A stretch of 64,000 bases of DNA. It comes from an uncultured Dechloromonas sp. (GTDB lineage: Bacteria; Pseudomonadota; Gammaproteobacteria; Burkholderiales; Rhodocyclaceae). Positions 1 through 64,000 of this stretch are shown piece by piece; positions within the stretch are counted from its first letter, which is position 1, and each line of letters begins with the position of its first letter. The stretch is from assembly GCA_964498255.1 (NCBI GenBank), contig CAZCGW010000010.1:2927-66926 (forward strand). The letters run 5' to 3'. The position numbers and the translations under genes are program-made. A model generated the notes under the pieces. That model was not told the origin of the DNA and did no database searches. It worked only from the letters and a program-made list of their open reading frames with translations.

Positions 1-1
1 C

Positions 2-940
2 GGTAGCGCGATTGATTGCGCCGTGTTTACCAATCTCACGAGGGACCATCTGGATTACCACCAGACGATGGAAGCCTATGCTGCGGCCAAGGCGAAACTC
101 TTTGCCTGGGAAGGTTTGCGCGCTGCTGTCATTAACTATGACGACGCCTTTGGGCGGACGCTCTTTGAAAAAACCACCGCAAAACTAGTGGTGGGCTACG
201 GTTTGAGCTCGCGGCCTCAGGCATTGCCGAGCGCTGTGGGTTGGGTCGGTGCGGAATCGGTGCAAACAACGGCACGCGGCATGAGCGCCACGCTGGTGTT
301 TGGTGATGAGCGCTTGGTGTTTACGACAAGGATTATCGGTCGGCACAATCTGTCGAACCTGTTAGCGGTTGCTGCAGTGCTGCTTGCTCAAGGCCTGGCG
401 CCGGCAGAGATTGTTGTCGAGCTCACGAAGTTGCAGCCACCCGCTGGGCGTATGGCCTGCCTGGGTGGAGAGCGTGCGCCGCTAGTGGTCGTGGATTATG
501 CGCATACGCCAGATGCGCTGGCGAATATTCTCGCCGCCTTGCGTGATGTAACGCAGGCGCGCGGTGGCAAGCTGGTCTGTGTGTTTGGTTGTGGTGGCGA
601 TCGTGATCCGGGTAAGCGTCCGGAAATGGGTCGCGTCGCCGCTGCGGCAGCTGATGCGGTGTGCATCACCTCGGATAACCCACGCTGGGAATCGGCAGCG
701 GATATTCTCCAAGCAATTGCAGCGGGTGCCCCAGCGGCACGTGTGATCGAAGATCGTGCGCTGGCGATTCAGCAGGTGATTGCGGAAGCGGCGGCCGAAG
801 ACGTAGTGCTGCTTGCAGGCAAGGGTCACGAAACCGAGCAGGAAATTCGTGGTCAGCGCTATCCGTTTGATGATGCGGTTCATGCCAAGGCAGCTTTGGT
901 GGCCTGGAATGAGCGGCAGCTGGCCGGAGCAGAGGCCTGA
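2..940 (+). CDS. murE: UDP-MurNAc-tripeptide synthetase (5' truncated by window edge)
   Basis: FTNLTRDHLDYH, VDYAHTPDAL, FGCGGDRD, TSDNPR and LAGKGHE motifs; frame is open from the window start; first gene of the dcw cluster. Confidence 0.97.
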   Translation, partial: GSAIDCAVFTNLTRDHLDYHQTMEAYAAAKAKLFAWEGLRAAVINYDDAFGRTLFEKTTAKLVVGYGLSSRPQALPSAVGWVGAESVQTTARGMSATLVFGDERLVFTTRIIGRHNLSNLLAVAAVLLAQGLAPAEIVVELTKLQPPAGRMACLGGERAPLVVVDYAHTPDALANILAALRDVTQARGGKLVCVFGCGGDRDPGKRPEMGRVAAAAADAVCITSDNPRWESAADILQAIAAGAPAARVIEDRALAIQQVIAEAAAEDVVLLAGKGHETEQEIRGQRYPFDDAVHAKAALVAWNERQLAGAEA

Positions 941-941
941 T

Positions 942-2399
942 ATGGCAATGAAGCCGATGCGCTCAGTGCGACTATCTGAAGCCGTGCCATTGTCTCTGGT
1001 GACGGATTGGTTATCTGCGCCACTACCTGCGGCATCTGCAGGCATTATGGTGCAGGGCGTCTCAACGGATACGCGCACCTTGCAGCCGGGAGATCTATTT
1101 ATCGCCCTGCGTGGTGAGCAGTTTGATGCGCATGAGTTTCTGGAAGATGTCCGTGAAGCCGGTGCAGTGGCTGCGGTGGTCGAGTCGGGTCACCCGATAC
1201 TGTCATCACCGGCGCTCGATGGCTGGCCGCTGATTGTTTGTGACGACACGCGTCATGCATTGGGTACGCTGGGACAAGCCTGGCGTCAGCGCTTCACTCT
1301 GCCGGTTGTCGCTGTAACCGGTTCGAACGGCAAAACGACGACCAAGGAATTGGTGACGAATCTGTTTGCAGCTGCCGTGGGTGCGGACGCGGTATTGAGT
1401 ACGCTGGGCAATTTCAATAACGAGATTGGGTTGCCGCTGACACTGTTGCGATTGAGTGCCGAGCATCGTTATGCAGTCATCGAGTTGGGGATGAGTCATC
1501 CTGGTGAAATTGCGGCGTTGGCACAGCTGGCACAACCATCGATTGCCATCGTAACCAACGCGCAACGCGCGCACCTGGCGGGTATGGGTTCGCTGGTGGG
1601 TGTGGCTGAAGAGAAAGGTAGCCTGTTTGATGCCTTGCCCGAAGGTGGTGCAGCGATCGTGAATCTGGACGACCCGCATGCCGATCAGTGGTTGGCGCGT
1701 ATTCAGGCCGGTCGCGAAGTGCTGGGTACACATGTGCAATCAGCCAAGCAGTGTGGTGCTAGTGCACCAGCGTTTGTCGCAGAGATCATGGAAACCAGCC
1801 TCCAGGGTCAGGTTTTGCAGATGAGCACGCCGGCCGCTCAGGTGATTGTGACGCTGCCGTTGAGCGGAGCGCACAACGCCAGCAATACGGCGCAGGCCAT
1901 GGCCGCCGGTTTTGCTGCGGGTCTTGATGTGCAGGCTATGGCGGCATCGCTGGCAAATTTTGGTGGCGTTGCCGGTCGCTTGCAAAGCAAGCAGACAGCC
2001 ACTGGCTCACAGATCATAGATGACACGTACAACGCCAATCCGGATTCGATGCGGGCAGCGATCAATGTATTGGCCTCGAATGCCTGTGGCGTGCAGACAG
2101 TACTGGTCATCGGCGATATGGGTGAGGTGGGTGCTGAAAGCGAAGCGCTGCATGCCGAAGTGGGCGCCTACGCGGCGCAATGTGGCGTGGGCGTGCTCTA
2201 TGCCGTAGGCCCACTCTCGGCAAATGCCGTTAAAGCCTATCAAACAAAAGGTGCCGGTGAAGCCCGGCACTTTGCCACACAGGAAGAGCTGGTGGCAGCA
2301 CTAAAAAACAACCTCGGTGTCGATGCCGTGGTTCTGGTTAAAGGTTCGCGTTCATCACGTATGGAAAACGTGGTGAATGCGCTCGTGGATCAAGCGTAG
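942..2399 (+). CDS. murF: UDP-MurNAc-tripeptide--D-Ala-D-Ala ligase
   Basis: [39 protein letters not shown] and LVKGSRS; start moved to the ATG at 942, just after the murE stop. Confidence 0.96.
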
Positions 2400-2409
2400 G
2401 AAAAACAAG

Positions 2410-3498
2410 ATGCTACTTTGGCTCTCGGAATGGCTGGCTCAGGATGTGCGTGCATTCAATGTCATTAATTATCTGACATTGCGCACGGTGCTGGCCGCAT
2501 TGACGGCGCTGGTCATCAGCTGGATGGCAGGTCCTGCCGTGATTCGCTGGCTAGCAGCCAAGAAAATCGGCCAGGCAGTGCGTACCGATGGTCCGCAGAC
2601 GCATCTGGTGAAGTCGGGTACGCCGACGATGGGTGGTGTGTTGATCCTGATCGCTACCGGTCTTTCGACGCTGCTCTGGGGTGATCTGGAAAACCGTTAC
2701 GTCTGGGTTGTGCTGCTGGTGACGCTGGGTACCGGTGCGGTTGGTTGGTATGACGATTGGCGCAAAGTGGTATATCGCGACCCCAAGGGTTTGGCCAGCC
2801 GCTGGAAATTTTTCTGGCAGTCAGTGATTGGTCTGGCCGCTGCAGCATTTCTGGCCATGTCGGCCAATACCCCGATGCAGTTCCAGCTGATTCTGCCGTT
2901 CTTCAAAGATGTGGCCATTCCGCTAGGTGTCGGTGGCTTTATTGTGTTGACCTATCTGGTGATCGTGGGCACTTCGAATGCCGTGAACCTCACCGATGGT
3001 CTGGATGGCCTCGCCATTATGCCGGCCTGCATGGTGGCTGCAGCGCTGACGGTGTTTGCCTATGTAGCCGGTAACGCGGTCTATGCCAAATATCTGTTTA
3101 TGCCTTATATGCCGGGCGCTGGTGAGATCTGCGTGCTGCTCGGCGCACTGGTCGGTGCCGGTCTGGGCTTCCTCTGGTTCAACGCGTATCCCGCCGAAGT
3201 GTTTATGGGTGATGTGGGTGCGCTGGCGATTGGCGCCGCGCTGGGTACAACGGCTGTGATAGTGCGTCAGGAAATCGTGCTCTTCATCATGGGCGGCGTG
3301 TTCGTTGCTGAAACTGTCTCGGTGATGATGCAGGTGAGCTATTTCAAAGCCACTAAAGGCAAGCGGATCTTCCGCATGGCGCCGCTGCATCACCACTACG
3401 AACTGGGTGGCTGGAAGGAAACCCAGGTGGTCGTGCGTTTCTGGATCATCACCATCGTTTTAGTGCTCCTCGGCCTCTCTACCCTCAAGCTGCGTTAA
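2410..3498 (+). CDS. mraY: Phospho-MurNAc-pentapeptide transferase
   Basis: [27 protein letters not shown] and MAPLHHHYE; multiple transmembrane segments; ATG at 2410. Confidence 0.98.
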
Positions 3499-3516
3499 TT
3501 CAATAAAGACACCATC

Positions 3517-4977
3517 GTGACCCGTTGCCTCATCTCTTCTCACGCTACCCCGGCAGACCTGCATGGTTGCCGGGTGCTGGCCGTTGGGCTGGGTGAATCC
3601 GGTCTGGCGATGGCGAAGTGGTTGCATCAACAGCAGGCGCAGATTGCATTTGTTGATACCCGTGCAGAACCACCGGGTGTGCAGGCCTTGCTGTCTGCCG
3701 TGCCACGTGCCGAATGGCGTTGCCAGGGTGAAGCGCTTGAAGCGGGCGCCATTGATCGTTGTCTGGCGGGTGTGGATCTGCTGGCGCTATCGCCGGGTGT
3801 TGCGTTTGATCATCCGTTGGTCCTGGCGGCTAAGGCGCAAGGCGTGAAGGTGTGGTCCGAGATCGATTGCTTTGTTGTGGCACGTGCTGCATGTTGCCCG
3901 CAGAGCAAGGTAATTGCCATCACTGGTGCTAATGGCAAAACGACCACAACTGCTTTAACAGCGCATATCCTCAATGCCGCCGGTGTCGATGCCGTGGCAT
4001 GCGGCAACATTTCGCCGTCAGCCCTTGATGCCTTCATGGCGCGTGAGGCAAGCGGGACGTGGCCGCAAGTCTGGGTGCTCGAGCTGTCGAGCTTCCAGCT
4101 CGAAGCCACCAGTCATCTGCATAGCGATGCCGCGATCATTCTTAATCTGAGCGAAGACCATCTGGATCGCCACTACACCATGGCGGGTTACGCGGTCGCC
4201 AAGGCGCGGGTGTTTGAAGATTGTGCGCACCCACTCTGGAATCGTGCCGATATCTGGGCTGAGGCCTATGGGCTTGATTTGAATGCGACGCCCAGCATCG
4301 GTGATGATATGCCCATTGGTGCAGCTGATTTTGGTCTGGCCAATGGGCAGCTCATGTTGGGTCAGTCGGCGATCATCGCGCAGGATCAGTTGCCATTGCT
4401 GGGTCGTCATAACGCACTCAATGTTCAAGCAGCGTTGGCTTTGGCGATGCGTGCCTTGCCCGCGGATAAGACGCTGAATGATCTGTTGCCGGGTGTTCGT
4501 TCATTCAAGAGCTTGCCGCATCGGGTGTCGCTGGTTGAGACCCTCGATGGCGTTCGCTATGTTGATGACTCTAAAGCCACCAACGTTGGAGCCACCCTAG
4601 CAGCCATCGATGGTTTGTTTGATTCGGCCAGCGGCAAATTGCTCATTATTTTAGGTGGCGAGGGTAAGGGCCAGGATTTTGCACCGCTGGCTGAGCCGGT
4701 TGCACGCGCAAGCCGTGCTGTGGCATTGATCGGTAAAGATGCTGAAGAGATCGGCCGCGTTCTAACGAGCGCGATTCCGGTGCAGCGCTTTAACGATCTG
4801 TCATCGGCAACCCGCTGGTTGGCTGATCAGGCACAACCGGGCGATACGGTGCTGCTGTCACCGGCCTGCGCCAGCCTCGATATGTTCCGTAACTACGCAG
4901 AACGGGCTCAAGTGTTTATTGACACGGTGAAGACGCTGACCTCGTGCGCGCCAGTTAAAGACGGGAGGGCGGCATGA
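3517..4977 (+). CDS. murD: UDP-MurNAc-L-Ala--D-Glu ligase
   Basis: [37 protein letters not shown] and LLSPACAS. Confidence 0.96.
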
Positions 4978-6140
4978 ACCGTCTGATGCGCATTATCAAT
5001 TCGCCAGAAGATCAGTCGGAAGTTGACCCATTGTTGGTCTGGAGTGCCCTGGCGCTGCTCTTGATCGGCATGGTGATGGTGTATTCGGCATCGATTGCAT
5101 TTGCCGAAGGTAGTCGTATCTTTGGCCGCAACCCGAATTACTTCTTGATCCGTCATGCGATCTTTTTGTTGATCGGCCTCACGGCGGCGGGGGCTGCGTT
5201 TCAGATCCCGATTCAGACCTGGCAGCGTTGGTCGCCCTGGTTGTTTGTGGGCGGTATCGTTTTATTGGCACTGGTACTGGTTCCGGGGCTGGGGCGCGAC
5301 GTGAATGGTGCGCGACGCTGGTTGCCCTTGTTCGTGGTCAACCTGCAGCCTTCAGAGCTCATGAAGCTCTTTGTGGTGCTCTATGCCGCTGACATTACCG
5401 TGCGCAAGATGAATGTGATGCACAGTCTAAAGAAGGCATTCCTGCCGATGTTCGTCGCCATGGTGCTGGTGGGTTCTCTGTTGCTCAAAGAACCGGATTT
5501 CGGTGCCTTTGTGGTGATCATCTCCATCGCCTTTGGCATCCTGTTCCTCGGTGGCATGAAGACCCGTTTGTTTGCCATCCTGATTCTGTTGCTGCTGATG
5601 GCCTTTGCTGTGTTGATCATCGTGTCGCCCTATCGTCGTGACCGGATCTTCGGCTTCATGGACCCGTGGGCAGATGCACTGGGTCGCGGTTACCAGCTTT
5701 CCCACTCGCTCATTGCCTTTGGCCGCGGTGAGTTCTTTGGTGTGGGTTTGGGCGCCAGCGTCGAAAAACTCTTCTATCTGCCGGAAGCGCATACCGACTT
5801 CCTGTTGGCGGTGATTGCCGAAGAGCTCGGCTTTGTCGGCGTCATTGTGGTGATTGGCCTATTCGGTTTGCTGATTCAGCGCATCATCATGGTGAGCAAA
5901 CAGTGCATCAAGCTGGATCGTTGTTTCGCCGCACTGGTGGCTCAAGGGATTGCGATCTGGATTGGTGTGCAGAGCTTCATCAATATGGGCGTGAACATGG
6001 GTCTGCTGCCTACTAAAGGACTGACCCTGCCGATGATGAGCTTCGGAGGTTCGGGCATTCTGGTCAATTGCATCGCGATTGCCATCATTTTGCGGATTGA
6101 TTGGGAAAACCGTCAGATGATGCGGGGGCGCCGGACATGA
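4974..6140 (+). CDS. ftsW: SEDS peptidoglycan polymerase FtsW
   Basis: [29 protein letters not shown] and [13 protein letters not shown]. Confidence 0.97.
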
Positions 6141-7201
6141 GTAAGACGCTACTCGTGATGGCTGGTGGTACCGGTGGGCATATTTTCCCGGCGCTCGCCG
6201 TAGCCGATGTGCTGCGTCAGCGCGGCTGGCGTGTAGTCTGGCTGGGTAATCCGAATGGGATGGAAGCCAAGCTGGTGCCGGCTCAGGGTTATGAATGTGC
6301 CTGGGTTGAGTTTGGTGCTGTGCGCGGCAAGGGCATTATGCGCAAGCTGATGCTGCCCATCACGTTGCTGCGCGCCTGCCTGGCTGCGCGTCGCGTGATC
6401 AAAGAAGTTTGTCCGAATGTGGTGCTGGGTATGGGCGGCTACATTACCTTTCCGGGTGGTGTGATGGCGCGTCTAGCCGGTGTGCCACTGGTCGTGCATG
6501 AGCAGAATGCGGTGGCTGGCCTGGCAAATAAGGTGCTGAGCCATATTGCCACGCGTGTGCTAACAGGATTTCCGGATACGTTGCCGGATGGTCAGTGGGT
6601 CGGCAACCCGGTGCGCGCAGATATTGCGCAGCTGCCAGTGCCTGAAGTGCGTTTTGCCGCGCGGCCGGCTAACGAGCCACTGCATGTGCTGGTGGTCGGT
6701 GGCAGCCTAGGAGCTCAGGCGCTCAATCAGAATCTGCCGCTGGCCGTTGCGCAACTGGTTCCCGGTGAACGTCCGATGATTCGTCATCAAACGGGCCCGA
6801 AAGATCTGGTTGGCGTACAAGCCGCCTACGCCGCCATAGATGCCAATGCCGATGTGCACGCCTTCATCAATGACATGGCTGCAGCCTTTGCCTGGGCAGA
6901 CCTGGTGGTTTGTCGTTCGGGTGCGTTGACCGTGGCCGAACTGGCAGCGGCCGGGGTGGCCAGTGTGCTGGTGCCATTTCCGCATGCTGTCGATGACCAC
7001 CAGCGCGTGAATGCAGAGTTTCTGGTGCGAGGCAACGCTGGACACTGTGTGATTCAGCATGAACTGACGGTCGAAAATCTGGCGCAACTGTTGTGTCAGT
7101 CGCGCGATCAATTGCTGCAACAGGCTGTTGCAGCGCGTGCTCTGGCCCGGCCGGAAGCGGCGCAAACCGTAGCAAACATTTGTGAGGAGCTTGCCGCATG
7201 A
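6137..7201 (+). CDS. murG: Lipid II GlcNAc transferase
   Basis: [25 protein letters not shown] and RSGALTVAE; ATGA overlap with ftsW. Confidence 0.97.
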
Positions 7202-8607
7202 AACACAAGATCCACCATCTGCATTTCATCGGCATTGGCGGCTCGGGTATGAGTGGTATCGCCGAAGTGCTCCTCAATCTTGGCTACACCGTGAGCGGTT
7301 CGGATTTGCAGGCTGGCGCTGTGACGCAACGTCTGGGGGCGCTGGGTGCAAAAATTCTGCTCGGTCATCAGGCCGCCAATATTGTAGGTGCCGATGCGAT
7401 CGTGGTTTCAACGGCCGTGCAGGCGGATAACCCCGAAGTGATCGCCGCACGCGAAGCGGGTATCCCGATTGTGCCGCGGGCACAAATGCTGGCCGAGCTG
7501 ATGCGGCTCAAGCAAGGCATTGCTGTGGCGGGCACACATGGAAAGACAACGACCACCAGCCTGATTGCATCGATTCTGGGCGAGGGCGGGTTTGACCCAA
7601 CTTTCGTGATCGGTGGTCGCTTGAACGCGGCTGGCGCAAATGCACGGTTAGGTAAAGGCGACTTCCTGGTGGCCGAGGCCGACGAATCAGATGCGTCTTT
7701 CCTGCGGCTGTCGCCAGTGATTTCAGTGGTGACCAATATCGACGCCGACCATATGGAAACTTATGGGCATGACTTCGGTAAGCTGAAGCAGGTCTTCGTG
7801 GATTTCCTCGAGCGTTTGCCCTTCTATGGCGTTGCCGTTTTGTGCACGGATGATCCGAACGTGAATGAAATCATTCCACAGGTCACCAAGCAGATTGTGC
7901 GTTATGGGTTGAATGAACAGGCCAATATTCGTGCCGAAGATGTGCGCGCCGACAATGGCCGCATGCACTTCACAGCCGTGCGCAGAAATGGTTCGATATC
8001 GCGTCTGCCGATTACCTTGAATCTGCCGGGTGTGCATTATGTACAGAACGCCCTCGCTGCAATTGCCGTGGCCACTGAGGTTGGCGCCTCCGATGAATCA
8101 ATCATCAAGGCGCTCGGCGAGTTCCGTGGGGTGGGTCGTCGCTTCCAGCGGTATGGCGAACTGCCTTTGCCAAAGGGCGGCGCGGTCACCGTGATTGATG
8201 ACTATGGTCATCACCCCGTAGAGATGGTGGCCACATTGGCTGCTGCGCGTGGCGCCTTCCCGGATCGTCGTCTGGTGCTGGCCTTCCAGCCGCATCGCTA
8301 TTCGCGCACGCGCGATTGCTTTGAAGATTTTGTGCAGGTACTTGGCACGGTGGATGTGCTGTTGCTCACCGAAGTTTATGCCGCTGGCGAGGCGCCAGTA
8401 GTGGCTGCCGATGGCCGTGCGCTAACCCGGGCGATTCGTGTCACGGGCAAGATCGAGCCGCAATTTGTCGAGTCGGTGAATGATCTTCCGGAAGCCTTGC
8501 TGGATACCCTGCAGGACGGGGATGTCTTGCTGACCATGGGTGCCGGTTCGATTGGCGGAACAGCCAGCAAGCTTTTTGAAACTGTGGGTGCGGTTCCAGA
8601 ACAATGA
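7198..8607 (+). CDS. murC: UDP-MurNAc--L-Ala ligase
   Basis: [31 protein letters not shown] and DDYGHHP. Confidence 0.98.
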
Positions 8608-9575
8608 TGATGACCGAACCACGCCACTTCAACCCATCGCTGCCTGCATTGCGCGGTCAGTGGGCTGAACACGTCTCCATGGCCAAACATGTGTCATGGC
8701 GGGCGGGTGGTGTGGCGCGACGCACTTATGTACCGGCAGATCTGGAAGATCTGGCAGTGATGCTGGCAAACTTGCCTGCCGATGAGCCAGTGCTGTTTGT
8801 CGGCCTCGGTAGCAACCTGCTGGTGCGCGATGGGGGTTACAACGGCACGGTGGTGTTCTTGCATGCCGCGCTCAACACCTTGCGTGTTGAACAGGATCAA
8901 GCCAATACGACTTCGCCACTGATTTATGCCGAGGCCGGTGTGGCCAGTCCGAAGGTGGCGCGTTTTGCCGCCAACCTCGGTTGTGATGCGGCATTTCTGG
9001 CGGGCATCCCGGGCACCATCGGTGGTGCCTTGGCCATGAATGCCGGTTGTTATGGTGCGGAGACCTGGTCCTTTGTTGAGCGGGTTTGCACGATTGATCG
9101 TGCGGGCATACGACATGTGCGCCAACCACAAGCCTATGACATCGGTTACCGCCATGTAGCCGCAGTGAATCAGGAATCGGCTGAAGAGGTATTTGCCGGT
9201 GCCTGGTTCCGTTTCCCGCAAATGCCATCATCGGCAGCGCGTGACTGCATCAAGACCTTGCTTGAAAAACGCGTGGCCAGCCAGCCATTACGTTGGCCGA
9301 ATGCCGGTTCGGTGTTCCGTAATCCACCGGGTGACTTTGCGGCACGTCTGATCGAAGCAACTGGCCTTAAAGGCTTTGCGATTGGTGGCGTAGAAGTCAG
9401 TCAGCAGCACGCCAACTTTATAGTCAATGCAACGGGTGGTGCGACAGCGGGCGATATCGAAACACTCATTACGACGGTGCAGACGCGCGTGGCGGCGGCA
9501 ACCGGCGTGCAACTGATTCGTGAAGTGCGCATCGTGGGTGACGCACAATCTTCCTCTCTTTCTTCCGAGGCCTAA
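8604..9575 (+). CDS. murB: UDP-N-acetylenolpyruvoylglucosamine reductase
   Basis: [34 protein letters not shown] and HANF. Confidence 0.96.
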
Positions 9576-9579
9576 GTCT

Positions 9580-10539
9580 ATGTCTGGCACGATCGATCCT
9601 AAATCTCTCGGTAAGGTTGCCGTGCTGTTCGGCGGTTCGTCCGCCGAGCGCGAGGTGTCGCTCAATAGCGGTAGTCGTGTGCTGGCCGCATTGCAGCGCC
9701 AGGGTGTTGATGCCCATGCTTTTGATCCGGCAGAAACACCGCTGACAGCCATTGAGCACGCCGGATTTGATCGTGCATTTATTGCCCTGCATGGCGGGAT
9801 TGGTGAAAACGGTACTTTGCAGGGTTTTCTGGAAATGATTGGTCTGCCTTATACCGGTAGTGGGGTTCTGGCCTCTGCACTGGCGATGGACAAATGGCGT
9901 TCGAAGCTGGTCTGGCAGGCCGCCGGTTTGCCGACGCCGGGTTACCGTTTGATTGATGCCGACTCGGATGCGCAGGCAGTCATTGATGCGCTGGGTTTGC
10001 CGCTGTTTGTGAAGCCCGTTCATGAAGGCTCGAGCGTGGGCGTGACCAAAGTAAAAACCCTCGCCGATCTGATGCCAGCCTGGGAAGACGCTAGCCGCCA
10101 TGATTCGGCTGTGATCGCCGAAACGGCATTGCTCGGCGGTGAATTCACCGTGGCTGTCTGGCAAACGCCAAATGGATTGCAGGCATTGCCGCCAGTGCGC
10201 ATTGTGCCTGCCACGGAGTTCTACGATTACGAAGCCAAGTACAACCGCGATGACACGCAATACAACGTGCCTTGTGGTTTGCCTGAAGCACAAGTGGCGC
10301 ACATGCAGGACCTGGCGGTTGAGGCTTTCGAGGCATTAGGTTGTCGTGGTTGGGGGCGTATCGATTTTCTGCTGGATAGTGCTGGCGCGCCGTATGTGCT
10401 GGAAGCGAACACCGCCCCGGGTATGACGGATCACTCACTGGTGCCTATGGCAGCACGTGCGGATGGCGTGGATTACGACCATCTGGTGCTGACGGTTGCC
10501 GCCATGGCCAGCCTCGATGCTGGCTCTACGGGCGCGTAA
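9580..10539 (+). CDS. ddl: D-Ala--D-Ala ligase
   Basis: [27 protein letters not shown] and EANTAPGMT; ATG at 9580. Confidence 0.97.
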
Positions 10540-10551
10540 GGACACACGATC

Positions 10552-11343
10552 ATGATCTGGAACCGTCCTGACTTGATGAACCGGCTGGCCAGCCTCTTTT
10601 GGGGCCTGGGGCTGCTGCTCATTCTTGTATCGGGTGTGCTCATGGTCATTCGCATGCCATTCTTTCCGGTGCGTGATGTGGTACTGACTAAGCCGCTGGA
10701 GCGCGTGCAGCTGGAAGATATTCGTGCCGGCATAGCCCCCTTTATCGGTGGCAACTTCTTTACGGTGGATCTGAAAGCGATTCGTCAGGGTGCCGAGCAA
10801 CAGCCATGGGTGTATCGCGCCGATGTGCGTCGTCAGGGCTTTGGTAGTCTGGCACTCAGTATTGATGAACAGGTGCCCACCGCCCGTTGGGGCAATGAAG
10901 GTACGCGCACCACATCGGAGTGGTTGAACCGCGATGGTGAAGTCTTTGAAGTGCCTGACAGTTCATTGGGTAGCGCTGGTCAGGGTTTGCCTGTGCTGCA
11001 TGGCCCGCTCGATACGGGTAATGAGTTGATGGCGCGTTACGTGCGCTACAGCAAGCTGCTTGAGCCAACGGGCCGCACGATTCGCCAGCTGGATCTGAGC
11101 CCGCGCCTGTCATGGAGTATGCGTCTTGATAATGGCACCCGCGTTGAGATGGGGCGTGAGCGCACCCTCAATAGTGCCGATGAGCAAGTGAATCTGTTTG
11201 TTTCGTTGTATCCCCAATTGGTGAGCAATCGCCCGGTAGCCCCGGCGGTGGTTGATCTCCGTTATCCAGCCGGTGTGGCAGTGCGGTACCCAACCGCACC
11301 GGCAGCCGCTTCTATCCCTTCTGACCGTAAAGGCAAGTCATGA
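10552..11343 (+). CDS. ftsQ: Cell division protein FtsQ
   Basis: N-terminal TM segment, POTRA-like region (PWV...VRR), C-terminal VDLRY; lies between ddl and ftsA. Confidence 0.92.
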   Translation: MIWNRPDLMNRLASLFWGLGLLLILVSGVLMVIRMPFFPVRDVVLTKPLERVQLEDIRAGIAPFIGGNFFTVDLKAIRQGAEQQPWVYRADVRRQGFGSLALSIDEQVPTARWGNEGTRTTSEWLNRDGEVFEVPDSSLGSAGQGLPVLHGPLDTGNELMARYVRYSKLLEPTGRTIRQLDLSPRLSWSMRLDNGTRVEMGRERTLNSADEQVNLFVSLYPQLVSNRPVAPAVVDLRYPAGVAVRYPTAPAAASIPSDRKGKS

Positions 11344-12572
11344 GCAGAGAGACTAAAGAACTGATTGTCGGCCTCGACATTGGTACATCCAAGATTGTGG
11401 CAGTCGTTGCCGAAGTGGCAGCCGATGGCCGCCTGAATGTGCTGGGGGTTGGCGCACAAGAAGCGCGCGGCTTATCACGTGGTGTCGTCGTTAATATCGA
11501 AGACACCGTGCAGGCGATCTCCAAAGTGATCCAGGAAGTCGAGCTGATGGCGGACTGCAAGGTCAAGGATGTATACACCGGTATCGCCGGTAGCCACATC
11601 CGTAGTTTCAACTCCAATGGCATGGTCGCCATCAAGGATAAAGAAGTTAGCCCGGGCGATATTGATCGCGTGATCGAAACCGCACGCGCAATGCCGATTC
11701 CTGCCGAGCAGGAAATTCTGCACATCCTCACGCAGGAATTCGTGATCGATGGTCAGGATGGAATCCGCGAACCAATCGGCATGAGCGGCATGCGTCTGGA
11801 AGTCAAAGTGCACATCGTCACCGGTGCGATCTCTGCGGCCCAGAACATTGTGAAGTGCGTTCGCCGTTGCGGTCTTGATGTTAACGACCTGGTGCTGCAG
11901 CCGCTGGCATCGAGCTATGCCGTGCTGTCTGAAGATGAAAAAGACCTGGGCGTTTGCCTGATTGATATTGGCGGCGGCACGACAGACATTGCCGTCTGGG
12001 CACAGGGTGCGATTCGTCACACGGCCGTGATCCCCATCGCCGGTAATCAGGTGACCAACGATATCGCTATGGCCCTGCGTACCCCAACGCGCGACGCAGA
12101 AGACATTAAACGCCGTTCGGGTTGCGCGCTGGCAGATCTAGCCAATCCGGAAGAAGTGATTGAAGTCGCTGGTGTAGATGATCGTCCGAGCCGCAAGCTC
12201 TCGCGTCGTGCACTGGCCGATGTGATTCAGCCGCGCGTGGAAGAGTTGTTCGAGATTGTGCAGGCCGAGCTGCGCCGTTCCGGTTACGAGAACGTGTTGT
12301 CATCCGGCATCGTGCTCACGGGTGGCTCCGCTGCGATGCCCGGAATGATTGAGCTGGGTGAAGAGATTTTCCACATGCCCGTGCGCCTGGGTGAGCCCAA
12401 GTACAGCGGTCCGCTGGTCGACGTAATCAAGTCGCCACGCTATGCCACGGCATTCGGTCTGATCCTCGAAGCCTACAACCAGCGTAAACGTGGTCAACAG
12501 GTGCGCGAGAAGCAGGGCGGCGTGAAAGACGTATTCGGATCCATGCGTGCATGGTTCGAGAAGAATTTTTAA
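11340..12572 (+). CDS. ftsA: Cell division protein FtsA
   Basis: GLDIGTSK, DIGGGTTDIA and GIVLTGG actin-fold motifs; C-terminal amphipathic WFEKNF. Confidence 0.98.
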   Translation: MSRETKELIVGLDIGTSKIVAVVAEVAADGRLNVLGVGAQEARGLSRGVVVNIEDTVQAISKVIQEVELMADCKVKDVYTGIAGSHIRSFNSNGMVAIKDKEVSPGDIDRVIETARAMPIPAEQEILHILTQEFVIDGQDGIREPIGMSGMRLEVKVHIVTGAISAAQNIVKCVRRCGLDVNDLVLQPLASSYAVLSEDEKDLGVCLIDIGGGTTDIAVWAQGAIRHTAVIPIAGNQVTNDIAMALRTPTRDAEDIKRRSGCALADLANPEEVIEVAGVDDRPSRKLSRRALADVIQPRVEELFEIVQAELRRSGYENVLSSGIVLTGGSAAMPGMIELGEEIFHMPVRLGEPKYSGPLVDVIKSPRYATAFGLILEAYNQRKRGQQVREKQGGVKDVFGSMRAWFEKNF

Positions 12573-12693
12573 TTCAGGAATTTCCGGTTGCGTATGCGCA
12601 GTACGCAACTGTGAAGTGGCAGTGAAAGCAGCAAAGGCAATACCCGTAGCAATTACCCAATAGTTTGATTTTAAGTTTTTAACGGAGGCAGTT

Positions 12694-13881
12694 ATGTTTG
12701 AAATTATCGAGAAAGAATCCAACGGCACAATCATCAAAGTGATCGGTGTGGGTGGTGCAGGTGGCAATGCCATCGACCACATGATTCGCGAGAACGTGCA
12801 CGGCGTGCAGTTCATCGCAGCCAATACCGATGCGCAAGCGCTGAACAACAGCCTGGCCGGTCATCGTATGCAACTGGGTGGTTCGGGTCTGGGTGCTGGT
12901 GCCAAGCCAGCCGCAGGTCGTGCAGCTGCTGAAGAGCAACGTGAACAGATCAAAGAGTCGCTGCGTGGTGCACACATGGTATTCATTACGGCCGGTATGG
13001 GTGGTGGTACGGGTACTGGTGCGGCACCCATCGTGGCTGAAGTTGCACGCGAACTGGGTATCCTCAGCGTTGCTGTGGTCACCAAGCCATTCATGTTCGA
13101 AGGTAAGCGCATGAAAGCCGCTGAAGCTGGCATCGCCGAGCTGGAGCAGCATGTAGATTCGCTGATCGTTATTCTGAACGATCGCCTGATGGATGTGCTG
13201 GGTGACGATGCTGAAATGGAAGCCTGCTTCCAGGCTGCAGACGATGTGCTGCGTAACGCTGTGGGTGGTATCGCCGAAATCATTACCCTCAAGGGTCTGG
13301 TTAACGTTGACTTCGAAGACGTTCGCACCGTTATGGGCGCCATGGGTCGTGCCATGATGGGTTCGGCCGCTGCTGAAGGTATGGATCGTGCACGCCTGGC
13401 TGCCGAGCAAGCCGTTGCCTGCCCGCTGCTGGAAGGTGTTGAACTGTCGGGTGCCAAGGGCGTGCTGGTGAACATCACCGCCTCCAAGTCGCTCAAGATG
13501 CGTGAAGTCAACGAAGTCATGGCCACCATTGGTGACCACGTGTCGGACGAAGCTGAAATCATCTTCGGTGCCGTGTTTGACGAAAGCATGGGCGACCAGA
13601 TGCGTGTGACTGTTGTTGCCACCGGTCTGGAAGACGTGAAGGCGCGTGGCGTGAAGAGCACCCGCGAAACATTGACCGTGATCGAGCCGCTACGTGCTAC
13701 TGGTACCGGCGATGCCACACCGTTTGGTGATTTCAGCCAGTACGATCTGCCACCCGGCATGCGTTCGGCACGTCAGGCCGCTGTAACACCTGCTGCCAGC
13801 AACCTGAAGGTTGAAGCCTTTGTGTCGCAGGGTGTAGATCACTACGACATTCCAGCCTTCCTGCGTAAGCAGGCTGACTGA
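12694..13881 (+). CDS. ftsZ: Cell division GTPase FtsZ
   Basis: GVGGAGGNA, tubulin signature AGMGGGTGTG, NVDFEDV, C-terminal DIPAFLRKQAD; RBS ggagg. Confidence 0.99.
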   Translation: MFEIIEKESNGTIIKVIGVGGAGGNAIDHMIRENVHGVQFIAANTDAQALNNSLAGHRMQLGGSGLGAGAKPAAGRAAAEEQREQIKESLRGAHMVFITAGMGGGTGTGAAPIVAEVARELGILSVAVVTKPFMFEGKRMKAAEAGIAELEQHVDSLIVILNDRLMDVLGDDAEMEACFQAADDVLRNAVGGIAEIITLKGLVNVDFEDVRTVMGAMGRAMMGSAAAEGMDRARLAAEQAVACPLLEGVELSGAKGVLVNITASKSLKMREVNEVMATIGDHVSDEAEIIFGAVFDESMGDQMRVTVVATGLEDVKARGVKSTRETLTVIEPLRATGTGDATPFGDFSQYDLPPGMRSARQAAVTPAASNLKVEAFVSQGVDHYDIPAFLRKQAD

Positions 13882-14079
13882 TTGCCTGAGTCTGTTCCAG
13901 ATAAGCTGAATCCGTTGCGGCGCCCTGCGCAGGCGCTGCAAAAATATCGGTTAACTGGTTGAAGTATAAGCAGTAATTGTTTTGCCTCCGTTGGGAAGGC
14001 CCCGTGACTGTGCTAGAATCGGCCGGTCAGGGGGCTCCGTCCCTCTAAAGAAATCGGCTGTTAAAGCGCGTCGCACACT

Positions 14080-15015
14080 ATGTCTAAAATGCTCTGTCAA
14101 CGTACTGTCAAATCCGTCATCCGCGCCAGTGGCGTGGGTTTGCACTCGGGTAAAAAAGTCACGCTGACCCTGCGTCCAGCGGCGCCTGATACCGGCATCA
14201 TGTTCCGCCGCGTTGATTTGGAAACCCCGGTTGATATCAAGGCCAGCGCCTTAACCGTGGGCGATACGCGTATGTGCTCCTGTCTGGATGTGGATGGTGT
14301 CCGCATCGGCACGGTTGAGCATCTCATGTCGGCGCTCTGTGGGCTGGGTATCGATAACGTCTGGATTGATCTGGATGCGGCTGAAGTGCCCATTCTCGAT
14401 GGTTCGTCATCGCCTTTCGTATTTCTGATCCAGTCAGCAGGTATTAGCGAGCAGAATGTGCCCAAGCGTTTTCTGCGTATCAAGAAACCCGTCGAAGTAT
14501 GTGAAGGCGATAAGATCGCCCGACTTGCGCCGTACGCTGGTTTCAAACTGAATTTCTCGATCGTTTTTAATCACCCGGCGATTGACCGCACTGGTCAGCA
14601 GGTGAGCTTTGATTTTGCCGATCAGGGTTACACGCGTGACATCGCCCGTGCCCGTACCTTTGGCTTTACCCAGGAAGTCGAATTCCTGCGCGAAAACGGT
14701 CTTGCTCTCGGTGGTGGTCTGGAAAATGCCGTCGTGCTGGATGAGTACCGCATCCTCAATGCCGATGGCCTGCGTTACAACGATGAGTTCGTAAAGCACA
14801 AAGTGCTGGATGCCATTGGCGATCTGTATCTGATCGGTCATCCGATCATCGGTGAATTTACGGCGCATAAATCCGGTCACGACCTGAACAACAAACTGGC
14901 GCGTGCCGTGCTGGCTGATGCCGAATCTTACGAGATTGTGTCCTTTGTGCCGCCGGAAGAGGCGCCTGCCGGCGTTACGCGCTGGATGCAGCAGGCTTAC
15001 GCGCTGACCGCCTAA
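14080..15015 (+). CDS. lpxC: UDP-3-O-acyl-GlcNAc deacetylase
   Basis: [25 protein letters not shown] and [10 protein letters not shown]. Confidence 0.98.
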
Positions 15016-15519
15016 TTAATCTGTCTTGGCAGACTGCCGCAGTTTTGCCAGAGCGGCTTTCAAGCCTTCATCACTGATTTCATTTTCCAGAGCGCTCAAT
15101 GCTTCGGCAGCGCCTGCTGATAGCGGGTCGCGGTGAAATGGCGTTGTCTCTTTGTCTGCCGGTAAGCCGGGGCGCACCCGCACTTCCAACGCGCTGCAAG
15201 CAAAACCCGCTTGCCGCCAGCCGTTGATCAGGCTGGGGCCCATCTGGCGTAGCCGCGCCCCCAGGCTGGGGTGATTGCAGAGCACGCTGATCGTATCTCC
15301 GCTCAGATTGGCAACCCGGCAGCTTTTGCCCATGGCGGGTGGCAGCGTTTTCGCCAAGACGTCCTGCAGGGTTTGCAGCGTGCGGGCGTGCTGCATTAGG
15401 CCGCCCAGTGTGGCCGTTGCCGCTTCCTGGCTGCGCGCAGCGCCGCCATATTCCAGCACATCGGAAAGGGCGCGGAAGCTGCGGTTACGGGAGTTGCTGC
15501 GGGTTGGGTACATAACCAT
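15016..15519 (-). CDS. DciA/DUF721-family protein
   Basis: Position between lpxC and secA on the opposite strand; the ARLRQ...L pattern fits this family; start codon uncertain. Confidence 0.72.
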   Translation of the reverse strand: MVMYPTRSNSRNRSFRALSDVLEYGGAARSQEAATATLGGLMQHARTLQTLQDVLAKTLPPAMGKSCRVANLSGDTISVLCNHPSLGARLRQMGPSLINGWRQAGFACSALEVRVRPGLPADKETTPFHRDPLSAGAAEALSALENEISDEGLKAALAKLRQSAKTD

Positions 15520-15575
15520 AGGTTAGCTGAAACGATGGTTTTTGTCAGGCAGAGAAGGGCTATGCCGTGATCAAA

Positions 15576-15759
15576 GGCGCCCTCATCGACTACGAAAAAC
15601 GTCGCAAATCGGGCTAACCTTTGAATCACGACATGCCCAGACCGTCTGATGGTCCCGAAACGACAAACCCAAAGCGGTCATGGGCGACATATGGATAGGG
15701 TCTGGTGCGATTTCGACGTTTTTCGTAGTCGATGAGCGCCGGGCTCAATCCATATGTCG
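15576..15759. repeat. Two interleaved inverted repeats in the dciA-secA divergent intergenic region
   Basis: Perfect 23-bp IR at 15582-15604/15714-15736 (extends with small indels to 15576-15611/15708-15740) plus a perfect 12-bp IR at 15685-15696/15748-15759. Confidence 0.9.
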
Positions 15760-15855
15760 TCAGTGCATAGCGAAATGAGCGGTCTAGGCCTATACGGCGC
15801 GGCCGGAGCAGGTGCCGCATGCTAAAATCGCGAGGATAATTTTTGGAACCTTCTC

Positions 15856-18549
15856 ATGATTTCTGGCCTGCTCAAAACGATCTTCGGTAGCCGTAACGAC
15901 CGACTGCTCAAAACCTATCGCAAACAGGTGGAGCGTATCAACGCCCATGAGCCAGCGATGGAAGCCCTCTCTGACGAGGCGCTGCAGGCCAAGACCGCAG
16001 AATTCCGCACCCGCCTGGCCGGTGGCGAAACGCTGGATGCATTGCTTCCCGAAGCTTTTGCCGTGGTTCGTGAAGCCAGTAAACGCGTGCTCGGTATGCG
16101 TCACTTTGATGTCCAGCTAGTTGGGGGCATGGTGCTGCATTACGGCAAGATCGCCGAAATGCGTACGGGCGAAGGTAAAACACTTGTTTCTACGCTGCCG
16201 GCATATTTAAATGCATTGGCCGGCAAAGGTGTTCACGTCGTTACCGTCAATGATTACCTGGCGCGTCGCGATGCCGAATGGATGGGTCGCCTGCACCGCT
16301 GGTTAGGTTTGGAAGTAGGTTGCAACCTGTCGCAGATGTCGTCGGTTGAAAAGCGAGAAGCCTACGCTAGCGATATCACCTATGGTACGAACAACGAATT
16401 CGGATTCGATTACTTGCGCGACAACATGGTCTACGACGTGCAGGATCGTGTGCAGCGAAAACTGCACTACGCCATCGTCGATGAAGTCGACTCGATCCTC
16501 ATTGACGAAGCCCGCACGCCGCTGATCATTTCCGGTCAGGCCGAAGATCACACCGAACTCTACGTGCGCATGAATGCGCTGGCGCCACAACTCACACGTT
16601 GCCAGGAAGAAAATGGACCAGGTGATTTCTGGGTCGATGAAAAAGCCAATCAGATCCTGCTCACCGAAGAAGGCCACGAAAGTGCCGAGCGTATTCTGGT
16701 GCATGCCGGCTTGCTGGCCGAAGGTCATAGCCTGTACGAAGCCGGCAACATCCTTCTGATGCATCACCTGACCACCGCGTTGCGTGCCAACAACCTGTTC
16801 CATCTGGATCAGCATTACGTTGTGCAGAATGATGAAGTAGTGATCGTGGATGAATTCACGGGTCGCCTCATGAGTGGTCGTCGCTGGTCCGATGGTCTGC
16901 ATCAAGCCGTTGAGGCCAAGGAAGGGGTTGCCATCCAGCACGAGAATCAGACGCTGGCATCCATTACCTTCCAGAATTACTTCCGCATGTACGGCAAGCT
17001 CTCCGGCATGACCGGTACGGCTGATACCGAAGCCTATGAGTTCCAGCAGATTTATGGTCTGGAAACCGTGGTGATTCCAACGCATCGTCCGGCAGTGCGT
17101 AAGGACATGCAGGATCAGATCTATCGTACGGAACATGAGAAGTACAACGCTATCGTGGCCGATATCCGCAATCAGCATGAAGCGGGTCGTCCGATTCTGG
17201 TGGGTACCACCTCGATTGAGAACTCCGAACTGCTATCGGCGCTGCTCACGCGTGAAAAGCTGGAACACCAGGTGCTCAATGCCAAGCAGCACGAACGCGA
17301 AGCCGAGATCGTTGCGCAGGCCGGTAAGCCAGGTGTCATTACCATTGCGACCAATATGGCCGGCCGTGGTACCGATATCGTGCTGGGCGGCAATGTGGGT
17401 AAAGAAGTCGATGCCGTGAATGCAGATGAATCGCTATCTGCTGCAGATAAAGAAACGAAGGTTGCCGCGCTGCGCGCCGAATGGCAGAAAGTGCATGATG
17501 CCGTGATCGCTGCCGGTGGTTTGCATATTATCGGCTCCGAGCGCCATGAATCGCGTCGTATCGATAACCAGCTGCGTGGCCGCGCTGGTCGCCAGGGCGA
17601 TGCAGGTAGCTCGCGTTTCTTCCTCTCGCTGGATGATTCACTGCTGCGCATTTTTGCCGGTGATCGCATCAAGTCAATTATGGATCGCCTCAAGATGCCG
17701 GAAGGCGAGCCGATCGAGCATGCCATCGTCACGCGCTCGCTGGAATCGGCGCAGCGTAAGGTAGAAGGTCGTAACTTCGACATCCGCAAACAACTGCTGG
17801 AATACGACAACGTCGCCAACGATCAGCGTCGTGTGATTTACACGCAACGTAATGAACTGCTGGAAACCGCTGAAATCAGCGCCACCATGACGGCATTGCG
17901 TCATGGTCTGCTGGAAGAAGTGTTCCGCACCTATGTGCCGGAAGGCTCGATTGATGAGCAGTGGGATTTGCCGGGTCTGGAGGCGATGCTGGAAGCGGAG
18001 TATCAGCTGCGTGTGCCATTGGCTGAAATCGCCCAGGGTGCCGATACGCCGGATGACGAAGCGTTGCTGGCACGCCTGATTGCCGCGGCAGATGAGGTCT
18101 ATGATGCCAAGGTAGGGCTGGTCGGCGCCGAAGGCTTTAGTGGTTTCGAGCGTAGCGTCATGCTGCAGAGCCTGGATTCGCATTGGCGTGAGCATCTCTC
18201 GGCGCTGGATCATCTGCGTCAGGGCATCCATCTGCGCGGCTATGCGCAGAAAGATCCGAAGCAGGAATACAAGCGCGAGGCCTTTGAGCTCTTTGACAAC
18301 CTGCTCAGCGCGGTGCGCCGTGAAGTCACACGCGTGCTGATGACGGTGCGCATTGGCTCCGCTGAAGAGATCGATGCCGCCGCTGCTGAGGCAGAGGCAC
18401 CGACCAATCTGGCATACAACCACATTGAGCCCGGCGTGTTTGTCGATCAGGAAGGCAACCCTTACGATCCGGAAACCATTAACCGCAATGCGCCATGCCC
18501 TTGCGGCTCCGGTTACAAGTTCAAGTTCTGTCACGGAAGAGTCGAGTAA
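15856..18549 (+). CDS. secA: Preprotein translocase subunit SecA
   Basis: [33 protein letters not shown] and a C-terminal SEC-C motif [13 protein letters not shown]. Confidence 0.99.
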
Positions 18550-19793
18550 TGCCCGTTAACTATCAGACGCCAGCACCTGAAGCCTTGCATCCTGTGGCAG
18601 GCATCCGTCTGGGTGTTGCAGCCGCCGGTATTCGCAAGAAAGATCGTAAAGATCTGACAGTCATCGCTGTGGATTCAGGCGCCAGCGTGGCCGGTGTATT
18701 TACGCAGAACCGTTTTTGCGCAGCACCGGTACAGGTCTGTCGTGCGCATCTGGCCGAACATGGCAACGCCGAGCTGCGTGCGCTGGTGGTCAACACCGGT
18801 ATCGCCAATGCAGGTACGGGTGAACAAGGCCTCGCTGCATCCAACGCCACCTGCGAAACGCTCGCTGCATTACTTAACGTGAGTGCCAGTCAGATTCTGC
18901 CGTTCTCTACCGGTGTGATTCTCGAGCCGTTGCCCGTCGATAAACTGGTGGCCGGTCTGCCAGCCGCCATTGCCGATTTGGCTGAGAATCACTGGCATGC
19001 TGCCGCGCACGCCATCATGACCACAGACACCGTGGCCAAGGCTGCGTCACGTCAGTTAAACATTGCGGGTAAAACGATTACGCTCACTGGCATCTCGAAA
19101 GGTGCCGGCATGATCAAGCCGAATATGGCCACCATGCTGGGCTTTATGGGTACCGATGCCGGTGTTGCGCCAAAACTGCTGGCCGCGACACTGCAGGCGG
19201 TTGCCGATGAATCCTTCAACGCCATCACCGTCGATGGCGATACGTCGACAAACGATTCTTTTGTCGCCATTGCGACGGGCAAATCTGGCCTGCAATTCGT
19301 TACGGGTCAGGAAGCCGGTTGGGCTGAATTCGTTGCCGCTTTTAAAGCGTTAGCCCAAGAGTTGGCGCAAGCCATCGTGCGCGATGGCGAAGGCGCCACC
19401 AAGCTCATTACGGTTGCCGTCAGTGGTGGCAAAACCCGTGAAGAATGCCGCGCCGTTGCTTATGCCGTGGGCCATTCACCGCTTGTTAAAACGGCGTTTT
19501 TTGCCTCGGATCCTAACCTAGGCCGTATTCTGGCAGCAATCGGTTATGCCGGTATCACCGATCTGGATGTCGACAACATCCGCGTCTGGCTTTCCAGCCA
19601 GGCAGGCGAAACGCTGGTCGCGGAACGTGGCGGCCGTGCCGCTGCCTATACTGAAGACCAGGGTGCCGCCATCATGGCCGATGCCGAAATCACCGTACGC
19701 ATCGATCTGGCGCGCGGCAATGCCCAGGCCACAGTGTGGACCTGCGATCTGTCTTACGATTACGTCAAAATCAACGCCGACTACCGCAGTTAA
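18549..19793 (+). CDS. argJ: Bifunctional ornithine acetyltransferase/N-acetylglutamate synthase
   Basis: [14 protein letters not shown] autoproteolysis site, DGDTSTND and VRDGEGATK; start overlaps the secA stop. Confidence 0.97.
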
Positions 19794-19822
19794 TTCATCA
19801 CCGTCATTTGAAAGTGCCTGCC

Positions 19823-20494
19823 ATGTACACAATCGCGCCCAGCATTCTTTCTGCCGACTTTGCCCGTCTGGGTGAAGAGGTGCGCAATGTGATTGAGGCG
19901 GGCGCGGACTGGATTCACTTTGACGTGATGGATAACCATTACGTGCCCAATCTGACGATTGGCCCAATGGTGTGCGAGGCCATTCGTCCGCATACCAAAG
20001 CACCGATTGATGTGCACCTGATGGTGTCGCCAGTCGATAGCCTGATTGAGTCTTTTGCCAAAGCCGGTGCAGACTGGATCAGCTTCCATCCGGAAGCTTC
20101 GGCGCATGTGGATCGCTCTTTGGCCCTCATCCGCTCGGCCGGTTGTAAAGCTGGCCTGGTGTTGAACCCGGCCACGCCGATTGATTGTCTGGATTGGGTG
20201 ATGGATCGACTGGATCTGGTATTGCTCATGTCAGTGAACCCGGGTTTTGGTGGTCAGGCATTTATTCCGGCTACGCTCGATAAGCTCAAGGCTGTGCGCG
20301 CCAAGATTGATGCCTACACGGCTAAAACCGGTCGCCAGATCAAACTGGAAATCGATGGTGGTATCAAGATCGATAACATTGCCGAAGTCGCACGCGCAGG
20401 TGCTGATACCTTCGTAGCAGGCTCGGCGATTTTTAATACGGCAGACTACGCAGCAACCATTGCCGCCATGCGCGCGCAGTTGGCAAAGGCCTAA
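19823..20494 (+). CDS. rpe: Ribulose-phosphate 3-epimerase
   Basis: [32 protein letters not shown] and EIDGG. Confidence 0.98.
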
Positions 20495-20496
20495 TC

Positions 20497-21198
20497 ATGA
20501 CCGTATTGCCGGAGGCGCTGAGCACAGCGCGTAGCCTCACCATTGATCTGGACGGTACGCTGGTCGATACCGTGCTCGACCTGCATCAGGCCTGTAATGC
20601 CATGCTGGCAGAGTTGGGCCTGCCGGATCGTTCCGTAGAAGAAATTGGGCGCTTTATTGGCCGAGGCACCAATACCCTGGTACGCCGCTGTCTGACGGAT
20701 GACGCTACGGGAACATTGCCCAGTGAAGAACGTTTTGAACAAGGGTTGGCGGCCTACCTCAGGCACTACACCCGTATTAATGGCAGCCATGCCAAGGTGT
20801 ATCCCGGTGTCAAAGAGGGCTTGGCAGCCCTGCAGGCTGCGGGCTACCCCATGGCCGTGGTAACTAATAAGCCAGTTAAGTTTACCGTGCCTTTGCTTGA
20901 GGCCACCGGCCTGGCCCCGTATTTCAAAGCGGTGATTGGGGGTGATTCCACACCGCACAAGAAGCCAGCCCCGGATCCGATTGTTTGCGCCTGTGTTGAA
21001 ATGGACGTGTCGCTGACGCATAACATTCACGTCGGCGATTCGGGTAATGACATACAAGCTGCACAGGCTGCGGGTTGTGCTGCAGTGGGCGTGACCTACG
21101 GCTATGCCGAAGGCTATCCGATCAAGACAGAAGACTGTGATGCCCTGGTAGCGGGGCTGGATGAACTGGCTAGCCTCCTGCCGGTTTTGGCACACTGA
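20497..21198 (+). CDS. gph: Phosphoglycolate phosphatase (HAD family)
   Basis: [20 protein letters not shown] and VGDS; typical rpe-gph-trpE order. Confidence 0.9.
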
Positions 21199-21202
21199 GA
21201 AC

Positions 21203-22759
21203 ATGATGAACACCTCACACGCGCACCATCCGCTTTGTGTAACAGATCCGGGCGCAGCCTCAGCGTTTCAGCGTCTTGCGGCTGAAGGCTACAACCGCAT
21301 CCCCGTAACGCTGGAAACGCTGGCCGATCTCGAAACACCGCTCTCGCTCTACCTCAAACTGGCGAATGCGCCATACACCTTTCTATTTGAATCGGTGCAG
21401 GGCGGGGAGCGCTTTGGCCGCTACTCTTTCATCGGGTTGCCAGCCAATACCCGTTTAACCGTGCGTGGGCATGAGCTTACGCGCGTGCACAATGGTCAGA
21501 TCGTTGAATCTAAAACCTCAGCTGATCCGCTGGCCGATATTGCGGCCTACCAGGCCAGCTTCAAAGTGCCGCATCAACCGCACCTGCCACGGTTTTGCGG
21601 TGGCTTGGTCGGTGTGTTCGGTTACGATACCGTGCGCTATATCGAGCCGCGTCTGGCTAAGAACAGCCATCCGGATCCGCTCGGCACCCCCGATATTCTT
21701 TTGATGCTGGTAGAAACGCTGGCCATTGTCGACAACCTTTCGGGCAAGCTTACGCTGGTTCATTATGCAGACCCGACACAGCCGAATGCTTTTGAAAGTG
21801 CGCGCGAACTGCTCGAAGGCTTGCAGCAACGACTGCATGCGCCCGCGGTAGCGCCAGAAGTGGGGCCGGCTAAGGTGGATACCCAAGCGCCAGTCTCCAT
21901 GTTCGGTGAAGATGCGTTCAAGGCCGCCGTACTGAAAGCCAAGGATTACATCACCGAGGGTGATGTTATGCAGGTGGTGCTGTCGCAACGCATGCAGAAG
22001 CCTTTCCACGCGCATCCGCTGTCGCTCTATCGCACGCTGCGCGCGTTGAATCCGTCGCCCTACATGTTCTATGTCGATGCGGGGGATTTCCATGTTGTCG
22101 GTTCTTCGCCAGAAATTCTGGTCCGTCTGGAAAACGAGGCTGAAGGGCAAGCGCCCAAGATCACGTTGCGTCCTATTGCCGGCACGCGCCCGCGTGGTGC
22201 CACACCTGAAGCCGATGCCGCCTTGGCGGCTGATCTACTCGCCGATGAAAAAGAGTGTGCCGAACATACCCAGCTGCTGGATCTAGGCCGCAATGATGTG
22301 GGTCGCGTCGCTCGAACCGGTAGCGTCAAACTCACAGACCGCATGGTGATTGAGCGCTATTCCCACGTGATGCATATCGTCTCGAATGTCGAAGGTGATC
22401 TGCAGCCGAATCTGAGTGCGATGGATGTGCTCAAAGCCACGTTCCCGGCAGGCACGGTTTCCGGCGCCCCCAAAGTACGCGCCATGGAAATCATCGACGA
22501 GCTAGAACCGGTTAAGCGTGGTGTATACGCCGGTTCAGTGGGCTATCTGGGTTTTAGCGGGGATATGGATCTGGCCATTGCCATTCGTACTGCCGTGATA
22601 AAAGACGGTGTTTTGAATGTGCAGGCCGGTGCCGGTATTGTGGCCGACTCGAACCCGGATGCCGAATGGCAGGAAACGCAGAATAAAGCGCGTGCCGTCA
22701 TTCGTGCGGCCGAGCTGGCTGAAGCAGGTCTGGTGCCGCACATCAGCGTCGGCAAATAA
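21203..22759 (+). CDS. trpE: Anthranilate synthase component I
   Basis: [45 protein letters not shown] and [10 protein letters not shown]. Confidence 0.97.
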
Positions 22760-22778
22760 AACGCCACCGGTATAAAGC

Positions 22779-22806
22779 ACAAGGGCCTGCAATTGCAGGC
22801 CCTTGT
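22779..22806. terminator. Probable bidirectional terminator between convergent trpE and the phasin gene
   Basis: Perfect 28-bp palindrome acaagggcctgcaattgcaggcccttgt. Confidence 0.75.
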
Positions 22807-22825
22807 TATTCGTGCAGCGGGCTAA

Positions 22826-23374
22826 TTACTTAGCAGCTTTCTTGCCAGCAGCCTTAACAGCCGCGTTCGTTACGGTGTTAACGCCAGCTTCGGTCATGTC
22901 CGTAGCTTGCTTGGCCATCTTGTTCAGGTTGTCGAAAGCCGAGTTAGCGGCAGCAACAGCTTGCTTAACAGCAGCCATGGCTACATCAGAACCGTAAGGA
23001 GCCGACGAAGCAGTCTTGTGGGCCAGATCTTGAGCAGCCTTGTTCAGCTCGCCGAACTTGCCTTGAAACAGCTTGTTCATTTCTTCAGCGGCACCGGTCG
23101 AGATTTCGTAAACGCTACGCGAGTACGAAACAGCCTTCTCAACAGCTGGCTGAGCCAGTTGGGCTTGCAGGGCAGCGGCTTCTTGTGGGGTCTTGGCGCC
23201 GAGCAGGGTCTTAACGGTCTTGGCGTTGTCGGCAAAAGCTTCGCGTGCAGTGTGCAGGTTCAGCGCAGCCAGGCTTTCAGCAGTCGACAGGGCAGTTTGA
23301 GCAACCGACAGCAGCAGGTCGATATTGGCCTTGTTCGAGGCAAAAACTTGGTCCAGGTTCAGATTCGGGGTCAT
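22826..23374 (-). CDS. phaP: Phasin (PHA granule-associated protein)
   Basis: Ala-rich 182-aa helical protein with ESLAALNL, QPAVEKAVSYSRSVYEI and AP.GSDVA.AAVK, typical of betaproteobacterial phasins. Confidence 0.88.
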   Translation of the reverse strand: MTPNLNLDQVFASNKANIDLLLSVAQTALSTAESLAALNLHTAREAFADNAKTVKTLLGAKTPQEAAALQAQLAQPAVEKAVSYSRSVYEISTGAAEEMNKLFQGKFGELNKAAQDLAHKTASSAPYGSDVAMAAVKQAVAAANSAFDNLNKMAKQATDMTEAGVNTVTNAAVKAAGKKAAK

Positions 23375-23463
23375 GTGAGGCTCCTAAAAAGTGGGTATTT
23401 CTGTGGGTATCAAAGAAAAGGTAAAGCAGGAAATCTTTTAGCAGTGCAGGGCAAAAACGAGTT

Positions 23464-23512
23464 TTGTGCACCGCAACAATTCACAGTATAGGGGCTAAAT
23501 CCCCGAAGTCAA
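23464..23512 (-). promoter_or_regulatory. sigma70 promoter of phaP with a downstream PhaR-like box
   Basis: Minus strand TTGACT-N16-TATACT (23512-23485), followed by TGCGGTGCACAA (23475-23464), which fits the TGCRNYGCASMA motif I recall for rhizobial PhaR. Confidence 0.6.
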
Positions 23513-23601
23513 GGAAGCTTCTGCTTTTTATGTGGCGCGTTCTAGGCGAGAATGTCGTTTTTATTGCACCAACCCGTTAAACGGGCGCAAGGATTGCCGC
23601 A

Positions 23602-24183
23602 ATGCTCCTGATGATTGATAACTATGACAGCTTCACCTACAACCTGGTTCAGTACTTTGGTGAACTGGGGCAGGAGGTGAAGGTGATTCGCAACGACGCG
23701 ATTACCGTTGAAGAAATCGGCCGTCTGAAGCCGGACTATCTGGTGATCTCGCCGGGCCCCTGCGCACCAGCGCAAGCGGGCGTGTCGCTAGCGGCCATTA
23801 AAGAATATGCAGGCAAGATTCCGCTGCTGGGTGTTTGCCTCGGCCACCAGGCCATTGGAGAAGCCTTCGGCGGCAAGGTAGTGCATGCCAAGCAACTCAT
23901 GCACGGTAAAACGTCGCCGGTTTTTCATAAAGATGTCGGCGTGTTCAAAGGCCTGCCGAACCCCATTACCTGCACCCGCTATCACTCGCTGGCGGTTGAG
24001 CGTTCAACACTGCCAGATTGCCTGGAAGTCACAGCTGAAACCGAAGATGGCGAAATCATGGGCATGCGCCACAAAACCCTGGCGGTAGAGGGCGTGCAAT
24101 TTCATCCGGAGTCGATTCTTACCGAGCAGGGCCATCAGATGCTGGATAACTTCCTTAAAGAGCACCGGGAATTTAAGGCATGA
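23602..24183 (+). CDS. trpG: Anthranilate synthase component II (glutamine amidotransferase)
   Basis: [23 protein letters not shown] and GVQFHPES. Confidence 0.97.
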
Positions 24184-25229
24184 GCACGGATATCATTTTT
24201 ACGCCCAAAGAGGCCTTGCAGCGCCTGATCGAACACCGCGAGATCTTTCATGAAGAAATGACCTCGCTCATGCGTCAGATCATGTCGGGTGACGTATCGC
24301 CCGTGATGATCGCCGGCATCTTGATTGGGCTGCGCGTTAAAAAAGAAAGCATCGAAGAAATTGCCGCAGCGGCAGCGGTGATGCGTGAATTTGCGACGCC
24401 CGTACCGGTGGCCGATGCAGAGCATCTGCTCGATATCGTTGGTACTGGCGGTGATGGCGCGCATACCTTTAATATTTCTACCACCGTCATGTTTGTGGCG
24501 GCTGCTGCAGGCGCCAAAGTGGCCAAGCATGGCGGGCGCTCGGTCTCCAGCCAATCCGGCAGCGCCGATGCGCTCGAAGCGCTGGGCGCCAAGCTGGATT
24601 TGAATCCGCAGCAGGTCGCACAGTGCATCGCGCAGTCTGGTATCGGTTTCATGTTTGCCCCCAACCACCACAGTGCCATGAAGCACGCGGCGCCGGTACG
24701 TAAAGAGCTGGGTGTGCGCACGCTCTTTAATATCCTCGGCCCGCTCACCAACCCGGCGGGCGCAGGTACGCAGTTGCTCGGTGTCTTCCATCCGGATCTG
24801 GTGGGTATTCTGGTGCGTGTACTGCAGCGCCTGGGTAGCCGGCGTGCACTGGTGGTGCACGGGGTGGATGGTCTCGATGAAGTGTCGTTATCGGGCCCAA
24901 CCCTGGTGGGTGAGCTTAAAGACGGTGAGATCCATGAATACCAGATCAAACCGGAAGACTTCGGTATCACTCCGGCGCCTATTAGCGCGCTGCAAGTGGC
25001 CAACCCGGCTGAATCCATTGCGCGCATGCAGGCTGTGCTGGCCAACGAACCGGGGCCTTCGCAGGATATCGTGCTCCTCAATGCCGGTGCCGCACTCTAC
25101 GCAGCCGGCCGTGTTGACAGCATCGCCAATGGCATTACTCAAGCCCGTGAGGCTATTGCCTCCGGTGCGGCGCTCAATAAACTCAACGAATTTGTCGCTT
25201 GTACGAACGCAAACGCGCAAGCGGCCTAA
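24180..25229 (+). CDS. trpD: Anthranilate phosphoribosyltransferase
   Basis: [24 protein letters not shown] and [13 protein letters not shown]. Confidence 0.98.
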
Positions 25230-25239
25230 AGAAAACCGT

Positions 25240-26037
25240 ATGAACCAAAAAAGCGACATCCTCGCCAAAATCATCGCCACCAAAGAGGTTGAGGTTAAAG
25301 CCGGCTATGCCAAGTGCGCGCTGGCTGAAATGGAAGTACTGGCTAAGGCGCAAGCACCTGCTCGAGACTTTGTCGGGGCTATCCGCGTAAAACTCGCCGC
25401 GCAACAACCTGCAGTCATTGCCGAGATTAAAAAAGCCAGCCCGTCCAAAGGGGTCATCCGCGCAGACTTTAAGCCGGCGGACATTGCCCAGTCTTACGCC
25501 GCTCATGGCGCAGCCTGTTTGTCGGTGCTCACGGATGTCGATTATTTTCAGGGCGCCAACAGCTATCTGCAAGCAGCGCGTGCTGCCTGTGATCTACCGG
25601 TGATCCGCAAAGACTTCATTATTGATCGCTGGCAGATTGCTGAAGCCCGTGCCATCGGTGCCGATGCCATTCTGCTAATTGTGTCGGCCCTCACCGATGC
25701 GGAGCTGCACGATCTGGAAGCCTATGCCTTCAGCCTCGGCCTGGCGGTACTGGTCGAAGTGCACGATGGTGAGGAGCTCACGCGGGCGCTGACCATGCAA
25801 ACGCCGCTGATCGGTATTAACAACCGAAACCTACGCACCTTTGAAGTGTCGCTCGATACAACGCTTAATCTTAAAGACCGTATCGGTGCCGAGCGCATCG
25901 TGGTAGCAGAGAGCGGCATCCTGGCGCCAGCCGACGTGCAGGTGCTGCGCAATGCAAACGTCAACACCTTCCTGGTGGGCGAAGCCTTTATGCGGGCGCC
26001 AGAGCCGGGCGTGGAGCTGGCGCGGCTATTTGCCTGA
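25240..26037 (+). CDS. trpC: Indole-3-glycerol phosphate synthase
   Basis: [36 protein letters not shown] and FLVGE; real start at 25240. Confidence 0.98.
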
Positions 26038-26054
26038 GGCATCTTAGCCCGCCA

Positions 26055-26105
26055 CGTTTGAGGGATCATGCAAACCCTCCAGATAGAAGCCATGGAAGCC
26101 GGAGC
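26055..26105 (+). repeat. Decayed copy of the MNT promoter and first codons (homologous to 27532-27582)
   Basis: 42/51 identical, ungapped; ATG at the same offset (26092 vs 27569); the -10 TAGAAT has decayed to CAGATA. Confidence 0.85.
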
Positions 26106-26122
26106 TAGGCGATGGCTGGTAG

Positions 26123-26509
26123 CTAAAAACAGTGCGCCGTGGCCTTTATCTCAATCTATTAACGTAGCCGCGTGTACAACCGGACGAAGCAGCCGGTCAT
26201 ATTTGCCGTAGTGCCATTGTTAGCCTACAAAAAGTACTGGGCGATGCAGGCGTAATGAATAACTTCACATCCTGGGTTACGTGCGTGGTACCGCTGCCGC
26301 CCGAGAAACTGTCTGACGGAAAACGGCATTCGGATTCGCGCAGCCGTATGACATTGCCGCCGTTAGATCTGGATTTTGAGCAATTGAATCAGGCTCGATT
26401 GGACAGGCTGGCAAAGAAAATGGGGCTGGAAAATGCTCTCAACCAATGGAAGGCAGGCAAAAAAGCCTACGACTTTGCACCCGGCACACGGTTTAATGCG
26501 CCGCGCTAA
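26123..26509 (+). pseudogene. Degraded AbiEi-like antitoxin, paralog of 28895-29620
   Basis: KTVRRGLYLN...PPEK is 48/61 aa identical to the intact gene, with an in-frame TAG at 26165-26167; a 176-bp internal deletion follows; the last 174 bp are 165/174 identical to 29447-29620. Confidence 0.9.
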
Positions 26510-26532
26510 CAAATTAGCCAAATGTTGCGCAA
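26510..26532 (+). repeat. 23-bp direct repeat, left copy (right copy 27405-27427)
   Basis: caaattagccaaatgttgcgcaa vs caaaatagccaaatgttgcgcaa, 22/23 identical. Confidence 0.9.
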
Positions 26533-26581
26533 AATTTAGCGCGCGATAGCTTAATAGTCTTGCTCATCATCATTCCACATG

Positions 26582-26609
26582 TTGCAGTTATTTATTAACT
26601 GCGTATAGT
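26582..26609 (+). promoter_or_regulatory. Promoter/operator of the ParE-type TA operon
   Basis: TTGCAG-N16-TATAGT overlapped by the perfect IR gcagtta-N5-taactgc (26584-26602). Confidence 0.6.
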
Positions 26610-26659
26610 TTAACTGTAAATCGCGTTGTGCATGCTGATTCAAACTACAGGAGCTGTCG

Positions 26660-27103
26660 ATGAGCGTACAAACAATAGATCACGCCACCTTATCCCGCCT
26701 TGTTGAAGCGGGGGCGGTCAGCGCGGCACAGGCTGTCGGTCAGCAGGGCGGTTGGTCTGTAGTGGTGAAATACGGGATGATCGAACGAACGCTGGCGGCA
26801 CAGCGTAATCGTCAGGTGCGCACGTTCCGCAAACTGGAATCGCTCGTCTCCTACTTGAAGGGCGTGGGCATTGGCCAATTTGTGGTGGATGCGCTTAATT
26901 ACGACCCCGTGAGCCAGACACCCGCAAAGCGGCCAGATCGGTCAGTGGCATTAAAACATGCGCATGAGGCAGCCGCTTACGACACATGGTTTAGAGCACA
27001 GATTCAAGCCAGTCTTGATGATGCGCGCCCGAGCATTGCAGCCGATGAAGCTCGCAAGGCGTTTGCTAAACATAAGGCGCTACTGATAAAGCCGGCAAAG
27101 TGA
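26660..27103 (+). CDS. Antitoxin with a PaaA2-like C-terminal segment and an uncharacterised N-terminal domain
   Basis: C-terminal YDTWFRAQIQASLDDARPSI resembles PaaA2-type ParE antitoxins; RBS aggag; GTGA overlap with the toxin. Confidence 0.75.
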   Translation: MSVQTIDHATLSRLVEAGAVSAAQAVGQQGGWSVVVKYGMIERTLAAQRNRQVRTFRKLESLVSYLKGVGIGQFVVDALNYDPVSQTPAKRPDRSVALKHAHEAAAYDTWFRAQIQASLDDARPSIAADEARKAFAKHKALLIKPAK

Positions 27104-27381
27104 TAAAGCTTGTCTGGCGTCCAATGGCTTTGACCGACCGCGAAGCCATCATGACGTTTATTGCTGAAGAGAGTCCAGTTGCAGCAATTGCGCTTGATGA
27201 TCAGTTTGAGGCAAAAGCTGAGCAGGCTAGGCTGCGTCCCACGCTCTATAAGCCAGGCCGGATTAAGGGCACTCGGGAAATTGTGGTGCAACCGAACTAT
27301 GTGATGATTTATGCCGTTGACAAAGATGCAGGAGAATTGACTGTGCTACGCGTCTTGCACGCAGCACAGCAGTGGCCGTAG
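27100..27381 (+). CDS. RelE/ParE-family toxin
   Basis: 93 aa; [37 protein letters not shown] and [12 protein letters not shown]. Confidence 0.9.
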
Positions 27382-27404
27382 CGAGATACCAGCAACTGTG
27401 CCTC

Positions 27405-27427
27405 CAAAATAGCCAAATGTTGCGCAA
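27405..27427 (+). repeat. 23-bp direct repeat, right copy
   Basis: 22/23 identical to 26510-26532; its 3' end overlaps the start of the trpC copy. Confidence 0.9.
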
Positions 27428-27512
27428 TGCCAACGTCAACACCTTCCTGGTGGGCGAAGCCTTCATGCGGGCGCCAGAGCCGGGGGTTGAGCTGGCAAGG
27501 TTATTTGCCTGA
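27421..27512 (+). repeat. Second copy of the trpC 3' end ([30 protein letters not shown])
   Basis: 85/92 identical to 25946-26037; all 7 differences are synonymous. Confidence 0.97.
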
Positions 27513-27534
27513 AGCTTATTCTATAGCTAAGCGT

Positions 27535-27562
27535 TTGACGGATCACGCAAACCCACTAGAAT
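27535..27562 (+). promoter_or_regulatory. sigma70 promoter of the MNT gene, probably leaderless
   Basis: TTGACG-N16-TAGAAT; the ATG starts 7 nt after the -10 element; no Shine-Dalgarno. Confidence 0.6.
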
Positions 27563-27568
27563 GAAGCC

Positions 27569-27901
27569 ATGAAAACCGAAGCCGAACGCGAAGCGGAAAT
27601 TATGAAGATGCTCGAAGATTTGTTTTCCGCCAGGAAAGCAGATCTGGTGAAGCATCGCGTGCTTCTATTCGGTTCGCGGGCGCGTGGTAATGCAAAGCGA
27701 CAATCTGACTTTGATCTTGCGATTGATGGGGATGAGCCTCTAGCTGTTAAGAAGTTTTATGAGATCGAAGAAGCGCTAGACGATTTGCCAACGCTGTATA
27801 GCTTTGATTGGGTGGATTTGGCCAAAGCAAATCCCCGCTTCCGTGAAGAGGCTATAAAGTCGGCAAGGGTCATTTATGAAGGCTGTTCTATTCGCAGTTA
27901 A
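27569..27901 (+). CDS. Minimal nucleotidyltransferase (MNT, MntA-like antitoxin)
   Basis: 110 aa with an intact GS-X10-DxD motif (FGSRARGNAKRQSDFD). Confidence 0.9.
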   Translation: MKTEAEREAEIMKMLEDLFSARKADLVKHRVLLFGSRARGNAKRQSDFDLAIDGDEPLAVKKFYEIEEALDDLPTLYSFDWVDLAKANPRFREEAIKSARVIYEGCSIRS

Positions 27902-28055
27902 AGAAATCTGGTTGGAGATGCTCGAAGCCAGAAACCGTATGTCGCATACCTATGATGCTAAAGATGCGCTTAAGGTCTATGAAAAGCTCCGGGGCTTTGT
28001 TGAACCGCTGCGAAACTTGGTTAACAGTCTCAAAGAATCCACCGCGACTCAATAG
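27876..28055 (+). pseudogene. Truncated HEPN (HI0074/HepT-like) toxin, 59 aa, absent from the ORF track
   Basis: Hand translation MKAVLFAVKEIWLEMLEARNRMSHTYDAKDALKVYEKL...; keeps the R-X4-H motif (RNRMSH) but is under half the usual family length of about 130 aa; overlaps the MNT 3' end. Confidence 0.8.
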
Positions 28056-28056
28056 A

Positions 28057-28111
28057 TTGACGTTTTTAACGTAGTCCGTTAGGATCAAAAAACGATCCTA
28101 ATGGACTACGT
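28057..28111 (+). promoter_or_regulatory. Promoter plus 18-bp inverted-repeat operator of the abiEii-abiEi operon
   Basis: TTGACG-N17-TAGGAT (28057-28085); IR arms 28069-28086 and 28094-28111 (17/18), ending 2 nt before the ATG. Confidence 0.8.
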
Positions 28112-28113
28112 GT

Positions 28114-28905
28114 ATGCAACTGCTTGACCCCAAACTCCTCGGTTTTCAACCGCTGGCCATCGCCCGCGACCGCTTCCAGCTGGCCTTCGTGCGCGCCGTC
28201 ATGATGGCGGCGAACGGCCGACTGGTGGTTAAAGGCGGTATGGCGATTCGTACCGAGCTGGATGGCGTTCGGATGACCGAAGACGTCGATTTTGATCGTG
28301 CTGCGGGTATCTCGCTAGAGGCAACAGCTAATGCCATCCGTCAGGGGCTTAAGCAGGCGTGTACCGTTTGTGGTGTGCATGACGCACAGCTAACGGAAAG
28401 CAAAAAAACCGCCGCAACACTACGTATCAAATTGCACGGCACCTTGCCTGAAGGTGGGGTCATTAGTTTTAAGGCAGAAGCATCCGGTCGTCACGCGGCC
28501 TTTGCTGACCGGTTCAAAACCATCGTCCCGGTCACGTCGCCAGCGTCCTATCGCGTTGCCCCCATGTCGATGAGTGTTTATCCGCTCAACGTATTGCTGG
28601 CAACCAAGATTGCAGCGCTCATGAGTCCGGAACGTAACGTCCCGCGAGACGTGTACGACATCAAACGTATGCTTGATGTTGGTGTTACGCCAGAGGGTTT
28701 GGATGTGCTGGTGTCTAAAACGCAATTGCGGGCTTTTGCCGATGAAGTCTGGGCCAAAGTCGGGGGCATCCATTACAACGCGTTCCAAACCGAGTTGCTG
28801 CCCTTCATTGGAAAAGCAGCGGCGGATGAAGTCACCGAAGCCGTCTGGTCAGCCTGGTGTACCGATGTAGCTGCTGCTATCGAAGGAATATGTCGTGGCG
28901 CTTAA
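28114..28905 (+). CDS. AbiEii/AbiGii-family nucleotidyltransferase toxin (type IV TA)
   Basis: LVVKGGMAIR, RMTEDVDFD, ATKIAAL and PRDVYDI. Confidence 0.85.
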   Translation: MQLLDPKLLGFQPLAIARDRFQLAFVRAVMMAANGRLVVKGGMAIRTELDGVRMTEDVDFDRAAGISLEATANAIRQGLKQACTVCGVHDAQLTESKKTAATLRIKLHGTLPEGGVISFKAEASGRHAAFADRFKTIVPVTSPASYRVAPMSMSVYPLNVLLATKIAALMSPERNVPRDVYDIKRMLDVGVTPEGLDVLVSKTQLRAFADEVWAKVGGIHYNAFQTELLPFIGKAAADEVTEAVWSAWCTDVAAAIEGICRGA

Positions 28906-29620
28906 ACTCGACCACATATTGCGGATGCTGCGTGATCCGGAGTGTCCGCGGGTGCTGACCCCCATGGATATCAAGCAATGGTTTGCCATGTCTGACATCG
29001 CGCTTTCTGAAGCCACACAAAAACGCTGGGTGGCAAGGATGCGCGATAGTGGATTAATCAAACCGGTGCGGCGCGGGTTGTATCTCAATGCACTGGCGCA
29101 GCCACCCGTTCAACCCGATGAGGCGGGGAGCTATCTGTGTCGTGGCGCAATTGTGAGTCTGCAAAAAGTATTGGGTGATGCCGGTGTGCTGAATAACTTC
29201 ACCTCATGGGTCACTTGTATTGTGGCGTTGCCCCCCGAAAAAAAAGAGGGCGAGAACAATCCATTCGGGTTCGCCCAGCCGAGCACAGGGAAAGTGGAAA
29301 CGCAGGTCGGATCTTTTAGCTTTCAGGCGCTGCCATTTTCCCTGGTGTATCAGGCAGGGGCTCTGGATGATTGTCTGGAAGTCTTACCCTATCAACGGGC
29401 GACACCCGAAAAAGCCTTTCTCGATTGGTTGTACCTGGGGTCAACATCGCGCAGCCATATGACGTTGCCGCCTTTAGATCTGGATTTTGAGCAATTGAAT
29501 CAGGCTCGATTGGACAGGCTGGCAAAGAAAATGGGGCTGGAAAATGCACTCATCCAATGGAAGGCAGGCAAAAAAACCTACGACCTTGCGCCCGGCGCAC
29601 GGTTTAATGCGCCGCGCTAA
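28895..29620 (+). CDS. AbiEi-like antitoxin/transcriptional regulator
   Basis: N-terminal wHTH-like region ending VRRGLYL, AIVSLQKVLGDAG and ATPEKAFLDWLYL; 11-nt overlap with the toxin stop. Confidence 0.75.
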   Translation: MALKLDHILRMLRDPECPRVLTPMDIKQWFAMSDIALSEATQKRWVARMRDSGLIKPVRRGLYLNALAQPPVQPDEAGSYLCRGAIVSLQKVLGDAGVLNNFTSWVTCIVALPPEKKEGENNPFGFAQPSTGKVETQVGSFSFQALPFSLVYQAGALDDCLEVLPYQRATPEKAFLDWLYLGSTSRSHMTLPPLDLDFEQLNQARLDRLAKKMGLENALIQWKAGKKTYDLAPGARFNAPR

Positions 29621-29652
29621 CCCAACAACCCCCATTCAATTTGCTGATTTGA

Positions 29653-29711
29653 TTGGACAAAATTAAAACTCCGGCTAAAATGCAATCAGTCTGCACTTTA
29701 GCCGGAGTTTT
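29653..29711 (+). promoter_or_regulatory. Promoter buried in a 15-bp perfect inverted repeat upstream of the AAA ATPase
   Basis: Arms 29665-29679 (aaaactccggctaaa) and 29697-29711; TTGGAC-N17-TAAAAT overlaps the left arm; ATG 3 nt after the right arm. Confidence 0.72.
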
Positions 29712-29714
29712 GTT

Positions 29715-30965
29715 ATGCCTAACACCGCCCACGCCTATCCGCGAACCCTGAGATCGTCCATACTCAAAGCCTCGCGGCATTTTCCCGTGGTAGCAGTCAC
29801 TGGCGCGCGGCAGGTAGGTAAAACGACCCTGCTAAAAGAGATCTGCGAGCCAGAGCGGCGGTATGTGTCACTGGACGATCCCTTTTTGCTCAAATCCGCG
29901 AAGGAAGACCCGGAGCTTTTCCTGCAGAACCATCCGGCGCCGCTGCTGATTGATGAAATTCAGTACGCGCCGGAATTGTTGCCCTTCATAAAAATGCGGG
30001 TAGATGCCGCAAAAAAGAAGGGGGAGTACTGGCTCACGGGCTCGCAGCCCTTTCATTTGATGCAGGGGCTGTCGGAATCTCTGGCTGGCCGGGTCGGCAT
30101 CCTCAACCTGCTGGGTTTTTCTAATCTCGAATCGCATGGCTTGGGCGCGTGCGCTGTAAGTCCATTTTTGCCGGAGCGAGCTTGGGTAGATGCGCAGCAG
30201 TCTTCGTGGAACGGCAAAAACCCGCAGTCGATTCAAGCGCTCTACGCGGCAATTTGGCAAGGTTCTTTTCCCGCCCTTGTGATAGACCCAGACATGGATC
30301 GAGATTTGTATTTTGCGAGCTATGTGCAAACCTACATCCAACGAGATGTCCGTCAACTCGCGAGGGTAGGAGACGAACAGGCATTTCTAAGATTTATACG
30401 ATCTGCTGCTGCAAGAACCGGGCAACTCCTCAATATGGCCGACTTGGCACGCGATGCGGACATTTCCCCGAATACCGCAAAAGCGTGGCTTTCAATATTG
30501 GAAGTCTCGGGGCTGATCTATCTACTGCAACCTTGGTATAGCAATCTTACGAAGCGGCTGGTTAAAACGCCCAAGCTCTATTTCATGGATACCGGTCTGT
30601 GTGCCTATTTGACTCAGTGGAGCAGCCCGGAAACGCTTGAGGCTGGCGCCATGAGCGGAGCCATCTTTGAAACCTGGTGCGTCGTAGAGATCATAAAGAG
30701 CTATTGGCACAACGGTCAGCGCGCACCGCTGTATTACTTTAGAAACCGTGACCAACAAGAAATAGATCTCTTGATTGAACGAGATGGCAATTTGCATGGT
30801 GTTGAATTCAAGAAAAGTGCAGCACCAGGAGAGGGGGCTGTGGCAGGTATCAAAGCGGGGATAAAGCTAGGCTTGCCTATAGGCAGTAGCGCCGTTGTTT
30901 GTATGCGCCAGGATGTGCTGCAGATTGCCGAAGGTGTCATCACGATTCCGGCAACGCAAATTTAG
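29715..30965 (+). CDS. AAA_14/DUF4143-type ATP-binding protein with a C-terminal PD-(D/E)xK-like motif
   Basis: Walker A GARQVGKT, Walker B LLIDEIQ, LTGSQ, SESLAGR, KTPKLYFMDTG and EIDLLIE...VEFK. Confidence 0.88.
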   Translation: MPNTAHAYPRTLRSSILKASRHFPVVAVTGARQVGKTTLLKEICEPERRYVSLDDPFLLKSAKEDPELFLQNHPAPLLIDEIQYAPELLPFIKMRVDAAKKKGEYWLTGSQPFHLMQGLSESLAGRVGILNLLGFSNLESHGLGACAVSPFLPERAWVDAQQSSWNGKNPQSIQALYAAIWQGSFPALVIDPDMDRDLYFASYVQTYIQRDVRQLARVGDEQAFLRFIRSAAARTGQLLNMADLARDADISPNTAKAWLSILEVSGLIYLLQPWYSNLTKRLVKTPKLYFMDTGLCAYLTQWSSPETLEAGAMSGAIFETWCVVEIIKSYWHNGQRAPLYYFRNRDQQEIDLLIERDGNLHGVEFKKSAAPGEGAVAGIKAGIKLGLPIGSSAVVCMRQDVLQIAEGVITIPATQI

Positions 30966-30968
30966 CCA

Positions 30969-30998
30969 AGTGTTGTTTTGTTGCAACAAAACAACACT
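30969..30998. repeat. Perfect 30-bp palindrome at the islet/porin boundary
   Basis: agtgttgttttgttg|caacaaaacaacact with no spacer, 3 nt after the ATPase stop. Confidence 0.85.
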
Positions 30999-31133
30999 CC
31001 CCGGCCAAATCTGTTGTATTTAAGTTGCTTTGCCCTCCCGGGTGTACCACAATCCACTCAACCACTCATCCGATGAGAGGTTCCTGGCAATAAAGCGCAA
31101 GCCGAGTTGCCATCAATCTTAAGGAGATCTCTA

Positions 31134-32342
31134 ATGCAAAAGAAAATCGTTGCTCTAGCAGTTGCCGGTCTGTCGACCGCTGCTTTCGCACAAACCAACG
31201 TAACTATCTACGGTGTTGCTGACGTTTCGGGTCAGGGCACAACCATCTCGGGTGCTAAAGATCCAGCAACCCCACAAACAGACGGTTCGACTTTCAACCT
31301 GCAATCGAACAGCTCGCTGATCGGCTTCAAGGGTACTGAAGACTTGGGCAACGGCCTCAAGGCTATGTTCCAGATGGAAACCTCGATGTATCTGAACGGC
31401 TCTGGCACGGGTGCTCAAGCTGGTACGGGTAATGTTTGGGGTACGAATGGTATGCGTGACTCTTACATCGGTGTGAACAGCAAATACGGTACGGCCATGG
31501 GTGGTTACATCTCGACACCGTTCCGTCAGTCGCTGAACAGCTTTGACGTAATGCCAGGCGCAACTGGTTCGGGTCAAATCGAAAACATGATCGGTGAAAT
31601 GCGTTTTGGCGGTTCGGGCCTGGCCTATGACTCGTCCATCCGCGCAACGGCTGTTGCCTACGCAATGCCGACGCTTTATGGCTTCAACGGCTCGATCGCT
31701 TACACGGGCTCGAATAACAATGGTACGACCAACCAAACGAGCGCAGGTAGCAGCTGTGGTACCGCCTCTAACGGCGAAACTTCGGCATGTACTTCTACGC
31801 CGCAAAGCGCTTGGGGCTTGAACCTGGGCTGGACTGGCTATGGTGTTAACGTGACTGGTGCTTTCCAGCAAGCTAACTACAACCTGTCTGGCGCTGGTGC
31901 CAACAACCTGGGCGATTTCACGAGCTACCTGGTTGGTGCGACCTATACCGGTATTCAGAACCTGAAGCTGTCGAACGTTTACGTTCGTAACTCGCTTGGT
32001 ACCAATGGTCCATCGACGCTGACAACTGGTGGTGCTGGCAAGATCAGCAACAACCAATACTGGTTTGGTGCTTCGTATCGTATGGGTAACTGGGAACCAG
32101 CCGCATCGGCTGGCTTCGCTAGTGACTTCGACGGTTCGAGCGTACAACAGTATGGCTCGAAGCAGTGGACTGCTCGTGTTGGTTACTATCTGAGCAAGCG
32201 TTCGCAAGTTTATGGTCTGGTTTCGAACATGAACAACTCGGCTAACCAGACTTACAAGCCAGGTCTGTCTGCTTCGGCAGCTTCACTGACTGGTGGCCAG
32301 AATGTGTTCACGTATGGTCTGGGTATGCGTACTTCGTTCTAA
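31134..32342 (+). CDS. Gram-negative general porin (betaproteobacterial trimeric type)
   Basis: Signal peptide MQKKIVALAVAGLSTAAFAQ, NVTIYGVAD, SLIGFKGTEDLGNGLKAMFQME, YYLSKRSQVY and C-terminal F; RBS aaggag. Confidence 0.95.
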   Translation: MQKKIVALAVAGLSTAAFAQTNVTIYGVADVSGQGTTISGAKDPATPQTDGSTFNLQSNSSLIGFKGTEDLGNGLKAMFQMETSMYLNGSGTGAQAGTGNVWGTNGMRDSYIGVNSKYGTAMGGYISTPFRQSLNSFDVMPGATGSGQIENMIGEMRFGGSGLAYDSSIRATAVAYAMPTLYGFNGSIAYTGSNNNGTTNQTSAGSSCGTASNGETSACTSTPQSAWGLNLGWTGYGVNVTGAFQQANYNLSGAGANNLGDFTSYLVGATYTGIQNLKLSNVYVRNSLGTNGPSTLTTGGAGKISNNQYWFGASYRMGNWEPAASAGFASDFDGSSVQQYGSKQWTARVGYYLSKRSQVYGLVSNMNNSANQTYKPGLSASAASLTGGQNVFTYGLGMRTSF

Positions 32343-32367
32343 TCTGACTTAGGTCAAATTAGTACTT

Positions 32368-32393
32368 AAAACGGGAGCTTCGGCTCCCGTTTT
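32368..32393. terminator. Rho-independent terminator after the porin gene
   Basis: aaaacgggagc-TTCG-gctcccgtttt followed by further T residues. Confidence 0.9.
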
Positions 32394-32433
32394 TATTTGC
32401 GTGTGGTTTTGTGCTGCTTGATAGAATGTGCGA

Positions 32434-34305
32434 ATGAATACACAACAGGCATTGCAGCTGGCATTCCAGCATTTGAATAGCGGTAACTTAGGGGCTGCCG
32501 GGCAGTTGTTTAATAACGTTCTGCAGCAGGAACCACAGAATTTTGCCGCACTCAATGGTCGTGGCTTTATTGCCCTCCAGCAGAATGTGTTGCCGCAGGC
32601 CCAATCGGATTTACAAGCCTCGTTGCGTATTAACCCCAAGCAACCCTTTGCCCACAAGATGTTGGGCATTGTTCTAGGGGCTCAGGGGCAATTTGATGCG
32701 GCCATGCAGGCCTTTGCTGCTGCTTTAGCGCTTGATGCCAAAGACGCTGAAGTCTATTTTAATCGTGCGAACTTCCGTTTTCAGGCAGGGCAGATTCAAG
32801 AGGCGTTAGCTGATCTGGATGCCGCCATTAAATTACGGGGCTCCTATCTGGAGGCGCGTTCGAACAGGGCCAATCTGCTCATACAGCAAGGCGACTTTGC
32901 CCGTGCTGAGAAAGACCTCGATTATCTAGTCAATAAAGTAACCAATAACCCGGATATATGGGTTGCACTAGGTTTAGCGCGCTACAAAGTGGGCAAGTTC
33001 AAAGAGTCCATGCAATGTAATGAGCGTGCGTTGCGCCTGGTGCCCAACCATCCGGATGCCTTATTGAACAGCTCTAGCGCCATGCATGACCAAGGTGAGT
33101 ATCCGGCGGCGCTTGATTGGGCCGAGAAAGCCATCGCTGCTACACCGCAGCGTGCTGAATCACATTACGCCAAGGCGCAAGCCTTGATGGCCATGCATCG
33201 CTTTGCAGAGGCCGTTGCAGCGTATTCGCGAGCCATTGAATTGAACCCGGCCTATGCCGAGGCCTGGATGGGTCGTGGTTTAACCAAGTCCCGCTTGCGT
33301 CAGTTAGACAGTGCGGTGCTGGATTATGACCAGGCCATTGAACTACGCCCCACCTATGACGAAGCCTTTTTCAACAAGGGCCACGTGTATCTGGAGCACC
33401 ATGATTTTGCCAAAGGCTGGGCCGATTATGAGCACCGCTTTGGTATGCCCTCATTAGGCATTACAAACTTACCGAATATTCCTGTGTGGCAGGGGGCGCC
33501 ATTGGCTGGCAAGTTGCTGGTGCGGGGTGAGCAGGGCTTGGGCGACCAGATTATCTTTGCATCAGTGTTGCCTGAGCTGTTGAAGATCGTTGATTCGGTG
33601 TGTCTGCAATTAGAGCCACGCTTGGTGCCGTTGTTCCAGCGCTCGTTCCCGAACGTTGAGGTAATGAGTCGGGATAAGAAGCCACCGGTGGATGTGGCGG
33701 CACAAATCTGTATTGGCAGTTTGCCGCAGTATTTCCGTAAGGATGTGGCGTCTTTTGCCGGTGCGCAGATGCCTTATCTGAAAGCAGACGCTGAAAAGAC
33801 GGCCGCCTTCCGTAAGGCGTTGGCGCCTAATGGTGAACGTTTCATTGGCTTGAACTGGCGTAGCTTCCGCAATAAGTACGCGAATGAGAAGTCGATGGGC
33901 TTGCTTGATATGGCGCCCTTCTTTAATCTGCCGGGCTGTACGGTTGTGAATCTGCAGTACGGGGATGTCAAAGACGAAGTGCGTGCCGCTGAAGCGGCCG
34001 GCCTGCACTTTAATAAAGCTGTGACGATTGATCTGACCAAAGACATTGATGGCATTGCCAGTCTGGTCGATGCCTGTGATGTGCTGGTGAGCACCAGTAA
34101 CACCACGGTACATATTGCCGGGGCTTTGGATAAGCCCGTGCTGCTGATGTTGCCTTATCGCTCTGGTAAGCTCTGGTACTGGTCTGAGGCTAAAGGCGAG
34201 GGTTCGCTCTGGTATCCGTCGATTCAGACCTTCCATCAGGGTGCGCAGGGGGATTGGGCGAGTACAATTGATGCCGTTAAAGAATCGCTCTTAGGCGTGG
34301 GTTAG
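32434..34305 (+). CDS. TPR-repeat protein with a C-terminal GT-B glycosyltransferase-like domain
   Basis: Many TPR units, then GWADYEHRF, W.G..L.GKLLVRGEQGLGD, STSNTTVHIAGAL and SLWYPS...Q...GDW. Confidence 0.85.
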   Translation: MNTQQALQLAFQHLNSGNLGAAGQLFNNVLQQEPQNFAALNGRGFIALQQNVLPQAQSDLQASLRINPKQPFAHKMLGIVLGAQGQFDAAMQAFAAALALDAKDAEVYFNRANFRFQAGQIQEALADLDAAIKLRGSYLEARSNRANLLIQQGDFARAEKDLDYLVNKVTNNPDIWVALGLARYKVGKFKESMQCNERALRLVPNHPDALLNSSSAMHDQGEYPAALDWAEKAIAATPQRAESHYAKAQALMAMHRFAEAVAAYSRAIELNPAYAEAWMGRGLTKSRLRQLDSAVLDYDQAIELRPTYDEAFFNKGHVYLEHHDFAKGWADYEHRFGMPSLGITNLPNIPVWQGAPLAGKLLVRGEQGLGDQIIFASVLPELLKIVDSVCLQLEPRLVPLFQRSFPNVEVMSRDKKPPVDVAAQICIGSLPQYFRKDVASFAGAQMPYLKADAEKTAAFRKALAPNGERFIGLNWRSFRNKYANEKSMGLLDMAPFFNLPGCTVVNLQYGDVKDEVRAAEAAGLHFNKAVTIDLTKDIDGIASLVDACDVLVSTSNTTVHIAGALDKPVLLMLPYRSGKLWYWSEAKGEGSLWYPSIQTFHQGAQGDWASTIDAVKESLLGVG

Positions 34306-34323
34306 CTGCTTGTCTCAGATGCT

Positions 34324-34997
34324 TTAACGTTTTCGGCGCTTCGAAGCCAGTAGTTCGGATCGTCCGATTGTTGCCTGAGTTGTTTCAGGGGGTTCAGGAT
34401 CTGAAAAGCCCGCCGCTTCGATTGTTTGGTCCAAGCCCCGATACGCCACCGACTTTTTCGGGTCGCTTAGAGATGCCATGCCCTCGTTCCACGCATGAAC
34501 CATTTGCTTGGCTGTCGTGCGCCATTCCGGCGCATTTTTTGCTGCTTCAATGACTTCTGCGCCGACCTCAACAGCCGATTCGCATAAGCGCTCAACCATG
34601 TCTGAATAATCCCGAGGGCTGATGCCAAGCCGCGTATTGAAAAAACGCTGCAGCGTTTTCCCCGGCGCCCATGTCTGGCGGCCATCAATCGACAGGCTGG
34701 GCGGGTTGTTCGCGAAACGCGGGTAAGCTTGGGTCGTTACTATGTCATAGACGGGGGAGAGCATTACATCGTCAAGCCCCGTGTAGCAAAGCGCAATGTT
34801 TTTGGCGTGGCAATCCGCGTTGCGCACCACGTAATTGGTCAGTGTATGCCAGCTAAATTGTTCAAACTGGGTGCGGGCATCGTTAGGCTGACGAAATCGG
34901 CCGCATCGACCCCCGGTAAATACTTGAGCAGATATTCGTCACGCTCACGGTAGAGCTGTGCGACAGTCTTGCCGCTTACCTGAACGTCAAGCTTCAT
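34324..34997 (-). pseudogene. hipA: HipA-family kinase toxin with a large internal deletion and frameshift
   Basis: ATG at 34997 coupled to the hipB stop gives 41 codons ending VSLTMP; these join out of frame at 34875-34881 to a C-terminal part with VRNADCHAKN and LSPVYD. Confidence 0.88.
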
Positions 34998-35257
34998 GGC
35001 GTGTCACTTTCCCGCTGTTCGGCTAGGATGTCTTCAACTGTGCGCACGTGTCCCCGTTTTACCAGTTTCAAGTCGTGCCCAGCCGCTTCGAGCAGGCGTA
35101 CCAGCGCGGACACGCTCATGTCGCCCTTGGTCAGATTCTCCATGCGAACCACGGTGGCTCGCGAAACGCCTGCCCGTTGGGCGATCTCGTCCTGGCTTAG
35201 CCGCGCTTCTCGGCGAGCGATCTTCAGTATTTTGGCAACATCTGAAAGCGTGGTCAT
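34994..35257 (-). CDS. HipB-like XRE helix-turn-helix antitoxin
   Basis: 87 aa; ARREARLSQDEIAQRAGVSRATVVRME; ATGA coupling to hipA. Confidence 0.85.
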   Translation of the reverse strand: MTTLSDVAKILKIARREARLSQDEIAQRAGVSRATVVRMENLTKGDMSVSALVRLLEAAGHDLKLVKRGHVRTVEDILAEQRESDTP

Positions 35258-35320
35258 TGTAGCCTCTGGGCACCATAAAACTAATTAACGGGTTTAAATG
35301 TAGCCCTTGGGTTCCATAAA
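35258..35320. promoter_or_regulatory. Two HipB-operator-like direct repeats
   Basis: 22-bp repeats at 35258-35279 and 35299-35320 (18/22), each TAGCC-N8-CCATA; same geometry as the E. coli HipB TATCC-N8-GGATA operator. Confidence 0.6.
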
Positions 35321-35452
35321 GTCAACCGATAATTCGGTTGATCAGGGAGATGCGTCATCTGGCTGCAGAAGTTATCGACCCATGCCTTGAGGCAGGTACA
35401 ATTGAACAAAAGGTTAATTGTGAAAAAAATAAGCTGAAAGAGGCGGTTGGGT

Positions 35453-36130
35453 ATGTCCAGAATTCAGGTGGTTATCGGGTTTGATCAGCGCGAATCAGTG
35501 GCGTATCACACCTTCTGTCAAAGCATTCTGGCGCGGGCATCACAGCCCGTATCGTTTACACCGCTGGCGCTCAATACTTTGAACAGTTATGTTGAGCAGC
35601 ATACCGACGGCAGCAACGCCTTCATCTATTCCCGCTTTCTAACGCCTTACCTGATGGATTATCAGGGCTGGGCGATTTTTGCTGATGGCGACATGATCTG
35701 CCTGGATGATATTGCCAAGCTGTGGGCATTGCGTGATGAGAGCAAGGCGGTGATGGTCGTCAAACACGACTACAAGACCAAGGCCCATGAGAAGTACCTG
35801 GGTAACAAGAATCAGGATTACCCACGCAAGAACTGGTCGAGCGTGATTCTGTGGAACTGTGCGCATCCGGCCAACCGTTGCCTCGACCCGCGGTATGTGA
35901 TGACGCACCCGGGCTCGCACCTGCATCGCTTTGCCTGGCTGGATGATGCGCTGGTGGGTGAGATTCCTAAAGAATGGAATTGGCTGACGACCGAATATCC
36001 CGATAACTACGATGCCAAGCTGTTGCATTACACGCTGGGTACGCCGTGTTTTAAAGACTATACGGATTCCGAAATGGCCGAGTTGTGGCATGCCGAGCAC
36101 GCCAAGATTAATCAGGGTATGGGCGCTTAA
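35453..36130 (+). CDS. GT-A glycosyltransferase (GT8-related, CDI-like family)
   Basis: IGFDQRE, SNAFIYSRF, DxD motif FADGDM, YPRKNWSSV, WNWL and LHYTLGTP. Confidence 0.8.
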   Translation: MSRIQVVIGFDQRESVAYHTFCQSILARASQPVSFTPLALNTLNSYVEQHTDGSNAFIYSRFLTPYLMDYQGWAIFADGDMICLDDIAKLWALRDESKAVMVVKHDYKTKAHEKYLGNKNQDYPRKNWSSVILWNCAHPANRCLDPRYVMTHPGSHLHRFAWLDDALVGEIPKEWNWLTTEYPDNYDAKLLHYTLGTPCFKDYTDSEMAELWHAEHAKINQGMGA

Positions 36131-36157
36131 GCCCTTTCTCGACTGCGCTAATAACCG

Positions 36158-37654
36158 ATGGCAAAAAAGAAGTCGGCCTTTGATCGGGTGGAGAAGCGCC
36201 CGCCAGGGGCGGCTGCCATTGCGGCCTTGAGTCAGCAGGGTTTGATGCTGTTGCAGCAGGGGCAATTTGCGCAGGGGGCTGAGTTGTTGCAGCAGTCGCT
36301 GGCGCAAAATGCCCGGCAGCCGGAGGTGAGTTACAACCTCGGCTATGCTTTGCAGCAAATGGGACGGCAGACCGAAGCGTTGGCCGCTTATACGCAGGCG
36401 GTGACGCTAATGCCTGAGGATCTGGATGCCGTAATGAGCCGTGGCCGCGTGTTGGCGAATCTGCGGCGCTATACCGAAGCGGCTGCCGACTTTGTTAAAG
36501 CCACGCGCCTGGTGCCGCAAAACCCGGATGCCTGGAACAACCTCGGTAATGTGCTGCTCGATCTGGAGCGGGAAGCTGATGCGGTTGCTGCATACGATAA
36601 GGCGTTGGCGCTGCGTCCAAATTTTGCACAGGTGTTGTTCAACAAAGGCAAAGCCCTCGGTGCGCTGGAGCGTTATAGCGAAGCCGCGGCCTGCTATGAA
36701 AATGCGCTGGCATTGAACCCGGATTACGAAGAGGCCAAGTGGCATCTGTCGTGGGTAAAGCTGGTACAGGGTGATTTTGCGCAGGGCTGGCCGCTGTTTG
36801 AAGCGCGCTGGACCGTGCCGAGCCTGGGCAATCAGCGGCGCTATCCGCAGATTCTGCAATGGTTGGGGCAAGAAACCGTCGCTGGTAAATCGATACTGCT
36901 CTATGCCGAGCAGGGTCTGGGCGACACCTTGCAGTTCTGCCGCTATGTGCCGGTACTGCAGGGATTGGGTGCGAAAGTGAGCCTAGCGGTTCAGGCGTCG
37001 TTGGTCTCGCTGCTGGCCGATCAGTGGCCGGGCGTGACGGTGGCAGAATCTTTTGCCGATGCCTCGGGTTTTGATCTGGCAATACCATTGATGAGTTTGC
37101 CGTTAGCGTTGGGTACCACGCTGGAAAGTATTCCCGCTGCCGTGCCTTATATCCGTGTGCGTGATGCCGCTGAGCCTGTTGTTAGCGATCGACCACGCGT
37201 TGGCCTGGTGTGGTCCGGTAGTGCAGGTCATAAGAACGACAAGAGCCGCAGTATGGCTTTGCCGACTTTGGCGCCGCTATTTGATTTGCCGGTAGATTGG
37301 GTGTGTTTGCAACCGGAGTTACGTGAGGCAGATCATGCCTGGTTGGCAGCCCAACCAAGCGTTGCGTTGTCGCAACCGGCGTTAACAGATTTTGCAGAAA
37401 CCGCGCGTGTAATTGCTGGCCTGGATTGGGTGGTCACGGTGGATACCGCAGTAGCCCATCTGGCCGGCGCCTTGGGTAAAGAGGTCTGGTTGTTATTGCC
37501 CACAGGGCCCGATTATCGCTGGTTGCTGGAACGTGCTGACTCGCCCTGGTATCCAACGGCGCGCTTGTTCCGTCAATCGGCGCGAGGTGATTGGGCTGGT
37601 GTGGTTGGCCGGTTAGCCGATGCGATTCGCGATAGAATGCCTCAAACCATTTAG
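36158..37654 (+). CDS. Second TPR-repeat/GT-B glycosyltransferase-like protein
   Basis: TPR units, then GWPLFEARW, EQGLGDTLQFCRY, VTVDTAVAHLAGALG and SPWYPTARLFRQ...GDW. Confidence 0.85.
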   Translation: MAKKKSAFDRVEKRPPGAAAIAALSQQGLMLLQQGQFAQGAELLQQSLAQNARQPEVSYNLGYALQQMGRQTEALAAYTQAVTLMPEDLDAVMSRGRVLANLRRYTEAAADFVKATRLVPQNPDAWNNLGNVLLDLEREADAVAAYDKALALRPNFAQVLFNKGKALGALERYSEAAACYENALALNPDYEEAKWHLSWVKLVQGDFAQGWPLFEARWTVPSLGNQRRYPQILQWLGQETVAGKSILLYAEQGLGDTLQFCRYVPVLQGLGAKVSLAVQASLVSLLADQWPGVTVAESFADASGFDLAIPLMSLPLALGTTLESIPAAVPYIRVRDAAEPVVSDRPRVGLVWSGSAGHKNDKSRSMALPTLAPLFDLPVDWVCLQPELREADHAWLAAQPSVALSQPALTDFAETARVIAGLDWVVTVDTAVAHLAGALGKEVWLLLPTGPDYRWLLERADSPWYPTARLFRQSARGDWAGVVGRLADAIRDRMPQTI

Positions 37655-37679
37655 GGCAACTTTAGGAAACGGTGCTTTG

Positions 37680-38144
37680 ATGAAAAAGCTGGTGGCAGTC
37701 TGTGGATTGGCTTGTGCCTTATTGTTGGCCGGTTGCGCCTCGGGTGGTTTTGGCAGCTCGGAAAGCCTCGATAACATTCAGCAGCAATTGCTGGGTGATA
37801 TGCCGCTGCCGCAAGGGTCGAAAATCAGTAATGAGCAATCGATCATTCTGGGCGGTGGTCCACAGTGGACAGGCCGTATCGTGATCAGTACGCCACAAGG
37901 CCCAACCGATACCTTTACCTTCTTCCGGGATCAGTTCCCCAAGGCCGGCTGGACCGGTATTTCTTCGATCAAGGCCAAGACCAGTATTCTGGTGTTTGCC
38001 AAGGGCGACAGAACGGTCACGGTAGAGATTAATGAAAGCGGTACCTTTGCCAGCGGCGGTTCCATCGTTAACCTGACGGCCGCACCCAAGGGTGGTACAG
38101 CGCCGGTGAATGTGACGCCGGGGCAGAATCTGCCGCCACGTTGA
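37680..38144 (+). CDS. Conserved hypothetical lipoprotein
   Basis: Signal peptide with lipobox LLAGC; ATG at 37680. Confidence 0.75.
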   Translation: MKKLVAVCGLACALLLAGCASGGFGSSESLDNIQQQLLGDMPLPQGSKISNEQSIILGGGPQWTGRIVISTPQGPTDTFTFFRDQFPKAGWTGISSIKAKTSILVFAKGDRTVTVEINESGTFASGGSIVNLTAAPKGGTAPVNVTPGQNLPPR

Positions 38145-38684
38145 GTGTTGCTGAGGCCTCGTTCCACTCAGAAAGGCATCACGCTGATCGAAGTCTTGGT
38201 TGGCTTGGTCGTATTCGTGATTGCCGGGATGCTGGCGGTGCCTTCGTTTAGCGATTATCTGGAACGGCAGCGTTTGAAGGCGGCTGCCGAGGGCTTGGCT
38301 AGTAGCCTGAATCTGGCGCGCTCTGAGGCGTTGGCGCAACAACGATTTATGTATGTACAGCTGGCCGGGCAGGGTGGCGAGCGCTGGTGCTATGCCGTCG
38401 CCAAGGAGGCCAAGTGCGATTGCTTTTCTGCGGGTTGCGAGGCTGTGCAACGCGGTGATTCAGGCAAGCTAACGGGTGTGACATTGGGGAGTTCCAGTCG
38501 CACCACCTTCCGCTTTAACTGGAAGAATGGTTCGGCCACCGGCGCTAACGGAACTGCCAGTTTTGTCGGGCAAAAAACTGGTCAGCAACTCTGTGTGGTG
38601 CTGAGTAATCTGGGGCGGGTTAGAATCATTACTTCCAAGAACAAGCCCGTTGCCGGGTACCCGCAGGATGCAACCTGTCGTTAA
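38145..38684 (+). CDS. GspH/FimT-family minor pilin (pseudopilin)
   Basis: Prepilin cleavage/methylation site QKG|ITLIEVL, LARSEA and several C-terminal cysteines. Confidence 0.82.
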   Translation: MLLRPRSTQKGITLIEVLVGLVVFVIAGMLAVPSFSDYLERQRLKAAAEGLASSLNLARSEALAQQRFMYVQLAGQGGERWCYAVAKEAKCDCFSAGCEAVQRGDSGKLTGVTLGSSSRTTFRFNWKNGSATGANGTASFVGQKTGQQLCVVLSNLGRVRIITSKNKPVAGYPQDATCR

Positions 38685-38687
38685 GCT

Positions 38688-39935
38688 ATGAGCCATCATC
38701 ACAAACATCGGCATACGCCGACGAGCGAACCGTCTTCACAGGCCAATGACTTTGATCTGATCATTGTCGGTGGCGGACTGACGGGCTCGGCACTGGCAGT
38801 AGCGCTGGCCGATACCTCCTTACGCATCGCGCTGGTGGACGCCCGTGCGCCGAGCCGCCCGAAAGATTGGCCGATACAGTGGGACAACCGGGTGTACGCG
38901 ATTAGCCCGGGCAGTGCCGATTTGCTGGCACAGATTGGTTGTTGGGAACATCTGACGCCGGATCGTTTGCAGCGTGTGGCGCAGATGGTGGTGAGCGGTG
39001 ATTCCGGTGGTGTGATTAATTTCTCTGCCTTTGATATCGGCACGGAAGAATTGGCCTGGATTGTGGAGTCGTCTGAGATGGCCTGCGAGCTCTGGACTTC
39101 AGTAAGCCGCCAGCGCAACGTGACCTGCTTCTGCCCGGCTACGCCACTCGCGTTGCAGGTAAATGCAGATGTCGCTGAGCTGACACTGGCAAGTGGCCAG
39201 GTATTGCGTGCCAAACTGGTGGTGGGTGCCGACGGGCGTGAATCCTGGGTGCGTGAACAGATGGGTTTGAGCAGCCAGCACGATCCGTATAACGAGCTGG
39301 GGGTAGTTGCTAACTTCCGGACAGAATTGCCGCACTTTGGTACGGCCTATCAGTGGTTCCGTGAAGATGGTGTTCTGGCCTATCTGCCGCTGGCGGGTGG
39401 CGCAGGTGGTGACCAGGGGAAAATGATTTCCATGGTCTGGTCGGCGCCGGAGGAATTTGCTAAAGAACTGCTGGCGTTGCCGGCCGAAGAGTTGGCTTAT
39501 CGCGTGGCCAATGCGGGTGAAAACAAATTGGGCCAGTTAACGCTCATGGCTCCGGCGGCAGGCTTCCCGCTCAAGCTGGTGCGGGTGCCGCAAGTGGTGA
39601 CGCCCCGTGTGGCGCTGATTGGCGATGCCGCGCATGGGATTCATCCGCTCACCGGGCATGGGGTGAATCTGGGCTTTCAGGATGTGCGAGTGCTTGCTGA
39701 GGTGATCAGGACGGCGCGCGCTGTCGATGATCTGGGTGATCTGCGGCTGTTGTCACGCTACCAACGCGCACGGCGTGAAGAAGTGGTGGTGCTGCAGTCG
39801 ATGACAGATGCGATGCGCAAGCTGTTTGCCAGCAAAGCGCCCGGTTTGAGCGTGCTGCGTAATGTGGGTTTGAATTTGACGGATAAGCTGACGCCATTAA
39901 AGTCGATGCTGATTCGTTATGCGCTTGAGCGCTAA
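38688..39935 (+). CDS. UbiH/UbiF/VisC-family FAD-dependent ubiquinone biosynthesis hydroxylase
   Basis: IVGGGLTG, RVYAIS, VGADG and LIGDAAHGIHPLTGHGVNLGFQD. Confidence 0.9.
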   Translation: MSHHHKHRHTPTSEPSSQANDFDLIIVGGGLTGSALAVALADTSLRIALVDARAPSRPKDWPIQWDNRVYAISPGSADLLAQIGCWEHLTPDRLQRVAQMVVSGDSGGVINFSAFDIGTEELAWIVESSEMACELWTSVSRQRNVTCFCPATPLALQVNADVAELTLASGQVLRAKLVVGADGRESWVREQMGLSSQHDPYNELGVVANFRTELPHFGTAYQWFREDGVLAYLPLAGGAGGDQGKMISMVWSAPEEFAKELLALPAEELAYRVANAGENKLGQLTLMAPAAGFPLKLVRVPQVVTPRVALIGDAAHGIHPLTGHGVNLGFQDVRVLAEVIRTARAVDDLGDLRLLSRYQRARREEVVVLQSMTDAMRKLFASKAPGLSVLRNVGLNLTDKLTPLKSMLIRYALER

Positions 39936-39954
39936 ATTGCTAAAGGAACGATGT

Positions 39955-40659
39955 ATGAAGAAAGTGGTGTTGAGCCTACTGGCGGCAAGTGTGGTGAGTC
40001 TGGGCGCATCTTCGGTGAGCGCCCAGGAAATTGCATCGCCAGCGTTGGCTAAGATTGTTGAAAGCCAGATGGGCGTGAAGCCACAGCGCATTATCAAGAC
40101 GCCTTACCTGAGTGGTCTGTATGAGATCTACGCTGGCGGTCAGCTCTTCTATAGCGATGAAAAGGGCTCGGTATTTGTCTTTGGTTCGCTGATTGATGGC
40201 AAAACCCATCGCAACATTACTGCCGAGCAGCAGCTTGCTTTGCTGCCATTACAGGATGCGCTTAAGCGGGTGAATGGTAATGGTGGTAACGGCAAACGGA
40301 CGCTGATTACCTTTGAAGATCCAAACTGCGGTTACTGTAAGAAGCTGACCAAGGAGCTGGTGAACCTGAAGGATTCGACGGTCTACACCTTTATGGTGCC
40401 AATGCTTTCGGAAGATTCTCTGGTGAAGTCGCGCAAGATCTGGTGCGCGAGTGATCGTTTGAAAGCCTGGGATGACTGGATGATCAATGGCAAAGCGCCT
40501 GCCGGTTCGGATAATTGTGCCAATCCATTGGAACGCAACAGTAAGCTGGCGCAGGGCTTGGGCGTGAGTGGTACGCCGGCGATCTTTTTTCCGAACGGTG
40601 AAAAGATTCCGGGCTATATGCCGCTGGATAAAATTGAGAAGGCGCTTAAAGGGAATTGA
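39955..40659 (+). CDS. dsbC: Thiol:disulfide interchange protein DsbC
   Basis: Signal peptide, FEDPNCGYC, and the cis-Pro loop GTPA. Confidence 0.9.
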   Translation: MKKVVLSLLAASVVSLGASSVSAQEIASPALAKIVESQMGVKPQRIIKTPYLSGLYEIYAGGQLFYSDEKGSVFVFGSLIDGKTHRNITAEQQLALLPLQDALKRVNGNGGNGKRTLITFEDPNCGYCKKLTKELVNLKDSTVYTFMVPMLSEDSLVKSRKIWCASDRLKAWDDWMINGKAPAGSDNCANPLERNSKLAQGLGVSGTPAIFFPNGEKIPGYMPLDKIEKALKGN

Positions 40660-40671
40660 TTTTAAGGAATC

Positions 40672-40971
40672 TTATTCGTTCGTTCGTGGGCTAACTTCAC
40701 GTTGGTGGCGAAGGGTCAAGATGAGGACTTCGTTTTCGGCTGGGTAAAAGTCATACAGCGCTACGTAGCCCGTGCTGCCTCTGGAAATGACGAGCTCTCG
40801 AAGTCCGTTGCCTTTCGGTCTACCGACTTGTGGATGGCGTTCTAGTACGCCAATTGCATCCACTATAAGGCCAGTTGTTTCGACTGCTGCCACAGGGTCG
40901 GCATTAAATAGAAACTCTGTTAAGCGCTTTAGATCGTATAACGCTCGTCGCGCATAGCTTATTTTCGCCAT
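40672..40971 (-). CDS. RelE/ParE-family toxin
   Basis: YARRALYDLKRLTEFL, HPQVGR, RELVI and ILTLRHQRE; overlaps the antitoxin stop. Confidence 0.88.
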   Translation of the reverse strand: MAKISYARRALYDLKRLTEFLFNADPVAAVETTGLIVDAIGVLERHPQVGRPKGNGLRELVISRGSTGYVALYDFYPAENEVLILTLRHQREVSPRTNE

Positions 40972-41243
40972 GGTTGCGTCTCAGGCAATGGCGGATTTTC
41001 GCCACGGGCTACTGCGCGGACATAGTCGTGGACATCCTCGGCGGCAAAGCTAAGCCCGGTGTTATGGGTTTCTTCGCGTGCCGCGTAAGCATCGGCAAGA
41101 AAACGCTCTTCAGTTTCAGCGCTGGTAATGGCTTGCTCTATGGCTTGCACCATAAAAGCATGAGGTGAGAGCCCTTGGTGTTCAGCGGCTAATTGAGCGC
41201 GTGCCTTAAGCTCATCGGGTAGTTTGAGCGATGTGGTTGCCAT
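40959..41243 (-). CDS. CopG/ribbon-helix-helix antitoxin
   Basis: MATTSLKLPDELKARAQLAA...SPHAFMVQAI; RBS ggag before the ATG at 41243. Confidence 0.85.
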   Translation of the reverse strand: MATTSLKLPDELKARAQLAAEHQGLSPHAFMVQAIEQAITSAETEERFLADAYAAREETHNTGLSFAAEDVHDYVRAVARGENPPLPETQPWRK

Positions 41244-41260
41244 ATCGGTGGCTCCAAAGG

Positions 41261-41303
41261 AGACGGGTGTTACCAGAGTAACACCCGTCTTCTTTAAAAA
41301 CAA
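41261..41303 (-). promoter_or_regulatory. TA promoter overlapped by a 13-bp perfect IR (operator; may also terminate amt)
   Basis: Minus strand TTGTTT-N17-TACTCT; IR agacgggtgttac-caga-gtaacacccgtct at 41261-41290. Confidence 0.68.
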
Positions 41304-41311
41304 CTAGCAGA

Positions 41312-42511
41312 TTACAAATCGCGCGTATCCGGTGTCGCAGTAATCCGGTGAATAGTGAGGTCGGCGCCGTTGTATTCTTCTTCCTGATCCAGGCGCAGGC
41401 CGACGGCCATTTTGAGTGCGCCGTAGACCACCGTGCCGCCCACTAGAGCCACGACGATGGCGAGGCCAGTCATGATGGCTTGTGCGGCCAGGGAAACGCC
41501 GCCAAGGCCGCCTAGCGCTTCTGCGCCGAAGATGCCGGCAGCAATGCCACCCCAGGCGCCGCAGAGGCCGTGCAGTGGCCATACGCCCAGTACGTCATCA
41601 ATCTTCAGGCGGTTTTGTGTGAAGGTGAACGCAAAGACGAACATGCCGCCAGCGATCAGGCCAGTCGCCAGGGCGCCCAGCGGATGCATGAGATCCGAAC
41701 CGGCACAGACGGCAACGAGGCCAGCTAAAGGGCCGTTGTAGGCAAAGCCCGGGTCATTCTTGCCGGCAATAAGTGCGGCAATGGTGCCACCAGCCATGGC
41801 CATCAGCGAGTTGGCTGCAACCAGACCGCTGATCTTGTCGAGGGTTTGTGCGCTCATCACGTTAAAGCCGAACCATCCCACGGCCAGAATCCAGGCGCCC
41901 AGCGCAAGGAAAGGAATCGATGAGGGCGGATGCGCAGCGATAACGCCGTTCTTGCCATAACGGCCATGGCGGGCGCCGAGCAACAGCACGGCCGGCAAGG
42001 CGATCCAGCCACCCATGGCGTGCACGACCACCGAACCGGCGAAGTCGTGGAACTCCTGGCCAAAAGTGCCTTTCAGCCATTCCTGAATGCCGTAATGCTG
42101 GTTCCAGGCAATGCCTTCAAAGAATGGATAGACAAAGCCAACCAGCACAAAGGTGGCGGCGAGTTGCGGATTGAACTTGGCGCGCTCGGCGATGCCCCCC
42201 GAAATAATTGCAGGGATCGCAGCGGCGAAGGTGAGCAGGAAGAAGAAGCGGGTGATGTCGTAACCGCTCTTCTCGGCAATCTGGCTGGCGCCAATGAAGA
42301 AGTCGGTGCCGTAGGCGACTGTAAAGCCAATGCCAAAGTAGGCGACCGTTGATACGGCAAAGTCGGCCAGAATTTTAACCAGGGCGTTAACCTGGTTCTT
42401 TTTACGGACCGTCCCGACTTCCAGAAAGGCAAAGCCGGCGTGCATAGCGAGCACCATGATGGCGCCGAGCAGGATGAACAGGGTGTCGGAGGCTGTCTTG
42501 AGAAGTTCCAT
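41312..42511 (-). CDS. amt: Ammonium transporter (Amt family), stand-alone
   Basis: MHAGFAFLEVG, DFAGSVVVH, GWFGFN, AGLVA and DDVLGVWPLHG; many TM helices. Confidence 0.93.
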   Translation of the reverse strand: MELLKTASDTLFILLGAIMVLAMHAGFAFLEVGTVRKKNQVNALVKILADFAVSTVAYFGIGFTVAYGTDFFIGASQIAEKSGYDITRFFFLLTFAAAIPAIISGGIAERAKFNPQLAATFVLVGFVYPFFEGIAWNQHYGIQEWLKGTFGQEFHDFAGSVVVHAMGGWIALPAVLLLGARHGRYGKNGVIAAHPPSSIPFLALGAWILAVGWFGFNVMSAQTLDKISGLVAANSLMAMAGGTIAALIAGKNDPGFAYNGPLAGLVAVCAGSDLMHPLGALATGLIAGGMFVFAFTFTQNRLKIDDVLGVWPLHGLCGAWGGIAAGIFGAEALGGLGGVSLAAQAIMTGLAIVVALVGGTVVYGALKMAVGLRLDQEEEYNGADLTIHRITATPDTRDL

Positions 42512-42561
42512 GGGGCATGCGCACAGACAACGTGCGTGAGGATTGGTAGTGCCCCAGTAAA

Positions 42562-42632
42562 AGCAATTAGTGTGCCAATTTGGTGCCCCGTTTTATGGGC
42601 TTGCAGCGGTGTTTTCGCACCAAACCGGTGCG
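42562..42632 (-). promoter_or_regulatory. sigma54 promoter and NtrC-like site upstream of amt
   Basis: Minus strand TTGGCACACTAATTGCT (GG-N10-GC) at 42578-42562; cgcacc-N5-ggtgcg at 42616-42632. Confidence 0.78.
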
Positions 42633-42690
42633 TGTTTTGGTGCGATCGCCTCAAAACAGGGCGCAAAGAGGGGGCTGCGCCCAAAGATGG

Positions 42691-43230
42691 TTACAGCACC
42701 GTGTCGATGCGTTTGACGATGAGCCAGACGCCGTTGCCCATCACCTGGTGCGTTTGTAGCTGAATGATGTCGAAATGCTGGCAAAGCTTGGGCAACCACC
42801 AGGAGGTTGGCTTCTGGATCAGATGCGCATTGCGGCCATCGGATAGTACTTTGCCGGCCGGCCCCATGTGAATGGAGAAGAAGCCGATTTTGGTGGTGAT
42901 GCTGGCTAGTTCGGCTATGACGTTATCAATGAGTTCCGGTTCGATATGTTCCAGGACGTCGATGCAGCAGACTAGATCGGCAGCCTGGGGTGTGCCGTAT
43001 TCCGGGAAGGCCGGATCGTAGGGTTTGTAAACCGGATTCATACCAACCTGGTTGAGCCCAACCAGTAGATTCTTTTTGCCCGCACCATAATCCGACACGC
43101 TTTGTGCACCAGATTGTTTGATGAGATCCGCGACCAGCGGCGCAAATTGAAGCGAGGCCACACCATAGTTAGGATTCTGGTGGAGTTCTTGCTGCAGCTT
43201 ACGATAGTCTTCGGTGATGGTCTGGCTCAT
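42691..43230 (-). CDS. Class I SAM-dependent methyltransferase
   Basis: SDYGAGK, YDP, DLVCCIDVLEHI and DGRNAHL. Confidence 0.78.
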   Translation of the reverse strand: MSQTITEDYRKLQQELHQNPNYGVASLQFAPLVADLIKQSGAQSVSDYGAGKKNLLVGLNQVGMNPVYKPYDPAFPEYGTPQAADLVCCIDVLEHIEPELIDNVIAELASITTKIGFFSIHMGPAGKVLSDGRNAHLIQKPTSWWLPKLCQHFDIIQLQTHQVMGNGVWLIVKRIDTVL

Positions 43231-43262
43231 GATGAATCTCGTCGTCAGTCTCTGGTCTGGGT

Positions 43263-44507
43263 TTAGTCGCGTACTTTATCAGCTGGCACGGCGGCTGGGG
43301 GGATCAGCGCCCACATTTGCCCCGCTTGCTTCATGCGTCCGGCCTCTTTACCGGCCTCGGCACCAAATCCCCAGAAGAAGTCTGCGCGTACAGCGCCCTT
43401 GATGGCGCCGCCGGTATCCTGAGCCAGCACGAGGCGTTGCAAGGGTTTGTTGCTATTCGGGTAGGTGGTGTCTAACCAGACGGGTGCGCCCAGTGGGGTT
43501 GCCCGTGGATCAATGGCGATGCTGCGCCCCGGGGTAAGGGGTACGCCGAGGGCACCGGGTGGGCCGGCATCCGGATTATTGGGGTCTGTGGGCAGTACGC
43601 GGAAGAAGACGTAGCTCGGGTTGGCATTGAGCAGGCTTTGTACTTTGGCCGGGTTGTTGCGCGCCCAGTTCTGGATGCCCTGCATGGAGGCGGTGTCTTT
43701 TGTGAGCGCGCCTTGCTTGATGAGTACGCTGCCAATGCTCTGGTAGGGTTGGCCATTCTGATCGGCGTAGCCCACGCGTAAGCGACTGCCGTCCGGCATT
43801 TGTACGCGCCCCGATCCCTGTATTTGCAGGAAGAAGAGTTCGATCGCGTCATCCACCCAGGCGAGTGTTTTTGTATTCATACGTGCCGGGTCTGCGTCGA
43901 TTTGTTCACGTGTCCAGTAGGGCACGACTTTGTTGCCATCGGCGATGCGGCCACGCACACGCTTGCCCTTGAGCTCCGGAAACAGGTCGCCCAGTTCGAT
44001 GGTCAGTAGATTCGGCGGCGTGCCATAAATCGGATAACGGGCTTTGCTGGTTTGCTCTTTAGCGCCCTGCAGGAGCGGCTCGTAGTAACCGGTAAAGAGG
44101 CCGTTGCTGGCGCCATCATTTTGTACGAGCTGATAGGGTTTGTAGTACTTCTGATAATAGGCGCGCAGCTCCCCGGGGTCTTTACGCTGCGCATCGCTCA
44201 GTGCTTTTGCGGCACCACAGGCATCTTGCCAGGCAGGCTTTTTGCCCAGCGCATTACAGCTTTGCAGTTGTGCCGGAAAGGCTTCGACGAGGGTTTTGTC
44301 ATCAGACCAGCCGGGTAGATCAGACCAGTTAGCTTGTTTGAGCGGCTTGATAATCTGCACAGCAGCGGCCGGCTTTTCAGCTTCTTTGCACGGCGGGCAT
44401 TCGGTAGTGGCGCAGCCAGCCAGAAATGTTGCGGCAACGCTGGCGGCAAGTAGGCCAAGACCGGGAAATACAGTATGGTGTGCGGTATGGAAATTCGGTC
44501 GAGTCAT
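43263..44507 (-). CDS. mltA: Membrane-bound lytic murein transglycosylase A
   Basis: Lipobox FLAGC, FTGYYEP, FFLQIQGSG, NPSYVFF and 3D motif AQDTGGAIKGAVRADFFWG; start uncertain. Confidence 0.93.
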   Translation of the reverse strand: MTRPNFHTAHHTVFPGLGLLAASVAATFLAGCATTECPPCKEAEKPAAAVQIIKPLKQANWSDLPGWSDDKTLVEAFPAQLQSCNALGKKPAWQDACGAAKALSDAQRKDPGELRAYYQKYYKPYQLVQNDGASNGLFTGYYEPLLQGAKEQTSKARYPIYGTPPNLLTIELGDLFPELKGKRVRGRIADGNKVVPYWTREQIDADPARMNTKTLAWVDDAIELFFLQIQGSGRVQMPDGSRLRVGYADQNGQPYQSIGSVLIKQGALTKDTASMQGIQNWARNNPAKVQSLLNANPSYVFFRVLPTDPNNPDAGPPGALGVPLTPGRSIAIDPRATPLGAPVWLDTTYPNSNKPLQRLVLAQDTGGAIKGAVRADFFWGFGAEAGKEAGRMKQAGQMWALIPPAAVPADKVRD

Positions 44508-44575
44508 GGCCAAGGCAAGTGAAGTGTGACGTGAAAAATACAGAGAACAATGTGGCAAGTATACCGAGAGAAAAC

Positions 44576-45568
44576 GTGGCTGAGGCTCAGGCCTTGGTGG
44601 TTTCTGGCGCCCAGATTGAGGCGAAGCTGACGCGCGTTTCGGCCGCGGTCATTGTGCGAAATGAAGGCACGGAATATCTGTTGGCGCAGCGCCCGCCTGG
44701 CAAAGCTTATGCGGGGTATTGGGAATTTCCCGGGGGCAAGGTTGAGGCCGGAGAAACTTTTGACGATGCGCTGGTGCGTGAGCTGCAGGAAGAACTGGGT
44801 ATTACCGTCACAGCGATGACGCCCTGGGTGACGCGTCACTTTGTGTACCCGCATGCCCGTGTTGAGATCCGGTTTTTTCGTGTGACGGCCTGGGAAGGTA
44901 CGTTGCATCCGCATGAGCACACGGACACCGCCTGGTTAGAGACGGGTGCTATGGCGGGCGGCAAAGATCTGGATGCTATGCCGGTAAGCCCGGTGCTGCC
45001 CGCCAATACGCCGATTTTACGGGCGTTAGCGTTACCGGAGGTTTATGCCCTAATCAATGCGAGCGATACTGGCGTAGCGGATGAGTTGGCGCGTCTCGAA
45101 CGTGCGCGGCCGATGTTGGTGCAAGTGCGTGAGAAGTCTCTGGATACGCAGCAACGATTGGATTTTGCACGTGACGTTGTGGCGCGGGTGCACAGCTATG
45201 GTGGCCATGTGCTTTTGAACGGTAGCGTGGAAGAGGCGCTGGCGGTAGGTGCGGATGGTGTGCATCTGCCTGCGGCGGCGTTAATGGCTTGCGAACAGCG
45301 CCCTGATTTGCCGTTGGTGTTTGCTTCGTGCCACTCACCTGCAGAGTTACGGAAAGCCAGTGCGCTGGCGCTGGATGCCGTGGTGCTGGGTTCGGTTAAT
45401 GCAACGCCCACTCACCCGGGGCAATTGCCCTTGGGCTGGGCAGGCTTTGCCGAACTGATTGAAGGCTATGCATTGCCTGTTTATGCCATTGGCGGCATGC
45501 AACACGGCGATGTAGTTGAGGCGAAAGCAGTGAGCGCCCAGGGCGTGGCGATGATGCGGGGCTGGTAA
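44576..45568 (+). CDS. Nudix hydrolase (MutT-like) fused to a thiamine-phosphate-synthase-like domain
   Basis: Nudix box WEFPGGKVEAGETFDDALVRELQEELG; C-terminal QVREK, DGVHL, SCH and YAIGGM; start uncertain. Confidence 0.88.
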   Translation: MAEAQALVVSGAQIEAKLTRVSAAVIVRNEGTEYLLAQRPPGKAYAGYWEFPGGKVEAGETFDDALVRELQEELGITVTAMTPWVTRHFVYPHARVEIRFFRVTAWEGTLHPHEHTDTAWLETGAMAGGKDLDAMPVSPVLPANTPILRALALPEVYALINASDTGVADELARLERARPMLVQVREKSLDTQQRLDFARDVVARVHSYGGHVLLNGSVEEALAVGADGVHLPAAALMACEQRPDLPLVFASCHSPAELRKASALALDAVVLGSVNATPTHPGQLPLGWAGFAELIEGYALPVYAIGGMQHGDVVEAKAVSAQGVAMMRGW

Positions 45569-45598
45569 TCTGAAGCTGGGGCGCAGCGCGTTGCGCCG

Positions 45599-45793
45599 TT
45601 ATTGTTCTGTTGGCGGGGTGTTATCGTCCGTAAGCCCCTGATCGTTTTCCTGCACGGGGATTCGGTAAGACTCGTTGGCCCAGGCGCCCAGGTCGATCAT
45701 TTTGCAGCGCTCGGAGCAGAATGGACGCCATTTGTTCTCTGGACTAAACGGCGATAAAGCACCGCAATGCGGGCAAGGGACTTTCGTGCTCAC
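45599..45793 (-). CDS. yacG: DNA gyrase inhibitor YacG
   Basis: CPHCG...[22 protein letters not shown]; GTG start at 45793. Confidence 0.92.
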
Positions 45794-45797
45794 GGGT

Positions 45798-46547
45798 TTA
45801 GATGGCGCAGAAGGTGAGGTCGAAGCGTACATCGCGTTCCACCTGGCGCGGACGCTGGTGGAAATCGGTTTCCATGAAACGTAGGTTCAGTGCGTATTTG
45901 TTGGCGCTGGTTTCTGGCGTGATCATGGCATCGTGAATGCGGATGCGCAGCATTTGTGCGTTTACGCCGGCGAGGGTACGCTGGTAGCTGCCACGGGAAG
46001 CCGTATAGGCTTCTGGCGAACCGCTGTCGCGCAGCAGGTGAAGCACGATAGCCAGGCCGTCACGCAGCGGCAGGAAAGGCTCCAGCCAGGTTTGCAGATC
46101 ACGCTGACGCTGGGCGGTGGGTTGATTCAGCCAGAGGTGATACGACGGAATGTCGAATTCACTCAGGCCGCCCGGAATCATCGAACGATTCTTGACCGAG
46201 ATGAGCCACTCGTTGTCACGCAGATGCTGACCGAGTTTGCCGGTGAGTGCGTGCAAAAGGTTCAGCGCTTCGGAAATCTCGTTGAGCGCCGCATCAAGGG
46301 CTTCTGAAGATATGTTCGGGTTGTCGCGGAAGGCCATTAACACCTGACGCTGGCGTTCCAGTTCTTGGAGAAGCTCCGACTTCAGATCCGGGCGCGCAAC
46401 TTCCAGAATTTCAAAGAGCACCGTCAGCGCGGCGTGGTGGTCGTGAATATCGGGCGCACCAAGATAGTGAGCCATACGCGCGAACAGATCTTCAAGCCGC
46501 AACAGGGCCCGAATGCGTTCGGTAAGCGGATATTCGTAGATCAGCAC
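45798..46547 (-). CDS. zapD: Cell division protein ZapD
   Basis: [32 protein letters not shown] and [11 protein letters not shown]. Confidence 0.93.
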
Positions 46548-46622
46548 GATAGGGGTGTGTTTGACCTGAAGTGGCGCCGAAATGGCAGATTCTTCGAATA
46601 ATAGCCCTATTTGCTCCATTTG

Positions 46623-47275
46623 TTACACGCAAATAGGGTTTTTATCGCTATTTTCGGCGCTATTGGCCAGTGCTAGATAGCGTTGGTGGATCTGGTTCAG
46701 TTGTTCGTCGCGCTGCTCGGGCCTGCCGCTATTGTCTAGAACCTCGGTAGCGAGACTGAGGCGTTCGTCTCTGGGGGCTTGTGCCTGCAGAACGAGATCG
46801 GCCAGTTCTTCAGGTAGATTGCCGCGTGCCAGGAGACGTTGTTTCTGGATGTCCGGTGGGCAATCGACGACGAGCACGCGGTCGGCCTGTTCGCGCAGGA
46901 AACCGGTTTCGGCAAATAAGGGGACGTCTGCAACGACATAAGGGGAGGTTGCTGCTGCGATGGCTGCGATGGCCTGTCGCCGGATCATCGGGTGCAGAAT
47001 TTGTTCGAGTCGCGTTTTTTGATCGGGATCGTTAAAGACGATGTCGCGCAGCGCTGCGCGATCAAGTGTGCCGTCTGCGGCGAATATGCCGTCACCAAAA
47101 ATTTGTCGTAATGCTGGTAGGGCAAGGCCATTGGGCGCCGTTAGTGCATGGGCAATGGCATCGGTATCAATGACATCAATGCCGTGTTGACGAAGGCGCT
47201 GTGCAATCGTGGATTTTCCGGTGGCGATACCGCCCGTCAGGATGACCAGCGGCCGGCCGATGGTCAGATTCTGGG

Positions 47276-47279
<4 letters not shown>
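46623..47279 (-). CDS. coaE: Dephospho-CoA kinase
   Basis: [26 protein letters not shown] and LHPMIR. Confidence 0.95.
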
Positions 47280-49548
<2,269 letters not shown>

Positions 49549-49607
49549 CTACCGGTAAGGATAGGGCTTTAATGTGCCGGCGGGCAAGTTGCCCGGCCAG
49601 ACACGAA

Positions 49608-49868
49608 TTACTGTACTGGCTGAATGACGACGGTGCGACGCTTTTGCTCACCACGAATGGTGAACTTGACCGTGCCGTCGATCAGTGCGAACAGGGTGTG
49701 ATCCTTGCCCATGCCGACGTTGTCGCCAGGGTGGAACTCGGTACCGCGCTGGCGAACGATGATGTTGCCAGCCTTAACCAGTTGACCGCCGTAGCGCTTA
49801 ACGCCTAGTCGTTTGGCTTCTGAGTCGCGGCCGTTACGTGAACTGCCGCCTGCTTTTTTATGTGCCAT
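49608..49868 (-). CDS. rpmA: 50S ribosomal protein L27
   Basis: [16 protein letters not shown]...RQRGT. Confidence 0.99.
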
Positions 49869-49895
49869 GGTGTGAGGCTCCTTAGCTTGACCGGG

Positions 49896-50207
49896 TTAGC
49901 CTGCGATCGCGTTGATCTGCAGTTCGGTGTAATTCTGACGATGGCCCTGACGCTTCTGGTAGTGCTTGCGACGGCGCATTTTGAAAATGCGAACCTTGTC
50001 GTGACGACCTTGGCTCAGAACCGTGGCCGAAACGCTCGCACCTGCCACCAGCGGGGCACCGATTTTAACGGCTTCGCCTTCGCCGACCATAAGAACCTGG
50101 TCGATGGTGATCTGGGTGCCAACTTCTGCCGGTATCTGTTCTACTTTAATTTTTTCACCAGCGACGACACGATATTGCTTGCCGCCGGTTTTTATGACCG
50201 CGTACAT
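49896..50207 (-). CDS. rplU: 50S ribosomal protein L21
   Basis: [12 protein letters not shown]...[16 protein letters not shown]. Confidence 0.99.
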
Positions 50208-50242
50208 GTTGGACTCCGAATGGATATTGCAAAGAACTCGCA

Positions 50243-50361
50243 ATTTTACGCAAAAAAACCTTTGCTGTCAAAGTGTTTGCGCATTCTTAACCCCAGGCGT
50301 GTGGTTTTAGGCCGGAATTCGGGTGTTTTGCCTTGACGCGGGGCGCTTGCGCCCGTACATT
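50243..50361. promoter_or_regulatory. Divergent sigma70 promoters of rplU-rpmA and ispB
   Basis: Minus strand TTGACA-N17-TAAAAT (50271-50243); plus strand TTGACG-N17-TACATT (50333-50361). Confidence 0.8.
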
Positions 50362-50418
50362 CGGCTCTTTTAATCCTGTGGCGATGTGCTGTCGCCGCAG
50401 CGCACATTGATTTAGCCT

Positions 50419-51399
50419 GTGACATCCAGCCAGACTCAACCCTTCTTTGCCCAGCTGATTGCCGACGAAATGCGGCAAGTGGACGACGTGATCCGTGCCT
50501 CTCTGCATTCGGAGGTGGTATTGGTGCGTCAGGTATCGGAATACATTATTCACAGCGGCGGCAAGCGCTTACGCCCGGCATTATTACTGCTGACGGCGGG
50601 TGCGTGCGGGGTGCCGGGGCCACAAGCCCGGATTTTGGCGGCGGTGGTGGAGTTTATTCACACGGCTACCTTGTTGCACGATGATGTGGTGGATGAGTCC
50701 AGTTTGCGTCGGGGCCGTGAAACGGCTAATGAATTGTTTGGCAATGCGGCCAGCGTGCTGGTGGGCGACTTCCTCTATTCCCGTGCATTCCAGATGATGG
50801 TGTCGGTTGGGCGTATGCGCGTGATGGAAGTGCTATCAGAAGCCACCAACATCATTGCCGAAGGCGAAGTGCTGCAGCTCATGAACTGTAATGATGCGGA
50901 TGTGAATGAAGAGCGCTATCTGCAGGTGATCCGCTATAAAACGGCCAAGCTGTTCGAAGCAGCATCGCGCCTGGGCGGTGTGCTGGCCGATGCCGACGCA
51001 TCACTGGAAGATGGATTGGCGCGCTACGGAATGCATCTGGGTACCGCTTTCCAGATTATTGATGATGTGCTCGATTACTCGGGTAATGAAGCGGATACCG
51101 GCAAGCATCTGGGTGATGATCTGGCCGAAGGTAAGCCGACCTTGCCGTTGATTTATGCGCGTGACCGCGGCACACCGGAAATTGCTGCGGCGATTCGTAA
51201 GGCGATTGAAAGTGGTGGCCTGGAAGAATTTGATGCGGTCTTGAAAGCGGTTCACGAAAGTGGGGCGCTGGACGCCGCGCGAGAAGCCGCGCGTGCCGAA
51301 GCCGGGTTGGCGCGGGATGCGCTGAGCGGGTTGCAAGAGTCGGCATACAAACAGGCGCTGCTTGAACTGGCAGATTTTGCGGTAGCCCGTTCCCACTAG
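50419..51399 (+). CDS. ispB: Polyprenyl (octaprenyl) diphosphate synthase
   Basis: GGKRLRP, LLHDDVVD and FQIIDDVLD; conserved position divergent from rplU. Confidence 0.93.
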   Translation: MTSSQTQPFFAQLIADEMRQVDDVIRASLHSEVVLVRQVSEYIIHSGGKRLRPALLLLTAGACGVPGPQARILAAVVEFIHTATLLHDDVVDESSLRRGRETANELFGNAASVLVGDFLYSRAFQMMVSVGRMRVMEVLSEATNIIAEGEVLQLMNCNDADVNEERYLQVIRYKTAKLFEAASRLGGVLADADASLEDGLARYGMHLGTAFQIIDDVLDYSGNEADTGKHLGDDLAEGKPTLPLIYARDRGTPEIAAAIRKAIESGGLEEFDAVLKAVHESGALDAAREAARAEAGLARDALSGLQESAYKQALLELADFAVARSH

Positions 51400-51401
51400 T
51401 T

Positions 51402-51758
51402 ATGGATCACCTCGCTTTTATCGAGTTGATGGGTGAATGGGGTGATGCCTTGGGTGTTGCCGTGATTGTGGTGGGCGCGCTCTGGGGCTTAATTCGTTTT
51501 CCGCTGGATCTGGCCAAACAAGGCGTGGATTATGCGTACAAGATGGTGCGTAACCAGATTACGCGCACATTGTTACTGGGTCTGGAGGTGCTGGTTGCTG
51601 CGGACATCATCCGCACCGTAGCCGTAAGCCCGACTTTGTTGAGCGTCTCTGTGCTGGCAGCGATTGTGGCGATTCGTACGTTTTTGAGTTGGTCGCTGAT
51701 TCTGGAGATGGAAGGGCGTTGGCCTTGGCAGAAGTTGCCAACTGGCAAATCTGACTGA
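51402..51758 (+). CDS. DUF1622-family membrane protein
   Basis: LLLGLEVLVAADIIRTV...IVAIRTFLSWSL..E.EGRWPW. Confidence 0.85.
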   Translation: MDHLAFIELMGEWGDALGVAVIVVGALWGLIRFPLDLAKQGVDYAYKMVRNQITRTLLLGLEVLVAADIIRTVAVSPTLLSVSVLAAIVAIRTFLSWSLILEMEGRWPWQKLPTGKSD

Positions 51759-51773
51759 TAAAACTCTATAAAA

Positions 51774-51799
51774 AAACGGGCCGCATGTGCGGCCCGTTT
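51774..51799. terminator. Bidirectional terminator between convergent genes
   Basis: aaacgggccgca-tg-tgcggcccgttt with an upstream A-run. Confidence 0.8.
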
Positions 51800-51819
51800 G
51801 TTCATTGCATGTCGCTGAG

Positions 51820-53217
51820 TTATTTGGCGACGGCCTTCTTAGCGGCAGGCTTTTTAGCTGAGGGTTTTGCCGGGGCCTTGCTTGTCGCCGGCTTTTTGGC
51901 AGCCGCAGTCGTCTTGACTGGGGCTTTTTTAGCCGTTACCGAACGGGTTCCGCTTGGCTTATGGGGTTGGCCAGCCTGGGTGGAATGGAATGCATAATCG
52001 GTGAAAGCGTTGCGATTGGCTGTCGGATCCGGCGCTTCGGCAGTAAAGCGCTCTTTGCGGTGCACGTCATAGGTAACAAAGTTTACGCCGGGAGGCGGCA
52101 TTTCAAGACAAGAAGCGTCTGCCAGCGTGTTATCAAAGTCGTCCAGGCCGATGGACCAATGACGCTGCATGCTCTCCGAGCTGAACTCGGCATCCTTGTA
52201 CTGGCCTTCGCCAAACTTGTTCTGATAGATCAGCTGAATGACGTTGTAGTTAGAGCCCATGGCCTGCTCGGCCATCTTGTCAAAATACGGGTCCGCTTTG
52301 CGAACGGCTGCCGGCACGTGATCAATGGTGTCGAGTAGAAGCTGTCGCATGCGATGCATGTTGCGGACAAGATCTGTAATGGCGCGTGTACGGCTGGAGT
52401 ACTGAATATCCTTCTGACGTTCGGTAACTTCAAAGATGTTGGTAGGCAACTTGCCGTGGGCGCTCCACAGATCCACCTGGAAGATCAGGCTATCCTGGTT
52501 GTTGCTTTCATTCATGATGTAGAGCAGCGGCGTGTTGGAGACGCAGCCGCCATCCCAGTAATACTCACCATCAATTTCTGTGGCGGGAAAGCCTGGTGGC
52601 AGGGAGCCCGAGGCCATAACGTGTTCTGGACCGATCTTCATGTGCCGGTTGTCAAAGAACACGAAGTTACCGGTGCCGACGTTGGTAGCCCCCAGGGAAA
52701 TACGCATGGCATCTTTGTGATTGATGCGGTCGAAATCGACCAGGCGCTCTAGAGTGGCTTTTAGAGGCGATGTGTCATAGAAGCTGACTTGGCTTGGGTT
52801 GCCAAAGCCCGGTGCGAAGGGGCGCGGATAAAAGAATTCGTTTTGCCCCTCTAGAATTGCCATGGAGGCAGCATAAGACCCGAAGGCTTTGTTGATGGTT
52901 TGTTTGAAGGTTTCCTGGAGTGGCTCCAGACCAAACCCCATCAAGCTAATGGCTTCCGCGGCAAAGCCGGCGGACATGGATGGTCGGCGGCAAACGGTGT
53001 CCCAGAAATCATGCAGGCGTTCGACGCGTTTCTCAGGTGGATTACCGGCAACAATTGCCGCATTAATAGAACCAATCGAAATGCCTGAAACCCAGGTGGG
53101 TTCGATACCTGCTTGAGCGATGCCTTCGTATACGCCCGCCTGATAGGCACCCAGCGAGCCGCCGCCCTGAAAAATCAGCACAACTTGTTGGTAGGGTGGA
53201 AGCTTGATTTTAGCCAT
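51820..53217 (-). CDS. Patatin-like hydrolase (DUF3734-type) with a Lys/Ala/Pro-rich C-terminal tail
   Basis: GGGSLGAYQAG, nucleophile GISIG, ASGSLP and DGG; tail KKAPVKTTAAAKKPATSKAPAKPSAKKPAAKKAVAK. Confidence 0.88.
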   Translation of the reverse strand: MAKIKLPPYQQVVLIFQGGGSLGAYQAGVYEGIAQAGIEPTWVSGISIGSINAAIVAGNPPEKRVERLHDFWDTVCRRPSMSAGFAAEAISLMGFGLEPLQETFKQTINKAFGSYAASMAILEGQNEFFYPRPFAPGFGNPSQVSFYDTSPLKATLERLVDFDRINHKDAMRISLGATNVGTGNFVFFDNRHMKIGPEHVMASGSLPPGFPATEIDGEYYWDGGCVSNTPLLYIMNESNNQDSLIFQVDLWSAHGKLPTNIFEVTERQKDIQYSSRTRAITDLVRNMHRMRQLLLDTIDHVPAAVRKADPYFDKMAEQAMGSNYNVIQLIYQNKFGEGQYKDAEFSSESMQRHWSIGLDDFDNTLADASCLEMPPPGVNFVTYDVHRKERFTAEAPDPTANRNAFTDYAFHSTQAGQPHKPSGTRSVTAKKAPVKTTAAAKKPATSKAPAKPSAKKPAAKKAVAK

Positions 53218-53373
53218 GGCGTTAGTCCTTTGAATCTGCGTGTGTGGGGTCCCAACGTTACGTCAGGTATTTAAAATTTTGATTGTGTAATTATGCAATG
53301 TATTATCGCGACTCGCCATAATCGCATGATTTATTGCGAATTTCTTTTTGCCTTGTAGATTCTTTATCAATTA

Positions 53374-55413
53374 ATGGCTGCATTGCGTTGGCTTCCCCCG
53401 CTTGAATTTCCAATATCGCCTGAGAGCATGGCGAGGGTTAGAGCCGGGTTGAAGCTGGGTATGCTCACGATGCTCGCTTTCGGCTTGGCGATATTCACAA
53501 GCTTTGAGGCTCTCATTGACATGGCAGGTCTGGCGGGTATGTGCGCGGCCATTCTGGCGCTACCTGACTCGGGTGCGGTATTTGCTAAAAGCTATGCCCG
53601 ATTATTCGGGACCGTTTCCGGTGGTGTGGCAGTAGTCGTCATTTACTGGGTGTTTCCTCAGGCCCCATGGCTTTTTGCGGGCAGTATGGCGATCTGGATG
53701 GGCGTCTGTTCGTTTTGGGGAAGCCGGCTCAAGTATTTTGGCTCCTATGCTTCGATTCTCGGGGGGTATACGGCCATTCTTGTTGCCAAGTCCGCGCCTA
53801 GCCCGGAAGACGTAATGAGAATCGCTGGCGAACGGGTGAGTGTGATTGTCATCGGTATTCTGTCGGTCACCCTGGTCTGGGGCGTGTTCCATATTCGCAG
53901 GGGGTTCGTGACTTATCTGCCACCACTGCGTGAAATGAGTGAACGCATCACTGCCCAGATTACGCAGGTGGTGAATGAGCCAGAAGCCTATGATCATGTC
54001 GCTACGATGCGGGACTGGGCCAGGGACATCGAGGCCATGCATCAGAGTATGGAATACGCCAGTGCCGAGGATCCGGAAGTGGCACTACATGCTCGATCAA
54101 TTCGTTGCGGTTTGAATGAGTTCTTTGCCGACATTGCCGATTTCAATATCCGGCTCAAGGTGTTGGGTGAACTGCTCAAGGACTCTCCTCATCGGACCAT
54201 TGCCGATGAGGTCAATCATGAAATTCTTGAAGCGTTCAAGGCGCGGCTAGACGAGCCAGACGCTCAGGCTGATGCACGAATGGCATTAGCACGACAGCAT
54301 GTGCTGGATTACTTTGCGGCATTGCCAGCACCTGATCTGCTCACTCAGACACGGCTATTGGCAGAGATTGATGCCGCTCGCAAGCTGATTGATACGATGA
54401 ACCGGGTGCGGCGTGGTCGCGAGACCTATGATGAGGAAGATATCCGGCCTTTAGGGCAAGCCACTTCCTTTGGCCGTAGTTTTTACATCGCCTGTGTCGT
54501 GGCGTTTACTTTCATGGTGGCCTGGGGCGTTTTCATCGTTAATGAATGGCAGCCCGCGGGGTTGATGTTTATTGTGATGACATCGATTCTGATGCAGTTG
54601 GTGAGTGTGACGGACGATCCGGTGGGTGGCGTCAAGAGTTTTCATCTGGGATTATTGGGGTGCATTCTTCCGGCGTTGATTTGTTCGCAGGTATTGATGC
54701 CACTGGGCAGTGGTTTCCCCTGGCTACTTCTGTGCTTCTCGGTGATCGTGGTTCCCTGTTGTATCTTACGATCGTTTCCACAGACGCAAGTGATGGGCAA
54801 TACCTTCATGCTCTTTGGCATGATGCTGAGTCTGCCGGATAACCAGATGAATTACGATCTGCAGGGTTTTCTAAACAATATTCTGGCCATGTTGGGCGCA
54901 TCGACCATGTCGCTTGCGGCAGTGCTAATTTTCTTTCCCCTGCGCAACCGAGAAAAAGCCCGGCGGGTTGAGCGGCGCGGTTACCGTGAGCTCATGGCCC
55001 TGCCGCATCATTTACGACTGGATCGCTTCAAGATGTGGGAGGATAAACAGCAGGAACGTATTTGTTTTATCGAGCGTATCGGCACGTTAAAGAATACGGT
55101 GATTGCCAAGGAGGCGATTCGTTCGCTGTTATTAATGATGCGCGTGGGTCGCTGTTTTCGTCGTCAGCGAAATAATTTGGCAAAGATTGATCTGCCTAAA
55201 CAGCTGCGTCAGCGAATTGCGCAGGCAGAATGGTTCTGGGCCCGCCAGTTTGATAGTCCAGAACGCTTTCAAAAGGTAGCTGAGCGGCTGGTCGATGATC
55301 TTGTAGCGGAATCGCTCTCCCAACCTGCGCATCAGTTAGAATTGCAGGCTGCCGCTCAGGAATGGCGAATGATTGCCAAAAACAACCAGGTTCTTGCGTC
55401 ACTGCCATGCTAG
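53374..55413 (+). CDS. FUSC/AaeB-family inner-membrane efflux protein
   Basis: Two hydrophobic blocks separated by a long helical domain; RLFGTVSG, YASILGGYTA and RVSVIVIGI; start may be 53428. Confidence 0.82.
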   Translation: MAALRWLPPLEFPISPESMARVRAGLKLGMLTMLAFGLAIFTSFEALIDMAGLAGMCAAILALPDSGAVFAKSYARLFGTVSGGVAVVVIYWVFPQAPWLFAGSMAIWMGVCSFWGSRLKYFGSYASILGGYTAILVAKSAPSPEDVMRIAGERVSVIVIGILSVTLVWGVFHIRRGFVTYLPPLREMSERITAQITQVVNEPEAYDHVATMRDWARDIEAMHQSMEYASAEDPEVALHARSIRCGLNEFFADIADFNIRLKVLGELLKDSPHRTIADEVNHEILEAFKARLDEPDAQADARMALARQHVLDYFAALPAPDLLTQTRLLAEIDAARKLIDTMNRVRRGRETYDEEDIRPLGQATSFGRSFYIACVVAFTFMVAWGVFIVNEWQPAGLMFIVMTSILMQLVSVTDDPVGGVKSFHLGLLGCILPALICSQVLMPLGSGFPWLLLCFSVIVVPCCILRSFPQTQVMGNTFMLFGMMLSLPDNQMNYDLQGFLNNILAMLGASTMSLAAVLIFFPLRNREKARRVERRGYRELMALPHHLRLDRFKMWEDKQQERICFIERIGTLKNTVIAKEAIRSLLLMMRVGRCFRRQRNNLAKIDLPKQLRQRIAQAEWFWARQFDSPERFQKVAERLVDDLVAESLSQPAHQLELQAAAQEWRMIAKNNQVLASLPC

Positions 55414-55607
55414 CTAACGTTGATGTCTATGGTTTTTACATTTCACCGTTTGCGGCGGACGTTGTGCTGACGCTGGTGCTTTTTTATTTTTTACGCAAGG
55501 TATTGGCTAGACTGGGTATTAATCGCTATGTATGGCATCCGAATCTGTTCGAGATTGCGCTTTTTTCCATCATTTTGTGCCTGATTGTTTTTTTACAGGC
55601 GAGTTAA
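55407..55607 (+). CDS. DUF1656/AaeX-family small membrane protein
   Basis: DVYGFYISP...RYVWHPNLFEIALF; lies between the FUSC and HlyD genes. Confidence 0.85.
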   Translation: MLANVDVYGFYISPFAADVVLTLVLFYFLRKVLARLGINRYVWHPNLFEIALFSIILCLIVFLQAS

Positions 55608-55610
55608 GCG

Positions 55611-56579
55611 ATGCAAAACCAGTGGAAAAATAGACTGCCCGACTGGATACCGACAGATCGTTCGATCGTTGGCGTGCTCATCACGCTGCTGATGCTAGTG
55701 ATTGCGCTGTATCTCGGCTATGTCTTGTGGATGCTCTACATGCGTTCGCCTTGGACGCGAGATGCCTTTGTGCGGGCGGAAGTGGCCGATATCGCTACGG
55801 AAGGTGTGTCCGGCTATGTGACGGCTATTTACGTCAAGGACAATCAGAAGGTGCAGGCGGGTGATCCGCTGTTTGATATCGATCCGACACGCTATCAATA
55901 TGCGGTGAAAGAGGCCGAGGCACAGTACGAAACGACCAAGAAGAAACTGGTGCTGCAAAAGTCCCTGGCCAAGATGCGGATGAATGCGCAAGGCGCGGTG
56001 TCGGTTCAGGATAAGCAGATCTACGAAACGGACGCTGAAGTTGCTCAGGATGCGGTTGATAACGCCAAGGCTGCTTTAGATCTTGCCAAGTACAACCTGT
56101 ATCGCACGAAAGTGGTGGCACCCTGTGATGGGTTCATGACCAATATGCGTTTGCGCATGGGTGATTACGCAACATCTGGCCAATCCCAGATGCAGATCGT
56201 CGACAACACGACGTTCTGGATTGAAGCCTATTATGAAGAAATCAAACTCATCAATGTCAAAGTCGGTGCCAAGGCAACGATTAAGCTGATTGCCTATCCG
56301 CAGATTCTGCAGGGTGAGGTCAAGAGCATTGGCCGGGGTGTGCTCAATCAGAACAATACCCCGGGCTACCAGGGTTTGCAGAATGTGAACCCGATTGATG
56401 CCTGGATTCGTCTGGCGCAGCGTATTCCGGTGCATATTGCGATTACCAACGTGCCGGAGGGCGTGTTTCTGGCAGCGGGTCTGACCGCCAGCGTAGATGC
56501 GGGACCTGAGGCACAGCGCCTGGCAGAGCCGCGCTCATTGCTTGACTGGATTCAGCGATGGCTCGAATTCAATATCTAA
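55611..56579 (+). CDS. HlyD/AaeA-family periplasmic adaptor
   Basis: SPWTRDAFVRA, VKDNQKVQAGDPLFDID, V.APCDG and WIRLAQRIPV. Confidence 0.9.
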   Translation: MQNQWKNRLPDWIPTDRSIVGVLITLLMLVIALYLGYVLWMLYMRSPWTRDAFVRAEVADIATEGVSGYVTAIYVKDNQKVQAGDPLFDIDPTRYQYAVKEAEAQYETTKKKLVLQKSLAKMRMNAQGAVSVQDKQIYETDAEVAQDAVDNAKAALDLAKYNLYRTKVVAPCDGFMTNMRLRMGDYATSGQSQMQIVDNTTFWIEAYYEEIKLINVKVGAKATIKLIAYPQILQGEVKSIGRGVLNQNNTPGYQGLQNVNPIDAWIRLAQRIPVHIAITNVPEGVFLAAGLTASVDAGPEAQRLAEPRSLLDWIQRWLEFNI

Positions 56580-58150
56580 GACTTAAACGCTGGCTGGGCT
56601 TTTTAGGCCTGGGGTTGTTGACGGGCTGTATGACGGGTCCGGATTTTGTGCCGCCCGCCAACGAGACTTTGCCCACCAGTTTTTCCCGGCCGGATTTGAT
56701 GGCTACGCCGTCGGCTCCGACTGATCTAAATACACCGGATGCGGCTTTGCAGGCCGACCTTATGAAGTGGTGGGAAGTGTTTGAAGACCCCGTCCTCAAT
56801 CAGGTGATGGCAGTCGCCATAGAAAAGAACTGGGATGTACTGATTGCGACGCAGCGTATCGAGCAGGCGCGCGCGCAGGCGGCGAGTACCCGTGCACAAT
56901 TGATGCCGCAGGTGAGTATTAATCCACTGATTGAGCGGATGCAGACTGGTACCAATAACCATTACACTGGTTTGGGCTTGCTCGAAACATTGCAGTTGCC
57001 GCTTAATGTGGCTTGGGAACCCGATGTTTTTGGGAGTATCAAACGCAGCACTGAGTCGCAGGTGGCGCGTGTTCGTGCGGCAGAGGAAAATCGCCGCAAC
57101 GTTTTGGTGTCGCTCACTGCCGACCTAGCGAGTTACTACAGTAACCTGCGTACCTTGCAGGCACAGGTGGACTACACTGAGAAAGCGATTGCGTCATCGA
57201 AGCGCCGGCTTGAGCTGACCAGGCTGCTCCTTAAACGCGGTATCGATAGTGACCTCAATCTCGCTCAGTATGAACAAGCCTATGAGTATCAAGTCAGTCA
57301 ACTATCGCCTTTAAAGGCGCAGCGTGATTGGGCAATGTACCAATGTGCCTTTCTGGCGGGAAGCTTTCCGTTAGATTTGCAGGCAACTTTGGAAAAAACG
57401 GGTGCGCCTTTGTCCACACGGAAGGCACTACCTGCTGCGTTGCCCTCTCAGATGTTGCGGAATAGGCCAGATATCCGACAGGCGGAGCAGGTGTTAGCGG
57501 CTTCCACGGCTAATATCGGCGTTGCCGAAGCCGCCTTTATGCCGAATTTTTCAATTCCATTGCAGGCGGGTTTTAACACCGGTCCCTGGAATTTATTGTT
57601 TAACCCGGCTAGCTTTATATGGAACTGGACGGTGAATCTGGCGCAGCCATTATTTACCGGGGGTCAACTGCAGGCCGGTCTGGCATTGGCGAATGCAACA
57701 CGAGAGCAGGATCGACTCGCTTATGAAAAAGCCGTACGCCAGGCAGTGACCGATGTTGAAAAGGCATTGACCGGCTTCGATAACTATCGTGGGCAGCGCG
57801 GTAAGTTGCAGAGTACGGTAGCTGCCCAGAAACAGGTGTTTACCAATAACCTGGTGCTCTACAAGGTGGGGATACAGCCAGAGTTTCAGTATCTGCAGTC
57901 GCTAATTACACTTAACGATAACCAGATCAGCCTGGTGCAAGCGCAGAATCAGGAAGCCGTACAGCTGATCTCGCTTTACAAGGCGATGGGAGGCGGCTGG
58001 CAGTGGGAAGCGCCGAGCACGCAATCACCGGTGGATGATGGTATGACGACACCGGGGACGTTCAAGCAGATTATCAAAGACAATCTTTCTGGCCTGAGTA
58101 CCTCGGGCGTCGAGTCTAAAGCGACTGCAGAATCTGGTAGCGTTCAATAA
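56558..58150 (+). CDS. Outer-membrane efflux lipoprotein (NodT/OprM family)
   Basis: Lipobox LTGC, GPDFVPP, WWEVFEDP, WEPDVFG, RNRPDIRQAE and LYKAMGGGW. Confidence 0.9.
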   Translation: MARIQYLRLKRWLGFLGLGLLTGCMTGPDFVPPANETLPTSFSRPDLMATPSAPTDLNTPDAALQADLMKWWEVFEDPVLNQVMAVAIEKNWDVLIATQRIEQARAQAASTRAQLMPQVSINPLIERMQTGTNNHYTGLGLLETLQLPLNVAWEPDVFGSIKRSTESQVARVRAAEENRRNVLVSLTADLASYYSNLRTLQAQVDYTEKAIASSKRRLELTRLLLKRGIDSDLNLAQYEQAYEYQVSQLSPLKAQRDWAMYQCAFLAGSFPLDLQATLEKTGAPLSTRKALPAALPSQMLRNRPDIRQAEQVLAASTANIGVAEAAFMPNFSIPLQAGFNTGPWNLLFNPASFIWNWTVNLAQPLFTGGQLQAGLALANATREQDRLAYEKAVRQAVTDVEKALTGFDNYRGQRGKLQSTVAAQKQVFTNNLVLYKVGIQPEFQYLQSLITLNDNQISLVQAQNQEAVQLISLYKAMGGGWQWEAPSTQSPVDDGMTTPGTFKQIIKDNLSGLSTSGVESKATAESGSVQ

Positions 58151-58234
58151 ACACGCTGACATTAAATGCAGGTATAGTCTTCCGCTTGATTTAACGTTTT
58201 GCCCCATTCGGTGCGCTCCCGGAGAACTGAAAGA

Positions 58235-58984
58235 ATGAAAATCGACGAAATTCGCAAGAACGCTTATGGCATGCCATATATGAGCCCAGCTTTTTCAAAA
58301 GGGCCGTATCAGATGTTTAATCGCGAGTTCTTTATCATCAGCTATCGCACGGATCCAGAAGCTTTCCGTAAGGCGTTGCCAGAACCGCTGACGTTTAAAG
58401 ATCCGATCGTGAACTACGAGTTCATCCGTATGCCGGATTGTTCGGGTGGGTTTGGTGATTACACGGAATCGGGTCAGATTCTGTCGATTGTTGATCAGGA
58501 CGGGAATGCTGGTGGTTACAGCAATTATCTGTATCTGAATGGCGCATCACCTACCCTGGGTGGTCGTGAGCTGTGGGGTTTCCCGAAAAAAATTGCTGAG
58601 CCTAAGTTGAGAGTTGAAAGTGACGCGCTGGTTGGTACGCTGGATTACGGTTCAATCCGCGTAGCCACTGGTACGATGGGTTACAAGTATTCGCCTATGG
58701 ATACCGATGTGGAAGCCAAAAAGCTGATGACCACACCGAATTATCTGCTGAAGATTATTCCGAATCCGGATCTGACCCCGGGTATCTGCCAGCTGGTTCG
58801 ATACTTTGCAGAGGATGTTCATGTGGAACAAGCCTGGACGGGTCCGGCACAGTTGGAGCTCTTTAAACACGCGCTGGCACCGATCGCAGATCTGCCTGTG
58901 CTGGAGGTGATTGGCGCAAAACACCTGATCTGCAGTCGCTATACGATTGGCCTCGGCGAGGTTGTTGTTGATTACCTGAAGTAA
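58235..58984 (+). CDS. adc: Acetoacetate decarboxylase
   Basis: [20 protein letters not shown], Schiff-base lysine motif [10 protein letters not shown] and AWTGPA. Confidence 0.88.
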
Positions 58985-59012
58985 TACATTTTTAACTTGA
59001 TAGGAAATAAGC

Positions 59013-59795
59013 ATGTCGCTTAAAGGAAAAGTTGCTCTAGTTACTGGCGCTGCCAGTGGTATTGGTCGTGAGTGCGTGCTGAACATGGCAGCCAAGGGTG
59101 CCAAGGTAGTTATTGCCGACCTGAGCCTGGAAAAAGGCAACCTGGTTGTTGATGAAATCAAGAAGGCCGGCGGCGAAGCCATGGCTGTGTCGATGGATGT
59201 GTGTGATGAGGCTCAGGTAAACGCCGGCATCGACGCCTGCGTTAAGGCCTTTGGTGGCATCGATATTCTGGTATCGAACGCCGGTATCCAGATCGTCTAC
59301 CCGATCGAAGAATACCCATTTGCTGACTGGAAGAAGTTGCTGTCGATTCACCTCGACGGTGCCTTCCTGACAACGCAGGCTGCTATTAAGCACATGTATG
59401 CTGCAGGCAAGGGCGGTAAGATCATTTATATGGGTTCGGTACACTCGCATGAAGCTTCTAAGCTCAAGTGTGCTTATGTCACTGCCAAGCATGGTTTGCT
59501 GGGTTTGGCCCGTGTAGTCGCTAAAGAAGGCGGCCCACATGGCGTAAGTGCTAACGTGGTTTGCCCGGGCTTCGTGCGTACCCCGCTGGTTGAGAAGCAG
59601 ATTCCTGAGCAAGCTGCTGAACTGCACATCACGGAAGATGAAGTGATCAAGAACGTGATGTTGAAGGACACTGTAGATGGTACCTTCACCACGACCGACG
59701 ATATTGCCGAGATGGTGGCCTACCTCGCTGGTACGGAAACGAACGCCATTACCGGTCAGTCGTTCATCGTGAGCCACGGCTGGTTCATGCAGTAA
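59013..59795 (+). CDS. bdhA: D-3-hydroxybutyrate dehydrogenase (SDR)
   Basis: [34 protein letters not shown] and [10 protein letters not shown]. Confidence 0.9.
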
Positions 59796-59807
59796 TTAAG
59801 TACTGAT

Positions 59808-59839
59808 AAAAACGGCGAGAGTGAGCTCTCGCCGTTTTT
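59808..59839. terminator. Rho-independent terminator after bdhA
   Basis: aaaaacggcgagag-tgag-ctctcgccgttttt. Confidence 0.88.
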
Positions 59840-59858
59840 GTTTTTTAAGGATAGGGTT

Positions 59859-60047
59859 ATGGCACTCATACTTGCAGCGATTCTGGTTCCGCCACTGATT
59901 ATTTATATTCTTTACAAAATGTTCAAGTTTTTTGTAAAGGGCGTTGAAGTCACGGTTGAAAACGAAAAAGAAGACCGTGAGTGGAAAGCGTACGAAGCAA
60001 CGCATGATGTTTCGGATCCTGTAACATCGAAACAAGATGGCAAGTAA
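59859..60047 (+). CDS. Small single-pass membrane protein, hypothetical
   Basis: 62 aa; N-terminal hydrophobic segment and charged tail; aagga upstream. Confidence 0.5.
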   Translation: MALILAAILVPPLIIYILYKMFKFFVKGVEVTVENEKEDREWKAYEATHDVSDPVTSKQDGK

Positions 60048-60057
60048 GCGCTTTGGG

Positions 60058-60927
60058 TTAGAAGGTGTAAATCACCCGGCCGTAAGCGTTCCAGTAATAA
60101 TTAAAGTTGTCATTGATGATGGGGGCAGAGCTGCCAACACTGGCGCCCCAGCTTTTGTCAAAGCTGTAGGTCAACATGGCATCAACAGGGACAAACCATT
60201 TGCCGGTGCGCCCACTCTGGTATATCCCGACTTCATCCCACATGGCCAGCTTGAGTTTTGGTGTGATCTGGAAACCAAGGGCCGGGTAGAATTCAAAGGT
60301 TCGCATCAGGTTGACGTTGGGTGCAACGGCCGTAGTGCCCATCATGTAGCGCACTAACGGTGAGAAGAATGAAAATGCACCCGCGTCTTTGGGTGCGTAG
60401 GTCATGGCCAGTTGCGGGCCGATAGCCCATTGCGCTGACGAATACAGTGGGTTGTTGTAGCCGGTAGGCATGACCATGCGAAAGCCACCGCCAAAGGTCA
60501 GGTTTTGCGCAACCTCAGGAGTAAATGCTGCGAGCGTCCAGCGGGTGTTACCCGGATTGAATTCGCCGCCACCCCCGCCATTGCCGTATTTAGGTCCGCT
60601 GTTCGAGTTGAAAGATGTATCCAGACGGGTAACGGCTTGTGCGCCGGAACGCCCGAGTGGGAAGGAATGATACAAACGTGGCTGGATGGTGTTGGTCGCA
60701 CTGTCATGTCCCTGTCCGTTGTGAAACCCCCAGACTTCTAGCCAGGTTTTACGCTTGCTGGCAAAGAAAAGCTCATCATCGGCCTGCGCACGGCTTTCGT
60801 CTGGAACGAGTACGTCATCGCTTTGAACGACGCTCGGGTCTGCAACGGTTTGCTGTGCCAGGCAGGGCTGCGCTGCCAGTAAAAAGACAAGGGTAGATGC
60901 AAGGGATTTGAAGCGTAAAAAAGACAT
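60058..60927 (-). CDS. Hypothetical outer-membrane beta-barrel protein
   Basis: Signal peptide, alternating amphipathic strands and a C-terminal GRVIYTF Bam-type signal. Confidence 0.65.
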   Translation of the reverse strand: MSFLRFKSLASTLVFLLAAQPCLAQQTVADPSVVQSDDVLVPDESRAQADDELFFASKRKTWLEVWGFHNGQGHDSATNTIQPRLYHSFPLGRSGAQAVTRLDTSFNSNSGPKYGNGGGGGEFNPGNTRWTLAAFTPEVAQNLTFGGGFRMVMPTGYNNPLYSSAQWAIGPQLAMTYAPKDAGAFSFFSPLVRYMMGTTAVAPNVNLMRTFEFYPALGFQITPKLKLAMWDEVGIYQSGRTGKWFVPVDAMLTYSFDKSWGASVGSSAPIINDNFNYYWNAYGRVIYTF

Positions 60928-61496
60928 TAGTGGGCTTTAAATGTGCGTGACAGGCTGTCCAGCCATAGGTATCGAACAGGATCGTCACCGCATTGCGTAA
61001 AGCCGCACTCTAGCAAGGTTGAAACGAGGTTGCCAAAAACAATCACAAGAAATGTCAGCATCACGAGGCCGGTAGTCCGTCCTGCTGATGCCGGCCGCCC
61101 ATTCTGATACTTGTTGCTGAGACAAAGCATTAAGGCGACGCCAGCGATGATGCAAACAAAACTGACAAAGGACCAGGTGTAGAGATGGAATCCAAAAATG
61201 ACTTTGCTATATCCCGGGTCGCCGGGGGCGATATGCAAGAGAATCTGCCGCACAGAGGCCGCTGCACCGACTAGTGCGCCTAGTAGTGTGACGCCGTAAT
61301 GCAAGGGCTGGATACCAAAGCGTAGGTTAAGCAGAAAGCCAATGCCTACTGCAATGAGTCCTGCTCGCTGCAATAGGCAGAGCGGGCAGGGTAGCTCTCC
61401 GAATACAATTTGCTCAACAAATGCGCCACCCAGTACGGCAGTGATGAGTGCCAATGCCAGCGTGTTAAGAGAAAAAGCCAGGCGATGAAAATTCAT
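60927..61496 (-). CDS. DsbB-family disulfide bond formation protein
   Basis: GELPCPLCLLQR, RQILLHI, LYTWSF and a second Cys pair ECGFTQC. Confidence 0.87.
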   Translation of the reverse strand: MNFHRLAFSLNTLALALITAVLGGAFVEQIVFGELPCPLCLLQRAGLIAVGIGFLLNLRFGIQPLHYGVTLLGALVGAAASVRQILLHIAPGDPGYSKVIFGFHLYTWSFVSFVCIIAGVALMLCLSNKYQNGRPASAGRTTGLVMLTFLVIVFGNLVSTLLECGFTQCGDDPVRYLWLDSLSRTFKAH

Positions 61497-61503
61497 AGGG
61501 TTC

Positions 61504-61656
61504 TCACAGGCTGATGGGGAGTTTGTCGGTCATGTGATGCACCAACAGTCCGGCCAGCATGGCGATCGTGAGCAAACTGGCAGCCACGCCGATCCGGGCC
61601 CGCCCGGAAAGAATGAGTAGGCAGGCGATGAATGCCGATAAAAAAACGATGTACAT
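61504..61656 (-). CDS. DUF5993-like 50-aa membrane peptide (absent from the ORF track)
   Basis: Hand translation MYIVFLSAFIACLLILSGRARIGVAASLLTIAMLAGLLVHHMTDKLPISL; directly upstream of the DsbB-like gene. Confidence 0.7.
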   Translation of the reverse strand: MYIVFLSAFIACLLILSGRARIGVAASLLTIAMLAGLLVHHMTDKLPISL

Positions 61657-61668
61657 GAGGATCCTCGC

Positions 61669-62106
61669 TTATTGGCGTGATGCGGCAGCTTTTTTAAGCC
61701 GTTCCGCCTGCCGCTTTTCTCCATCTGCGCGGGCGCTGCGTACATTAGCTTCGGTAGGTTCGGGGAATTTGCCGCCGGACAAGCCGACCATGTAAACAAC
61801 GGCACGGGCGACCTCTACGTCATAAAGTTCGGGCGCGCCTCCTTTAGGCGGCATCATGCGCACACCGGTTAGCGCACTGCCCACGAGGTCTTCGTATCCT
61901 TCGGCGATTAACGGAGACCAGGCCTGACGATTTCCTGCTTTGGGGGCGCCTGCTGCGCCATGCCCATGACAGGTAGCGCAGACTGCTTTATAAACCTGCT
62001 CGCCACTCATGGGGGCTTTGCCAAATGAAGGATTAAGCGCCCATACGTTACCGGCAGCAGTGAAGAGCATTATTGACAAAGCCGATAGGAATGATTTGTG
62101 GCGCAT
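61669..62106 (-). CDS. Cytochrome c5 family protein
   Basis: Signal peptide, CATCH haem motif, GAPKAG...W and MMPPKGG. Confidence 0.9.
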   Translation of the reverse strand: MRHKSFLSALSIMLFTAAGNVWALNPSFGKAPMSGEQVYKAVCATCHGHGAAGAPKAGNRQAWSPLIAEGYEDLVGSALTGVRMMPPKGGAPELYDVEVARAVVYMVGLSGGKFPEPTEANVRSARADGEKRQAERLKKAAASRQ

Positions 62107-62295
62107 GGCAGTCTCCTTATTGCGAAATCGTAGCAGAACTATTGATTCGAATTATGAATGCGTGCGTAATAAGGCTATGAAAATCGAGCAATATATCGGG
62201 ACGTTAGATTTTCTGGCGAATCCATGGTTCTGGTGATAGTCTTCATCTGCGGACAATTGTTCATGCCGTTCAACAACAAAAGAGGAGCTCCACCT

Positions 62296-62868
62296 ATGAA
62301 ACTACCCTTCGCTCAAGTGAAACGCTCAGTGTGCCTCGGTTTGGCAATGGTAGGCGTTACCGTGATGACCGGTTGTGCGGTGGTTCCGGCCGCGAATATT
62401 AAGCCGGGCTTTTCTAATGTGAGCCAGGTCGAGCAATCAATGGGTAAGCCGGATATGACCTGGCGTAATAGTCAGGGCAAGATTATCCAGGCCGCTTACT
62501 CAGAACAGCCTGCAAGCTTTACGACATTCATGGTGTACTTCAACGATCGGGGTGTCGTTACCGGTGTCGATCAGGTGATGAACAACAAGAATTTTGCCAA
62601 AATCAAGAATGGGATGGATGGACAGCAGGTTCACAAGATTCTTGGGCCAGAGCGTTCGGTGGATCACTTTAGCGCGCTCCATCAGATCGACTGGAATTAT
62701 GGATACTGCTCGGACAACGATGGCCGGGAAGTGTTCTCTGTGAGCTTTGACGATAAGACACTCAAGGTTAATGGTAGCGTTGTCACGCCTGATCCGTTGT
62801 TCTCTCTGGGAGACAATGAAGAAGCGCGCTGTGTGCCGTACATCATGGGCGAATCGTACGCACGATAA
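62296..62868 (+). CDS. Lipoprotein with SmpA/OmlA (BamE)-like repeats
   Basis: Lipobox MTGC, VEQSMGKP and IKNGMDGQQVHKILGP...W.Y; RBS gaggag. Confidence 0.65.
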   Translation: MKLPFAQVKRSVCLGLAMVGVTVMTGCAVVPAANIKPGFSNVSQVEQSMGKPDMTWRNSQGKIIQAAYSEQPASFTTFMVYFNDRGVVTGVDQVMNNKNFAKIKNGMDGQQVHKILGPERSVDHFSALHQIDWNYGYCSDNDGREVFSVSFDDKTLKVNGSVVTPDPLFSLGDNEEARCVPYIMGESYAR

Positions 62869-63121
62869 GTGATGCGCGATTTGCTTGAACAAACCTCCGG
62901 AGCCTGTATGGTTCCGGAGCCTGTGTGCCAGCTGGGCGGCTATGAGCTCGACCTGGTTCGTTGCTATTACTTCGGTTGGGTGAATGCACTGTCGTTGGGT
63001 ATGAACTTCTGGCAGCAGCAACTTTTTGATAAACAGCACACGCTTGGTGGTTCTTTCCCCGCTGATGAGTGACTAGATCGGGTAGGATGCAGGCCTGGTG
63101 CCTGTCTGAGTATGCGTGTCT

Positions 63122-64000
63122 ATGTCTTTGCAAATATCGCCTCAAAGAAATCAACCGAATGTTGATCGATCGTTATTGATCGATGGACTGAAGGCGCTTG
63201 CCGCCCAGACGATTGTTATTCATCACCTAGTGTCCTATGGTCCTATGGCAGAAGCAGCGGGGGTCGCTGCACCTGGTCTGGTTGCCTGGTTTGGCTATTA
63301 CGGTCGTTGGGCGGTACAGGTGTTTCTGGTGCTCGCAGGGTATTTAACCGCGCAGGCTTTGTGCGCGCGGGAGACAGGTTTAAGTCATCCCTGGAGCCTG
63401 ATTGCTAAACGGTACGTCCGTCTGGTATGGCCTTTTGGTGTTGCGGTGACGCTTGCAGTGATTTCGGCTGAAATCGCCCGCTTCTGGACCGAAGATTCGA
63501 TGCTGCCGGAAACGGCGGGTCTGATGCAGTATTTATCCCACTGGCTTTTAATTCATGGTGTGTTGGGCCACGAGTCGCTCAGTACAGGCGTCTGGTATGT
63601 AGCGATCGATTTTCAGCTCTTCGTGCTGACGGTGCTGCTGTTATGGTCAAGCCAGGCTTTGCGGTGGGCGGGTTGGGCACCATTGTTAATTGGTGCGCTG
63701 ACCATGGCGTCATTGGTCTGGATTCGTACCTGGAGCGATTGGGATAACTGGGCGCCGTATTTTTATAATGCCTATGGCGTTGGTTTGCTGATGGGTTGGT
63801 TGACGCGACGAGAGCATCAGGCGTTGCCATGGGTTCGCGCGGTTTTGCTTGGTGTGCTTGGCGTGCTGGTGTGGCAGTTTGCAGTAACCCTCAACGGCCG
63901 TCTTGCGGTTATTCTGGCTGTTGCTGTATTGCTTTGGGTGGCCAGCTTTCCGGTGGTGCGTGTTATGCCGAATATGTTGGGTGGTCTGAAGCCATTGCTT
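63122..64000 (+). CDS. Acyltransferase family 3 (OafA-like) membrane protein, 3' truncated by window edge
   Basis: Hand translation of the 5' part gives IDGLKALAAQTIVIHH, AVQVFLVLAGYL and KRYVRL; missing from the ORF track, consistent with no stop inside the window. Confidence 0.85.
   Translation, partial: MSLQISPQRNQPNVDRSLLIDGLKALAAQTIVIHHLVSYGPMAEAAGVAAPGLVAWFGYYGRWAVQVFLVLAGYLTAQALCARETGLSHPWSLIAKRYVRLVWPFGVAVTLAVISAEIARFWTEDSMLPETAGLMQYLSHWLLIHGVLGHESLSTGVWYVAIDFQLFVLTVLLLWSSQALRWAGWAPLLIGALTMASLVWIRTWSDWDNWAPYFYNAYGVGLLMGWLTRREHQALPWVRAVLLGVLGVLVWQFAVTLNGRLAVILAVAVLLWVASFPVVRVMPNMLGGLKPLL

Follow-up and report, generated by a model that had tools for sequence, protein, structure and literature searches.

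The window, i.e., the whole stretch of 64,000 nucleotides that was analyzed, carries a housekeeping biosynthetic gene, trpC, and a porin gene separated by a series of small modules. The gene order trpG-trpD-trpC-porin-TPR is common to the window and to relatives L001, L084, L085, L098, and L101, and judged by trpC, the closest relative with a name is a MAG of an uncultured Dechloromonas (86% amino acid identity). The features of the interval and its flanks are as follows.

25240..26037, + strand: trpC, functional indole-3-glycerol phosphate synthase gene (Pfam IGPS, E = 1.8e-93), the proposed homology anchor
25946..26037, + strand: tail A, the trpC 3′ end now in use
26055..26105, + strand: degenerate remnant of the MNT promoter and first codons, copy A
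26109..26509, + strand: abiEi pseudogene, copy A (by translation and alignment to copy B)
26510..26532, + strand: motif 1, left bracket of the ParE cassette, directly after the abiEi-A stop codon
26660..27103, + strand: intact antitoxin gene with a ParC-like N-terminus and a PaaA2/RelB-like C-terminus (Pfam PaaA2, E = 2.8e-9)
27100..27381, + strand: intact ParE/RelE-family toxin gene (Pfam ParE_toxin, E = 1.3e-13)
27405..27427, + strand: motif 2, right bracket of the ParE cassette, whose last 7 nt, TGCGCAA, are the first 7 of tail B
27421..27512, + strand: tail B, displaced relic trpC 3′ end, L105-type allele
27535-27562, + strand: predicted MNT promoter, copy B (TTGACG-16-TAGAAT)
27569-27901, + strand: MNT nucleotidyltransferase antitoxin gene (Pfam Polbeta, E = 1.5e-16; NCBIfam MntA)
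27876..28055, + strand: HEPN (HI0074-type) toxin fragment (Pfam NTase_sub_bind, profile positions 75-125 of 126)
28057..29620, + strand: AbiE module with promoter, 18-nt inverted-repeat operator, and intact AbiEii and AbiEi
28069-28111, + strand: predicted AbiE promoter with the 18-nt inverted-repeat operator
28114-28905, + strand: intact AbiEii gene (Pfam AbiEii, E = 2.1e-16)
28895-29620, + strand: intact AbiEi gene (PADLOC AbiEi, E = 2.5e-13)
29621..30965, + strand: AAA_14/DUF4143 ATPase module, ORF 29715-30965 (Pfam DUF4143, E = 7.8e-50; PADLOC PDC-S01, E = 1e-108)
30959..31133, + strand: ancestral trpC-porin spacer, homologous to the 185-nt trpC-porin spacer of L001
31134..32342, + strand: porin gene (NCBIfam PorB-like), right flank of the hotspot

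Three segments are present twice, as the earlier note had described. The two trpC tails are identical at 85 of 92 nucleotides and encode one and the same 29-residue peptide, all seven differences being synonymous, and the longest exact match between them is 32 nt. A random change in this stretch is synonymous 27% of the time, giving seven out of seven a probability of about 1.1e-4, which argues for an allelic origin of the tails. The second segment, the MNT promoter with the first codons, is identical at 42 of 51 positions (26055-26105 vs 27532-27582). In the third, abiEi, a diverged middle (about 46-48 of 60-62 residues identical) is followed by a 3′ end with 166 of 175 nucleotides identical (26336-26510 vs 29447-29621). 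The units measure 0.56 kb (copy A) and 2.2 kb (copy B), and their proposed descent from one ancestral unit is corroborated by L101, L105, and L106, in which MNT-HEPN-AbiEii-AbiEi lies directly behind trpC.

Relative to copy B, its orthologue, copy A is eroded: its promoter is degenerate and its abiEi lacks the 5′ third (about the first 47 codons), carries an in-frame TAG at 26165-26167, and has lost 170 nt between GC(G/C)CAGCC microhomologies; the last shows that microhomology-mediated deletion also operates in the islet. Promoter scoring found none in 26055-26105, and copy B alone scored. Among the homologues compared (P0001-P0023), the middle of abiEi-A, only about 70% identical to copy B, belongs to a P0009/P0023-like allele class, while its 3′ end is like that of L105 (93-95%). 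The pseudogene is a mosaic, with a middle like the ~70%-identity homologues, e.g., P0009, and a 3′ end like L105; the high 3′ identity between the copies reflects this mosaic nature of copy A and is not simply conservation of a cassette end. In copy B, the HEPN gene retains only its last ~50 residues, including the RNRMSH motif, and is without a 230-nt stretch, since nothing in the window corresponds to L105 positions 1218-1447. Because HEPN is truncated, MNT may be an orphan antitoxin, and copy A and tail B are presumably dead scars. To judge from their intact ORFs and domains, AbiEii/AbiEi and ParE/PaaA2, in contrast, probably work as TA or abortive-infection modules.

The intact PaaA2/ParE pair, in which the toxin start overlaps the antitoxin stop, is bracketed by a 23-nt direct repeat, CAAA(T/A)TAGCCAAATGTTGCGCAA, at 26510-26532 and 27405-27427; for its 18-nt core, 0.12 matches are expected by chance. 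The antitoxin also matches RelB antitoxin and ParC in NCBIfam and has plasmid-borne homologues. Motif 1 repeats the beginning of the ancestral trpC-porin spacer, being homologous both to the L105 sequence after the abiEi stop and to 30959-30975. The spacer at 30959..31133 holds a third partial copy of the motif together with the porin promoter region, and a perfect 15+15 palindrome at 30969-30998. The pseudogene status of abiEi-A, the truncation of HEPN, and the 23-nt repeat around the ParE pair are additions to the earlier description.

The metagenome contig L105 represents a haplotype with copy B only, arranged as trpC-MNT-HEPN-AbiEii-AbiEi-spacer. It is 97.2% identical to the window over 27423-27885, 96.9% over 27903-29627, and 97.9% over 30967-31106, whereas its trpC is only 87.5% identical to the trpC of the window. 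The left edge of tail B is therefore a boundary between two lineages. Together with the synonymous-only divergence, this bears out the claim that each tail derives from a functional trpC allele, the two alleles belonging to different lineages. The heptamer TGCGCAA occurs in trpC (25946-25952), in the motif (26526-26532), and exactly at the junction (27421-27427), and from these positions the left edge of tail B is best read as an illegitimate junction with 7-nt microhomology to a piece of the old trpC-porin spacer. The motif 2-tail B junction is also found in L086, L089, L091-L093, and L095. In the sister haplotypes L089 and L095, tail B has decayed by a 1-nt deletion and clustered changes, indicating that it is not under selection. 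Between lineages, the trpC tail is 91-93% identical at the nucleotide level, trpC/trpD 78-83%, and the highly variable porin only 66-70% (vs L084 and L085). Because the tail is so unusually conserved, 92% identity between tails A and B fits a divergence of the two source lineages at roughly the species level. The earlier suggestion that one tail arrived from a relative thus holds as to transfer, given the two levels of identity to L105, and the relative was not a close one.

The same site is variable in relatives and metagenomes. HipB/HipA is followed by a 36-nt trpC relic encoding 10 residues in L084, higA/higB by a 66-nt relic in L098-L100 (6 synonymous and 1 non-synonymous differences from the functional tail of the same contig), MNT-HEPN in L101/L102 by a relic that has decayed and measures about 54 nt, and an AAA ATPase by a 21-nt relic in L103/L104. 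One contig of run X6 has MNT-HEPN, a 64-nt tail, and an empty spacer in order, and in the distant lineage L005 an NTP_transf_8 gene lies between copies of a 288-nt trpC repeat, 99% identical. The relics of L098, L101, and the X6 contig have similar left edges, so that they may share events and be non-independent. Empty sites, in which trpC leads directly to the spacer and porin, occur in L001 and in one run X6 contig. The AAA ATPase module has no counterpart in the 97%-identical haplotype L105, and is present, absent, or elsewhere among relatives. Since cargo varies and tails recur, an invariant interval with no extra tails, which would have spoken against the earlier proposal, is not what the relatives display. 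No recombinase domain was detected in any ORF between trpC and porin (Pfam, NCBIfam, PADLOC), in the cargo of relatives checked (about 10 variants; Pfam), or in 20 other ORFs of the window, in agreement with the idea that no integrase is needed.

These observations are best explained, with a probability that we put at roughly 0.55, if the trpC-porin spacer is an integrase-free hotspot for small TA and defense modules in a wastewater/freshwater betaproteobacterial clade, filled by trpC-anchored insertion with an illegitimate join. DNA of a diverged relative, consisting of a trpC 3′ part and its own cargo, would pair with the resident chromosome through the conserved trpC, the only good homology for pairing, given a hypervariable porin flank. 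At its far end the donor DNA has no homology and would be closed by an illegitimate join using a short microhomology. Where this join falls within the resident trpC 3′ end, the incoming tail would become the working trpC end, and the resident tail with all resident cargo would be displaced downstream as a relic. By repeated insertions the islet would grow, each leaving the previous trpC end as a scar. In the window, the incoming block would comprise tail A, the already eroded MNT/AbiE unit, and the intact PaaA2/ParE pair, the resident block would be tail B with MNT-HEPN-AbiEii-AbiEi of an L105-like lineage, and the join would have used TGCGCAA. Which of the two blocks came in is inferred: the L105 contig stops at the trpC start, and the left homologous crossover was not located. 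The AAA ATPase also lies in the tail B block, although L105 is without it.

Insertion anchored in trpC is supported by the lineage boundary, the microhomology, the synonymous-only tails, the recurrence with varied cargo and relic lengths, the empty sites, the asymmetry of the flanks, and the lack of a recombinase. Several points run against it. The left junction of the ParE cassette (motif 1-TA) and the motif 2-tail B junction fall after the same nucleotide, which is unpredicted, and insertions are not always beside trpC: the AAA ATPase lies after abiEi, and ParE after the abiEi pseudogene. Furthermore, homology-facilitated illegitimate recombination (HFIR) in the laboratory mostly deletes recipient DNA and does not duplicate it (PMC3240628). 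The earlier view that cassettes are swapped or stacked with a core-gene tail as anchor is largely upheld, except for homologous recombination as the sole process: it can exchange cargo by itself but cannot give rise to a second tail.

A possible, though rather doubtful, alternative is Campbell-type insertion-duplication, in which a small DNA circle that bears cargo and part of the trpC tail (derived from a plasmid, from self-ligation of a fragment, or from a cassette that looped out) integrates by one RecA-dependent crossover in the tail and duplicates the homologous segment around the cargo, requiring neither an integrase nor an illegitimate step at integration. The predicted geometry is exactly cargo between repeats; the 288-nt, 99% identical repeat of L005 fits well, the PaaA2/ParE pair has its plasmid homologues, and such circles would arise by looping out as soon as a locus has two tails. 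When HFIR was tested by conjugation in E. coli, the duplications obtained, 109-950 bp long, were mostly due to single crossovers involving circular DNA (PMC3240628). However, repeats of 15-36 nt (L103, L084, the 23-nt motif, and islet 2) are at or below the usual RecA minimum, the tails of the window are only 92% identical with a perfect match of at most 32 nt, remnants of a plasmid backbone are absent from the islet ORFs (Pfam, NCBIfam), and the first circle with tail and cargo still requires an illegitimate join.

Cargo flanked by repeats of a gene 3′ end, with the frame kept and mostly synonymous differences, is the classic signature of 3′-end integration, and tandem arrays with repeated att sites are known. 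On this basis, integrase-less satellites (CIME- or mobilizable-island-like) might have accreted at an att site in the trpC 3′ end with an integrase supplied in trans, which is improbable here. The left edges of the repeats lie at -21, -36, about -54, -64/66, -92, and -288 nt from the stop codon, so that there is no common crossover core, and unrelated sequences serve likewise as brackets, i.e., the 23-nt spacer motif and a 15-nt TPR gene-tail repeat in islet 2. No recombinase gene was found in the about 10 cargo variants and window ORFs tested, and no trpC tail in viral contigs.

In-situ tandem duplication of the tail and unit between TGCGCAA copies, followed by divergence, erosion of copy A, and later ParE insertion, is already disfavoured and very improbable. 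The junction at a 7-nt microhomology resembles those of spontaneous tandem duplications and the abiEi 3′ ends are still 95% identical, but a non-functional tail would not gather synonymous changes only (P about 1e-4), the abiEi-A middle is of another allele class at about 70% identity to copy B, and L105 matches tail B and unit B at 97% and the window trpC at only 87.5%.

An assembly chimera of two co-occurring strains with one trpC tail each, conceivable for a metagenomic source with many related strains, is practically untenable because independent assemblies of several studies span both tails and depth is flat: the perfect repeat is just 32 nt, the motif 2-tail B junction occurs in contigs of at least 5 runs and 2 NCBI assemblies, the NCBI metagenome contig L086 (7640 nt, 99.99% identical) begins in trpE, continues over both tails with the TA pair in between, and ends in MNT, the Logan contig L091 from another study (1505 nt) matches 25957-27461 at 100% identity, the depth of 23.5-30 in run X1 over trpC, copy A, the TA pair, and copy B is not additive, and the sister haplotypes L089 and L095 share the junction yet carry independent mutations.

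Insertion anchored in trpC has counterparts in known systems. For the displaced arrays of Rhs/CDI and of Vibrio cholerae T6SS effector-immunity genes, HFIR has been proposed (Kirchberger et al., 2017, PMC5361080). There, as here, a conserved 5′ gene part is the anchor, an incoming 3′ end with cargo displaces that of the resident downstream, and orphaned 3′ fragments or modules accumulate in series without an integrase; here, in contrast, a housekeeping gene takes the place of the polymorphic toxin gene as anchor, the tails left behind are scars without function where the arrays have toxin domains, and the cargo consists of TA, Abi, and defense-candidate modules instead of immunity genes. As in HFIR (de Vries and Wackernagel, 2002; Prudhomme et al., 2002; Meier and Wackernagel, 2003; as summarized in PMC3240628), one end is homologous, the other is joined at a microhomology of 3-10 nt (here 7 nt), and inserts are about 1 kb. 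Unlike in the laboratory, where recipient DNA is usually deleted, several events here keep a recipient tail of 21-288 nt duplicated; the likeness concerns the presumed products alone, not the process.

The array also resembles integron cassette arrays, in which new small cassettes enter at the promoter-proximal end and move the older ones back, but it is without IntI, attI, and attC, each module has its own promoter, and trpC or spacer pieces make up the repeats. Elements such as e14 and phage 21 in icd, or ICE/CIME at the 3′ end of fda, supply an alternative 3′ end of a housekeeping gene and displace the original one, with mainly synonymous differences and possible tandem arrays; they have an integrase and a fixed crossover core, whereas here an integrase was not found and the repeat edges vary.

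Small islets between conserved genes are a known kind of locus, with which the minimal mobile elements of Neisseria are grouped. TA-only islets between core genes, free of mobile-element genes, have been described (Hayes and Van Melderen, 2011; Belot et al., 2026, PMC13617665), with fast turnover and erosion, including pseudogenized toxins, and a spread proposed to proceed via homologous recombination in the flanking core genes (PMC13617665), all of which the present islet resembles. Relics of flanking genes are not reported in those descriptions, whereas here they mark successive insertions with one illegitimate end. The trpC-porin islet is no new kind of element; the case fills in how islets of this known kind grow.

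Toxin-antitoxin (TA) and defence modules fill the 5.1 kb between the stop codon of trpC (26037), the IGPS gene and proposed anchor, and the porin start (31134). The surroundings are those of a core chromosome, with trpG-trpD-trpC, porin, TPR proteins and housekeeping genes. A recombinase domain was found neither in the islet ORFs (26038–31133; Pfam, NCBIfam and PADLOC) nor in any of the other window ORFs tested (20/20), and the 64-kb window contains no tRNA gene. The parts of the interval are ordered as follows.

Features of the trpC–porin interval
25946–26037, 3′ end of the working trpC (tail A)
following tail A, MNT promoter remnant and abiEi pseudogene (copy A)
26510–26532, 23-nt motif (motif 1)
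26660–27103, intact PaaA2-like antitoxin gene
27100–27381, intact ParE toxin gene
27405–27427, the 23-nt motif repeated (motif 2)
27421–27512, last 92 nt of trpC repeated (tail B)
following tail B, promoter and intact MNT gene
27876–28055, 59-residue HEPN fragment
28114–29620, intact AbiEii and AbiEi genes behind an operator-bearing promoter
29621–30965, AAA_14/DUF4143 ATPase gene
up to the porin, old trpC–porin spacer with a perfect palindrome
31134–32342, porin gene

The porin gene is hypervariable, with 66–70% nucleotide identity to relatives; the genes beside it show ~80%. Its variants in metagenome contigs include several in-frame-sized indels at 31238–31323 and 31669–31821, which probably fall in surface loops.

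Three blocks are present twice in the islet, just as the earlier note had described: the trpC tails (85/92 identical), the MNT promoter region (42/51) and the abiEi 3′ end (166/175). In the abiEi middle, ~46–48 of 60–62 residues are identical between copy A and copy B, the MNT-HEPN-AbiEii-AbiEi unit behind tail B. The longest perfect match between the two tails is 32 nt, and all seven of their differences are synonymous, which confirms a second point of that note; P is about 1e-4, because random changes in the tail are synonymous in only 27% of cases. An assembly chimera of two strains, the artifact that the note had kept in mind, is contradicted by contigs from independent assemblies, L086 (NCBI metagenome) and L091 (Logan, from another study), both of which cross the two tails at 99.99–100% identity, and by the unitig depth in sequencing run X1, which is flat (23.5–30) and non-additive. 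Contigs from several runs again contain the motif 2–tail B junction, and sister haplotypes L089 and L095 (97–99% identical) carry it with a decayed tail B. Since tail B in these haplotypes has a 1-nt deletion and a substitution cluster, it is a real, unselected relic. The changes there (L089 190–230 and L095 880–931, equivalent to window 27431–27465; the 1-nt deletion and ~7 clustered substitutions) coincide exactly with the 32-nt stretch identical between the window's tails; the cluster may have arisen by chance decay, through a patch of another trpC allele, or under selection against inter-repeat recombination.

Copy A is an orthologue of copy B that has eroded. Its promoter fails to score as a promoter, a fusion links MNT codon ~5 to abiEi codon ~47, and abiEi has an in-frame TAG at 26165–26167 and a 170-nt deletion between GC(G/C)CAGCC repeats. 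It is also a mosaic: the abiEi middle resembles an AbiEi class of ~70% identity (like homologues P0009 and P0023), and the last 175 nt with the adjoining motif are 93–95% identical to the related contig L105 and to copy B. Every AbiEi homologue at 67–95% identity is located at the trpC–porin locus, and L101, L105 and L106 carry the full MNT-HEPN-AbiEii-AbiEi unit directly behind trpC. The unit has therefore long resided at this locus, and the window carries two alleles of it.

The two alleles can be compared with L105, a haplotype with copy B only: trpC, MNT, intact HEPN, AbiEii, AbiEi and spacer, without copy A, ParE and the AAA gene. L105 is 97.2, 96.9 and 97.9% identical to the window at 27423–27885, 27903–29627 and 30967–31106, respectively, but only 87.5% identical in trpC. 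Because identity is ~97% from tail B rightward as against 87.5% in trpC, the left edge of tail B is a boundary between two lineages. By sliding identity, most of trpC is at ~88–92% with no return to 97%, and the L105 contig ends at the trpC start. Between lineages, identity is 91–93% in the trpC tail, 78–83% in trpC/trpD and 66–70% in the porin. As the trpC tail is unusually conserved, the 92% identity of tails A and B fits roughly species-level divergence of the source lineages; and as the porin is so divergent, trpC is the sole good homology flanking the site.

At this lineage boundary, the 7 nt TGCGCAA (27421–27427) are at once the last of motif 2 and the first of tail B, and the same heptamer is found in functional trpC (25946–25952) and in motif 1 (26526–26532). 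Judged from the sequence, motif 2 and tail B were joined at a microhomology. The 23-nt motif, a direct repeat bracketing the ParE/PaaA2 cassette, is a copy of the ancestral spacer start, matching 30959–30975, the sequence after the abiEi stop of L105 and the empty-site contig from run X6. Two other identities of the motif were rejected: an integron attC, as a GTTRRRY/RYYYAAC pair and IntI are both lacking and the motif is the ancestral spacer start, and a genome-wide repeat or DNA-uptake sequence, as only three local copies exist in 64 kb. Motif 1 passes into the ParE cassette (26526–26532), and motif 2 into tail B (27421–27427), at an identical point, following …TGTTGCGCAA, close to the middle of a palindrome, between TGTTGC and GCAA(CA) (TGTTGC/GCAACA type, from the spacer hairpin). 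This shared breakpoint may be due to a fragile hairpin tip.

These observations are most simply explained by an insertion with a homologous anchor at one end. The incoming DNA, consisting of the 3′ part of trpC and cargo, would pair with the resident chromosome through trpC, and its far, non-homologous end would then be joined at a microhomology; with the join falling inside the resident tail, that tail and its cargo would be shifted downstream. Copy A and tail B would then be scars of such events, and the short lengths of the relics, namely extra trpC 3′ ends downstream of cargo, agree with a join near the end of the paired region. The lineage boundary, the microhomology, the recurring relic tails and the lack of recombinase genes are shown directly. 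As to which block was the incoming one, by which route the DNA entered this uncultured organism, known solely from metagenomes, and what role RecA had, we infer rather than observe. The reading of the earlier note, recombination with a core-gene tail as the anchor, is thus largely right, except that an illegitimate join is needed and the donor is more distant than it had supposed.

A variable trpC–porin interval with extra trpC tails, as expected in that note, was found in relatives with differing cargo. The trpG-to-TPR interval is present in ~20 metagenomes (runs X1–X20).

Cargo and relics behind trpC in relatives and metagenome contigs (source; cargo; what follows)
L001 and a contig of run X6; empty site; 185-nt spacer, then porin
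L085; AAA ATPase alone; no relic
L084; HipB/HipA; 36-nt relic encoding 10 residues, its differences from the clade consensus all synonymous
L098–L100; higA/higB on the opposite strand; 66-nt relic with 6 synonymous differences and 1 non-synonymous, then AbiE
L101/L102; MNT-HEPN; decayed ~54-nt relic without stop codon, then AbiE
L103/L104; higBA, eroded MNT, AAA; 21-nt relic, then AbiE
contig of run X6; MNT-HEPN; 64-nt tail, then empty spacer
runs X6, X8 and X10; variants without MNT-HEPN
L005 (trpC 69% identical in amino acids, trpC-porin-TPR synteny kept); NTP_transf_8 gene; 288-nt trpC repeat, 99% identical, on both sides

The left edges of the relics vary in their distance from the stop codon (21, 36, about 54, 64/66, 92 and 288 nt). 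We count at least four or five independent insertion events in this series, although L098, L101 and the X6 contig may have relics of common origin. A deletion-type outcome is seen in L103, where the join to higBA lies ~20 nt past the trpC stop with no relic beside it and AbiEii is truncated. When the tail of each relative was compared by BLAST with the DNA downstream of it, L005 alone was detected; a peptide search and inspection by eye revealed the short or diverged relics of L084, L098, L101 and L103. No recombinase domain is present in the cargo of L005 and L084 or in the Pfam results for L098–L106, and the integrase-free growth proposed earlier is borne out in that no cargo examined has a recombinase. 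Among GTDB species representatives, no near-identical trpC tail was found except in an unrelated MAG (L081, with ung behind trpC). A phage or satellite origin was rejected, as the trpC tail has no match in IMG/VR, and so was a plasmid origin of the entire islet, as plasmid homologues are distant (65–73%) and exist for the ParE/antitoxin pair only. L005 (10492–12284) comes from an isolate assembly, SCN2, of a distant betaproteobacterium, with the trpC 3′ duplication around a single gene; its working trpC ends in cargo-derived codons (…LFQD and stop) as against the native …LFAGN and stop.

This series also bears on the alternatives. Single-crossover integration of a circular molecule carrying tail and cargo is a close variant of the one-sided insertion: it gives identical geometry, was the commonest product in an E. 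coli test (PMC3240628) and suits L005 well, but it poorly fits repeats of 15–36 nt. The varying repeat edges and the lack of an integrase anywhere examined speak against site-specific accretion by a trans-acting integrase. Duplication in situ is likewise disfavoured, as the tail differences are purely synonymous and the comparison with L105 contradicts it.

The proposed one-sided insertion has close relatives among known systems. Homology-facilitated illegitimate recombination usually deletes about as much recipient DNA as it inserts (PMC3240628). It requires RecA and DNA uptake by transformation or conjugation. As in that process, the islet cargo always lies directly after the stop of a complete trpC, the anchor is a trpC tail of 91–93% identity across lineages, and the distal end is joined at a microhomology of 3–10 nt, in the window the 7 nt TGCGCAA; the window differs in keeping the recipient tail as a 92-nt duplication, deletion-type outcomes being found in relatives such as L103. 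The displacement process described above has been proposed for Rhs C-terminal displacement and for the T6SS effector-immunity arrays of V. cholerae (PMC5361080). These arrays share with the locus a constant 5′ gene followed by displaced 3′ ends and modules (tails A and B in the window; higBA, eroded MNT, AAA, 21-nt relic and AbiE in L103), although here the anchor is trpC instead of a polymorphic toxin, and the cargo consists of independent TA/defence modules instead of an immunity gene. Integrase-mediated islands such as e14/icd and CIME likewise leave the target gene intact, with a direct repeat of its 3′ end flanking the cargo, but the islet has neither a recombinase nor a fixed crossover core. 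Unlike an integron, it lacks IntI, and its boundaries are fragments of trpC and spacer, not attC-like imperfect palindromes with GTTRRRY cores.

The cargo is partly intact and partly eroded. The AbiE module, of the type IV TA or abortive-infection class with AbiEii as nucleotidyltransferase toxin and AbiEi as wHTH antitoxin, is recognized by Pfam (AbiEii, E = 2.1e-16) and PADLOC (AbiEi, E = 2.5e-13), and both ORFs of the overlapping type II TA pair of ParDE/RelBE type are intact with PaaA2 and ParE_toxin domains; judged from intact ORFs and domains alone, AbiEii/AbiEi and ParE/PaaA2 are probably active. AbiEii lies upstream of AbiEi with an 11-nt overlap (28114–29620), in the same order in all relatives at the locus (L098, L101, L105 and L106); the canonical order is the reverse, abiEi-abiEii. 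In the MNT-HEPN pair (type VII TA, HI0073/HI0074-like), the HEPN gene no longer encodes an intact toxin, since only its last 59 codons are left and these match profile positions 75–125 of 126, and an intact MNT gene stands beside it. With 230 nt of the L105 HEPN gene missing from the window, MNT would be an orphan antitoxin on the basis of ORFs and domains. Such toxin-first erosion is typical of chromosomal TA loci. The AAA_14/DUF4143 gene, which matches the defence candidate PDC-S01 (PADLOC), is missing from the 97%-identical haplotype L105 and behaves as single-gene mobile cargo without its own recombinase. Three sites of this gene were observed: behind trpC in L085, behind abiEi in the window and, in L103 (818–2068), flanked by eroded HEPN and AbiE.

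A second islet, absent from L001, is inserted in a TPR gene 35 nt upstream of the stop codon (relative to L001), and the C-terminus of the TPR protein is replaced.

Features of the second islet
34271–35432, minus strand, eroded hipBA
34994–35257, minus strand, HTH antitoxin
minus strand, 52-aa fragment
34324–34830, minus strand, HipA C-terminal fragment
34257 and 35391, 15-nt repeat of the TPR gene tail, GGC(R)(R)GTACAATTGA, bracketing the islet

Its geometry is that of the trpC islet, with cargo between duplicated gene tails.

The arrival of small TA/defence islets is mostly assumed to occur by flanking homologous recombination. TA-only islets between core genes, without mobile-element genes, rapidly eroding and spread by such recombination, have already been described (PMC13617665). 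What is new here is the combination of a housekeeping gene as anchor, TA/defence cargo and a series of relic gene tails recording the events. Relic trpC tails of differing length are junction scars of single insertion events in natural populations, with the microhomology readable at one of them. Read in this way, the scars indicate that the event has an illegitimate join at one end or both, that the conserved gene end is the anchor, and that newer arrivals displace older modules downstream, where these then erode. The locus thereby ties the growth of TA islets to the displacement mechanism proposed for Rhs/T6SS arrays, and extra in-frame copies of the last codons of a core gene are a searchable signature, which could find and date integrase-free insertions genome-wide. 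A bolder idea, which we consider rather unlikely, is that the relic tails act as portable homology handles, making the locus an integrase-free, integron-like cassette system. If true, a module between two tails or spacer motifs could loop out through RecA, move as a unit of tail and cargo, and re-insert behind the trpC of relatives, so that host recombination alone would suffice to gain, shuffle and lose TA/defence modules at a housekeeping gene. Such a process may also act at other conserved gene ends, for example in the TPR gene 3 kb downstream.
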